DNA of 53,342 bases, counting the filler, from Basidiobolus ranarum (lineage: Eukaryota): NCBI GenBank assembly GCA_040143965.1. It is 2 parts of 2 records of this genome, joined end to end, with 100 filler letters (N's around TTAATTAATTAA, not from the genome) between each part and the next. Parts side by side here need not be neighbours in the genome. Positions count along the whole stretch, not along the records: positions 26,882 to 53,342 come from JASJQH010007006.1; 1 more part is not named here. One strand, given 5' to 3'. The position numbers were made by a program, and so were the translations under genes. The notes beneath the pieces were generated by a model that searched no databases, was not told where the DNA came from, and saw only the letters and a program-made list of their open reading frames with translations. Below are positions 1 to 53,342 of this stretch, piece by piece. Within the stretch, counting starts at the first letter, position 1, and the number at the start of each line of letters is the position of its first letter.

Positions 1-34
1 CCTCATCTTCATCATGGTTACCAAATCCTACTCC

Positions 35-301
35 CTACCGACCTCTACGAGGGTATTGCTCTTCCTCATCTTCATATTGACGACCAAATCCACGACCATA
101 ACGACGACTGCGGGGGAATTGTTCCTCCTCATCATATTCGTATTGGCGACCAAATCCACGGCCAGATTGACGGCTACGAGGATATTCCTCTTCAATATCA
201 TCGTACTGACGACCATAGCGACGATTTTGTGGGCTTTGATCGAAACTCTGACCGCGGTTCTGGCGGGAGGAGCCTTGTTGAGGTTGACGATTGTAGGACA
301 T
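35..301 (-). CDS. Hydrophilic R/G/Y/E-rich tandem-repeat protein (unit ~YPRSRxxGRGFGRQYExEEE); repeat continues past the TAG to the window edge
   Basis: ATG at 301; TATAAAA on - strand at 377-383; 3-4 repeats of ~21-22 aa. After the TAG (35-37) the same frame reads GVGFGNHDEDE. Confidence 0.7.
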   Translation of the reverse strand: MSYNRQPQQGSSRQNRGQSFDQSPQNRRYGRQYDDIEEEYPRSRQSGRGFGRQYEYDEEEQFPRSRRYGRGFGRQYEDEEEQYPRRGR

Positions 302-1314
302 AACTAAAGAAGGGTTGTAGAATATGCAAGTTTAGAATTTAACTTGAGCACGATATTCTTAAAGCAGTGAGAGTGCTTTTATACTAGTTGAAGAGTAGCT
401 TGACCGCTTGTTTGGTGTCTAAGCCACAAAGTTATCTAGATATCTATTATCAAAATAGCATAGTTTTATCGAGTTACTTTTTATATTCTACTCATTTGAA
501 TATTGTCAATGATATTTTATTACACCATATTACAAAGATTAAGATTGTTAACTTCATTGAAAATGTATATCTGAGCTAAACTACATTTTGAAATTTATCA
601 CGTTATTTGGTGGCTTAGATATCTTCTCATGATTATGAGCCACATATCGGTTTACTCGTACTGCATTCTAAAACCATCATAATATAGCTACTTTCTTTGA
701 GATTGAAAATACTGATGACAAGCTACTTCAGACTGACCAAATGATTATTGAGGCAGTGCAAAGAAACGGTCAACATTTTTTGAAGATAACCGAGATAAGC
801 CCCTTTATGAATCAATAAATATCCAGAAGTATTCTAGAGCGTAATTTGGGATAGAAGACTATAATTTATAGAGATATTGATTATTGCTCTCAGATGGAAA
901 TACAGTTGAAGTAGGCATACATATTGCTCATTCATTTGCTAATACGTGGGAGAATAATCAATGAGTTGTCATATATATGGGATGGATTTGAAGCCAGATT
1001 TCTCCTGAAGTCTTGGATACGTAGTAGCACATTTATGCGAAATCTTGTCTAGTGAGGTACAAATTATAAACCGGGGAAATCCTTGATTATGGCAATAGCT
1101 TGAGTGATGGCTAAGGATAATTACCGAATTATAGTCAGAATAAGTTGGGAATCGAAAGACAGCCAATGAGCTAATCGGCAACCGAGTCACTACGATATCA
1201 GTATATAATCATACCAAAGTCCCCAGTAAACCCAAAGCGGTTCTAATTTCTTTCTTTTACTTTGACAGATAAATTAACTCACCACATCAAAATAATTACC
1301 AAACCCTTCTCATA

Positions 1315-1605
1315 ATGGACGATGAAATAACGAGGGATTTTCTGGACGATGCCCGAAGATACTATAACCTACTGTCACAGAGAACTAATAATACATACGT
1401 TCCTCTACGACGAATCCAACATCGACGCAATATGGAGCAAGCGAAGAATTTTTGCCAAAGTAATAGACGTCAACGTATTAACAGCAAGGTGTCAGTGTTG
1501 GACCTATCAGTTCGACTTGAACAGTATATGGCTCGAGCCGATGGCTTAGAGGAGACATTCCCCCCATTTTGCCCAGTTCGATCTTCAAACTCACCTGGGA
1601 TGTAA
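1315..1605 (+). CDS. Hypothetical 96-aa protein, single exon
   Basis: Clean ORF with ATG in an A-rich context; TATATAA at ~1203 and a pyrimidine-rich leader; no family recognised. Confidence 0.5.
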   Translation: MDDEITRDFLDDARRYYNLLSQRTNNTYVPLRRIQHRRNMEQAKNFCQSNRRQRINSKVSVLDLSVRLEQYMARADGLEETFPPFCPVRSSNSPGM

Positions 1606-2218
1606 TACGTTCCAGAGCCTAATGCACCTTTTAATACTTTCTATGGCATGCCAATGTATTTATATTCTTTGTAGTTTTAGCTAAACCTTTTCTGAGTATT
1701 CTTTTGTTGATCAATTGGTTTACTTATTCCTAATATAATCATCATTATGTCGTTCAAACGTCAAAACTTGGATTGAACATTTGCCTAGATAGCTGAGCCA
1801 CATGTTCTAATAATGATCAAACATTAGTATTCATTCTGGTAATCGTTTTAATGGTTGTAAAACGTACGCCTGCTCATATTATGTGAGCGTTTCAAGGGTT
1901 GGTTTCATTCCAAGGAATCAGGCGAATAATGGCATAGCATGAGTTTAATCAAATTGACGTTTCTTGTTAACTTGCTACCCAATCAAATGTTCACTCGAAC
2001 ATACTGGGCTATTGATCCTTTACCATCGTAGTGAAAATAGTGTTTAGAAATCATTAGTAATGCTACTTCTAATCTAAGGAAAGCTCCCTTGAAACGATGT
2101 TTAGTAGTGATTCAGTATAAAAGTGCCTAATTTGAATCGGAGATCGATTCCATCATTCTAGCTGCTCACATTCAATCCTCTTAGCTCAGCTTAACCAAGT
2201 GAAGGTGGAATTTATAGG

Positions 2219-4089
2219 ATGTCCTCTACCAACACTTTAAATATCATTTGGACGGCTTTGAAGCCCATATTAAAGCTGGTCATCAATGTTGGTAAGATGC
2301 AATGCGTGTACTTGGTAGAATGTTTGTTCTATAGGACTAATATCGGGGTTATAGGATTTGGAGTGTTTCTAGCGAGGAAAGGGATCCTTAATCCAGTCAC
2401 CTCGAAAGGATTATCAAAGGTATGGCTGCATATTAACTCACATGACTGGTTATCTAAGCTAAGTTTATGTTTAAACTTAGATAATCGTTAATTTCCTGTT
2501 GCCATGTTTACTTTTCTCCAAAATGGTGACCAGTATAAATGTTGAACATCTATCTCAAATGGGGTAAATAGAACAATTGAAGTGAGATTTTCATGCTTGC
2601 CAGACTAATTAATTCTCGTAGAATGTTGGCATGTGTAGTGTTATTTTATATATTTCTCGGTGCCCTTTTTGGTTTAGCTTATAGATTGTTGTTAACATTA
2701 CCAAAGAATTTTCGAAACGGGTTTGTTGGTAAAATATTCTAATTCATCTATTTCAAATGTGCTAGTAACCAATAATTCTCTCTGTGCAGCCGCTTCGATA
2801 TGGGCTAACTGGGTACGTATCTGTTGCAGGTTTCTAGGTACCTTCATATTGCTAATGTGACTTCTGATTAATAGGGAGATCTGCCTTTAGCTGTGATGTC
2901 TTCAGTTGGAGATAGTTCGCCGTTTAAACCAGGAGATAGTTCCATGGGTGTGGCTTATATGTCGGTGCTTATTGTGATGTTTAATCTCAGTTTGTTTACT
3001 TTGGGAGGGTATAAATTAGTACAACATGACTATAAAGAAATAGAACTAGACGAAGAGAATGAAGTGATTACACCAAGCGAAAAAATCAACTCGATTGGAC
3101 TACCCCCAATAGAGGAAAAGATGGATTCTTCATCCAAACAACCGATGAATAACGAAAGGTTCCCTAGTAAAAACTGTGAATCGGAGATCGCAAATATCCT
3201 ACAAAAAACTAATAACCAGAGAAGATGCTCAAGAGTTACCTTCTCTCAGATGGAATGTTCAAAAGGTGCCATTCCCGAAAGAAGACCCATGATACGCCAG
3301 TGGTCGGAGCCAACTGCTATTCCGATGCACCGTAAGGATTCGAGTGCCAGCACCCAAACAATGATGAGTGGTACTTCAAGCCTGAAAAAAACTTGCACCT
3401 CCATAGCAAATTTTCATATAATCAGTGAGGAGGAAGGTCAAGATCCAAGTGTAATAGGACATCCGGTTCGTACACGTACTACTTTCAGCAGTATCACTGA
3501 TTTCGATAAGGCCAGGCCAGAAAGGGAGGCGAAGTTAAGCACTCGCTTGATCGATATTGTCTCGGTAGTATTCTCACCTCCGAACATAGCTATTATAGCT
3601 GGAATCACCATCGGGCTAATAGATGTATTAAAGGGTATGTGGGTTAGAAAAACCACAGATAGCCCATTCGAGCCTCCTTTAGAATTTCTGTTCCAGGTCA
3701 TCACAATGGTAGGGACGGCATATTTACCTTTGTCATTAGCTAACCTCGGAGGGGCACTGGCAAAGTTTAATATTAGTGCAATACCGTTATATATTTCGCT
3801 ATCATTCGTAGTTGTAAAACTAGTAATCACTCCTATTATTGGCATTTCGACGGTTCAATTTCTCACTTACACCGTGCATTGGATTCCAGAGGATGATAAG
3901 CCTTTGCGATTCTTGGCTATGTTCGCTTCGTGTGTACCTACTGCGACCTCAATCATGGTTTTATCTCAATTCTTTAGTCCGACGGGAGAAGCCAAAGAAG
4001 TGGCCAATTTGTTGGTTTTCCAGTATATGTTTGGAATGATTACGATGGTGGGCGCATTAGTGTACATTTTAAAACTTCTATCGATATAA
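2219..4089 (+). CDS. Auxin-efflux-carrier family (Mem_trans; ECM3/PILS-like) membrane transporter, 5 exons
   Basis: Spliced N-terminus MSSTNTLNIIWTALKPILKLVINVG-FGVFLARKG...LLPCLLFSKM...WANWGDLP. C-terminal TM bundle with SPPNIAIIAG, PLSLANLG and CVPTATS; central hydrophilic loop. Confidence 0.85.
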
Positions 4090-4203
4090 TCAGCTCATTT
4101 AAGTATATAGACATTAGATGTACTTTATTAGAGCACTCGAACTAATATATAATGAATGATAAATAAATTATCGAATAGCCTCGATTAATTAGATGAAATC
4201 CAA

Positions 4204-4909
4204 CTAGTATCCCAAGCTTTTTAAGAATCCCAAAGAACAACGGGTTACTTGTCTAAAGTTATGCTCAAAACCATCTTGACCTCCATAATAGGGATCTTCA
4301 ATAACTAATTCGCCTTCAGGATCATACTTGCCAAACATTTCAACTGTGTATCAAGTGAGTTTTGATAAGTTCTATGTATGAATAAAGTTTTTTTAGAGAT
4401 TATTACCTGTAGCCTTTGAGTTCTTAGGCTTGCGTGATTTCAAGTTGGCCAAATTGGATTCATCCATACACAAAATATAGTCGAAATCAGTATAATCCTT
4501 AACGCTCACCTAATAAAGTCAAGTTAAAAATGGTAGCCTCTTAGGAGAGAAAGGGACATAAATGGACTGACTTGTCTAGCTCTGGAATTGACTGGGACTC
4601 CATGCTTTTTACATGTTGCCGTTGATCTAGAGTCGGGAGTTTCACCAACCTATTCATGTACGTTGAGCAAAATGGGCGAGATATACACGATCAAATAGAA
4701 ATACTAACGTGGTATGCGGCAGTACCTGCGCTATCAATCAAAAATTTATCGCTTAGGCCTTTAGTTTTGACTGTGTGTGCAAACACAGCTTCCGCCATAG
4801 GCGAACGACAAATGTTCCCTTGAATATGGATTAAGAACTAATGCTTCAACTTAGAAAAGTGATATTGTGACTTACCGAGACATACAAAAAGTACTTTAGT
4901 TTCAGACAT
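4204..4909 (-). CDS. LTP1: Low-molecular-weight protein tyrosine phosphatase, 5 exons (not in ORF track)
   Basis: Spliced [24 protein letters not shown] (CX5R P-loop), IDSAGTAAYHVGETPD, DFDYILCMDESN and DPYY motifs; ends SLGFLKSLGY-TAG at 4204. Confidence 0.93.
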
Positions 4910-5230
4910 TGTTCAAGAGAAAGAGTAAGCAAACGTGAGGAAAAAGGATATGTTAATGATCAACATTAGTACCACTTTTTCTAAACTCTACCAGATGCAA
5001 ACCCGATTCATATGTAACTGATAAACTAATCAGGAAATTGAATAAAGGCACGAATATTGTTTAAATCACTTAATTAAATGTTCATGACTTTGCTCTAATC
5101 AACAAATATTGGACTGTATATTTATATATTATCAAAGAACTAATCGAACAAGAAAGCCCTTGTTAGTGTATTATTAAAGCACATACGTATCCATGATAAA
5201 ACGGAATGAGAGTTAGTCTTGGGACTTAAT

Positions 5231-5777
5231 TTAAGAAGACTTCTTTTTATCTCTGAACATAACATGAGCGTGAGAAACAGTTCTAACCGACTGTGTAGTT
5301 GTAGGATTTATGAAGAAGAGAAAATCCTTATCAGGTAGTTCACGTTGAATAATTCTTTCCAGTTCCTCTAAAGAATAATCTTTACGATACCAAAATACCC
5401 AGTGACTGATACCTTTATCTAGGTTATATGGAAAGTCATTTGGGAGGAATTTGTACTCAGGACCTTCTATTGGGCGTCCCTCCGAGTCCTGCCAGCCTAG
5501 AGAAATTTGCTGAATATACACATCCATACTACCATACTCTTCTTTGACTTTATTGGTCCAGTTACGATATTTTTCTTCTTCAGCCAAGGTACGACGTAAT
5601 AGATGAACTGAATCCGTCTCTAACAGCAAAACATGTTATTACTTGATAAGAGTAGAAAGAATATATATCATTACTATTACCAATTCTGTCCTTGATGAGT
5701 TCCCAAGTTAATAGAGGCCTCTCATTAGGATTTGAACTAGGTGGATGAGAGTCTGTAGGCTGGGAGGTAGTCAGCAT
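5231..5777 (-). CDS. DUF3605 / Gig1-like (GlcNAc-induced) protein, 2 exons
   Basis: LTWELIKDRI|ETDSVHLLRR...LPNDFPY...SHWVFW...FINP...SV..VSHAHV, matching the DUF3605 pattern; one GT-AG intron at ~5621-5680. Confidence 0.8.
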
Positions 5778-6435
5778 TCTTGTTATGTTGTAATAGTTGG
5801 AAACAGAAAGAATCTAGTGTTATTTCATTGATTTATTTACTAGGGTTAGCCTAATGGTAATGAATTAACAGGAAAATTGGTGATATCGGATAGAGCAAAG
5901 ATAACGATCTCGGACATTCATTGGTACTCCAGTTATATCTTACGCAAGTATCACCCATTGGGGTTAGGGTTAACACGAAGCGATTCTCTGGAAACAGTCT
6001 CACCATATCGGTAATATATTTGGGTTCGATAATTGATCAACATGGCTGGGTCGTTCAGCTCTTGATTAAAGTGACACTTGAATCCGATTTGGGAGATATA
6101 ATATATTTCTTTGATTCATAAACAAATTTAAATATTGTCTTTATTATAAGATTGTGAAGTAGCGGTCACTCAAGGACTTTTGAATACAGTAATACAATTG
6201 TACAAACAAGAACGAAGTAAAGCCAAATACGAGCAGCAACCTAGTAATTCCTATGTTAAGCAGACTATTTGATTGCAGTATACTTTCGTGACTTATATAG
6301 GGAAAAGACAAGATATACGATCGCTAGCATTAAGTAGGGAGAAGTGGGGACAGGTAAAAGATGGACTGGGAAAAGAGAGGCAGATAAAATAATAAAGTTC
6401 GCCTTGCGCCGAGATATGTAAGTGAATTGGGAAGT

Positions 6436-7946
6436 TTAAAAAGATGACCATTCCTCATTTTCCCAATTGTCACTCTTAGCAGGAGTCTTCTTTCTAGATC
6501 TAGGTGAAAGACGGTTTGCTCCTGCGGTGCGAGGGGTACTGCCATTACTTGGAGAAGTTAGTAAGCCTTGGTTTTCATTTTCGTAATCATCATGATTATT
6601 AGAGTTAGAATTGTTGTTTAGGCCTGATCCATAGGTGTTGCTGGATTGATTATTGGAAGGTTCATAACTGGAATAATCATTATAACTCTGATCGGTGTTA
6701 GCATATCCATAAGAGCTGGTAGATCTCTGTCCTCCCTGTGAGACTGAATTGACGTATTCAGAAAACATCGATAAACCGCGAGATCCAGTCTCAGTAACGG
6801 TTCTACCAAAGGTAGACACATAGCTACCTACATTGCGCGTGAAATCAGGATCAGTCACAGTCTCTGTGGCTGGCTTCAAGACTTGCTCTTGGATCTTCTC
6901 AGCACCAACAGCAGCGAGTTTAGCTCCTTCTGAAGCGAGAACAGTTGCACCCATGGACAGCATAGACCAGCCCTTTGAAAGGTAGGCCATAGGATCTGAG
7001 AGAATATCTTGAGGATCGGATCCACTAGATCTATCAGTTGACGCATAAGCAGGGTTTCCAAAGCCACCGTATTTACCACCTTGGTTAGGAGGTACATTCT
7101 CAGGACGACTCTCGTTAACCATACCCATTCGCGCAAAGTAATCCTCATTCTTCGATTTTTGAGTATAGTTGGACTGATCAACCTCATTGGGTGAGGAATT
7201 GCTATTAAAAGAGGAACTAGAGAACGAGCGTTGAGCTTGACCTAACTTTGGTGAAGCAGCAGTCTGTTTTTTGTTGGCAATTCTGGGTGAAGAAGAACGA
7301 GAAACAGGTGCTGAAGAAACACTGAATTTACGACCTTCACATTCTGCGGATAGCTACAGAGACAATTAAAAATAATCAGAAAATCCATATGGTATGGAAG
7401 AGCATTAAAACACGATTTAGACCCTTACCTTTTCACGGTAAAGATCGGCAAAATGACTAGTATATTTTTCACGGATTGACATGCCATCGCGGTAATCAGG
7501 CTGGCTCTGGAAAAATTCTAAAGCACGTTTGTTGCCTCCCAACTATAGAAGCCTAAGTTTAGTGATAGAACGCTAATAGTACAATTATAAAGTTGACACA
7601 GTACCTCCATACGCTTTAGCTGCTCCTTAGACCATTTATCCATGGTGACAGAACGCACAAAACTTTAACCGTATTTAGTAAATACCAAAGACAACAATAT
7701 TTTTACAAGTCAAATACCTGATATGTACACCAAGAGAGCGATGAACGCCGGAACATTCCAGACAGAAGAAGATTCCAAGAGTTACAGAGGCCCATTGTGG
7801 GTTAGGAGCACCACAATCAATGCAATTCTAAACAACATAAAATGTAAGAGAAAATACTGAATAAATGTATAAAGGTATGCGCTCACTTTGTTTCCCTCTT
7901 GAGTCTGAAGATCAGCTAGGACTTTTTTGAAGTTTACAGTAGACAT
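6436..7946 (-). CDS. GCS1: ADP-ribosylation factor GTPase-activating protein (ArfGAP1/Gcs1), 5 exons
   Basis: [46 protein letters not shown] zinc finger; [12 protein letters not shown] motif; C-terminal acidic-Trp tail. Confidence 0.93.
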
Positions 7947-8483
7947 TGAGGGAGTTCAAACAACGATGAAACCTAGAGCTCTCAGTAATAAAGGGGTATA
8001 TGTATAAATAAGTAGCAAAAGGAGCTAAAAATGTGAGTATGAATTCGTACACTCAAAGGGACAAGAGGTTAGGGTGATAATAAAGTATAATAATAAATAA
8101 GTGATCACATCAAAAATGAAGTGTGCCAAAAAACAAAAATCCGCATTTCCCAAAATAATCACAATCCGGTAAACCTGTGCATATATGAACCAATAACCAA
8201 ATGAAATTGTATCATTCAAAATTTGGCAGATAATTACCGACATTTCAGCAAATTAGAACATCGTACGTTATTGCTAATTACAAGTCTCATTAATGACAAA
8301 TGGCCTACTGACTTATACTTGATGGGAAGATGATTTGAAGCTCAATTGACAAATTTATTGGAAAATGGACAAGTTGAAGCAGAAGATGAGTGAGTGAAGA
8401 TTAGGCACAATATTATCATTTGTAGCTAATTTTTATAGGTTTTTATAAAATTACAACAGTGTGCCGGTAAGATGTATGCTGAA

Positions 8484-9005
8484 TTAAGCAGACTCTTTGA
8501 TTTCCTCTTCCTTGGAAGCTTCTTCAAAGTTCTCGACTAATTCAGGAATATCCTCTTCGTCTTCGGCAGCACCCTCAGCTTGTTGATAAGCTTCAGCAAG
8601 CTTGCGAAGGGAAGCGAGGGATTCAGGGCCGAGTTGGTGAAGGATGTTGGGGATGAGCTCGGTGAGCTCTTTGTCTTCACCCTTTCCGGAAATAACGAAG
8701 GTGTTGGATTGAGCGGAAGCAGCAACTAAAAAATATCACAGTTTAACTACAGTTATAAATAAACTAACGAGAGTTGATAAAGTACCCTTAGGAGTGTTGA
8801 AGTGGAGAACTCTGCCGTCATCTTTGAACATGTTGACTTCCTCAATAGTAGGAATAGTTTGAACGTTCAACTTCTTGATAAGGCCTTGGAGCTTCTTATC
8901 ATCGACGCCAGCGGCTTTGGTGGTCTTCTTGACCTTACGGCGAGGAGTACCTTTGCCACCAATACGGACTTGGGATTGAAGCTTGGCGAGTTTCTCTGGA
9001 TTCAT
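8484..9005 (-). CDS. EGD1: Nascent polypeptide-associated complex beta subunit (BTF3/Egd1); one coding intron plus a 5'-UTR intron (9016-9211)
   Basis: [27 protein letters not shown]...[11 protein letters not shown]...; exon 2 ...[20 protein letters not shown]...[13 protein letters not shown] at 8484. Confidence 0.95.
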
Positions 9006-9424
9006 GATTGCTTTCCTTATTTAAACGAAGTTAGTTCTCAAGAGTTTAAAATCACCATCACTGTTGCTACAATAAGGCCCTTCTTGACAATCTGAAGCAG
9101 AATCGTTTGTCAGGCAAAATACCAAAGGCATAACGAGTCGGAATCAAGAAGGAAAAGAACTACGAGTTGGATGGATTGTATCCTTTCAGTAAAGATAATG
9201 CGATAACATACCGTGGCCAACAAAAGTAGAAATTGAAGGAGAAGGAATTTCAATCGAAGTCGAAATCATCTCAATACACTTTCCACATCCGAACATTTCG
9301 GCTGAATCCAAAATTTTCTTATCGGAGTCCCCCTGAAATATCATGATTTCAGCAATCCAAGAATCCCATGGTATTTCTATGCAACTCTCGTCATCCTAGA
9401 GAGCCACCCCACTAATTGGTGTCG

Positions 9425-9473
9425 TAAGATGAATGAGCCTTGATGTCCATTTGGGCTAAGATGAATGAGCCGC
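9425..9473 (+). promoter_or_regulatory. 15-bp direct repeat TAAGATGAATGAGCC x2 in the EGD1/calmodulin divergent promoter, including a Crz1-like TGAGCCGC site
   Basis: Exact copies at 9425-9439 and 9457-9471; TGAGCCGC at 9466-9473. Confidence 0.5.
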
Positions 9474-9849
9474 ACATTCAATTTTATAGTTTCAACCATG
9501 TTCGCATATCACCCACACCCACACCCTGCTGTCACTCTACAACCGCCGTGGATTCAGGTGATCCACGTCAAGTAAACGTAACCATTTCAATTTCTACAAT
9601 CTCTGTAATGGTCCATAGGGTTAGGTAGTCAAACCTGACTTAGTAATGCATCAATTGGCAAACGGGCAATAACTGGATTATGATATGAATGTGGAGCCAC
9701 TGAATTTCTGCATTTGATTGGGCTACAAAGCTCGATCGTAGCTGATTTGCTGTCAGAAAACTGCCCACATACTGCCCTTTATAGAGCTTACGATTCCCAT
9801 GGAGCCAATTTAGAATTCCACTCTTCTTGCTTTTCTCTACTTTACTATC

Positions 9850-10426
9850 ATGGTATGTATTTATTGAAATTATCGCCGTCCCAAGACCTATTTTAACTGA
9901 CTACTTATTGACTTAGGCTAACCAACTCACCGAAGAACAAATCGCTGAATTTAAGGAAGCTTTCTCCCTTTTCGATAAAGATGGTGATGGCAGCATCACT
10001 ACCAAGGAGCTCGGTACCGTAATGCGCTCTCTCGGCCAAAACCCCACCGAGGCCGAATTACAAGACATGGTCAGCGAAATTGATGCTGATGGTAATGGCC
10101 AAATTGATTTCACCGAATTTTTGACCCTCATGGCCCGTAAGATGAAGGACACTGATTCCGAGGAAGAGATCAAGGAAGCTTTCAAGGTCTTCGATAAAGA
10201 TGGCAACGGCTTCATCTCTGCCGCTGAACTTCGTCATGTCATGACCAACCTTGGTGAGAAGCTTACTGATGAAGAGGTTGACGAGATGATTCGTGAAGCC
10301 GATGTCGATGGTGATGGTCAAATCAATTACGACGAGTTCGTCAAAATGATGGTATGTACACGACTATAACATTGGATGGTCTTGGTTGTTAACTAACTTT
10401 TTTCATTCATTTAGATGACCAAATAA
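9850..10426 (+). CDS. CMD1: Calmodulin, 3 exons (9850-9852, 9917-10351, 10415-10426)
   Basis: ATG|gtatgt...ttag|[25 protein letters not shown]... with four EF-hands; ends VKMM|MTK-TAA. Confidence 0.97.
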
Positions 10427-10959
10427 ATGCCACGATGAACGGTATTTTCATCGAAATATTTATATAAACAAGTCATGCTTCCATACATACTTTCCTGAAT
10501 CTCGCGTACCATTTGGATACTCATAATAAAATACAATCTTCAATTGTCCAATACTGAAGTCACCACAAAGACGTATCTTAATTTCATTGGCCCATTCGAA
10601 TTTGAATTTAGCATTGATGTATCTCTAGAGTTTTAGAACTGATCTGGTATTACGTAGAATGACTTGCCCAATGAATTGACGAATCACCATCGCGAATTGA
10701 TTTAACGATGCTTTGACATTCTAAAGCTACCACAGATGACTAACGATATTTCTATCAGTAGCCAAGAGACTCATAACACGTAGTTAGCTTCTAAAAAATG
10801 ATTTTATTGTGTGAAAATGTTTACATGGATGAAATGATGGACGATGTTAGGCCAAGGGTAAGTAGTATTGAATTGCTAATATTATTCGCCAAGAAAACTA
10901 ATCATCATTGGTGGGCCTGTAGAGTGGATAAAAAACTTATTGCAAGCACGTCTCTATAT

Positions 10960-13068
10960 TTACTCATCAGTCACACATCCATCGGATGCAGATTTGACAT
11001 TCTTAATATACTTGTGAAGAGTACCGCGAGTAACCTTGAGAGTTGGTGGGGTCCACTTACTACGACGTTCAGCAAACTCTTCGTCACTAATATGGACAGT
11101 CATCTTCTTGGTGTTAGCGTCGATGGTAATCTTATCGCCATTCTCAACAAGAGCAATGGGCCCTCCAACTTGTGCTTCAGGGGTAATGTGACCAATGATG
11201 AAGCCGTGACTGCCACCAGAGAAGCGGCCATCAGTAAGTAAAGCAACATCCTTGCCTAAACCGGCCCCCATAATGGCACTGGTAGGAGTTAACATTTCTG
11301 GCATACCTGGACCACCCTTGGGACCCTCATAACGAATAATAATTACATCACCCTTTTGAATTTCCTTACGCTCAAGGGAGCTCAACATGTCCTCTTCACA
11401 GTTAAAGACACGGGCAGTACCATCGAAATGTAGTCCTTCCTTGCCTGTAATCTTGGCCACAGAACCCTCAGGGGCAAGGTTACCACGCAGAATTTGAAGA
11501 TGGCCAGATGCTTTGATGGGGTTGGAGAGGGGAAGGATGACGTCTTGACCTGCCTTCAAACCAGGAACAACGGACAAGTTTTCCTTCAAGGTTTTTCCAG
11601 TAACTGTCAAGCAATCACCGTGAATTAAGCCTTCTTCCATCAGATATTTAAGGATAGCGGGTGTACCACCGATAGTATGAACATCCTCCATTACGTATTT
11701 TCCGCTTGGCTTCAGATCAGCAATGAATGGTGTTTTATCACTAATTGCCTGGAAATCATCTATGGTCAATTTGACATCGCAAGCTCTTGCAACAGCGATC
11801 AAATGGAGAACAGCGTTGGTTGAGCCACCAAGTGCCATAATTAAAGTGATGGCATTTTCAAAGGCCTCTCTAGTCATAATATCCCTGGGTTTAATATCTT
11901 GCTCCATAAGGTTACGAATGGCAGCGCCAGCCTGGAAACATTCTTCAAGCTTCTCGGGGTATGCTGCAGGAGTTGATGAACTGTAAGGAAGACACATGCC
12001 CATTGCCTCAATAGCACTGGCCACTGAAAAGATAAAATATCATCAGTACAGAAGTTACTTAATTGGGATTCTTGTAGAGAGCGAATTACTTGTATTGGCG
12101 GTATACATTCCTCCACAGGCACCTGGTCCAGGGCAGGAGTTTCTTACAATATCGGAACGTTGCTCTTCGGTGATGGTACCGGCGAGGTATTCACCGTAGC
12201 ACTGGAATGCAGACACGATATCAAGAGAGCCACCACCACAACCAGATTTACCAGGCTTAATGGTACCACCATAGACAACTAATGAGGGACGATTGACACG
12301 CGCCATGGCAATAAGGCAACCAGGCATGTTCTTATCGCAGCCTGTTAATCAAGTTAACATTAGTATAGAGCTACATAAACAGTAAACATAAATTAATCTT
12401 ACCAGGAAGAGAGATGTTGGCATCATACCATTGTCCGTTCATCACTGTTTCAATAGAATCAGCGATGATGTCTCTAGATTGTAGAGAGTATGACATTCCT
12501 CTTGTTCCCATACTAATACCATCACTAACACCAATGGTATTGAAACGATATCCAATGAGACCAGCTTGGGCTACACCATCCTTTACTACTTTGGCCAAGT
12601 CCATAAGATGCATATTACATGGATTTCCTTCGTACCAGCTATAATAAACAAAAATTAAAACGAAATACTTCTCAACGGCCAGGTACTGCTCTACTTACAC
12701 ACTGGAAATACCAACTTGGGCTTTGCTCATATCTTCTGGCTTAAGACCAGTTGCATACACTAAACACAAAAATGGTGAATCTTAAGTAAAAACAGGAGCC
12801 AAGAAAAATAATCGTACACATAGCCTGTGAGGCACCCTGGGATTTGGGCTGAGTAATCTTGGCACTAAATTGATTGATATTTTTGGTCTCTGAAGAGTAA
12901 GCACGAGTGTTCGAAACAACTGTAGGCAGAGCACCACAGGCTCTAAATTCAAAAAAAAAGTTTAATAGGCTTTCTGAAAGTAAACATATATGACGAAACA
13001 AACCTCTTTGCAGTTTGAGAAAGTCTGCAACATTTTGAAGAATTTAGAAGAGAAGTGAGTTGCGACAT
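10960..13068 (-). CDS. ILV3: Dihydroxy-acid dehydratase, mitochondrial precursor, multi-exon
   Basis: Presequence [22 protein letters not shown]...; [39 protein letters not shown] and TDGRFSGG motifs. Confidence 0.96.
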
Positions 13069-13241
13069 GACGCAGATACGATAACTACTGCTGGGAATGA
13101 TTGAGAAAAAAGCGGGGATGCGGGCTTTAAGTATTCATTCGGACGGCCAGTTAATATTCGTATTATCCACCATATTATGCAAATCACAATTAATGGAGCT
13201 GATAATCATGAATTCTACCTAAGAAAGGAACTCATGATACT

Positions 13242-13444
13242 TGAGTCATGTGGCATGAATATTTGTCGAAGCTAATCTGATACTATATGAGGGTTGCCAC
13301 TGTTACTGGGCAGCTCAAACGTTAGTTACATTTCTCTGTACACGCATGGACATACAAGTTAGTCTGTATGTTTTGAAAGCTGGTGAAACAACCGACCGGT
13401 TGAATCTAAGGATTTGGTAAATTTAGTAAGCATTTAGTGACTCA
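13242..13444. promoter_or_regulatory. Two Gcn4/CpcA-type sites (TGAGTCAT 13242-13249; TGACTCA 13438-13444) upstream of ILV3
   Basis: Perfect TGA(C/G)TCA matches ~175 and ~370 bp upstream of an amino-acid biosynthetic gene. Confidence 0.6.
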
Positions 13445-14267
13445 CCATGATCACTCTCCAAATGTTCCATGTGATGAAAAATCATATATGGCCACTCAAG
13501 TGATACTAGATTGTGAGCATCCAGTCCCATTGGACTATCGTATAGCGTCAATATGGGTCATTCTCCATCTTTATCTTGATACCAACACGAACCCTAATTC
13601 ATGCACAAAGTATTGGGCGTCAAGTATAAGCTAAGTATCGACATACGTTGACTCCAACTTCAAAACCATTTACTTCAGAGTGACAGGGCTGTGGATTCCT
13701 GTTGATCGCTGTTGTTCTAATTGTACTTATTGGGGATCAAAATTCTTTTTGGGGGGCTCCACAGTTGATAATCAGTTGGTGGCTTGTGTGTAACAAAGCC
13801 AAAGCAGTAGTAAGTTGGAGTTCTGAAATGGACGTTCTGCTTATTATGATCTAGGTAGGTAAACATATATGTTCAAATATGCTTCTACAGCTGCTCACAT
13901 GCACAAGCTTATTCTTGCTTCTACCGTACTATCCAATCCTATCTTCTAGTAATCAAGTCATTCGATGTAAATTAGTGGTATGTGCTTACTTCTCTACAAT
14001 TTGAACCGCTATTACCTACTAATTTCACGAGGATTCTTTCAATCAAAGGGGTCTTGTCAGATAGTGGTGCTTGCCGATAAAAAAATATCTACTTAAACTG
14101 CATATAATAATCGTATGGTGTTTATCTATACTTATTTATGACATCATTTTATCATGTTTGCCTCGTAATTGATGCATATTATTGATAAATTAATCACATT
14201 GTTAACTCCTCTACAAACTGTTAAACTTGCTACCTTTGTAATTGCTCTTACATAGTACATACCGGAC

Positions 14268-15461
14268 ATGGTTTTAGAAACTAAATATTACGATATTCTC
14301 AATATTTCTGTGGATGCCACTGAAACTGACATAAAAAAAGCCTATCGCAAAGGCTCTTTACAATGGCATCCAGACAGAAATTTAGACCGCAAAGAAGAGG
14401 CGGAACAGAGATTCAAATTGTTAGCCGAAGCCTATGAAGTATTAGGAGATGGTATTTATTGGATTTAACGTTATCGTATGAAAGATCCACATTTTAAGTT
14501 TTCTTTAAAGCCGAAAAGCGTGCCATTTACGATCGTTACGGTAAGTATAAAATTCAAAATTTCAAATAAATGCACCGTTTCAAATATGGCTACGTAGGTG
14601 AACAAGGTCTTAAAAATGGCGGCTATCCCTCTGATGATCCTAGCAGAGGTTCAAACTTTTCTGCTGGAGGCTATCCTTCGAATGGCTATAACACTGGGTC
14701 AAGCTTTTCAGCTGGTGGCTTTCAGGTAGTGTTATTAATTTTATGTAATTCTGCAGTGACTCTAACAAATACCTATAATAGTTTCATTCTGCGGAGGATG
14801 TTTTCAATTCTTTTTTCAATGGACAAGATCCGTTTGCAAATTTCTTTGGAGGTTATAAAATTCTCAACTTAAGTTATATATATGTTGTTGCTTTTACTAA
14901 AGAATGATGCATAGGGGGGAATACATTTGGTAGAGATCCCTTCTTTTCGCAACAAATGAGCGGATTTGGAGGAATGAATAACGACTTCTTTGGAAATAGC
15001 TTCAACCCGAACCCAATGAACAATAACTTCCACTTGAATCCAATGAACAATAACTTCCACCCAAATCCAATGAACAATAATTTTAACTCGAATCCGATGA
15101 ACAACTTTAGCCCGAACCCAATGGGTAATAGCTTTCATAACTTTGGATTTGACAACTCCTCAAACTTCGCTTCCTTTGGTAATTTTGGAGCTGTCAATGG
15201 TGGTGGAGTATCCACCTCGACCTCCACTCGTATTGTTAATGGCCAAAGAACGACTGTTATGCGTACCACCGATGCCCAGGTAATGTTTTACGCTTCAAAC
15301 CAAAGTATTTCATCAAGAATAACAGTTGATTTGTTGTAAAAATTCGATAGGGAAATGTCAGAACAACCACAAAATATCCCAATGGACATGTTCAGACAGA
15401 GATAAACGGAGTTATACAGATCGAAGACAATACATCCAGGAAGCCCATTCAAATTGATTGA
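14268..15461 (+). CDS. DnaJ/Hsp40 class B co-chaperone (DNAJB6-like), 6 exons
   Basis: J domain with HPD motif (QWHPDRN); G/F-rich region ([13 protein letters not shown]); C-terminal [11 protein letters not shown]...TEING motif; TGA at 15459-15461. Confidence 0.9.
15004..15135 (+). repeat. Coding tandem repeat, ~27-nt unit x5 (xxNPMNNNF)
   Basis: [44 protein letters not shown]. Confidence 0.9.
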
Positions 15462-15782
15462 TTATGTATGAGAATGCTTTCATTGAACAGCCCTGATTGT
15501 TAAACAGTAAATTAGATCATTGCAGTATTTCATATATGTATATCTCCTCTGTGTCCCAGCTATCATAACATTTCTTTTCAAGTGCCTGCTACGTTTTGAT
15601 ACCATATTCAACTGACGTGACTAGCAATAAACATAATCTCATAAACGCCACCAGCTGAAAAATAACATCTCTGTGGTGAGCATAAATTCAGATTCCGAAA
15701 AGAATACTTAAGGATAATGAATTGGGTGACAGGACTGAGCTTTGGAGGTATCCAGAAGTAAGATTAATCATGTTTAGCTATA

Positions 15783-16188
15783 TAGCCAAAGAACTGGTTC
15801 AAAAGGGTCAACATAATCAGCAAATACGATAAAATTCCTTCATGTACTTGATAAGAGTACTAATTTGGTTAATACCATACTTGACAACAACAGGCTTCCA
15901 GAACTCGACTTTTACACCCTCAACAGTAACTTGAGCTTCGGGATAATATTTGTTCAAAACGTTGCAATTTTGGTAGCAGTATTACGATCGAAATTCTTAA
16001 TAAATCGGCTGGTAGTATGAGGAACATTTCTTTGATGCTGAAGGCGAACATACTCTGACGAGACGTGTCAAATCACACCTGGGTTGAATATTGGCACCAA
16101 TACCCAAGTTCTTGAGAGTATTTTCGAACAAAGGGCTCTTAGTTGTCTTGTTTGATTGCTTCTCCTTCAAACGGTATGGAGTTGGTGT
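15783..16188 (-). pseudogene. RPL8: 60S ribosomal protein eL8 (L7a/Rpl8) pseudogene
   Basis: Fragments in shifting frames: KSPLFENTLKNLGIGANIQPRCDLTRLV / EYVRLQHQR / FDRNTATK / LNKYYPE / KPVVVKYGINQISTLIK / ADYVDPFEPVLWL, with frameshifts and deletions. Confidence 0.85.
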
Positions 16189-16618
16189 AAATACTTTATA
16201 CTTTACTTTAGGTTAAGGATGGGTGTGGTATTCTAATCTGATAATTGCCAGAAACCATCACTTTACTTAGCTAAACTTTGTTGTTGTAACTTGAGTAGTT
16301 TCAAATCAAAGAATAAACAAAAAATGTTTGTTAAATTAGTAAATATTTACCAAGTATTCATTCTATCTATCTCATGTTTACTCACGAAATATGTACAATA
16401 GCCATCTTGAAATTTTTTCTTTCTCGGATATTTTTGTCTATTTTTATACATTAACTTGATTAAATTATAGATCAAATCTCTTATTCTATCTAGAAGTTTC
16501 ATAATTGTTTAACATTACGAGGTTTGAAGAGTAATCTACTTGAACAATTATTTTAGCTATAAGTTATTATTCGACTTCGAGAGTTGAATGAACTTTTCTG
16601 GATAACTCTACTTAGACA

Positions 16619-17233
16619 ATGAACGCGCCAGACCGTTTCGAATTATTTATCCTTCCTGAAGGTGTTAAAAAGTAATTATGCTGTTAAATTAGTTTACTCA
16701 CATCACCTGGGGATCTAACATTCTTTCTAGGGTTTCGGTAGAGCCTGATACCAAAATCCCCAATGCAGCAACAATAACAATTCAAAAGGAGGACCATACA
16801 TTGGCCAACATTTTGCGTTTGTAAGTGTACATGGGCAAGTTAAGAAAAGATACAGATTCTCATACGTCAGTTTATTTAGCCAACTCTTGAAAGATCCCCG
16901 AGTGTTGTTTGCTGGATATAAAGCTCCACATCCATTGGAGCATCTTTTTTACTTGAAGATCCAGACCACTCCTGAAACTACCCCAGTTGCTGCTTTGTCA
17001 GATGCTATTAACGAGCTGATCGGTGAATATGGAACCATCAGACAAAGATTTGAGGTACAGCATTCCTTTGTATATTGTGTTGTAAAGGTATTCGTTATTA
17101 ATTCCTCTCATACTTTCTCTAGTACGATTTAACACGTGCTCGCGCTGAACAAGAAGCAAGGACCGCTGGTGGTGCCGATTTTGTTGACATGCACACTGGA
17201 ATGGACACCGAAACTGCTGATTTAGACTTTTAA
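16619..17233 (+). CDS. RPB11: RNA polymerase II subunit RPB11, 4 exons
   Basis: MNAPDRFELFIL...TIQKEDHTLANILR...DPRVLFAGYKAPHPLEH; TAA at 17231-17233. Confidence 0.96.
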
Positions 17234-17831
17234 ATTTGATATTTAGTTCGTTGTATAAGACATATAATTACAGTTCCCTAACAATCATTGCGTAGTTACT
17301 GATGTCCATCCTGCTGGGGTTGTTCTGTACGAATTTTGTACTATTCTTCCATAGAGGAATTTGAATAAGCAATTTGTCTACATTTATATCTACTTTTGTT
17401 TGGTATTGATTAACTATAAGCTCATGTAGTAAACTTCATGAGCCATCACTTCTGTTAAGCTTATGTTTATTATTGTAATTTCTTGTGAATGGTAACTGGC
17501 TAGTGCTGTGTGCCTACTGTCAGTACGGTGGATTGAATATGTCTGCTGCGATCAACTATTATTTTCATATGTGCTTACATCCTGTCTTTTGCTAAGGATA
17601 TTAGAGTGTTCATAGTGTTATATACAAACATTTCCACAAAAAATAGCATTGAATATTTAGTGAATGTTGTACATTCCACACATCACGTGGATGCATTTTT
17701 AGCATTATAGTCTCGTACAAATTGAAGAATTCCCAGTCACCTGTTTTTTATTCGTTTACACATAGAATCTGTAATATTGAAGTTTGAAGTAGATTTGTCG
17801 GGAGGAATATACAGAATCGTAGTAGTAAGAA

Positions 17832-20800
17832 ATGACGGTAGAGGAACTTAAAGCGCATGTGGTTCTAGAAGAACCTCCATATAGACGAAAAAGCTCGTCT
17901 GCGGTATCTTCTTTCTATCAGCAATTATCAATCCGTATTGATGCACCCGTCAGAAACATGTCGATATCTCCGTCGGGTAGGGATATCGTACTTGCCTCGT
18001 GAGTGCTAACTCATCATTTATTTCTTTTTGCACCCACTTAATATTGTGTTACAGACGTGTAGGATTGTACATATTGGATTTGGAAACTCCATATAAACCA
18101 CCCAGAGTCATTCATCATTATTCACGTTGGGATGTTGCGGACGTTATGTGGAATCCACACAATTCTCGAGACACTTGGATTGTTTCTACGGTACTTGACA
18201 CAATTTAAAGGAATAATTTAAATTAGGAAACCCCATTAATCCTACTTGTAAATATAGGCAAACCAAAAAACATTAGTTTGGAATGTGGCTTTATCAGCGC
18301 CAAGATCTATTGAATATGTTCTCCATGGTCACTCACGAGCCATCACAGATGTTTCGTGGTCACCTATTGATCCACAACTCCTTGGAACCTCTTCAATCGA
18401 TACCTTTGTACATATATGGGATTTAAGAACCCCTTCCAGACCTAGTCAGTCATTTTGTGCATGGACAGGTATATAACTCTGAACTTATGTTGGATAACTT
18501 TAGAGAGGTAATAACACAACTTAAACCACAGCCGGAGCCACGCAAATTGATTTCAATCCGAATAATGAATACTTGATCGCTTCTTCGCACGAAACCGAAC
18601 TTAATATCTGGGATTGCAGAGCACGTATTCATATTATTGTTAGAAATTCTATTGTTATTAATCGAATATCGGCATACTATAGAAAGGAACTGAACCAGTG
18701 ATAAAATTTTCTCCTCAAAATAACCGAGTATATGGTATTAATTGGAATACGCACAACCCGAAAGAAATCTTAACATGTGGTCTAGATAAAACCGTCAAGG
18801 TAGGCTTATCAATCGATCAAATGCCATATGTTTGCGATATATCTTCATCTGTTGTAATCAAATATTAGATTTGGAATATTGACGACGCTTCAAAGTGTTA
18901 TGGAACGATAACTACCAATTCACCGATACGTAGAGCACGATTTACGGTTAGTTTTCTGTAACCGGTAACTCATTAAGACAAGGAAGTGTTTCTAATTCTG
19001 TTTACTGCTTAATAGCCCTTTGGTGATGGGATTGTAACAATGCCTCAGCGTGGAGATGCCAACATGTATATGTGGAGTCGTAGTGACCTCACCAAGCCTG
19101 TTTGTACGTTTGAAGGACATACAGACACAATTCGAGAATTTGTATGGCGTATTCGAGGGGAAAAGATGAGCACTAAAGGTAAATCGATGATAACTTCAAC
19201 TAGTACAAGCTCTGACCTTTTGCTCATAATTAAATATGTTTATTAAGATTTTCGAGAGTTCCAACTGGTGAGTTGGTCGAATGACCAGCATTTGAGGTTA
19301 TGGCCTATTGATGACTCTAATTTTGTTGTAAGTAAAGTTAAGCATGTTGATGTAAGGAGTGGACCTTTAGTAATTTCATTCGTTATATAGGCACTAGGCC
19401 ATAAGTCTGCAGTTACTCAACCAGCCTCTCCTATCACTCAAAATGCACAAACAGTTTCTTACAGACAAGGGAATGGACGTGCAAGTTCGGGACATGTCGT
19501 ATCGCCTCCGCTAACATCGTACTTCTCAGGCCATAGCCATGAGCGGAATATTGGCCCTACATTCTCAGTCGTACGCCCTTCTACATTAGCTGCTTTAACT
19601 CGCGGCACCGCTGGATTTTCACCTGGCAATACAAGTACGATACTCCACCGTGAGAGACGTTCCATGTCACCATTGGGATGGATGCAGGGCGTTCGTATGC
19701 TAAAATCTGGCGGTGAGGATAATGAGGTGTTTTCTGGCAACCCGCACAACTTGGCTGAAGAGTTTGCCTGGATATCTAAAAAATATCAAGATATTGTTAA
19801 GTTTGAAAAAATCAACTTATCTAATAGGACCTGCACCCTCACTCTTTATGGTCCTTGGTCGGATAATGGTTCAGCATTCCTGAGAGTAAATATAACGTTC
19901 CCAACCGACTACCCCGATGATACTGCCCCTTTGTTTGACATACAGAAGACAGGAGTATTGCAGGATTCTAGCTTGGCTCACCTTTTAGAGGTATCACCAT
20001 CATGCAAATATGTTAAACACTGACATTACTTTATGAACTCATATTTTTCTATGGCTAGCAATTACAACAAATATCAGTTGCTCACGTACTAAACAAAGCG
20101 CCATGTTTGGATGAATGTATTAATTTCCTCTTGGGAGAGAGCTTCCCAGATGATAGTATGGATAAACTTAACATCGATGATTCTGATGACGAGTCTATAC
20201 AGCATCGTGAAGGTAGAAGATTAGCGTCAGTGATCGCAGACAAAGATGACCAAAATGTCCCGTTTCCACGGATGTGCGGTGCGATTTTTACTGGCAACGG
20301 TATGTACACTTTGTTAGGCATAATGTTTGATGATTTTTTACTGAAATGCAAGTAGACAAACTTGTTTATTTTTTCTCCTCACTGCGCTTACCCAATTTGG
20401 GCACCATGGGATCAAAACCCGGGAAGTCAAAAAGTAGTATGAAATCCTCATATACGTATGTGCATCCGCGTTCCTATGATTCTCTGGAGCAATTTAAAGC
20501 TGTATCGAGGTTGCCAAAGAGAATCACTACTCGCAGGTTGGAGGAAGGTAATTCTCTTGAAGATCAGGATCAAGATGAAGATGAGCTACTCACCATTCCG
20601 TCACTCTTCTTCAAGCCAAAGGTAATGCCTTTGAGAATATCTCCTTATACATTTACATTTTCAATTAAGCGTATGATTCTGATTCTAGAATCTACAACCA
20701 ACAAGAGGAATCTCCGCGGCCGATACTCCTGGTGATGTTGCACTCTATCCAGGTGCGAAACAGCAAAGTTCTGGAAATTTCATAGGTATCATGGATGTCA

Positions 20801-22690
20801 GTGGGTTGTTGCCAATTAGTCGTGAATTAGCCCCACATTACACGTTAGTATTGCTTCATAATTATGCATTTCAACTTCATTTTCTTTGCTAATTCGCTTC
20901 GGTTTGTTAGATTACTTGGTGATGATCCTGTCCTGGTATGTCGACACAATGCCAAAGCAGCATTGGGACATGACAGAGATGACCTTTTCAAAGTGTGGTC
21001 ATTGGCAGCTTTAATATTAACTGAGTGTGTTGGTGGAATTGAGAATATAGTCAAAGCGAAGGATCTAGTACACCATGATATGGTGCATGAAAGCATGAAC
21101 TCACTCATTGACAACAAAAGAATATTAGAAACAGCTGGCTGGGGAGGTCATCCATTTGGACGTGTCATGGTCCAAAGTTTGTACGTAGTGTTGTCTTCCT
21201 AAATTCCTTACCTGATTTCTAACTGATCCTATCAAAGAATGCAACATTTCGAAAAACTAGGAGATGTCCAAACACTGGCACTTTTGGCATGTGTATTCTC
21301 AGAACCATTCCCACCTCGCGACAATATGATAATGGACAACATTCAGGTAAAACTCTCCAGTTAGCCTTTAAATCGAGAGTTTATTCGTATTCAACATGAG
21401 TTTATGTAGCCGGATCAACTGGGATCGACGGATTACTTCAATATCAGAAGCTACAGATCCAACTTTAACAATCCATCTTGGGGCGATAACAACGGAAATG
21501 CCACCATAGATCAAATTTTGAGAACACCTTTTACGGTGCCAGCAAAATTGCCTCGTTCAAGCTCCCTCTCCTCGCAATTCTCCAGTCGTCCGGGCTATCC
21601 GACCTTAGATGATTCTCCTCGTGGGATTCAACAATATGAAGGGTTTCAACCGAGTTAGTATTCATCAACTCCGTAGTGATATTCTATTTTCTAATACTTT
21701 CTCTATTTAGATATTTCACGGAAGGATTCATCAATACAAAACTTCAATACTCCTCGAGGTGCTTTCTCAAGTCAAAGCCACGTTCCTCCGGGAATTGGAA
21801 GTGGTGGTGGAAGTAGCAGCGCTAGTTATGCACCACCCCAGAGGAAGAATTCAATTGTATCTGCGTATAATCAGCCAGTGTATACTCCATTTTTGGGTAA
21901 CAGGAGTCGCCGTGGATCACTAACCTACGACTATACTGCTCCTTCACTTACTGCATTTAAAAGGAGAGCAGCTCCTAGCATAGTTCCTATTGATACTATA
22001 AAGATTACCATGATGAATGAAGATGAGTTTGACGATGAAAAACGGTAACTTTACCATCTGGTATATTGTTAATACAACTGCGGATACACGGTAACTTATT
22101 GCTTCACTAGACCTGCTAAAATGTCTCTGCTAGATCCGGCCTTAGGTGCCCGATACGATTACTATCGCATTGCTTATGCGGAAACTTTATATCGGTGGGG
22201 GCTGTTGGATGCGCGAGCTGAAGTTCTGAAGTTTATCGCAATACATAAGCCTTGGAATTCTTTAATCAGAAGTGAAAGTAGACAGATTGGGCTTGGTAGG
22301 GATTATTTGACCTGAAACTCATAATGGTATATATTACTAATATCATATTGTAGAGTTTGCTACTTATTGCTCCGAATGTAACAAAGAACTTCCACCTGGT
22401 GGTAAATGCTTCATATGCGATAGAAAACGAGCTGGCTTGAAATGTGTGATATGTCGAGTAACTGTGAAAGGTAGTATTTATGTTTATTTACTACTCTCTG
22501 AATATTGTTCACTAATATTATGGACGGATTTTCTTTCGCGACTATCTCAGGGTTAACCAACTTCTGTTTACTCTGTCTGCACGGAGGCCATAGTAACCAC
22601 ATGCGTGACTGGTTCATGGACAACCAAATGTGCCCTACAGGTTGTGGTTGCTTATGTATTTTAAATAATGGAGGGTTTGGTGCTTCGTAG
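17832..22690 (+). CDS. MTC5: GATOR2/SEACAT subunit WDR59/Mtc5 (Sea3): WD40 + RWD + C-terminal RING-like Zn finger, ~19 exons
   Basis: SISPSGRDIVLAS, HGHSRAITDVSW, RARFTPFGDG, RWD region, NVPFPRMCGAIF, WGGHPFGR, YAETLYRWGLL, CLHGGHSNHMRDWF..CPTGCGCLC. Confidence 0.92.
18621..18682 (+). other. Non-canonical GC-AG intron in MTC5
   Basis: IWDCR|gcacgt...tatag|KGTEPVIKF; only the GC donor keeps the frame. Confidence 0.75.
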
Positions 22691-23321
22691 TCACTATTGA
22701 ACTGAGCTTCCTGTTTGTGTTTAACTTGCACAAATGCAACCAGTGTATAGAAAGTAACTGAAACTACACTTTAACCCTCCATCAAGCATGTTCTATTTAT
22801 AAGTCACGACACTGCTCCTTTCCCAACCAATTACTAATACTCTACACTAAAGTGACTGGAGCTAAAACATAATAAAATTCTTTACTGGAACAAAAAGCAC
22901 CTTGAGATGGTCAGCTTTTTATCAAATAAATTTGGAGCACCCGACAAACCGTTATCACTATGTTAGAGAGAGAACGAACTGAAACTGCTGTTCAAAGAGT
23001 CGGATTGCTCATACTCTACACCTCAACACGTCTTCTGATCGACCGACGAGAAAGAAGAAATCTAAGAGGAGATTAGTTGTCCTCAGTGATTACGACATCC
23101 AATTTATCCCAAATTAAATTCAAAAAGAATCTTGACAGAGCGACGATATCTGGAATTTTCATAGGGGAAAGGCAGTAAGGATAAATGATTAGCAGTAAGA
23201 AAGGCACAATGGATAAGATAAAGTGTTGATCAAGAACATGAGTTTATTGTGCATGCCCAAATAAAGCAAGCGAATAAATAGGATTTGGAATGTGTAGTAG
23301 AGATAAGTATGCCCATTTGAC

Positions 23322-24537
23322 TTATGACTCCTCTGAAGGAATAACTGTTTGCAAGAATTTGGCCATATGTCTCAGCTCTTCATCGCAACAGGAGTGAGCC
23401 ATTCCTGGATAAGCATGGAACTCCACATTATAGCCCTTAGCCTGAAGTTGCTCGCTTGACATTTGACCAAACTGGAATTGAACAACCTGTGTGGATTGTT
23501 TGGATGGTTAAGAACAAATATGTCAAATCAGGAGAGAAAGTTAATGGAACTGAGTGAACTTACGGGATCAGCAGTACCGTGGCCCATGAAGATGGGAACT
23601 TTTTTGTCAGCTACCATCTAAATCCATGTAAAAATTAATGGGGATTGACTTCACTCTACTTTGTTAGCCGTAGCTTACCGAGAAAATGGTGTTACGAAGT
23701 GGAAGATATCCACTAAGAGCAACGATACCAGCAATTTTGTATTCAGTAGTCAACCCGGTCAAAAGAGACATAGCAGAACCTACAATGTAGATTAATCATT
23801 CAGTATTGAAGCATCGCATTTTCTGCACAGAAATCATAAAAATAACCTTGAGAGAAGCCAGCTAAAACAATTCGATTGGCAGGAATTCCAGCATCAATTT
23901 CTTTCTGGATAAGGGAGTTGACTGTGTAATACCTGTGTTAGTGGTAATCCTTTGGTCAGGAGTATGAAGGATTCAACTAAAATACTGACTGCTTCTAGAG
24001 GAGGCCAACATTCCCTTCTCGTCTTCCTCTCTGTCGATAGCCTCCAGAGAGTAGATATCATACCTTTCAAGTATATAAGAGTTATTATTTTGTATGAAGC
24101 ATCAACACAAGTACATAGTCTTTACCAAGAAGGCATGGCCATTCCGTTGTTGAGTGTTACGGGTTGGTTAGGTCTATATTGAAGATTTAACGTCTGAATT
24201 GTTGGACAAAATGGAATAGAGTAACACGTACGCGTTGGGTAAGACAAATTTAACGTGAGGAAGCAAAGGGGCAATTGAAGCTGTGGCAGGAGCCCTATTG
24301 AAATATATTTTCGTAAAGACAATTTTTGTAAAACACAATAACAAATATCTACCATCCATTTCCACTGTCACCTAAGCCATGAATGAAGATGACTGTAGCA
24401 CTGTGCTTCCCTCTAGCTGCTTGAATTACTGAAGTTAATGCTCTTGCGGACATGATAGATTCACTCGAACTATTATTGAAAGCAAACCAAAAGTAGGCCA
24501 AACAGAAGAATATGACACCAAATACAATTTTAATCAT
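23322..24537 (-). CDS. Acyl-protein thioesterase 1 / lysophospholipase (APT1); in-frame ATGs at 24537 and 24453
   Basis: ATVIFIHGLGDSGNGW, KFVLPNAP..PVTLNNGMAMPSWYDI, GFSQG nucleophile motif, GHGTADPVV, GMAHSC; TAA at 23322. Confidence 0.92.
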
Positions 24538-24886
24538 ACGCACTAACCATTAACTTGGTAGTTGTAACCCCATATTTTTCCATTTTATAATTAGTAGATT
24601 TGAACTGATTCGTAGAGAAGCTAGAGTTTACTAATTTTTCATCAATTATCAGAAACTTGATCATTGTTGTAAAGTTTGATTTAACTATTGGTTGATGAGC
24701 CGCTATAGATGTTTACTACGCACAATAAGGAAATATTCCCATCTAACTGCTTGCCTTTTGTTTTGATTAATTTGATTTTTCTTATTTTCTCCAAGTTTGT
24801 TACTAGTCAAGGCTTTCGTACTTTCTCAGGTTGACTTTGTACTTTCTCTTTGAAAACCATTCTAAACACAAAGTAGAACCATTCTA

Positions 24887-26383
24887 ATGTCAAACCTGCC
24901 AGCCTTGGAAGCTCTTAACAAGCCAAGAAATGTCACGCATCAGCTGTATAAGCTTCACGAAATGATGGAAAACAATCTAATTGATCTATGTAAGTACTAA
25001 AATCTCGTTGACCAAGAACTTTATCGCTAAAATATTGTTAAAAGGTCCCGAGTTTCAACGTGATGTTGTTTGGCCGGAAAAACGTATGAGTTATCTGATT
25101 GATTCCATCCTCAAGAATTTCTACGTTCCACCCGTCATCTTCTCTTGTAAACGCTTACCTGACGGTAGACTTCTTAAAGTATGCATTGACGGAAAACAAC
25201 GTCTATCCTCAATCAGAAGGTAAGGAAGTTTTTACTATTTCTCAAGTGTAACTAGTTTCTAATCTATGAATAGGTTCATGAACAATGAAATTCCTCATAT
25301 TGACCCAAATACCCCTAATACAGTTAAGCGTTGGTTTAACGAAGACCCTACTTCTAGCAGAAGAAATGTATTAACCGAGCGCGAGCGTGAAGATTTCCGT
25401 TATTCTGAGCTTATCTGTGTTGAATACTATGGTCTAACCATGGAGCAAGAAGTATAACCAATTGATAACGATAATTTATTGAACTTTACTAACATTTCGT
25501 TTAGAATGAGATTTTCTCAAGAGTACAGATGGGAGTTGCCCTAACCGCAGCCGAAAAGCTTCAAGCAGTTGCTACACCCTTGGCTCAATTTGTTCGCACT
25601 GTTCTTGACGAGTATCCTCGTGTATTGGAGATCATGGACAACCGACGCGCTCGCCCCTATTTACTCGCAGCACAAACTATACATATGATTTATTATGAGC
25701 CCATGAAAATGCAATCTAGCTCCACTAATATTGAGAAATTTCTCAGGACTAATATCACCATTGACCCAGAATTTCGAGCTAGATGTATCGAAACTTTCAA
25801 GAAGTACAGTCAGCTTGTAGAAGATTCTCAAGATATATTTTTCGTACCTACCATTATGGCACCGATCGAGTTCGTCATGTTCGGCTATATCATTGCTCGC
25901 TATCCCGAAAGAACCATTGAACAACTGAAGAACGATCTTCTCCAAATGCGTAAACATGTTCGCAGTCAGTTCATTGATATTCGTTTTAATACTGTAACAT
26001 ACAATCACATGATGGAATTTGTCCTTAATATCGATAATTATGACTACGATCAAGTCCATTTGACTAGTAGAAAGCATCGTTTGCCAATTCATCTGAAAAA
26101 TCGAGTTCAGCCAGCCAAACGCTCCAGCGATGCCATTGAAACGGAGCCAAGGAGCCCTCCACAACAGCCCCGCAAAAAACAAACTGCAGTACGTACACCC
26201 GGTCGAGTTGCTCCCCCTGAGGACTCTGTTGTTGTTAAGCGTGAGCCCGAGAAGGACTCTTCGGACGATGATGTTTACATTATCAAAGATGAACCTGAGG
26301 ACGACCAATCCCATCAAGTGGTAAATCCTCCTCAGAAGTTATACTCAGTTGGGAGTGCACCCAATAGAAACACACGCCGTTGA
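24887..26383 (+). CDS. DUF262 (GmrSD N-terminal, ParB/Srx-like) domain protein, 4 exons
   Basis: LIDL-CPEFQRDVVW...LIDSILKNFYVPPVIF...CIDGKQRLSSI...EIFSRVQMGVALTAAEK; helical middle region and low-complexity tail. Confidence 0.85.
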
Positions 26384-26656
26384 TTGCAAGTATCTATTTA
26401 AAGACCAACCACAAATACTAGTTCATGCACATGACCAGATGAACCCTACAAAACTGATCCCTTCTTTTGTAATCTCATTTCAATCAATTTCTTGTACCAT
26501 TTTTATTCATTGTTCCAATGATCACTAAAAATCCCATCTTAATGTATTCTTCATCTTGAGTCTTATTGATATTGTTGAAATGTAAAAAAATTCACCAAGA
26601 TTCAGTTGATTGTAAGTACTTTGGATGAATTGAATGACTCACTTTAACAGATTATG

Positions 26657-26775
26657 AAGTATTTTGGGAATCTGTTGGAAGTGGTTTGGAGAACTAGAAG
26701 AATTGATGGTTCTCACTTATTGATTTATTGAGTAGAATGTTGGCATTTATGGTTTTGTCAAGAAATAAACAAACA
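26657..26775 (+). repeat. Dispersed repeat copy A (probable transposon remnant), abutting the assembly gap
   Basis: Matches the reverse complement of 53145-53262 (CTGTTGGAAGTGGTTTGGAGAA; TCACTTATTGATTTATTGAGTAGAA; GTTTTGTCAAGA). Confidence 0.85.
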
Positions 26776-26781
26776 TGTGGA

Positions 26782-26881
26782 NNNNNNNNNNNNNNNNNNN
26801 NNNNNNNNNNNNNNNNNNNNNNNNNTTAATTAATTAANNNNNNNNNNNNNNNNNNNNNNNNNNNNNNNNNNNNNNNNNNNN
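26782..26881. other. Artificial contig-join spacer (44 N + TTAATTAATTAA + 44 N)
   Basis: Exactly 100 nt, with a palindromic six-frame-stop linker in the centre. Confidence 0.95.
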
Positions 26882-26883
26882 CA

Positions 26884-27912
26884 ATGCAAGAAGAAATCCC
26901 TTCTCGAAAAAAATACAGAGCTGGAAGAAGAGTAAGGGCTGTGAAAGTTTACACGGTCAATCAAGAATCAAGGTACTTCTCACCTCGAAATGTAGTAACT
27001 CATTTATTAGGAGAAATTTAACCGTTTATCGAGTAGATACATATTGATAGAACGAGTTCCTGCGCTTGGAAACACCAAAGAATTGTTGGATCTTTTTTCA
27101 CTCTATGGGCCTATCGAGCAGTACGTAATATATAATATCGGAAATCAATTGCCAAGCTCTCTTTTTTTTATTCATCTCTCCTGTTAACGTAGATATCGTA
27201 TACTTGACGATTATCCTTCCGAAGAGTATTATGATGTGTATTGGATAAAATATTGTTCGCTCGTAGATTCTAGGTATTCTATTGTTAAAGTTGTCAACTA
27301 CCCTAAGTCACACTCATTTCTAAGTTTGGTTTAGAACTGCTAAACGTAAATTAGATGATTACGTTTTCTTTGGCACACCATTACAGATTCGATATTGTCC
27401 AGAATATGAAACGGTAGAGGATACAAGGGAGAAATTATTGGACCGTAGAAAGATTGTTGCTCAGAAAACACAAAGTACTTTCGAGAATTCTTTTCCATTC
27501 AAAATATCAACTAGAAGTGATGTTCCTAATTTTTATGCTATATCTCCATAGCCCCGGATCCTCTCTTTGATCATGCGATTACTGAGAGAAATCCCTACCC
27601 AGAAGCAGCCAGTACAACATTCGACTCTGGCCAAAGGTAGGATTCCTCTAAATTACTGATTTTAATTACTCTACTCAACCTGTATGACTACAGTTACGAA
27701 CCATCGACAAAGCAACCTCCGAGAGTAGATGTAAGGGTGGTTTATTTCTAGAAATTAGTTGTACTAGTTTATTGATGAACGTTTCATCTTATAACCAATA
27801 GCACATGACTCAATCGATCTTGAATATTCGAGAGAAACTAAAGCAAGCCAGCAAACCTGGGCCATTGCAAAACTCTTCTCGCAGTGAGCCAAAAAAGAGA
27901 AGACGAATTTGA
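26884..27912 (+). CDS. RBM48: RNA-binding protein 48 (minor-spliceosome RRM protein), 7 exons; not in ORF track
   Basis: Spliced YRAGRRVRAVKVYTVNQESR|YILIERVPALG..ELLDLFSLYGPIEQ|YRILDDYPSEEYYDVYWIKY...|AKRKLDDYVFFGTPLQIRYCPEYETVEDTREKL; C-terminus KKRRRI-TGA. Confidence 0.9.
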
Positions 27913-28279
27913 TTTACCCATTGCTCCCTTGTAGAATTATTAAATATAGAAGAACGATTTATAGATAGATTTGTGTATTTTACTAATGGAAGTGTCAGGT
28001 TAGGGTTAGGGTTGGGCTATAAATATCAATAGTATTGTAGATTCAACTTTACCTTATATTGTAATAAATCTTTCCCACAGTCATCATCATTCTTACATGT
28101 GTAAGATTTTAATTAAAGCTTGTCACCTGTAAAATATCCAAAAATTAACCCAAGCCACATTTACCACAGCCCGGCTGTCTCCGTTAATAAGTAGGACTAA
28201 CTAGCTAAATAACTATGACATAATTTAGTACTTCAAGAAAAATCTATTCTACCAACCACACCAAAAGTACCGCTAACAA

Positions 28280-29277
28280 ATGGACATTCACCACTCGATT
28301 TCAAAGCTAGAGAATTATGGTTCTTGTGAGGTATGAGAGATGAATGTACGTAGCACATTTCTGTATATTCACCAAGAGGGTTGTCTAGGTTGCAGACGCA
28401 CTTACCAAACTCAATATCGCCTGCTTTTTACCAGACTTGTGTTTGTATTCACCTGAATATGTGAGTGGTGATACTAAACTTATTGGCCCAGCATATACCG
28501 TACAGGTAAGGAATTAGAGTTTGCGTTCCATTTGAACCAGTGTACAAATAGAAAGAACGCTAATGTTACACCTTCTCAAAACATTTAGATGGTCTCAGTC
28601 AAAGACCCTAATGCGCCTCCTACTCCAAGTGACCATTTCGTAGATAAAATTCGAAATATTGCATATTTATTGTTTCTTCACTACTAAAATAGGGCTCTAT
28701 ATTAGGTAGATACTGCACCTGAAGGAAGCGTAGTGGTTATCAGTACACCAGCCAGTAACAAGCATTCTTTGTATTCGGGGGAAATGAAGCACACTAAAGA
28801 ATTTTCATTTGTTAGATTCGATTAACGCAGTATGGGGAGGACTTATGACCGCGCGTGCCAAACATCTGGGTGTAAAGGGAGTGATCATTGACGGAAGATT
28901 TCGAGACTTGGAGGAGCAACGGGAGATGGAGTTTCCGGTAAGTCAATGGATGATTCATCACATCTCATAGTAAGTAATATATCATTAAATTGGGATAGAT
29001 TTTCGCTCGTGGACTCTCATGCCTAGGAGCTGGAGGCTTCACCCGATGTGGAGGAGTGAGAGAATCCATTCAAATCGGAACTGGAGAAGCAACTGTAACT
29101 GTTCACTCCTCAGATATCATCGTTGCCGATCTAAACGGGGTGGTGGTAATCCCCTTGGAGAAGTTGGAGGAAGTAATTGAAATCTGTGCAGTCTCTTCCA
29201 TCGTTGATGCCAAATGTATGACCGACCTCAAGGCCGGAAAAGATATCAAATCCACCTTTAAGTTACATCGTGGCTAG
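28280..29277 (+). CDS. RraA-like / HMG aldolase (YER010C/DlpA-like), 6 exons
   Basis: SCE|VADAL...IGPAYTVQ...AVWGGLMTARAKHLGVKGVIIDGRFRDLEE...DIIVADLNGVVVIP. Confidence 0.88.
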
Positions 29278-29490
29278 TCACATATTTGCGATAGATTTCG
29301 AAAACAATCCAATGGTTTTTTTTGTTTATATTCTAGCAAACTAACCCTCAAATTCCACCTAGTTTCAATATGATTCATCAAATAAATGAGCTTCCAAAAA
29401 TGGCAGTAAAAATACAATTGAGTATTAAAATCATTCATCATCTAGTGTTTGTGTTTCTCGAGCTGTGGGTTATTTTCTACTGTGAATACC

Positions 29491-32400
29491 ATGTCAGCTG
29501 TAAATGTTGAACAAGTCATTCGGGTCATACAAACCCTCTTTGGTAATACTGATGCCGCCTCTAAAGCAGAAGCAAACTTATGGCTTCAACAAATCCAGAA
29601 AACGGTAGGCCTTTGTTAGTGGATGTTTCGTTTCCATCCTTAGACCTTACTTAGAGTCTACTTTTTTAGCCTGAAGCTTGGTCCCTTACAACGGAAATTC
29701 TTGGAGATCAAAGCATCGGCGTCGAAGTACACACTTTCAGTGCACAAATGCTGAGGAATAAAGTAATTGTTACTGTCACCCCCCCCCAATTTAAACTTCC
29801 ATTGTTCTCATATATCTTTGACTTTACACAGGTAGTAGCAGATTTAGGAGAATTGGACACTTCAAAACGCTTCGAACTCCGGGATACTTTGATGAACCTA
29901 CTTTACAAATATCGTGCTGGGCCAAATCTTGTCAAAACACAGTTATGCTTGTCACTTGTAGGCTTAGCTCTCCAATTAAAAGAGTGGGAGGACCCGGTCA
30001 ACCAGCTCATACAAATGCTTGGTAGCTCTCAGGAGACTGCTGGGTGTTTGCTCGAATTCTTGACTGTACTTCCAGAAGAAATTAATGGAAATCAAAAAGT
30101 TCCTATATCAGTAAGTAGCTCTTACTCCCCTTTAAGATGGCCCATAAATTGAAGATTTGGAAATTGTTTAGCGAGATGAATATATCGAACGGTCCGGTCA
30201 ACTGTTGACTGGAAATTCAGAAAATGTGCTTCAACTTTTGATTTCGAGCATTCAAAATTCAGGTAATGCTTTCCCCAACTGCTATCAATTGTTGACCAAC
30301 TAACGACAATGATTATGTTCCAATCCAAAGGGTCTGATAGTGATATCCAGGTAAAACTTTTTGCATGCCTTCGCAGTTGGCTACAATCTGGGGACATACC
30401 GGTATCCTACTTCAATGACAGTCCACTTCCAGATCTGGTGTTCGAGGCGCTGGAATCGGAAGAGCTCTTCGATATTGCCGTGGATGTTATTTGTGAAATC
30501 ATTGACGAGTCGAGAGAGACGGAAGAATGCATCCCTCTCATCGGCCGTCTCCGAACCAAATTTAAGCCTCTCAAGGAGATGATGAAGCAGACCGACATCG
30601 ATGATCGTGACCGACTTAAAGCCTTTTGTCGTATATTTACTGAGGCTGGTGAAGCTTATTTGGAACTTATAGTAGAGAATTTGGAGAAGTTTAGAGACAT
30701 CGTGGATGGGATCCTTGAATGTGTCAATCTCCCCGACTTGGATACAGTCCCTATGACATTTTATTTCTGGTGTTCTCTGGCCTCTCGCCTACAGCAAATC
30801 AGTGATCCTGAAACAATGAAGTATTTCCGAGATATTTTCTATTCCCTTGTCGATATAATTATCAAGCAATTGCACTATCCCTATGATCTTGAGAGCTGGT
30901 CGGCCGAGGATCGGGAAGACTTCTTGAGCTTCCGTGAAGAGATCGGTGACGTTCTCCTTGACTGTTGCCATCTTTTGGGGGCCGAGAGAAGCTTAGCACG
31001 GCCATATTCTTTGCTTTCAAACTACGTCTCCAATCCTGAGCAAATCCAACATACCCAATGGCAAGACATCGAAGCACCCCTAGTAGCTTTAAGGTCCATG
31101 GCCATACAGGTCGAGGAAACCGAAGATGTTATTGTACCCAAGGTCATGAAGCTTATACCTCACCTTCCTCCACATCCCAAAGTACGTGTAGCCTCTATTA
31201 TGGTGATAGCCCACTTCTCATCATGGACTGCAAATCATCCAGAATTCATCCCGTCTCAGCTGGACTATATTTCTGCTGGTTTCGAGCATTCCGAGACTGC
31301 CTCCGCCGCCGCAGTAGCATTGAACTATTTGTGTAAAGATTGTAGTCGCGTTAGTATTCATCTTCTTGATTGATCGACTGTCGTATGTGTTGCTAAACAA
31401 CCCTGTCTCTCTTCATAGCATCTTATCGACTACCTCTCCCAACTACATCCGTTCTACATCGCTGCTGCGAAAAGTCTTACGCAGAAGGAGATGCTAGAAA
31501 TCACAGAAGCTCTTGCACATGTCATATCCGCTGTTCCTTTAAATAACATCTTGCCAGTTGTACAGACCTTTTGCTTCCCGATTTCCGAAGCCTTGAACGA
31601 GCTGCTTAACAAGGGTGCCATCATCTCAGAAGAGCAAATCACTCAAATATCAGGTAAATGTTTCTTGATCTCGAATTTAAGCTTGTATAACTTAACCTTC
31701 TTGTGAGTTTAGATCTGGTGGAACGGATCGGTGTCTTCCTTGAATTTATCGCTCCCGAGGAGTTATATTTTGGTGAGAGAAGCCCAGTAGCCAATCTAAT
31801 TCCCGATCTATGGCCTCTTTTCGAGAGACTATTGGTAACATTTGGCGATAATGCCATTATATCCGAGTCGATTTGTGTGTGTCTTAAGCCTTGCCTGGTC
31901 TACTATCGACAAGATTTCGTACCGCTCCTTCCCCTAAGTCTTGAACGTATTGCTTCGGCGTTCCAAGCGGGTGGGCTTAGCTGCTACTTGAGGATATCCA
32001 AGATCATCGTTGAAGAGTACGCTAAAAATGTTCCAGAGAGTAGAGCTTCACTGTTTCTCTTGGTTGAAAACTTGAGTAAATCCATGTTCGAAATCATCCG
32101 AAACAAGAGCTTTACCGACATTCCCGATGGTTAGATTTCCTTCACTCACATCTATTCATATCCAGTCAGTCACTAATTTCTTTATTGTGGGTGATGCAGT
32201 GGCAGAAGAATACTTTCAACTGATTACAACCTCCCTCTCGGAGTTACCTGAGATGCTGTTGAAAGCACCCTTGCTATCGCCCATTATTCAATGTGGTATT
32301 GCGGCCTTTGGAAGTGATTACCATCGAGTATTGACATCGGTTTTGGAATTCTTTGGCAAACTCTTGAATTTCATGAAAACTCACCAAACAAACCCCGATA

Positions 32401-32808
32401 CCGTTGGTCTTGCACTCAAATCTATGAACGAATTAGGCGCAGATTTTGTTAAATATTTATTGATTGGATTGACGCAATCTTTCTCGCTAGACCTTGTAAG
32501 TGATGTAGGGAGTATCTTGAGCGTTCTTGGGGAAATCTACCCAGAAGAAAATCAAAAGTGGATGTTTGCCACTATCCATCAGTTCCCACCAGAAACGTTG
32601 ACCACCCAAGAGCGAGACACATTCCTCACAGAATACCACAAGTAAGTAACCTTCTCTTTGCATGCCACTGTGGTGTTTTACTCATAATGTTGAATCGACT
32701 AGTGCCATTCAAAATCAGCATCAAAGAAGACTGGCCATTTTACTGGATGAGTTTGCCACACAATATCGTCGTAAGAACTTCGCCTTACATAATGGCCGAA
32801 ATGATTAA
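29491..32808 (+). CDS. MTR10: Importin-beta family transportin-3 / Mtr10, 9 exons
   Basis: EANLWLQQIQKT|PEAW, FSAQMLRNK, TQLCLSL..LALQ, LLEFLTVLPEE, CRIFTEAGE, WQDIEAPL..LRSMA HEAT repeats; TAA at 32806-32808. Confidence 0.88.
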
Positions 32809-33272
32809 TGACATTCAAGTGAACTTATAAATATCCCTCTTTACGTGACTTCAAGCCTCATTTCTTATCTAGAAAACTTACTTATTACTTGTTTAATGAA
32901 TCACATAAATTGTTTCCTCTCTTTAATCAAATCTGACCCCATCCTTGCAATGATCATTTCTTTGTTCTACTTACAATCATGGAAGTATGCCTCATTGATT
33001 TGGACTCGGCGTATAATGTTGATTGGTGAGAAGGGTGTGGTTGAGTATAAATTAATAGCACTAAAAAAAGCATCAACAAAAGCACGTGATCACCGCATTA
33101 TGATCTAATGAATCCAAGATATATGCACAAACTGAATCTAAATCATCAACGAAACAGAGAATGATTAAGAAACTAAAAAAAAAAGCAAAGTATTATTTTT
33201 TTTTTCTGAAGAATACATTAAAATCCCAGATGAGTCAAGGGACCTTTTCTGATTGTTGATTAATTACTAACA

Positions 33273-34294
33273 ATGGACCAAGACCAAAGAGAAGTCGCTA
33301 AACTATGGAGGGTTTACAGAACCATTCACCAATTGGCTCATGATAGAGTAAATATATTGACTTTTCAACGAATTCTTACTTGTTCAAGTGGCTGACTTGT
33401 ATGTATGGTACGTAGGGATATTTGGTGAGTCAGGCCGAGTTAGACATGGATCTGGAACAGTTCAAAAACATGTACGCTAGAGCTGGTATGGTAGAGTGAG
33501 TAGTGAAAATAATTTTCAAACCAACTGGGAAACCCTTCTTTCATAGAATCTCATCTTATTTAACCTCCTAGTCGAAATTCTCTTACTTTCTTGGTTCAAA
33601 AGAAAGACGATCCTTCCGACCAATTACTCGTGTTTTTCCCAGAAGAGAAATCAGTGGGTGTGAAACCTATCAGAAAGTACGTCAAGTGAAGCTTTATCTC
33701 TTTTTTATCTGATCTTTTACTTATCTTGTTTTGATAGATACTGTGAAAGAATGGTCACTCAGGGTATTCCTAAAGGTGTCATTGTTTACCAAGGTACCAT
33801 GACTTCTTCAGCCAACAAGGTAGCCATCATAACTTAGCCATACTGTTTGTGGGAAATGTTGACTAAAACTCCTACTTTAGGTCATCGATCAAATGTCAGC
33901 CAAATATAACTTGGAATCTTTCCATGAGAGTGAGTTGTTGGTGAATATCACTGAACATCAGCTCGTTCCTATCCACGTCGTCTTGGCACCTGAAGAAAAA
34001 CGTACATTGTTACAAAGATAGTATCCTTTTTGAAGTTGAATGCATGATATTCTCACCCGTATTTCACGCGTGTATCCTTAACTAAGAACTAGTCGTTTAA
34101 AGGAAACTCAGCTCCCACGTATTCAGCCATCAGACCCTGTTGCCAGATACTATGGCCTTAAGAGAGGACAGGTGGGTGTTTAGTTTGTCTTATCAGTGGT
34201 ATCCCATATCACTAACATCTCTTTATAGGTGGTGAAAATCATTCGTCCTAGTGAAACTGCTGGAAGATATCTGACTTATAGACTTTGCTTGTAG
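33273..34294 (+). CDS. RPB5: RNA polymerases I/II/III shared subunit RPB5, 7 exons; not in ORF track
   Basis: [29 protein letters not shown]...[77 protein letters not shown]. Confidence 0.96.
34021..34092 (+). other. U12-type (minor) GT-AG intron in RPB5
   Basis: Donor GTATCCTTTT; branch TCCTTAAC at 34075-34082, 10 nt before the AG; no polypyrimidine tract; removal restores [16 protein letters not shown]. Confidence 0.93.
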
Positions 34295-34623
34295 AATCTT
34301 CAGACTATTTCAATCTATTGTAACGAACCTTAGCGAACCTTAGAAATGTATAAACATTATTTCCATCACTTTCCACTTCCCTCTCACCCTCACCCCCCCT
34401 CCCTCCTTTAATCATCTTTGACCCGAAAAGTTGGTTATTTCTATCCGAAAATCCATACAAATTACCCTACAATAAATCAGAGTGATTAAAGAATTGATCT
34501 AGTCAAGAATTTTCCGAGATTTCAAGCAAGAAAAGACAAGAAAAAAAATGTTGAAGATCAATAATAATATATGGATGAATGAAAGTAAGCAAATACGTTG
34601 GTTTCTTTCTCCCATTATATAGG

Positions 34624-35277
34624 ATGTCAGTTGAAGCTAGATTAGAAGCTGAATCGGTTACCTTTCAAAATTTACAAAAAGGTTGGTTCGTTGAAAGAGA
34701 TTGCTTGTTTATTTGAAATATATTGGAACTTTATGGTTATTATTATTGTAGAATTTACAAAGGTTGTGGAATCACGTCAAAGACTTGACTCACAGTTACA
34801 AGAGAATGAAATCGTCGCTAAGGTAGCTACATTACTTATTTATACCATATTATTGGTTGTATCCTAAAATTCTCTTTTGAATATTAGGAATTTAAAGTCT
34901 TGAAGGAGGATGCCAACATTTTTAAACTCATCGGACCTGTCCTCGTAAAGCAAGAGAAGGTTGAAGCAACCACTAATGTCGAGAAACGTATTGAATTTAT
35001 TAAAGCCGAAATGTAAGAAAGATTTATTTAAGATATATTGTATGCTTATATACATCTAACTATCCTTCCCGGTATTCTTTCTCAGTCAACGTCTTGAAGG
35101 ACAGATTAAAGATTTAAGTGAAAAGCAAGAGAAGAAGAGAACTGAGGTTCGTTCAACGATTTATTGTGATTTTGATAACCATTTCATTGGAATGCTCAAC
35201 GCTTTTTATATGCTTATCCTTAGATCGTTAAACTTCAAACTCTGTATCAAGAACAAATGCAAAAGCAACAGGCTTAA
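34624..35277 (+). CDS. YKE2: Prefoldin subunit 6, 5 exons; not in ORF track
   Basis: MSVEARLEAES..FQNLQK|EFTKVVESRQRLDSQLQENEIVAK|EFKVLKEDANIFKLIGPVLVKQEKVEATTNVEKRIEFIKAEI. Confidence 0.93.
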
Positions 35278-35873
35278 GCAGTAGCTCATTTTCACCATCG
35301 TTACTTTGCTTTCATAATAAATAATATTGCCCCCCTTGTACTTTGCTATATCCAAGAAATGCGCTGTAGACTACAGATATGGTCACCAAACACACTATTG
35401 TATTGCATACATATTATGGATTAAAAGTAGGAGGAATTTATTCATACGATGACAAAATTAGCCCAAGCCTCAGCCCAACCCCCAATTACCTAGATAAGCG
35501 CAGGAGAGTACAAGACAGCACATAAAAACACCATGATACGAATGAGGTCAACTGTGAGTAATAATTTGTATATGATAAACGGGTAGTTACTTATACATAA
35601 AGATAAACTCAGGTGTGTTATGTTAAAGTGAAAGTAAGAAAAGTGGTGGAAATTTTGGTGATTGGTGATTGGAAATTATTAACAGAATAAAATGAAAATC
35701 TATGAGAACTGAATACTTTTATACAATTATTTTCATGACGTTGAAAATACCGTTTTCTAGCGTGTGCGATTACTACCAAATATCAAAGCCCGCGCGGAGT
35801 TCAAGTGTACAAAACCAGTCAGATCAACTGAGTTCCGGAACTACTGACTTGTGATGGTACATTGTTAAGACTT

Positions 35874-37754
35874 TCAATGGTATCCCATGTTATCAGACGA
35901 CATGAGGTATATCTGCGCCTGGTTTTGCGGAGAAACGATGGTAGGCCCAGCAACCTGATGAGGCTGAAGCGGTGCCGATTGTTGCTGCTCAGGCTTTTGC
36001 TTCTTCACGCTTCGTTTGGTTGATGTGGTTTGTCCACTATCGTATCTTTGACGCTTTTTAATGATATCAGTCTTCATGGACAACGGTCTCATTTCGTGGT
36101 GAAGCTTAAGGCTAGAGGAAATCAACGTAAGTACATACTATCTTGGGAATCTAATGCTTAGATGTATTAACTTACTATAGGCCACATGCGTTGCATAGAG
36201 TGTTTCCTTTATCATCTCTTCGCCACAGCGGTGTGGTTGTAGTATTGCAGTTGGAGCAGATTGGCTGGGACTGGGGATCTTCGTTTCTTGCATCTTTACG
36301 TACAATGTGAGGTTTCATCGTTTTGGGACGGGCTACATTGTGTAGTTTAAGACTAAAGCTAGGTTAATATCACTGGAAAAAGAATTGCGAACCATAATTG
36401 TAGAAAAGTGAACTTACTATAAACCACAAGCATTGCACAGTAACTCATCATTAGCAGAGCGTCTCCATAGAGGAGTGGATGTGGCATTACAGTTCTTACA
36501 CTGAACTTTCCCATCTACCTTCTCACTCTCTGATACTGTTGCACTAGGAGTGGTGCTCGATCTGTACGAGTCAGAATTCGGGCTTCCAGAAGCCATCTGC
36601 AATCCATTGTATGAGGAAGATGGTGGGGTAACGGTTGTTGAAGTCATTTGAGAGTTACCAAAATTTGTAATGTATGGATTGGAAGAATTCATTGGGGTAG
36701 GTGCAGAGCACTCTGCAGAGCTTTGCATAGGGTTGAAGCCCTGTTGATTCATAGGTACCATGGAAGACAACGATGATTGAGGAAAGCTTGTGGTTGGCAT
36801 ATTGTTAACGTTCAACGCGTTCCCTCCATTGTATGGTAGTGCGTTTCTCTGCTGATTCATGTTCTGCTCATACCATTGATTATTATATAAATAATACGAC
36901 ATAGGATCATTAACCGGAGTAGAGATAGGAGATAAAGCAGGGGTACTGAAGGTAGAGTTACCACCATATGGCTCCCAATCCTGAGGTCCTGAGATGTCTT
37001 CAAGCGGAATTTCCAACGATGGAGGCTCATCAAAGGCACCCAAAAAGGCAGATGCAGCATATGTTCCAAATATGTCCTCAAGTCCAATTACCTGGGCTGA
37101 CTGAGGACCATTTTGTGGCTGCGAAAATTGTTCCGGAACGTTATGTGGAGCTTGATGGGCCATATTATTAGTTGCATTGGATGAGGTGGTAGCCATAGCA
37201 CTAGCAGTGGAGCCAGTGCGAGAAGATTGTGTAGGCGGATTGATGAAAGTTACTGGAGCTGGAGCTGACTCTGAAGGAGTTGGCTGAGACTCAACTCGAA
37301 CAGTAGATATCAAAGGCTCAGACTTGATAACTCCTTTCGATTTGATTGTGGGTGAAGGTGCACGAGTATTGGGAAGAGAGGTCGACTCTTTTGAATCTAT
37401 TACAACAGGAGGCTTTGTAGAAGGAACCTCCTTAGGTTCAGTGGGAAAAGAACGGGCGGGTGGGTTTCTAGGTGACGCCACAGGGCTTTCGATGCCCTTA
37501 TCACTTTCAAGTTTCTTAGTGGTAGCAGTTGCATATTGCTTGAATTGACTTTTGGAATTCTTCTGACCATGAACCATGCTTTTGTGCAAGTGCCATAGCC
37601 TCCAAGATAGATTTTCAAGTCGGTTACCATTCTCAAGAGAATCTTTGACTTTTGTACATACACGCCATGTTTTGGATAACTCTTCTTCAGTGTTTAGATT
37701 AGAAAAGGAAGTAAACGATTTGTTTCCCTTGATTGATAAAATGATGGGAGCCAT
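35874..37754 (-). CDS. GATA transcription factor with N-terminal DUF1752 and two C4 zinc fingers, 3 exons
   Basis: [15 protein letters not shown] (DUF1752); [26 protein letters not shown] and [50 protein letters not shown]. Confidence 0.92.
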
Positions 37755-39390
37755 TTTCAGGTATATTGATTAGGCAATATATAGTAAGAAAATTTCCACC
37801 TAAAAAAAGTCTCGGTATTTTCTTGCACAGTTGTTCTACGAACTATATTGAAACGTATTCAGTGCAATCCAAAGTGATGAAGTTCTCTGAAGTATGACCA
37901 CAGTGTTGACCACAAGAAAGATGAAATAAGGTGAAATGAAATGAAAGAAAAGTAATCAGCTAGAATCAAGAGCGAGATCACGGAGAGAGTAGGAAACAGA
38001 TAAATGGCAAAAATAAATTAGGGACCATCTCGAGCGGAACCCAGCTCTACAAATTCTAGACTTGATCCAATCATGTGTAATTCGAGGATGAGCCGCATTT
38101 CTACATGATTGGTAGACATCCACCAAGTAGAATGAATTTCAGTTTATGGGGTTTCCTTTTATGTGACACATGCCCAGTTGGGAATTGTAATAACGGAAGC
38201 AACAAAAGCAATTCTAGAAGACCAAAAGGCGGCATATTAAATAATCGGGAAAGGTGCGGGAAGGTACGGAAAATCTTGGGGATTTCCTTAATATTCCCAA
38301 TCCATGCATACATGCATACAGACAGTGATCCTTGTGCGTTACTAATATGTCAGCAATATCATTAAGTCTTCCTATTTGTAACGTACATTTAGTCATCCCA
38401 ATTATTGGTTACCATCTGACCATTTTTCTGATATTTGCTCACAATTAGGAGGCAGCAGCAACGAGGATTAACAGGTTCTAAACAGCGCTAGCCTAAAAAG
38501 AACGTAGTCGGCCGCTCAAATGGTGACAGCTTTTGGGGGCTTCCTGTGAGTGTTAGGGATAGGTTATACAGTTTTGCAATTGCATGGCCCTTCTTATTGC
38601 CTGCTTATCCAATGGAGAAGCGCTCGGGAGAAGAGTCCATCAATTAAAATCATCAGGAATCCCGAGAAAACACGAATCCCTAAGACGCGTTTGTGAGTGC
38701 ATGCTAGTCAAATAAATCTACCAAATTAAATAGCATTGCCTGTAGATGGGCAGATGGAGTATTAATTAGTCTCTTTTTTGGTAGCCTAGCCGCTCTGACT
38801 AACATCTACACGTGGACGGTGCTTGCTTCATTTTGGTCATCCATTTTGATACTTTTGGTCACTAATCTTGCAACATTCTTTATATATCTGCAAATCGGCG
38901 CATGGCAAGGAGAAATAGGTGCTTTTGCCTTTTCTTCAAGTCATATTCGAGTAGTAGATATTGCAGCTCCTGGTATTAGCCTAGGTGTGGAACAATACAC
39001 CAATACCCATTGTTAATGGTAACTGAATGACATCAAAATGCCACTCGAATGTGCTTTCAAAAGCAGCGTGAGCCACTTCCAAAGACAAGACCTCGGTGAG
39101 TTTTGCTTTGAGGTGTATGAAATGGGGTTGATGGTTAGGGGTTTTATTTGGAATTGTACGGAAAGGTTGTGGGCTCTAACGATATGAACTTATTTTCAGG
39201 AATGTGCAGGAAAATTGGACAAATAAATAAGGATTTGTACCTTTTTCTTTCTTGTTTTCGAAATAAAAATTACATTGTACTTGGATATGAGGTGAATGGT
39301 GGTGAAAATTTCAAATAAAGGTTGGATTGCCAAGTAATATGGAATCCGTGCAAGTGAACGGTGTGAAGGGGTGAGCAAAGTTAGCTAGCA

Positions 39391-40861
39391 TTAAGCCCAT
39401 ACTTCACGACCAAAGCGAGCTAGATCCACAGAGGTTTCAGCATAGCGAACTACAAACGGGTCATCCAGTAGTTGTCTTGGGGTTGGGCGTTGTGATGGAT
39501 CCTTGATAAGGCTACAAGGAAGGTTGGACAGCAGTGGTTAGTGAGGTTTAAAAAATGAGTGAATAAAGCAACAATAGTGACCATTTGGCAATGAAATTGG
39601 AAATTTCTGGGCTCCAGCCATCCTCGACTCGTAATTCTGGCACTGGTGAGCGAACAATATAGTCCAACAACTCAAAAATAGCCAGAGGAGGGTGTCCAGG
39701 GGGTGGGAATGGAAAGCGAGAGTTGGCAATTTCGATGATGCTTAATCCAAGCGACCAAACGTCAGATTGTACAGCATAACGAGCTCCTTGAATTCTTTCA
39801 GGCTAGAAAATGAAAGATAAATCAACTGTTGTCACGACAGCACCAAAACAACTCAACTCACAGCCATGTAGTAACTTGTTCCAACAAATGTAGCAGCAAT
39901 AGAATCGATCAGCTCTCCACTGACTCCAAAATCGCAAAGTTTGATGTTACCATCGCTAGTAAGAAGAATATTGGATGGTTTGACATCTTATTTACTTGTT
40001 AGAAACCATTATTCATCTATGAGATACCGCAAGTCACTTTACCTCTGTGGATGATGTGTCGACTATGAAGGTAAACTAAGCCATTTAGGACCTGAACTAT
40101 ATTGATTATTATACAATTCCCATGGTACAAGGTAATAAAGGTTTCGTACCGCTACTGCTATTTTCCCAAGAACACCTTCCCCAATTCGTCCCCCCTTTTC
40201 AGTTGCTCTCCTAAAGATAGCATCGAAGCTCAAACCGTGACAGTATTCCATACATATAGAGATTGATGTGTCTTCTTCATCTAGATAGGCACCGAAAAAT
40301 GATACAATATAGGGTGATTTACAGGTTCGAAGGAAGGAAAGCTCTCGTATGATTTGACGTTGCATATTTGGATCAGGATCAGCCGGCACAGTCTATATAG
40401 TGATAAACAACTAGTAAGATGATTGTACTTTACAACTTCATGATAAGGTGCATATACCAATAGTTATCATGGATTATCGTTATGGAATTCAATAGGGTAA
40501 AAATGTGGATTTGGAATTGCAGTAAGAAGGAAGTTACCTTTCGCGCCATAATCATTCCTGTGGGTTCATGACGAACTAGGAAAACCGAGCCTCCTGCACC
40601 TTCCCCGAGTTTTTTAATTTCTACAATGTTGCTTGAATTTACATCCAAAAATTCTGCTGTGGGGTCACTATTTTCTCCATTTGAATGTGCATTACTCAGG
40701 TCAACAGCACTTTTTAAGGCTATAGTATTTGTGGCATATGAAGCGACGCTTGGCGACTGTTGTTCTGTGGTACCTACACTAATGGGAGAAATCTTTAACC
40801 CAGTTGGGTTTCGATTCTTTTTTCTGAACATGGTGGCATTTGAGCGGTTTAGCGATGCCAT
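39391..40861 (-). CDS. MAP kinase kinase (Mkk1/Pek1-like), 6 exons
   Basis: N-terminal D-site-like [69 protein letters not shown] at 39391. Confidence 0.92.
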
Positions 40862-41238
40862 GTTTGAGGACTGAGAGAACACAATTCGCTTTTGTGCACA
40901 ACTTTAATTTTGTCAACAGAAAGTACTGGATTTTGGATGACGAACTCTATTCACTAGATTTATTTAGCCTCGTTGGAAAATAATCGGATTTTAGCAATTT
41001 GAAATGGTATTTATGACTTCATATCGGTTTATTTCTAGTGTCTACAAATTACTGATTTCTAAATCAATTCATATTCATTATATTAGTCACAGCACAGCTT
41101 GTTACAGGTAACCATCAGTCATATCATGACTTTGGTGCGTAGGAATTGTTACGAGTCTAGGGAGAATCAGAGGTGCGTTTCCCACTGGCTGTTTCATTTT
41201 AGATTAGAAAAGAATAGAAAATCACTTTATCTAATGAT

Positions 41239-43855
41239 TTATTCGGATATTGGTCCAACTGCTACTCTCATGCGTTCTATCTTTTCCTGCTTTTTGACTT
41301 CTAATTTTTCTACGCTTTTTACAATTTTTAATTTCTCCTTGTAAACTTTGCCAGCTCCTTCGGTTAGTTTTGCAATCAAATCGTTAGCCTCTCCTTTGTG
41401 TATTTTCTCTTTGGTCGGAAAGTTTTCACCCATTAAGCGTTTTAGATATCTTAATTGCCCTGCTGAAGCTGGTTGTCTTCGCCAAGGAGCATTCCGCAAA
41501 GCGAAAAATTGCAGTCCATATTTTGAATCTACGTATGTGTCACAGGCATGTATCGCTGTGACTAACGTATCACAAACGATTGGGAGATCTTGAGGCTTAC
41601 TGTAGACCATTGCACTACTAGGCGACATGATACGATTCTTCAATTTAGCACGATAGTATCCTAAGAAAATGTATTTAAAAAATCTAGAGATAATGTAGTC
41701 TATTTCGATCAAGGCTTCAAAAACAACTCACCATCGACACTCTTCTCTAAACGGATAGTTCTTTTGTTTGTGCTGAGAATGTAGGCGTCATCTCCAATTG
41801 ACAACCATCGATACTTTGATAGTTTTTCTAACTTTGCGGCTGTAGGTGATTTACTGCGTTGAAGTTCATATGGATTATCGTATTCAGCAATATCAACCGA
41901 TGTAATGGTTCCCTCTACGGGCTGATTCTCTGAAGTATGGTTAGTTACTTGAATCAATAAACACTTCAAGGTCATAAGGAAATAAACATACCCCGAGTGC
42001 TCTTGGCCTCTTTTCGAGCTAGCGTGGCGTCTTTGTCTATATTCTGGGAATTAGTGTCGTAGAGCAATGAAGAAAGGTGTTGTAACATACATACCAGCAA
42101 ATTCAACATCATAATCAAGGCCAAGAAGTGTAGGAACAGTGACCAAGTCATGGGTATTGAAGTTATCTACAATATCTAAAGCTAAGCAATCGGCCTTCTC
42201 TGGATGTAGTCTCATTCCTCGCCCTAACATTTGTTGAAACAATACATGACTTTGTGTAGGGCGTGCCATGATAACACAGTCTATGCCTGGAATATCTACT
42301 CAACATATCGTTGTTACTAGCAGAACACAGATATATTCGAATTTTAGAATGCCATACCAGTTCCTTCAGTCAAAATACCTGAATCGATATGAAGTGGCTT
42401 AATATTAAGAAGAATGTTAGCTTTAATGGTAAGTAGTAGAGACATACCGCAATTCACTAAAATTGGAAACTTGCGCAAGCGAAAATCAGCCAGAATTTCA
42501 GAACGACTTGAACTTGGTGTTTTGCTAGTCACACATTTAGATTCATAACCATATGATGTGAATAACTCAGCCAGGGTTTCTGCATGCTTAATATCAACCG
42601 CAAAAACCAATGTAGAAGCTCGATTCCCTGTAACTCAATGAGATCAACATAAGACATTATGATAAGTCCAATTAAATAGTCTACAATACCAGCGAACTTC
42701 ATGTAGCTATTTATGATGATTTCGTTTCTTTGAGGGACATTGGTTCGAGAGGATAATTGTGCAGTATTAAAGTCGAAATTATACCGACGAATTCCTGAAA
42801 GATCAGTATTGGTTTTGACAGTAGTGATTTTCAGATTACATAACCTAGAGAGATACCAATTTGAAAGGAACAATGTGTAAGGGACGTGTGGCTCTACAAT
42901 GATTCCCGTGCAAGCAATAAATGAAATATCTATGTACCATTTCTGTTCAATCATGTCTAAAAAGCTTTTGTGATACGCAATATAGTCAAATATCCCATCA
43001 AGCTTGAGGCCGTCATGCCGTCTTACTGTTGCTGAGCATCCCCAAATCAACATATGAGAATTGGGCTCTCGCGCACCAAAATGATCCAAAATTTTAAGGT
43101 ACGTAGAAGCAGCAGCGTGATGAGCCTAGATTTGTATCTTCGGTTACCAGATAGAATTAAAGAATCTGGAAAGTTTTAGGGAATACCTCATCTATAATGA
43201 TGCATTTAAATTCCTCAGGATCATATTTTTCCATTCGCAGGGATTCCTTCCTTCCTAGAGTCGGGACACTAGCTATAATGACATCGGCTGCGCCGGTTGC
43301 ATGCTGTTTTCCTTTATCAATTTCAATAGTCTGCCCAAAATGGTATCAGTATTCGTACTTTGAGGATTAAATTTTCCTCCTCTTACTAACCAAGTTTGGG
43401 GAGATCCTCTGTATTTGTTTATACGCTTGGTAAATCAACTCTTCTCTATGTGCAATGACCAAGGCTTTTGTAGCTCGTGGTGTAGGGTTCGGAAGCATAG
43501 AAATCAAATTGGAAAAGATAACCTAGAATTTCCCTTCAATATCAACACTTCTATATTTGACTTATCAGGAGGCTATAAATACCGTTTTACCACTCCCTGA
43601 AGTAGCAACAATTCAAAGTAGATTAATCAAATAGACGATACCGTTAAGGTTGCAAATGTTGTAATTACCTACTGGTAATGACACCACCTGTTTCTTTATT
43701 CCTTTTTGGAACTGTTCGATGCAGATTTCGAGGCATTCTTTTTGGTATGGGCGAAGTACAGGTGCTGCATTTGTTGAGTGTAGTCGAAGTGTTATTAGTA
43801 TCCTTCTTGTGAAGGGATTCAAGATTGACGTTCTTGTTAGTATTGCCGCTGTCAT
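41239..43855 (-). CDS. IRC3: Mitochondrial SF2 helicase, Irc3-like, many small exons
   Basis: Presequence; LRPYQKEC...SLPVGSGKT, AHREEL, IIIDEAHHAAASTY, GCSATVRRHDG, VNCGILTEGTDIP, ARPTQS.VLFQQMLGRGMRLHPEK; C-terminal WRRQPASAGQ. Confidence 0.9.
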
Positions 43856-43906
43856 GCTTGATATTATTTTTAAAAAAAGATTTCTAGCATATTAATTACT
43901 TGAAGC

Positions 43907-43916
43907 ATCACGTGAT
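43907..43916. promoter_or_regulatory. Palindromic E-box ATCACGTGAT (Cbf1/bHLH-type) upstream of IRC3; similar CACGTG sites upstream of MTC5 (~17685) and RPB5 (~33084)
   Basis: Sequence match only. Confidence 0.4.
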
Positions 43917-44135
43917 ACAGAATGACATTAGAGTGTATATATCTATATAGAAAATGAAAATATAAAACTATCATCAGCCTTTAAAGATATTATTTATACT
44001 GCATATCCAAGAGAGTGAATGCATGTTTAATCAATGAATGTCTGTTCAATAAATACAGTATGGATTGAATGATAATCAATATATGCTATGAAATGATGTG
44101 TGCATGAAAGCTATATGGTTCCTCGGGGTGTGGTG

Positions 44136-44548
44136 TTATTGACTTTCTTTCTCTTCCATATCCATTTGAGCAAATTTTTTAGTAATAGCTTCACGATCAC
44201 GCAATAACTGGTTTCTCCTGGTTTTCAAACTTTGGTTTAAAGTTAATAATTACGCGCTTATCAATAAAAGAGAACAGATAACTTACTCTTCCCGACGTAA
44301 CATTTCATTTTGCTCGAGTTCCTCCGGGGTGAACTTTTTGATGAAAGGGAATTAAGGTCAAACATTAACAAACTAGAAGTCACTATGCTGATTAAATATA
44401 CCTCTCTTGGAGCAAGTTTTTCGTCGGTTTCTTCACGTGTATCACGAAGGCGATAGCCTACGTACATCCCAGCTGGAACAACTACAATCGAAAGAGCTGC
44501 AACTGGATTTGCGGAAAAGAAGAATTTCGCTTTTTGAAATGCGGACAT
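44136..44548 (-). CDS. Small (~95 aa) single-TM plus coiled-coil hypothetical protein, 3 exons
   Basis: MSAFQKAKFFFSANPVAALSIVVVPAGMYVGYRLRD...APRE|FTPEELEQNEMLRRED|LKTRRNQLLRDREAITKKFAQMDMEEKESQ-TAA; both introns GT-AG and in frame. Confidence 0.75.
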
Positions 44549-47046
44549 GTTAGTTAATTTCACAAGTTTATAAAAGCTAGGAATGTATATCTAGTTCGAG
44601 CGAGAGAAAATTTAGGATTTGTATGTGACAATCTGAAAATGCCCGCAAACGGACAATCAAAACTATTTCTTAACTCTTTCCGCCCTAAAATCCATTCACA
44701 TCAATACATGGGCCTTTTTTGGTCCATATGTCCATCAACCCTAACCCTCAAGTTCCCCTGTCATCTACTCAAACAGGCATCAAATTATCTGGCGCTAGGT
44801 TCTCTAGTAAAACTAGTCACATCTATTAATTCTACACTGACTGACTATTTCACCCTGGAGTTAGATCCGCAGTACTTGTATAGTTCCGAGAAGAGACTTC
44901 TAAGAATTCCAAAGTGCTTTATCCAATAAGACTAGCATGAAACAAATATTCACTATGGATTCAGGATTAACTCGAAGTTAACTCTAGAACGGCTGATTTC
45001 TCGAGTGTTCATGTTCAATGATGTGGCCTAGGTCTTGTGGGCTAAGATTGAATGGCGGCTCTTGTAATTCCATGGTGTGGATTCAAGGGATAAAATGATG
45101 TGTGGATTCAAAGGGTTAAATGCTGACCATGTAAACTAACATTTACCCTTGGCTCAATACAGGATAAGCCACTTGTTAAGCCACTTATCCCGAAAGTAAA
45201 CCGGACTATTCTAAGACCCAAATGCACGGTAAGGATGTACGGTAAAATATATTGATATTCCGGTAGCAAGATTAGAAATCAATGAGATGTGCAGTGTTGA
45301 ATACTTTCGGATTTCAAACAAAGACCTCAGGTGTGATCATCCCGTACTATAAATGATATGCATCTTAGTACATTCAAATTTGATGTTAATACAGCTTATC
45401 GACATCAGCAAGGAAAGTATTTTAAGGGATAGCGGTTGTTGCTGCCCAATTTAGCAATATTGTTTCGCTAGGCTATACCTCTACATTGTTAGCATTCTTG
45501 AAGCATGAATTTGAGACTCTTGCATATTAAATCAGTTTCGACTACAGCGCTGTGGAGATGTTATGTAATCATTTACTGTAATATCTCAGTACGAGGGCCA
45601 GGATGCGCAATCCAACGTTGTATGGACAACACTCTGGCAAATGTCGAAGGGAAGACAAGTGGAGGAGTCAATCAGGAGACACTCCTTGGATTGTCTCGCT
45701 TATCCAGTTCCACTCATTGACGTAGCACAACTTGAATGGCTGGGTTGGTAAGTACATGTCTCAAAGATTTAGTAAACAATTTCAGTGGATGTAGAAATAG
45801 GTTAATGTACAATTTAGTTCGGCAATCCTTGAGGCAATACATACACATCAAATTGCTGTTAATATGGACACAGTGCTCGTTAATACAAATCATGCTACGA
45901 ACTGTTGATTGAAATTAGTGGAGCAACTAAATATGCCATTTGGACAAGAAAGAGGAAAATCCGGCTATATACATTTACGCCTCTCCTTAAGCGATATTAG
46001 TTTTGTGCTTAGTATCTTCCCCTTAGACACAAGTCTTTAGTGTTGCTCCATCCTATATAGCCAAATCGAACAAACGGTTTTCAATTCGAATATGAGAGGA
46101 TTGCAGCAACAGGAAAGGCGTGGGCTATAATGAAAGCGTGCAGTTGATATGATCAGGTTAACGGAGAATCAACACTCACTGGACAAATACGATGAAATGA
46201 GCGCGAATCTATGATTATTCACAAAAACTTTAACAGATCGAAATAGGGAGAGATCCAATATTAACACGTAAAGCCCCTTAATCTTGTGTTACAATCTCAG
46301 CACACCAGCAATCTAACCCAGAGTAAAGAATGCCTCTTGCACAAAACACCGTTAAGATGGAGATGTTTCGCATCCTCATGCTCATGACCGCTCAAATGAT
46401 GGGATACCATGAAGCCATTCCCTCAAAAAAGAACTCGACCATTCTGACATAACGTGCATTACCTGTCATAGTTGACATCAAGATGGATCACTTGTATGAC
46501 TGCATTAGGGATGCATGCATGAAGTGATACACACAAGATTATATGCACCACCTAACGAAAATCATTGAGATGCCCCGGCGTCTTCGTGGCAGTAGATACA
46601 AGGCAGTAAATACAAAGCAGATTAGAAGAATTCAATATAACCAATGAAGTGCTTTAGGGAATGTGCAAAAATTTAATTATTAGCTTTTTAAGGAGTCACC
46701 AGTTTTCATCCCTAAATCAATGTAGGCCAGCCAGCGCATCCTTGCCTGATCATGAACATTTATAAATCACAATCGATCCCACTTTGCCCTATCATCCTGT
46801 GAACGACCTTTCTGTTCTCTTGAATGATTCCAACTTGCTACCTCCTCATTGGCTACGAATAGTTTGACCTTTTTACTGTCTAGAACATCTCGCTACTTTA
46901 ACTATTTACTTGGTCTATCCACTTAAATCCCCGCACACCCACCCACTCTCACGTACTTTTTATACCCGTCGACTCCCCTTTTTGCACGTTCCGTAAATCA
47001 TTTACTTGAAATAATTCAGGATTCTCCTGGGAGTATATCCATTTAA

Positions 47047-48637
47047 ATGTCCTCCTCCCCCGCCACAACAAATGGTAAGAGTCTATCATCAATTCACAGC
47101 AAGAACCGATCGCTGAAATTTTATGTTAATTACAGATGAGAGCGCCTCAGATTGCACTCTTCCTTCGATCCATCAGCTTAATCCAGAAGTTAGTATCCCT
47201 TTCCAATCCAGGGAAGCCTCTCAAAAAGATGTAGATAAATCCATATCCTCGCCACCTATCCTATTTCCACCACCAACTTTAATGTCACAAACATCTACTG
47301 AGAATCTGAGCGAAAGAATGAGCATACGATGTGAATATTCGCGCAGTCCTTCACGCAGTGAATACGGTCAATCCTCAAAGGCCAGTAGTGATTCGGAAGA
47401 GGAACGGGCTCTTAAGACACCAGCGAATGATATGGCAGCTTTGGAGTCAGATTCACAGCCGAAAGATGAGGGCAGTCATATGAAGCATGCTTATGTTTGC
47501 CCTTATACGGGATGTGGTTGGAGCTTTAAGAGATATGAACATCTAAAAAGGCACCAGCTAGTTCATACAAAAGAGCGTCCATACGTGTGTGAGTATCCCA
47601 GCTGTGGAAAAAGCTTTAGTAGAAGTGATAACTACTCTGCTCATTATCGCACGCACCAACGGCGCAAGAGTTTGATAGAAACCAACCCTTTCTCTTCGAT
47701 TGAAGGAAAAGATGTAAATCTTCAGAGTTCGAGACTCGTTCACCGAAGATGTAGCCTAGCAATAGGCGACGAAACTCGAGCTACAAGATTCAAGCTCGAA
47801 AGCTTGGATGTACCCACAATAAGGGACGTGGAAGAACCGCTTCCATCCCCTTCCAAAACTAGCAACATTCATCAATTGTTAAATGGATCTGAACCACATC
47901 CAACAGGTCTCTATCCCCGTAAACGTCGATATTCGGAACATACCCTTGCTACTTCTCAAGATCCCGACCAAGAGAAACCTACGAAAATCTCTAACTGGGG
48001 TCGAGCAGAAAGGAGGCATAGCATTGCAATCATGACCTCTATGCCTACTAATTTTGGGGCTTCTCATTCCCCTTCAGGTCATCAAAGCTCACATACTCTT
48101 CCACCAAATGTTATACATCACCTCTATCCACATCCAAATATCCGCTTATTATCACATTCCCAATCATTGACCAACCTTCCCCGCCATTCGTACTCACATC
48201 CTCACTCTCAAGGACAACCGCTAGCGTTCCTAACCAATCACTTCACCCATATCCACTCTATAGTTGGTATGCCACTGGCTACAATTGCTGAATCGCCATC
48301 ACATCATATCCCTACTACCACAACAGCTCCAAGGACCTCTGGCACCAAAAATCATGTGTGTACAGTTGCCGGGTGCAACATGCGCTTCAAACGCTTGGAA
48401 CATTTGAAACGTCATATGAGAGTTCATACCCTTGAGAGACCGTTTGCCTGTACTTTTATCGGATGCCGCAAGACATTCTCGCGACGAGATAACCTTGGAC
48501 AACATATGCGTACTCATGAGCGTCAAGCTTTAAAGCAAGTCCAAAATACTTCAGTAATTGCACCATCTACAACCCATTCTACATCCGTTGGATTAGGAAT
48601 TGGTCATGCTGGACATGTAAGACAGAGGTCTATGTGA
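47047..48637 (+). CDS. C2H2 zinc-finger transcription factor with two separated finger pairs (Msn2/Seb1-like fingers), 2 exons
   Basis: [15 protein letters not shown]...; [40 protein letters not shown] and [40 protein letters not shown]. Confidence 0.9.
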
Positions 48638-49559
48638 GTTCACTAGGACAACTTGGTACTTGACTCGGAGCTGAGTATTCTCTATGTGAGATTTTCTTGG
48701 TTCACATTTTGGTTGGTATTTTGAACAACGCTTTTGAGAAATAAGATTTGATACATTTTCTTTACGCAGCTCATGGTTATTTATGAATGTACTTTTTGTA
48801 TCTAGCTTCAAGTATATTTGAATTTTGCATTTTCCCAGCAGATATCCTACATCTTTTCTTTCTTGGTGCTCACCACTTCTTGTAAATCTTTCATATCATT
48901 TTTGGATAGCTCACACCCATTGTCAGTTACCCCTTCTACTAGTCTTTTACAATCTTTGAATCTTGCTTACTTGGCCGAGTGTTATGTGCGTTTATATAGT
49001 TTACTCTTGGGCTTTAGTCGTAACAAAGTTACATTCACCTTGATTGATTCCGTTCTTTATTAAATGTCTGTTGGTAGAAGCACTCGAACAATTACTTGGC
49101 ACCATATCGAAGCCTATTGTTACAAGAATTTCTTGCCTTAGCTACTGTCAATCAAAACAGAGCCTTTAACAAACGTACCACGTTTACAGACTTGCAATTC
49201 TATGATATCTGCTACATTAGCACTTGGCACATAATATAGTCGATCACTAATGAAATTCTATATAGAAATAATATTTATAGATCGATGGTTTGAAAGTTAC
49301 TGGTTAGCAGTCAATATAAGTAGAGACACTGAGTTACAAAGTGGCTTATTAAATGTGCGGGGAATAATCTTGAATGCAACTAGCTCTCGAAATCCAGTAA
49401 AAATTGAATCCAACCTCATACAGCTTTTAGAAAATGACGTGACTGCTTCAGGAAAAGTGGATGATTTGTTGGGGGATGATAGTTTTCATTAAAATTAAAG
49501 ATTGATTTCGGTTCATCAACTTTCTACTTGGTTTTTCGCTAAGAATTTCTTAAGCTAGT

Positions 49560-52091
49560 ATGTCCCAACCAACGAGGCTACCCTCGGACAATCCGAAAAA
49601 GGAACCAAGATCTTTAACCTCAGATGTGTGGAGACCTTTAAGCGCTTTAGCTAATACTGCATCTTTAGTCATGTCACCTTTAACCAACTCCATTCTGTCT
49701 TCAACCTTGGTTACTTCTTCTGGTTGGTCCAATAAATCCGATACACACCACCAAACTCTACGCTTCTTGATGACTAAAAACCCAACAAGAAAACTAGATT
49801 CCAAATTTGAATTAGGAAAAACTACCGATAATTTGTTACTAGGAGGATTGTCAAATAACGATACGGAAACCGGTGGAATGTCTCTATTTGAAGGATTTCA
49901 AGCTGGTTTAAGTGAAAATTTGAAAGAAACTGCAGAAACCCCCTTAACAACACCTAAAAAACATCGTCGTCGTGGTAAAAAAACGGTGGAGGATAGCGGT
50001 GAATCGTCTGGTCAACCCAAAGCGAAAGGTTAGATAACACCTACCTAATTAGTAATTCTTGGAATTTGTTAATGATCTTGTTAAACTAGCAGGTAACACC
50101 TCTCTTATCTGTAACGATCTTGAGTATGAACTAGACCAGACTGTATCCGAAATCGAGAGCACTAAAGATAAAAAGGTATATATGTGACTTCTCTCACTGG
50201 AGACCATATTTTCTTTAACTTTATGTTCCTTTGATAATACAGAAACGTATACGCGAAGAGATTGAAAAGATCGACAATTTGATAGATGAATTGACGTCAA
50301 AAAAAGAAAACTTTCTTCTTCAGTTAGTGAAAGTTGAAAAGCAGGAAAAGAAGGCCGAAGGGTTATGTAATATTTCATTCATCTAATGATTACGCATCTT
50401 TTCTCAGCACTTACATTTTGCTACAAAGTAACGGACCTTCAAGATAAAATCGCACTTTTTGCTGACGAAGAATTGGAGACTGAGATTCCTACTCCCGAAG
50501 CTGATGGTAGCTTAACTACTCTTCATTTACAAACAAACTTGATATTGAACAAAAGTCTACTTAGATTCTTCAGAATCCGTCAATGATGCCAAGCAAATTA
50601 CTTATGGAACTGTTAAAAAGGTGAGTTTCCAAAACCAATATTTAGTAGCTGCATTCTTACCAACTCCTTGTAGTCATTATATGGCCACGACAATACCGTT
50701 ACCTGCATAGATTTTGACCTAACCAGTGGATTATTAGTCTCGGGATCTACTGATACCACAGTTAAAGTCTGGGACTTGAATAATTATGAGTGCATTAGAA
50801 CGATTCAAGGCCATAATGGTAATCTCATAGATGTATTGTTCTTGGAACTATTTATTAATTATCTTTGCAGACATCATTCGATGTGTACAGGTTCAAGATC
50901 ACATCTTAGCCACCGGCTCCAACGATGGAACCGTATGTATCTGGAACCTTTCCATTTCTCCTGTGGTCTCCAATGACCAACCTCCTTCGGAGAATACCGA
51001 GGAGAATGTATCGACTTCTGGCAATGCTTCTGACCCAGAGATCAACAACTCAGAGCTTGCCGCTGCCCCCCAAGCTCCAGTTCAGGAATACTTCCATGGA
51101 GACCCTTCCTGCATGAATGTTATTGCAGGCCATAACGACGCAATTTGTTGTCTACAGTTTGGAAATAACACATTGGTATGTTCACATTCAACATCAGATA
51201 GAAAGAAGAGAAAACTAAACAAACAATCGGGCATTCTTCCTCCATTAACCGCATAGGTCACTGGTTCTGCAGATAAAACCATGAAGCAATGGGACATGGA
51301 AACCGGGCAATGCATCATGGACATGGATATTTTATGGAACATGAAGGGAAGCAACTATAGCATGTGGAGTAGCGTCGGTGATGAATATGGAGTTGGTGGG
51401 TTTGTCGGGGCACTGAAATTCTGGAAGTATGCTCTAATAAGTGGCACTGCTGATGGCGCCCTTCGCATGTGGGACTGTATCCTTTTATGAACAACTATCT
51501 AGTTCTCTCTAACAAATAAGTTTCATGAAGCCTTGACTAATTTCTAGTACGTACCGGCCAAACACATCGCACACTATCTGGTCATTCTGGTAAGCTAATC
51601 ACCTCACACATAACCTATCCACCGATACTGAGCGTGAAACACTTGATTTAGCACCCATCACCACCCTGGAATTTGATAGCAACTACATTTTTAGTGGATC
51701 CCTAGACAAAACAATCAGAGTAAGCCAGATATACATCATACCCCTATCCGCGGTCGACATTAACTCGTTGCTTCCTTAAGATCTGGGATATTCGTGCGGG
51801 TAAAACATTCGAAACACTCCACTACGACAACAGCGTAACAAGTCTGCAATATGACAAAGAAAAGATCGTATCCACTGCTGGACAGAATCAAATCCAGGTT
51901 TTTGCACTTTACTCTGCTCTGTCAATTCTTTCTAGTTTCTAAATCAAGCTATCTCTCAGGTATATGATCGGATCACCTTCCAACATTCCACTTTCCTGGG
52001 CCATAATCAACCAGCACGTACGGTTCGGATGAAGGAAGATGTGCTAATAAGTGGTGGCAGAGACAATATAGTCAACATCTGGAATCTATAA
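49560..52091 (+). CDS. Mdv1/Caf4-like mitochondrial fission adaptor (N-terminal extension, coiled coil, WD40 repeats), ~11 exons
   Basis: SLFEGFQA motif; coiled coil; WD repeats including VTGSADKTMKQWDMETGQC, GGFVGALKFWKYALISGTADGALRMWD|LRTGQTHRTLSGH; TAA at 52089-52091. Confidence 0.85.
51477..51547 (+). other. U12-type (minor) GT-AG intron in the Mdv1/Caf4-like gene
   Basis: Donor GTATCCTTTT; branch CCTTGAC at 51531-51537, 10 nt before the AG; removal gives RMWD-L-RTGQTHRTL. Confidence 0.88.
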
Positions 52092-52389
52092 GATCCTTTA
52101 CTTCTCATTTCACACCATTACAATCATTCTTGATGTTTCCTCTTTCTTGCGCTACCATAACCCTCTTTCTTGCGCTGTCATAACCCTCTTTACTCATCCT
52201 TAACAATATCTCTTTCATTCAATCAATATATAATGTTCACTTTCATTCATGCCCTTCTATATCTCATACAGACCACTGACAAAGCTCTTATTTATCAAGC
52301 TTATCAACTGTTCCTTTTTTGGGATATTCTTAAAGTAAACTTAGTCACGTGCATTCTGATGACAAAAACAAGCCACCCTAAGACGCCTT

Positions 52390-52906
52390 GGATTGTAAGA
52401 AATTCGCATGGTGAGATATGCAAAGAAATGGCCTTCCCGTAGTTAAGTAACTCGGACATGACCAAATCAGTGGCAGGTGCATTAAGGATACCCCAACAAC
52501 TATGCCCAGTTGCGATATACAAATTCCGGAGAGCACTCCAATAATAGGAGAATGATACTGGAGTTGAGGAAGGTAGCGTGCTTGTTGCCTCATCTAATAC
52601 AGTAGAGAGTGAACCAGCACGCTTTTTCAGTCGTAAGCAAGCCTCATGGTCTGGTAGGATATCGGCCATATTTTCTGGCAGTGGAACTTGATTACTTTCA
52701 CCACACATAAACTATCTCATCAACACCCGGGTAAATTTTCGGGTCTGTACCATCGGATAAATCCAAGAATAAAGCATGTCCAGAGGCTTGGTTGGTGTCA
52801 TTACAATACTGTGCTCGCTCACCATCAATGGGAACATCAAAAATAATCCATCTAGAGTAGTTTTGGTCCAAAGACCCATAACCAATGACAATATATGCAT
52901 CCACAT
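52390..52906 (-). pseudogene. FAD-dependent oxidoreductase (DAO family, TDA3-like) pseudogene, C-terminal half
   Basis: Motifs split over frames: LVMGLWTK / VPIDGERA / HSIVMTPT / GHALF..DPKIYP..IVYV / CGES / QARYLP...PIIG / NLYIATGHSCWGILNAPATDLVMSELL. Confidence 0.8.
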
Positions 52907-53144
52907 AAAAAGGTGTCCATTATGACCAAAATTAGCCTTGATTCTGTTGAAATTAGCATAGCCTAAACACCTATATAGTCATATATAGCTTAGTATTTAG
53001 TTATTCCATATTGAACTAAGATATCACCTCAAGGGGAATTTACTTAGAAGTTATCAGATATACATTTTGATAACTTGTCCTAGAGGCCCCAAACTTTGTA
53101 CACTTGTTCCTGGGACCTTCTTTAACATATTCTACCCGTTTGTT

Positions 53145-53262
53145 TGTTTGTTTACCTCTTGACAAAACTATAAATGACAACTTTCTACTCAATAAATCAA
53201 TAAGTGAAAACCGCCAATTGCTCTAATTCTCCAAACCACTTCCAACAGGCTGCCAAATACTT
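53145..53262 (-). repeat. Dispersed repeat copy B (inverted relative to 26657-26775)
   Basis: Direct alignment by eye with copy A; high but imperfect identity. Confidence 0.85.
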
Positions 53263-53342
53263 TAACAAGTGTATCTCAAAATTCGAGAGATTCTTGATTC
53301 TTAAGTAATACCTAAAAGATACCCCCAATTATTCCATAGTGG

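Follow-up and report, generated by a model that had tools for sequence, protein, structure and literature searches.

Does the genome of Basidiobolus ranarum, a fungus of Basidiobolomycota, a phylum outside Dikarya, encode RBM48, a factor of the minor spliceosome, and, given U12-type introns on the same contig, does this indicate that the minor spliceosome works in this species? The question is raised by a locus in a stretch of 53,342 nt (filler included; below, the window), described in an initial annotation as a seven-exon RBM48 gene accompanied by two U12 introns.

[quoted passage not shown] Binding of RBM48 to the gamma-monomethyl cap and the 5' end of U6atac is documented, in the accessible parts of the sources, for human only (PMC11874965, PMC11039992, bioRxiv 10.1101/2020.07.18.209528). 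U12 introns are retained when RBM48 is knocked out, in maize as well as in human (bioRxiv 10.1101/341917, bioRxiv 10.1101/2020.07.18.209528). The two premises of the initial annotation agree with the literature in its accessible parts. One is that RBM48 belongs to the activated U12 spliceosome and is needed in maize and human (PMC11039992, bioRxiv 10.1101/2020.07.18.209528), and the other is that Dikarya lack the machinery while some early-diverging fungi retain it: neither minor introns nor minor snRNAs are convincingly documented there for Ascomycota and Basidiomycota, and early-diverging fungi are reported to keep them (PMC10639083, PMC11347168).

Basidiobolus meristosporus is said to have the highest minor-intron density of any fungus so far (PMC10639083), with 237-249 minor introns (237 in PMC11347168; also PMC10639083). 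Several zoopagomycote species are reported to have high-confidence U11, U12 and U6atac genes; in B. meristosporus a U4atac, putative and divergent, was found at a lowered threshold (PMC11347168). A fungal RBM48, the one from Rhizophagus irregularis, was shown in 2018, in a study that reports RBM48 as absent from lineages without U12 splicing (bioRxiv 10.1101/341917). As for B. ranarum itself, no title or abstract opening examined among papers on its genome and introns dealt with its splicing machinery.

Gene structure and position

The gene model was built by direct reading of the interval 26500-28300, with GT-AG introns placed at frame breaks (Table 1). The coding sequence of 627 nt encodes 208 amino acids and a stop codon, and the spliced product is identical, letter by letter, to the B. 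ranarum protein K7432_004003 (P0001), whose name is "hypothetical protein" in NCBI and "RNA-binding protein 48" in UniRef. The seven-exon structure claimed for this locus is thereby borne out, and the public annotation already has this exact model. The gene is rightly described as invisible to the ORF track: no stop-to-stop frame across it exceeds 75 aa (27324-27551, standard code). The translation contains all three sequence hallmarks named in the initial annotation: exon 1 encodes KVYTVNQES, exon 4 encodes DDYVFFGTPLQIRYCPEYETVEDTREKL, and the protein ends in RRRI.

Exon 4 taken alone (about 46-49 aa) has a single match in PDB at E <= 10, the human RBM48 chain 7dvq_I (E 1.9e-9), and in a search of longer proteins it matched two of the 39 candidates, K7432_004003 and a partial B. 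meristosporus protein. Since the product coincides exactly with a public protein and one exon suffices to retrieve human RBM48, the gene is not a chance arrangement of open frames. It is intact and spliceable, and by appearance it is present in one copy. None of its six introns contains a U12 donor or branch box.

The window joins two contigs by an artificial linker, N44-TTAATTAATTAA-N44, which looks like a cassette of stop codons in all six frames. Genes to the left of 26782 are therefore not necessarily neighbours of the RBM48 gene, and no synteny is assumed. The second contig, at 26461 nt, is exactly as long as the contig recorded for K7432_004003. The start codon begins at its base 3, so that the promoter, the 5' flank and any extra 5' exon would lie outside the sequence. 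The G+C content of the whole window is 39%. A tandem TTAGGG x2 (28000-28011), about 90 nt past the RBM48 stop codon and inside the contig, is probably meaningless.

Table 1. Features of the window (positions count along the whole stretch)
Feature	Position	Strand	Description
Artificial linker	26782..26881	.	N runs around the insert; joins two contigs
Second contig	26882-53342		26461 nt
RBM48 gene	26884-27912	+	7 exons
RBM48 start codon	26884-26886	+	ATG
RBM48 exon 1	26884..26972	+	ATG and N-terminal basic segment KYRAGRR...AVKVYTVNQES; aligns with human RBM48 from residue 23
RBM48 intron 1	26973-27036	+	U2-type GT-AG, 64 nt, donor GTACTT
RBM48 exon 2	27037..27120	+	Start of the RRM (its first strand and helix); AlphaFold strand 31-38, helix 43-51, pLDDT 98
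RBM48 intron 2	27121-27192	+	U2-type GT-AG, 72 nt, donor GTACGT
RBM48 exon 3	27193..27273	+	Central strands of the RRM (gene model, AlphaFold model)
RBM48 intron 3	27274-27334	+	U2-type GT-AG, 61 nt, donor GTATTC
RBM48 exon 4	27335..27474	+	End of the RRM and RBM48-specific PEYETVEDTREKL helix, modelled as helix 112-131
RBM48 intron 4	27475-27551	+	U2-type GT-AG, 77 nt, donor GTACTT
RBM48 exon 5	27552..27636	+	Linker, weakly conserved; pLDDT 52-69 over residues 131-170
RBM48 intron 5	27637-27693	+	U2-type GT-AG, 57 nt, donor GTAGGA
RBM48 exon 6	27694..27730	+	Linker (gene model)
RBM48 intron 6	27731-27801	+	U2-type GT-AG, 71 nt, donor GTAAGG
RBM48 exon 7	27802..27912	+	Conserved C-terminal helix ILNIREKLK (modelled 173-189), basic tail KKRRRI, then TGA
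RBM48 stop codon	27910-27912	+	TGA
U12-type intron, RPB5/RPABC1 gene	34021..34092	+	GT-AG, 72 nt; donor GTATCCTTT, branch box TCCTTAAC, ~11 nt before TAG
U12-type intron, FBXW7-like WD40 gene	51477..51547	+	GT-AG, 71 nt; donor GTATCCTTT, branch box CCTTGAC, ~11 nt before TAG
Four-EF-hand (calmodulin-like) protein	9917-10366		Pfam on ORF pieces
Dihydroxy-acid dehydratase	10963-12694	-	Pfam on ORF pieces
Rpb11-like subunit	16749-17129		Pfam on ORF pieces
Transportin-3/importin-13	29670-32131		Pfam on ORF pieces
AreA-type GATA factor	36420-37769	-	Pfam on ORF pieces
C2H2 zinc-finger protein	47117-48634		Pfam on ORF pieces

Identity of the encoded protein

The locus is the RBM48 orthologue of B. 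ranarum. In the phmmer search of PDB with the full protein, 37 sequences were found at E <= 10, and the first of them is 7dvq_I, human RBM48 in the activated minor spliceosome (E 2.7e-42, 148.2 bits, query residues 7-148 aligned with chain residues 23-160), followed by Sex-lethal at E 1.7e-5 and 28.1 bits. BLASTP against a primate RBM48 representative gives E 4e-49 with 53% identity across 138 aa. In a word-indexed protein search, seven of the 604 candidates matched, coming from Basidiobolus, Ambispora, Paraglomus (two), Entomophthora and one unnamed JGI protein; the Ambispora and both Paraglomus matches are RBM48 by their UniRef names. An exhaustive phmmer search of representative proteins yielded 706 proteins at E <= 1e-3 (408 at <= 1e-10, 90 at <= 1e-30). 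Ten homologue clusters were looked up, and four are named RBM48 (Glomus, Diversispora, Branchiostoma and primates), while for the other six no functional name is given (Cetraspora, Amoebidium, two unnamed ones, Asterias "uncharacterized" and Mesostigma).

The protein could, in principle, belong to some other RRM family (e.g. SF3B6/p14, Nop15, or the ELAV/Sxl type) and resemble RBM48 by coincidence of motifs. A Pfam scan with a copy of the database lacking PF28333 indeed gives the generic RRM_1 alone, at a borderline 20.9 bits against the cut-off of 20.7, and numerous RRM chains occur lower down the PDB sequence and fold lists. However, RBM48 leads the next RRM protein by 120 bits (148 against 28) and is also the top fold match (1e-15 against 1.9e-7), so that the best match is not another RRM family, and no cluster among the ten looked up bears the name of one. 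Moreover, the similarity to RBM48 reaches beyond the RRM: the specific regions on both its sides are present and aligned, namely KYRxGRR..AVKVYT in the N-terminal segment and PEYETVxDTRxKL in the helix. The score gap, the fold ranking and the similarity outside the RRM together refute this alternative, whose probability is practically negligible. The precomputed Pfam family of K7432_004003 is PF28333 (PF28333.1), given as RBM48_helical in the Atlas output.

Among the representatives whose source was looked up, the nearest ones come from Glomeromycotina (Glomus, Cetraspora, Diversispora; 53-62% identity). Comparison with human RBM48 (7dvq chain I; also in entries 9xtt and 9xu3) gives 53-55% identity over about 125-138 residues, from the basic N-terminal segment through the RRM to the helix behind it, and the terminal IRxKLK...RRRI motif is common to both proteins. 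The B. ranarum protein has 208 aa versus 367 in human: most of the long, weakly conserved region in the middle and towards the C-terminus is missing, and the N-terminus is shorter. The RBM48 proteins of maize and R. irregularis share with the one described here the family and the co-occurrence with U12 introns, R. irregularis belonging to a different fungal phylum.

Conserved positions and predicted structure

In the alignment of 80 sequences, where homologues are 34-54% identical to the B. ranarum query, six columns are invariant (R12, E28, S29, G54, E110 and K118), all of them kept in B. ranarum, and a further 23 columns are conserved at 90% or more. Many of the conserved RBM48 columns fall before the RRM; in particular, residues R8, Y11, R12, A19, V20, V22, Y23, T24, E28 and S29, all from exon 1, are invariant or nearly so. 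In human RBM48, four of the six residues mediating the contact with U6atac are reported to lie in the segment preceding the RRM (bioRxiv 10.1101/2020.07.18.209528).

The AlphaFold2 model, built with the same alignment as input, has a mean pLDDT of 80.1 and a pTM of 0.57. It contains the RRM (residues 31-105, with pLDDT 96-98 across 31-110), a long helix after it and a second helix near the C-terminus, while residues 1-20 (pLDDT 54-58) and the linker are of low confidence. The first Foldseek match in PDB is 7dvq_I (E 1.0e-15, target-normalised TM 0.80, 55% identity over 124 columns) and the second is Nop15 (E 1.9e-7). Residues from about 7 to 131 constitute an RBM48-type module, in which a basic N-terminal segment is followed by an RRM and then by a long C-terminal helix.

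The other conserved part lies at the C-terminus (residues 173-208) and consists of the helix S-x3-T-x3-IR-x2-L and a terminal K/R-R-R-I, seen from fungi to primates in about half of the homologues. The C-termini of 41 of the 80 homologues fit [KR][KR]R[IVL], and 29 of the 80 have RRI; the second HSP to the C-terminus of primate RBM48 is weak (E 1.5 for the pair). The Foldseek entry of chain 7dvq_I has 128 residues, and the C-terminal module is therefore apparently outside the modelled part of the human chain. One may guess that the helix and the KKRRRI tail form a nuclear-import or second-contact element. A minimal RBM48 may consist of a cap-binding N-terminal segment and an RRM, together with a helix and a short second module; that the 208-aa protein is such a minimal form, with its C-terminal module being an undescribed functional element (e.g. 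a nuclear-import signal or a partner contact), is a tentative proposal, possible if doubtful.

The N-terminus and the B. meristosporus homologue

As only 2 nt of the contig precede the ATG, the 5' end of the gene may be incomplete. The 208-aa model would then be truncated, with an extra upstream exon past the contig end and M1 being an internal methionine. Consistent with this, the B. meristosporus homologue K493DRAFT_23917 (P0002) is flagged "partial" and starts at the residue matching Q2, and only 10 residues precede the conserved Tyr, versus a median of 21 among 77 homologues starting with Met. However, this distance ranges from 3 to 73 residues among the same 77 proteins, it is 10 or less in six of the other homologues (exactly 10 in a Diversispora protein), and B. 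ranarum has everything that aligns with the human chain beginning at residue 23. Hence we consider truncation rather unlikely; if real, it leaves the identification as RBM48 unchanged.

P0002 is 67% identical to the query over 99% of its length and has the same C-terminal motif. It differs by its partial N-terminus and by an insert of 20 residues whose position coincides exactly with intron 3 of the B. ranarum gene, which suggests that an in-frame 60-nt intron has probably been read through in this public model. Local Pfam search of P0002 gives a sub-threshold match to DUF6922 only.

U12-type introns on the RBM48 contig

The window was scanned for U12 donors and branch boxes, using a composite pattern of a donor, 30-60 nt, a branch box, 5-15 nt and YAG. 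Two instances were found against 0.02 expected, and none of 100 shuffles reached two. Both are on the contig and the strand of the RBM48 gene (Table 1), which confirms the claim of two U12 introns in the window.

The first of them interrupts the RPB5/RPABC1 gene. Its flanking exons correspond to residues 124-162 (upstream) and 164-189 (downstream) of RPABC1, as numbered in the same 210-residue chains; the lone missing residue is encoded by a codon split by the intron (TA|T), and so removal of exactly this intron restores the protein. Polr2e is listed among the mouse genes with affected U12 introns (PMC7312986). Excision of the second intron keeps the frame and produces the WD-repeat junction RMWD-L-RTGQ...SGHS. 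The exon upstream of it has FBXW7 as the best PDB match (FBXW7/Cdc4-like, E 9.8e-24).

Other U12-like donors, at 9178 and 43798 on the plus strand and at 4951, 17601 and 52491 on the minus strand, lack a well-placed branch box, and no coding support was seen at those sites that were inspected. The same absence of a well-placed branch box was observed for several ATATCCTC donor-like sites, and none of all these was counted as an intron. In the interval 4911-4951 (minus strand), the donor-like string is ATATCCTTT and lies 41 nt upstream of an ATG. The gene following this string has the N-terminus MSETKVLFVCLG, a GT intron and then NICRSPMAEAVF, and by its look it may encode a low-molecular-weight phosphotyrosine phosphatase.

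Minor spliceosome in Basidiobolus

The RBM48 orthologue and the two U12-type introns on its contig make a working minor spliceosome in B. ranarum a well-supported, though sequence-based, prediction. Rfam scans of the 53-kb window gave no matches at the gathering score or at E <= 1, and thus no minor snRNA gene within it.

The best reading of the locus is that RBM48 probably serves U12 splicing in Basidiobolus, as it does in human and maize (probability about 0.92), since the parts aligned with the human protein are kept at 53-55% identity and substrates are present on the same contig. By homology with the human structure and with maize and human genetics, Basidiobolus RBM48 would pair with ARMC7, and the pair would enter the minor spliceosome as this proceeds towards activation (Bact). 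In that complex it would hold the gamma-monomethyl-phosphate cap that U6atac snRNA carries at its 5' end, occupying the position that, in the major spliceosome, RBM22/BUD31 take on the 5' stem-loop of U6. RBM48 would thus help to splice out U12-type introns, for example the ones in the RPB5 and FBXW7-like genes.

It is also conceivable that a true RBM48 orthologue no longer serves U12 splicing, being a relic or moonlighting in the major spliceosome via U2AF-type contacts. Maize RBM48 is reported to interact with U2AF1 and U2AF2 (bioRxiv 10.1101/2020.07.18.209528), RBM48 interactions are stated for both spliceosomes (PMC11347168), and the accessible literature contains no direct functional or genetic data for a fungal RBM48; the "minor-specific" label of this protein is not absolute. 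However, in B. ranarum the reading frame is intact and all invariant residues of the family are retained, while consensus U12 donors and branch boxes occur on the contig in essential genes, where failure of splicing would be lethal. Absence of RBM48 from lineages without U12 splicing, the abundance of minor introns in the sister species B. meristosporus and the minor snRNA genes of several zoopagomycote species, all reported in the sources cited above, also speak against a relic, and we regard this possibility as very unlikely in comparison with a role in U12 splicing.

The finding of RBM48 in B. ranarum is correct, ordinary and already known, because the gene model and its UniRef name, the existence of fungal RBM48 and the richness of Basidiobolus in minor introns are all public. 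It alters no current view, as fungal RBM48, the shared distribution of this protein and U12 splicing, and the wealth of minor introns in the genus are in print. Beyond the introns alone, it indicates that Basidiobolus keeps a late-acting (Bact-stage) factor of the minor spliceosome, which is one more consistent data point. The identification is useful for annotation, since the NCBI name of the protein is "hypothetical", and the gene helps in the choice of a fungal system for studies of U12 splicing. Only three points are mildly new: a C-terminal module that is conserved, a 5' end that is possibly truncated, and the probable intron read-through in the B. meristosporus model.

Other genes in the window

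Pfam analysis of ORF pieces between 2875 and 52978 on both contigs identified ordinary housekeeping genes (Table 1). An ORF on the first contig (24981-25220, plus strand) contains a GmrSD_N domain (restriction-endonuclease N-terminal, DUF262-type; E 1.8e-13), a prokaryote-style domain in a fungus. The genus Basidiobolus has reportedly been discussed in connection with horizontal gene transfer, judging by the title of PMC7466969.

Follow-up and report, generated by a model that had tools for sequence, protein, structure and literature searches.

How did a minor (U12-type) intron come to lie in a gene for Mdv1, a mitochondrial fission adaptor whose family is absent from mammals? Introns of this class are commonly treated as relics that survive in old genes shared across eukaryotes. 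The site in the Mdv1 ortholog of Basidiobolus ranarum (assembly GCA_040143965.1) can serve as a test of whether Basidiobolus inherited or acquired its exceptional load of minor introns. The analysis covers a window of 53,342 nucleotides, which is the whole stretch of DNA studied, filler included. As judged from its motifs and from orthologous genes, the intron at 51477..51547 is very likely a U12-type intron at an ancient position, and the fuller statement, in which the minor state was also the ancestral one at that position, is probably correct.

That such an intron exists at all comes as no surprise, since Basidiobolus already holds the published record among fungi, being described as the most minor-intron-rich one known (PMC10639083, PMC11347168). 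For the sister species B. meristosporus, the minor introns are reported to number 249, or 0.554% (PMC10639083, Larue & Roy 2023), or 237 (PMC11347168, Olthof et al. 2024), and U11, U12 and U6atac are described in it together with a putative divergent U4atac (PMC11347168). A preliminary description of this DNA had proposed a high minor-intron density in the genome, which was right and, for B. meristosporus, is already in print with these two counts. The predicted minor introns of B. meristosporus and Rhizophagus irregularis belong to the same class of element as the Mdv1 intron, with its donor and branch motifs and a phase bias away from 0. The passages of PMC10639083 and PMC11347168 that deal with the minor introns of these two species do not mention Mdv1. 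None of the papers searched links Mdv1 with a minor intron; the B. meristosporus counterpart may already stand in the per-intron lists.

Identity of the host gene

The Mdv1-ortholog gene occupies 49560..52091 on the plus strand and consists of 12 exons and 11 introns. Exons 1 to 6 lie at 49560-50028, 50090-50175, 50243-50366, 50429-50506, 50565-50620 and 50674-50818, and exons 7 to 12 at 50871-51175, 51257-51476, 51548-51589, 51652-51719, 51781-51897 and 51960-52091. The spliced model of 1842 nt has an open frame and encodes 613 aa. P0001, the annotated counterpart (Mitochondrial fission protein of Basidiobolus ranarum, 612 aa) and possibly an ab initio model itself, equals the 12-exon model minus one Ala, a difference that lies at the tandem acceptor of intron 1. 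The window matches a B. ranarum gene product at 100% identity.

Among 120 listed matches, the named relatives that come closest are called Mdv1p, mitochondrial division protein 1 or mitochondrial fission protein. They come from Basidiomycota, Ascomycota, Mortierella, Zoopagomycota and one chytrid, with about 30-53% identity in the best local alignment. In the same 120 matches, the names Mdv1 and mitochondrial division or fission protein are fungal, and the first non-fungal family is FBXW7, which falls behind at 26-29% identity. The earlier assignment of the host gene to the orthologs of the fungal Mdv1/Caf4 fission adaptors is upheld by this ranking. Pfam WD40 matches are located in exons 6, 7, 8 and 12, and the last 14 residues of exon 8 align with positions 26-39 of the 39-position WD40 profile. 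The profile of a 21-sequence alignment (A1) matches WD40 structures, including those of FBXW7 and Cdc4.

Abstracts describe the Mdv1/Caf4 adaptors as proteins with an N-terminal extension, a central coiled coil and then a propeller. As a family, these adaptors bind Fis1 through the N-terminal extension, bring Dnm1 to Fis1 and are required for mitochondrial fission. In the AlphaFold model of the Basidiobolus protein, residues 1-152 are of low confidence, with short helices at 31-37 and 109-120. A single helix is predicted at 160-237 (pLDDT 79-89), and WD40 beta strands extend over 268-610 (pLDDT mostly 80-94). Searches of PDB sequences and with the A1 profile gave no sequence match between the 160-237 region and the solved Mdv1 coiled coil, and the N-terminal extension has no Pfam family. 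When the N-terminal 270 residues were compared with PDB sequences (E<=10), one unrelated chain alone was retrieved, at E 2.8, and the ESM Atlas gave no usable match for them. The gene is an Mdv1 ortholog whose product is predicted to have a disordered N-terminus, followed by a single long helix and a WD40 propeller.

Anatomy and class of the intron

Exon 8 (51257..51476, plus strand) ends with the residues GALRMWD and the first base (T) of a Leu codon (...cgc atg tgg gac t). It is followed by the intron of 71 nt (51477..51547, plus strand), of the GT-AG subtype and in phase 1, whose junction is confirmed by P0001, by the B. meristosporus ortholog P0002 and by other orthologs. Exon 9 (51548..51589, plus strand) starts with TA, which completes the Leu codon, and continues with RTGQTHRTLSGHS. 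In effect, the codon is split between T and TA, and splicing yields D-L-R-T-G, with 'ta cgt acc ggc' opening exon 9. Removal of the intron restores RMWD-L-RTGQ, as in P0001 and fungal orthologs; both P0001 and P0002 read RMWDLRTGQ, and the fungal orthologs that were inspected retain this motif. Residues R490, W492, D493, L494 and R495 are invariant in the A1 alignment.

Minor introns of the GT-AG subtype have the donor consensus [G/A]TATCCTT at +1 to +8 and the branch consensus TCCTTRAY, which lies about 10-15 nt upstream of the 3' splice site without a pyrimidine tract. The 5' splice site GTATCCTTTT (51477..51486, plus strand) fits this donor consensus, and beyond GTA it departs from the major consensus at positions +4 to +6. 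ATCC at +3 to +6 occurs in none of the ten other introns of the gene, whose major donors are degenerate (GTTAGA, GTAGCT, GTTTTT). The branch-site motif CCTTGAC (51531..51537, plus strand), with the presumed branch A at 51536, is preceded by G, where the consensus has T. It is followed by TAATTTCTAG and overlaps ACTAAT, which also fits a loose major-type branch consensus. The 3' splice site AG occupies 51546..51547 (plus strand), with TAATTTCT just upstream; a pyrimidine tract is absent between branch motif and acceptor.

On its own, the 8-mer RTATCCTT shows no enrichment in the window, with 8 matches against 5.27 expected and 16 of 100 shuffles reaching 8. The composite pattern TATCCTT-N35-65-CCTTRAY-N5-15-AG gives 2 matches against 0.02 expected, a count that none of 100 shuffles reached. 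Both composite matches are protein-defined exon junctions, namely the Mdv1 intron and an intron of 72 nt in the RPB5 gene (34021-34092), in which the branch-to-AG spacing is 11 nt. The class assignment of both introns is a call by motif and shuffle test in the window. The donor, CCTTGAC and the composite excess bear out the preliminary description, which had seen a U12-type intron at 51477..51547, with boundaries at RMWD-L-RTG, and two such introns in the window. One detail needs correction: the branch had been placed 10 nt before the AG, and the measured distance from branch A to the G of the terminal AG, which is the 3' end of the intron, is 11 nt.

The remaining RTATCCTT sites were rejected as introns. 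Those at 9178 and 43798 on the plus strand have no correctly spaced branch motif and lie opposite long ORFs; those at 4944, 17594 and 52484 on the minus strand likewise have no such motif, and the last is inside an ORF. The site at 34072 on the plus strand is the branch site of the RPB5 intron rather than a donor. A common origin of the two U12-type introns was also rejected, with 38 of 73 aligned columns identical, the splice motifs alone shared and no common body. An Rfam scan of the window gave 0 matches.

On the basis of the motifs and of established minor splicing, U11 snRNA would pair with ATCCTT of the donor, and U12 snRNA would pair with CCTTGAC, bulging out A51536 as the branch point. 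U4atac/U6atac-U5 would complete the removal, joining GAC T to TA CGT and giving the WD40 blade RMWD-L-RTG. If the intron is retained, the reading frame (51257..51490) meets a stop four codons further on, which would cost the propeller its final 118 residues. Because retention would truncate the propeller, the output of full-length Mdv1 is predicted to depend on minor splicing.

The same position in other fungi

Seventy-one Mdv1-like metagenome loci were compared at this site; an intron interrupts the codon after WD in 16, no intron is present in 53, and two are unclear, with the reservation that the loci are not independent (L023, L024 and L025 share match statistics and site sequence, and so do L034/L035 and L052/L054). 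By best tblastn score against 54 named references, which defines the taxon labels, the 16 intron-bearing loci among the 69 resolved comprise five Ascomycota-like, ten Basidiomycota-like and one Mortierella-like locus (L010, L042, L049, L050, L052-L055, L058-L060, L066-L068, L070, L071). The interrupted codon is Leu or Met, and the introns measure 36-94 nt. In the single chytrid-like locus (L056), the site carries no intron. Prokaryote contigs were examined as a source of contaminating fungal loci and discarded, as 80 of 80 were bacterial WD40 genes with 22-29% identity.

The introns of these 16 loci resemble that of Basidiobolus in gene family, codon, phase 1 and short length. They differ in their donors, which are GTAAGT, GTGAGT or GTACCT in all 16, as opposed to GTATCC; they are U2-type, and the major spliceosome must remove them. 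In other words, every readable orthologous intron seen directly at the site is U2-type (16/16), with no second U12-type lineage among them, and none contains a correctly spaced minor branch motif. The U2-type intron of the Mortierella-like locus L053 carries a perfect TCCTTAAC, 29 nt from its 3' end, which is the sole such motif in the 921 nt of the 16 introns. It could be a relic minor branch site, a post-hoc hint from one intron of 16.

Gene models of Glomeromycota extend this comparison. In P0007, GVIRMWDL is missing and replaced by V, and in P0077, RMWD is missing. The only explanation for such gaps is that a phase-1 GT donor further upstream was spliced to the same acceptor, which implies a true intron there. 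Evidently, the Mdv1 gene of Glomeromycota has an intron at the same site, as read from two mis-spliced models. The true donor appears to have scored worse than GTGTTA or GTATGT, which suggests that the donor there is atypical as well. Among 123 proteins, six contexts of which were inspected, no gene model shows the read-through sequence (RMWD and then C/R/Y/H-I-L). When HSP junctions are mapped roughly, intron clusters also fall near Basidiobolus introns 6, 7, 8, 10 and 11.

Ascomycota-, Basidiomycota- and Mortierella-like loci and, by implication, Glomeromycota share the codon and phase of the intron, which indicates that the position predates the split of Basidiobolus and Dikarya. This modifies the earlier idea of a fungal-lineage gain of a minor intron: the position, present in 16 of 69 loci and in Glomeromycota, is too old for a recent gain, and an origin in stem fungi after Mdv1 arose may still account for it.

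Origin of the minor state

In the most likely history, the Mdv1 intron would already have been minor in the common ancestor of Basidiobolus, Dikarya, Mortierella and Glomeromycota. Basidiobolus, rich in minor introns and presumably with a functional minor spliceosome, would have kept it in that state. In lineages that lost minor splicing, the intron would have been converted to the major type or deleted.

A change in the opposite direction is unlikely. Point mutations at the donor and at the branch site would have turned an ancestral U2-type intron into a U12-type one in the Basidiobolus lineage, within the general minor-intron enrichment of that lineage. The U2-type state of all 16 readable orthologous introns, including that of the Mortierella-like L053, speaks for such a switch, and the degenerate major donors of the Mdv1 ortholog might lower the barrier between the classes. 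Room for a derived minor state is also left by the ancestral minor-intron density reconstructed for Zoopagomycota, which is low despite the high density in Basidiobolus (PMC10639083). However, class conversion is assumed in the same source to run almost only from minor to major, minor motifs being said to carry more information. The U2 state in Dikarya is uninformative on direction, because Dikarya are reported to be without minor snRNAs (PMC11347168) and cannot show a minor state. The sites outside Dikarya also speak against the switch: the Glomeromycota predictor skipped the true donor, which suggests an atypical one, and TCCTTAAC in L053 could be a relic.

Removal of the Basidiobolus intron by the major spliceosome is improbable. 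The U12-like motifs would then be due to chance, or the intron would be of the hybrid or minor-like classes described by Olthof et al. 2024 (PMC11347168). Its GT-AG termini, the overlapping ACTAAT and the missing consensus T before CCTTGAC are compatible with such a reading, and dual recognition is conceivable in a gene with weakly conserved major donors. Against this stands the combination of a perfect minor donor of 10 nt with a correctly spaced CCTTRAY, of which 0.02 are expected per window, as well as the donor mismatches at +4 to +6 and the lack of a pyrimidine tract. In addition, minor snRNAs are reported from this lineage, in B. meristosporus, and its predicted minor introns number in the hundreds (PMC10639083, PMC11347168).

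Insertion of a new minor intron in the Basidiobolus lineage, coincidentally in the same codon and phase as independent gains elsewhere, is hardly credible: massive minor-intron gain is on record once, in Physarum (mentioned in PMC10639083), and Mdv1, described as not found in mammals (PMC7432047), cannot for that reason host a classic pan-eukaryotic minor intron, but 16 loci, which represent three or more further fungal groups, have an intron at precisely this position and phase, as Glomeromycota do by implication, several other Mdv1 introns roughly coincide with Dikarya positions, as retained ancestral introns would, the two U12-type introns of the window show no sign of a mobile-element origin, and parallel intron gain is regarded as negligible (PMC10639083).

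Significance and comparison with other minor introns

The Mdv1 site holds an ordinary intron in Ascomycota- and Basidiomycota-like loci, whose lineages are without minor snRNAs. Under the preferred reading of an ancestral minor intron kept in Basidiobolus, it offers a clean natural test of what becomes of a minor intron after loss of the minor spliceosome, with deletion in 53 loci and a major-type intron in 16. A switch from U2 to U12, if true, would provide a mechanism for the excess of minor introns in Basidiobolus over the reconstructed Zoopagomycota ancestor, a change that the field assumes essentially never to happen.

Physarum polycephalum resembles Basidiobolus in having unusually many minor introns (PMC10639083). 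Its minor introns are new insertions, whereas the Mdv1 position recurs in other fungi, and no common body sequence unites the window's two U12-type introns.

The RPB5/POLR2E minor intron resembles the Mdv1 intron in its motifs, its length (72 and 71 nt) and the branch-to-AG spacing of 11 nt. The two hosts differ, since RPB5/POLR2E belongs to the pan-eukaryotic core genes, in which minor introns usually reside, and Mdv1 is reported not to be conserved in mammals (PMC7432047). Mouse Polr2e is listed among the genes with U12 introns (PMC7312986).

Intron 8 of the Mdv1 Gene

The Mdv1 gene comprises 12 exons in the spliced model (49560-52091, plus strand), and its intron 8, placed by the sequence and that model, is a 71-nt, phase 1 intron at 51477-51547 on the same strand. 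It starts with GTATCCTTTT, and A51536 in the CCTTGAC at 51531-51537, 11 nt from the intron end, is the presumed branch adenosine; the last bases are TAATTTCTAG, and no pyrimidine tract is present. Set against the usual consensus, these signals class it as U12-type, GT-AG subtype. The RTATCCTT motif alone is not enriched in the window (8 sites versus 5.27 expected; 16 of 100 shuffles reach 8). The composite pattern of donor heptamer, 35-65 nt, CCTTRAY, 5-15 nt and AG occurs twice versus 0.02 expected, a count of two that none of 100 shuffles reaches, and both matches fall exactly on protein-defined exon junctions, namely intron 8 and 34021-34092 in the RPB5 gene. ATCC at +3 to +6 is absent from the other ten Mdv1-gene introns (0/10), the donors of which are loose (GTAAGC, GTATGT, GTTAGA, GTAGCT, GTTTTT and others).

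The remaining RTATCCTT sites in the window were rejected as introns for want of a branch motif at the correct spacing; those at 9178 and 43798 (plus strand) have long ORFs on the opposite strand. GTATCCTT at 52484-52491 (minus strand) was likewise rejected as a splice site, being inside an ORF and reading G-I-L-N. Coding-looking minus-strand ORFs lie at 52304-52978, downstream of Mdv1.

Intron 8 falls after the first base of a Leu codon, so that ...GALRMWD is joined to L-RTGQTHRTLSGHS, and its retention would stop the frame after four codons (ORF 51257..51490). The B. ranarum database protein P0001 ('Mitochondrial fission protein [Basidiobolus ranarum]', 612 aa) matches exon 8 at 100% identity and differs from the full spliced model only by an Ala at the tandem acceptor of intron 1. 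RMWDLRTG spans the junction in P0001 and in its B. meristosporus ortholog P0002, and is conserved across the fungal orthologs inspected; an alignment of 21 sequences shows no variation at R490, W492, D493, L494 and R495. These protein matches support the predicted exon boundaries, and the P0001 annotation could be ab initio. The U12-type intron proposed here in the preliminary description is thus confirmed by its donor, branch motif and missing pyrimidine tract, by the composite-pattern statistics and by the restored RMWDLRTG.

The tandem acceptor, TAG/CAG at 50087-50092 (plus strand), forms the 3' end of intron 1. Its first AG gives a 613-aa model with the extra Ala, and its second, used in the database annotation, gives 612 aa; a NAGNAG alternative acceptor is possible.

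Identity of the Gene

WD40 models are matched by exons 6, 7, 8 and 12. A homolog search at E<=1e-30, for which the query was the last 343 residues of P0001, returned 964 proteins. Among the best 120, the named matches following the two Basidiobolus proteins come from Mucoromycota, Glomeromycota, Mortierella, Zoopagomycota, a chytrid, Basidiomycota and Ascomycota; several of them, at ~30-53% identity in the best local alignment, carry the name Mdv1p, mitochondrial division protein 1 or mitochondrial fission protein, and animal FBXW7 is the first non-fungal family (26-29%). An AlphaFold model built from the 21-sequence alignment (mean pLDDT 65.8, pTM 0.51) has three parts: residues 1-152, of low confidence, where short helices span 31-37 and 109-120; a single long helix (160-237); and a WD40 propeller (268-610). 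Yeast Mdv1 is described as having the same tripartite layout. The N-terminal 270 residues matched no Pfam family in an exon-wise search and no relevant PDB chain. On best-hit orthology and architecture, the gene is filed as the Mdv1 ortholog. Just upstream, at 47117-48637 (plus strand), lies a 506-aa open frame that encodes C2H2 zinc-finger motifs in two pairs and is presumably that of a transcription factor.

The Same Intron Position in Other Fungi

Metagenome contigs were scanned with the same alignment, and 80 loci were kept and sorted by their summed tblastn scores, for which 54 named proteins served as references. Mdv1-like loci numbered 71, the other nine being other WD40 genes; their nearest groups were Ascomycota (47), Basidiomycota (21), Mortierella (L053) and a chytrid (L056), and one locus was yeast-like (L051). 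An intron at the codon after WD was present in 16 of the 71 and absent from 53, with L057 (which ends at the codon) and L073 outside the count. Those with the intron are Ascomycota-like (L010, L042, L049, L052, L054), Basidiomycota-like (L050, L055, L058, L059, L060, L066, L067, L068, L070, L071) and closest to Mortierella (L053). Identical hit statistics and site sequence mark L023/L024/L025, L034/L035 and L052/L054 as duplicates. All 16 introns interrupt the same Leu/Met codon in phase 1 and measure 36-94 nt; their donors are GTAAGT or GTGAGT, and GTACCT in L049.

Breaks between tblastn HSPs in these loci put intron clusters near P0001 residues 318-323 (1), 420-425 (6), 492-497 (10), 522-533 (29) and 564-575 (7), close to Basidiobolus introns 6, 7, 8, 10 and 11, on an approximate map; at the intron 8 site it recovers just 10 of the 16 known introns. 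On the simplest reading, intron 8 is one of several fungal introns of ancestral age that Basidiobolus retains in this gene.

Two individual introns deserve mention. The 94-nt U2-type intron of L053 (1517-1610, GTAAGT donor) includes TCCTTAAC, which matches the minor branch consensus perfectly but lies 29 nt from the 3' end; no other such motif occurs among the 16 introns (921 nt in total). The motif may be what is left of an earlier minor intron, or a coincidence. The divergent Ascomycota-like L049 has an odd 36-nt intron starting GTACCTTGAC, with CCTTGAC directly in the donor.

The Glomeromycota evidence consists of twelve protein gene models, two of which betray an intron at this site. Dentiscutata erythropus P0007 has ...GTED-V-RTGQ in place of the ...GTEDGVIRMWDLRTGQ of its sister species, and Paraglomus occultum P0077 reads ...GAI-L-RTGQ, without RMWD, and also keeps the next intron in frame. 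Since a 24-nt (P0007) or 12-nt (P0077) 'intron' is not predictable alone, an upstream phase-1 GT was apparently joined to the true acceptor before TA; false donors G/GTGTT... and C/GTATGT... would explain the observed V and L, respectively. Such mis-splicing implies that a phase-1 intron exists there and that its own donor scored below the alternatives, which is compatible with a GTATCC-type donor. Acaulospora colombiana P0005 breaks off two residues past RMWD, the partial A. morrowiae P0006 stops four residues short of the site, and the other 8 of the 12 models read through normally. The faults of P0007, P0077 and P0005 between RMWD and LRTG are likely annotation errors around an atypical donor.

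History of the Intron

The position shared with the metagenome loci and Glomeromycota models indicates that it is older than the Basidiobolus/Dikarya split. All orthologous introns readable at the DNA level are U2-type; minor snRNAs are reported missing from Dikarya in PMC11347168, so on that account Dikarya would be unable to show the minor state. The best account, which we consider probable, is an ancestral minor intron that would have been retained in Basidiobolus and converted or deleted elsewhere. It is preferred because conversion is held, according to PMC10639083, to run almost only from minor to major, with negligible parallel gain, and because of the Glomeromycota hint. A switch of intron 8 to the minor type within Basidiobolus draws support from the record minor-intron density of B. 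meristosporus (0.554%, n=249) versus a low one in the reconstructed Zoopagomycota ancestor, both from PMC10639083, and runs against that near one-way direction; we regard it as unlikely. The lineage-specific gain suggested in the preliminary description fails as a recent insertion, as the same codon and phase 1 hold introns in 16 metagenome loci and, by implication, in Glomeromycota.

Relation to Published Work

A high minor-intron density in Basidiobolus, together with U11, U12, U6atac and a putative divergent U4atac, is already described in PMC10639083 and PMC11347168; the two U12-type introns in the 53-kb window, earlier taken to suggest such a density, fit this picture and add nothing to it. 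A literature search, covering work other than per-intron catalogues, found none joining Mdv1 with a minor intron, and among the matches listed for Mdv1 and U12 none was about splicing by title. Intron 8 is not individually described before, U12-type introns in Basidiobolus are already known, and its B. meristosporus counterpart may already be catalogued. The added value is modest: because major-type introns occupy the same position across Dikarya, the direction in which the type changed can be put to a direct test.

The Second U12-Type Intron

The other U12-type intron (34021-34092, plus strand; 72 nt, phase 2) lies in the gene for the RNA polymerase subunit RPB5, between exons matching Pfam RNA_pol_Rpb5_C positions 1-26 and 29-53. 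Its donor is GTATCCTTTT; TCCTTAAC occupies 34075-34082 and places the branch A 11 nt from the AG. Splice motifs are all that it shares with intron 8, and thus nothing suggests a mobile-element origin. Because mouse Polr2e is counted among U12-intron genes in PMC7312986, the RPB5 intron may be an ancient conserved one.
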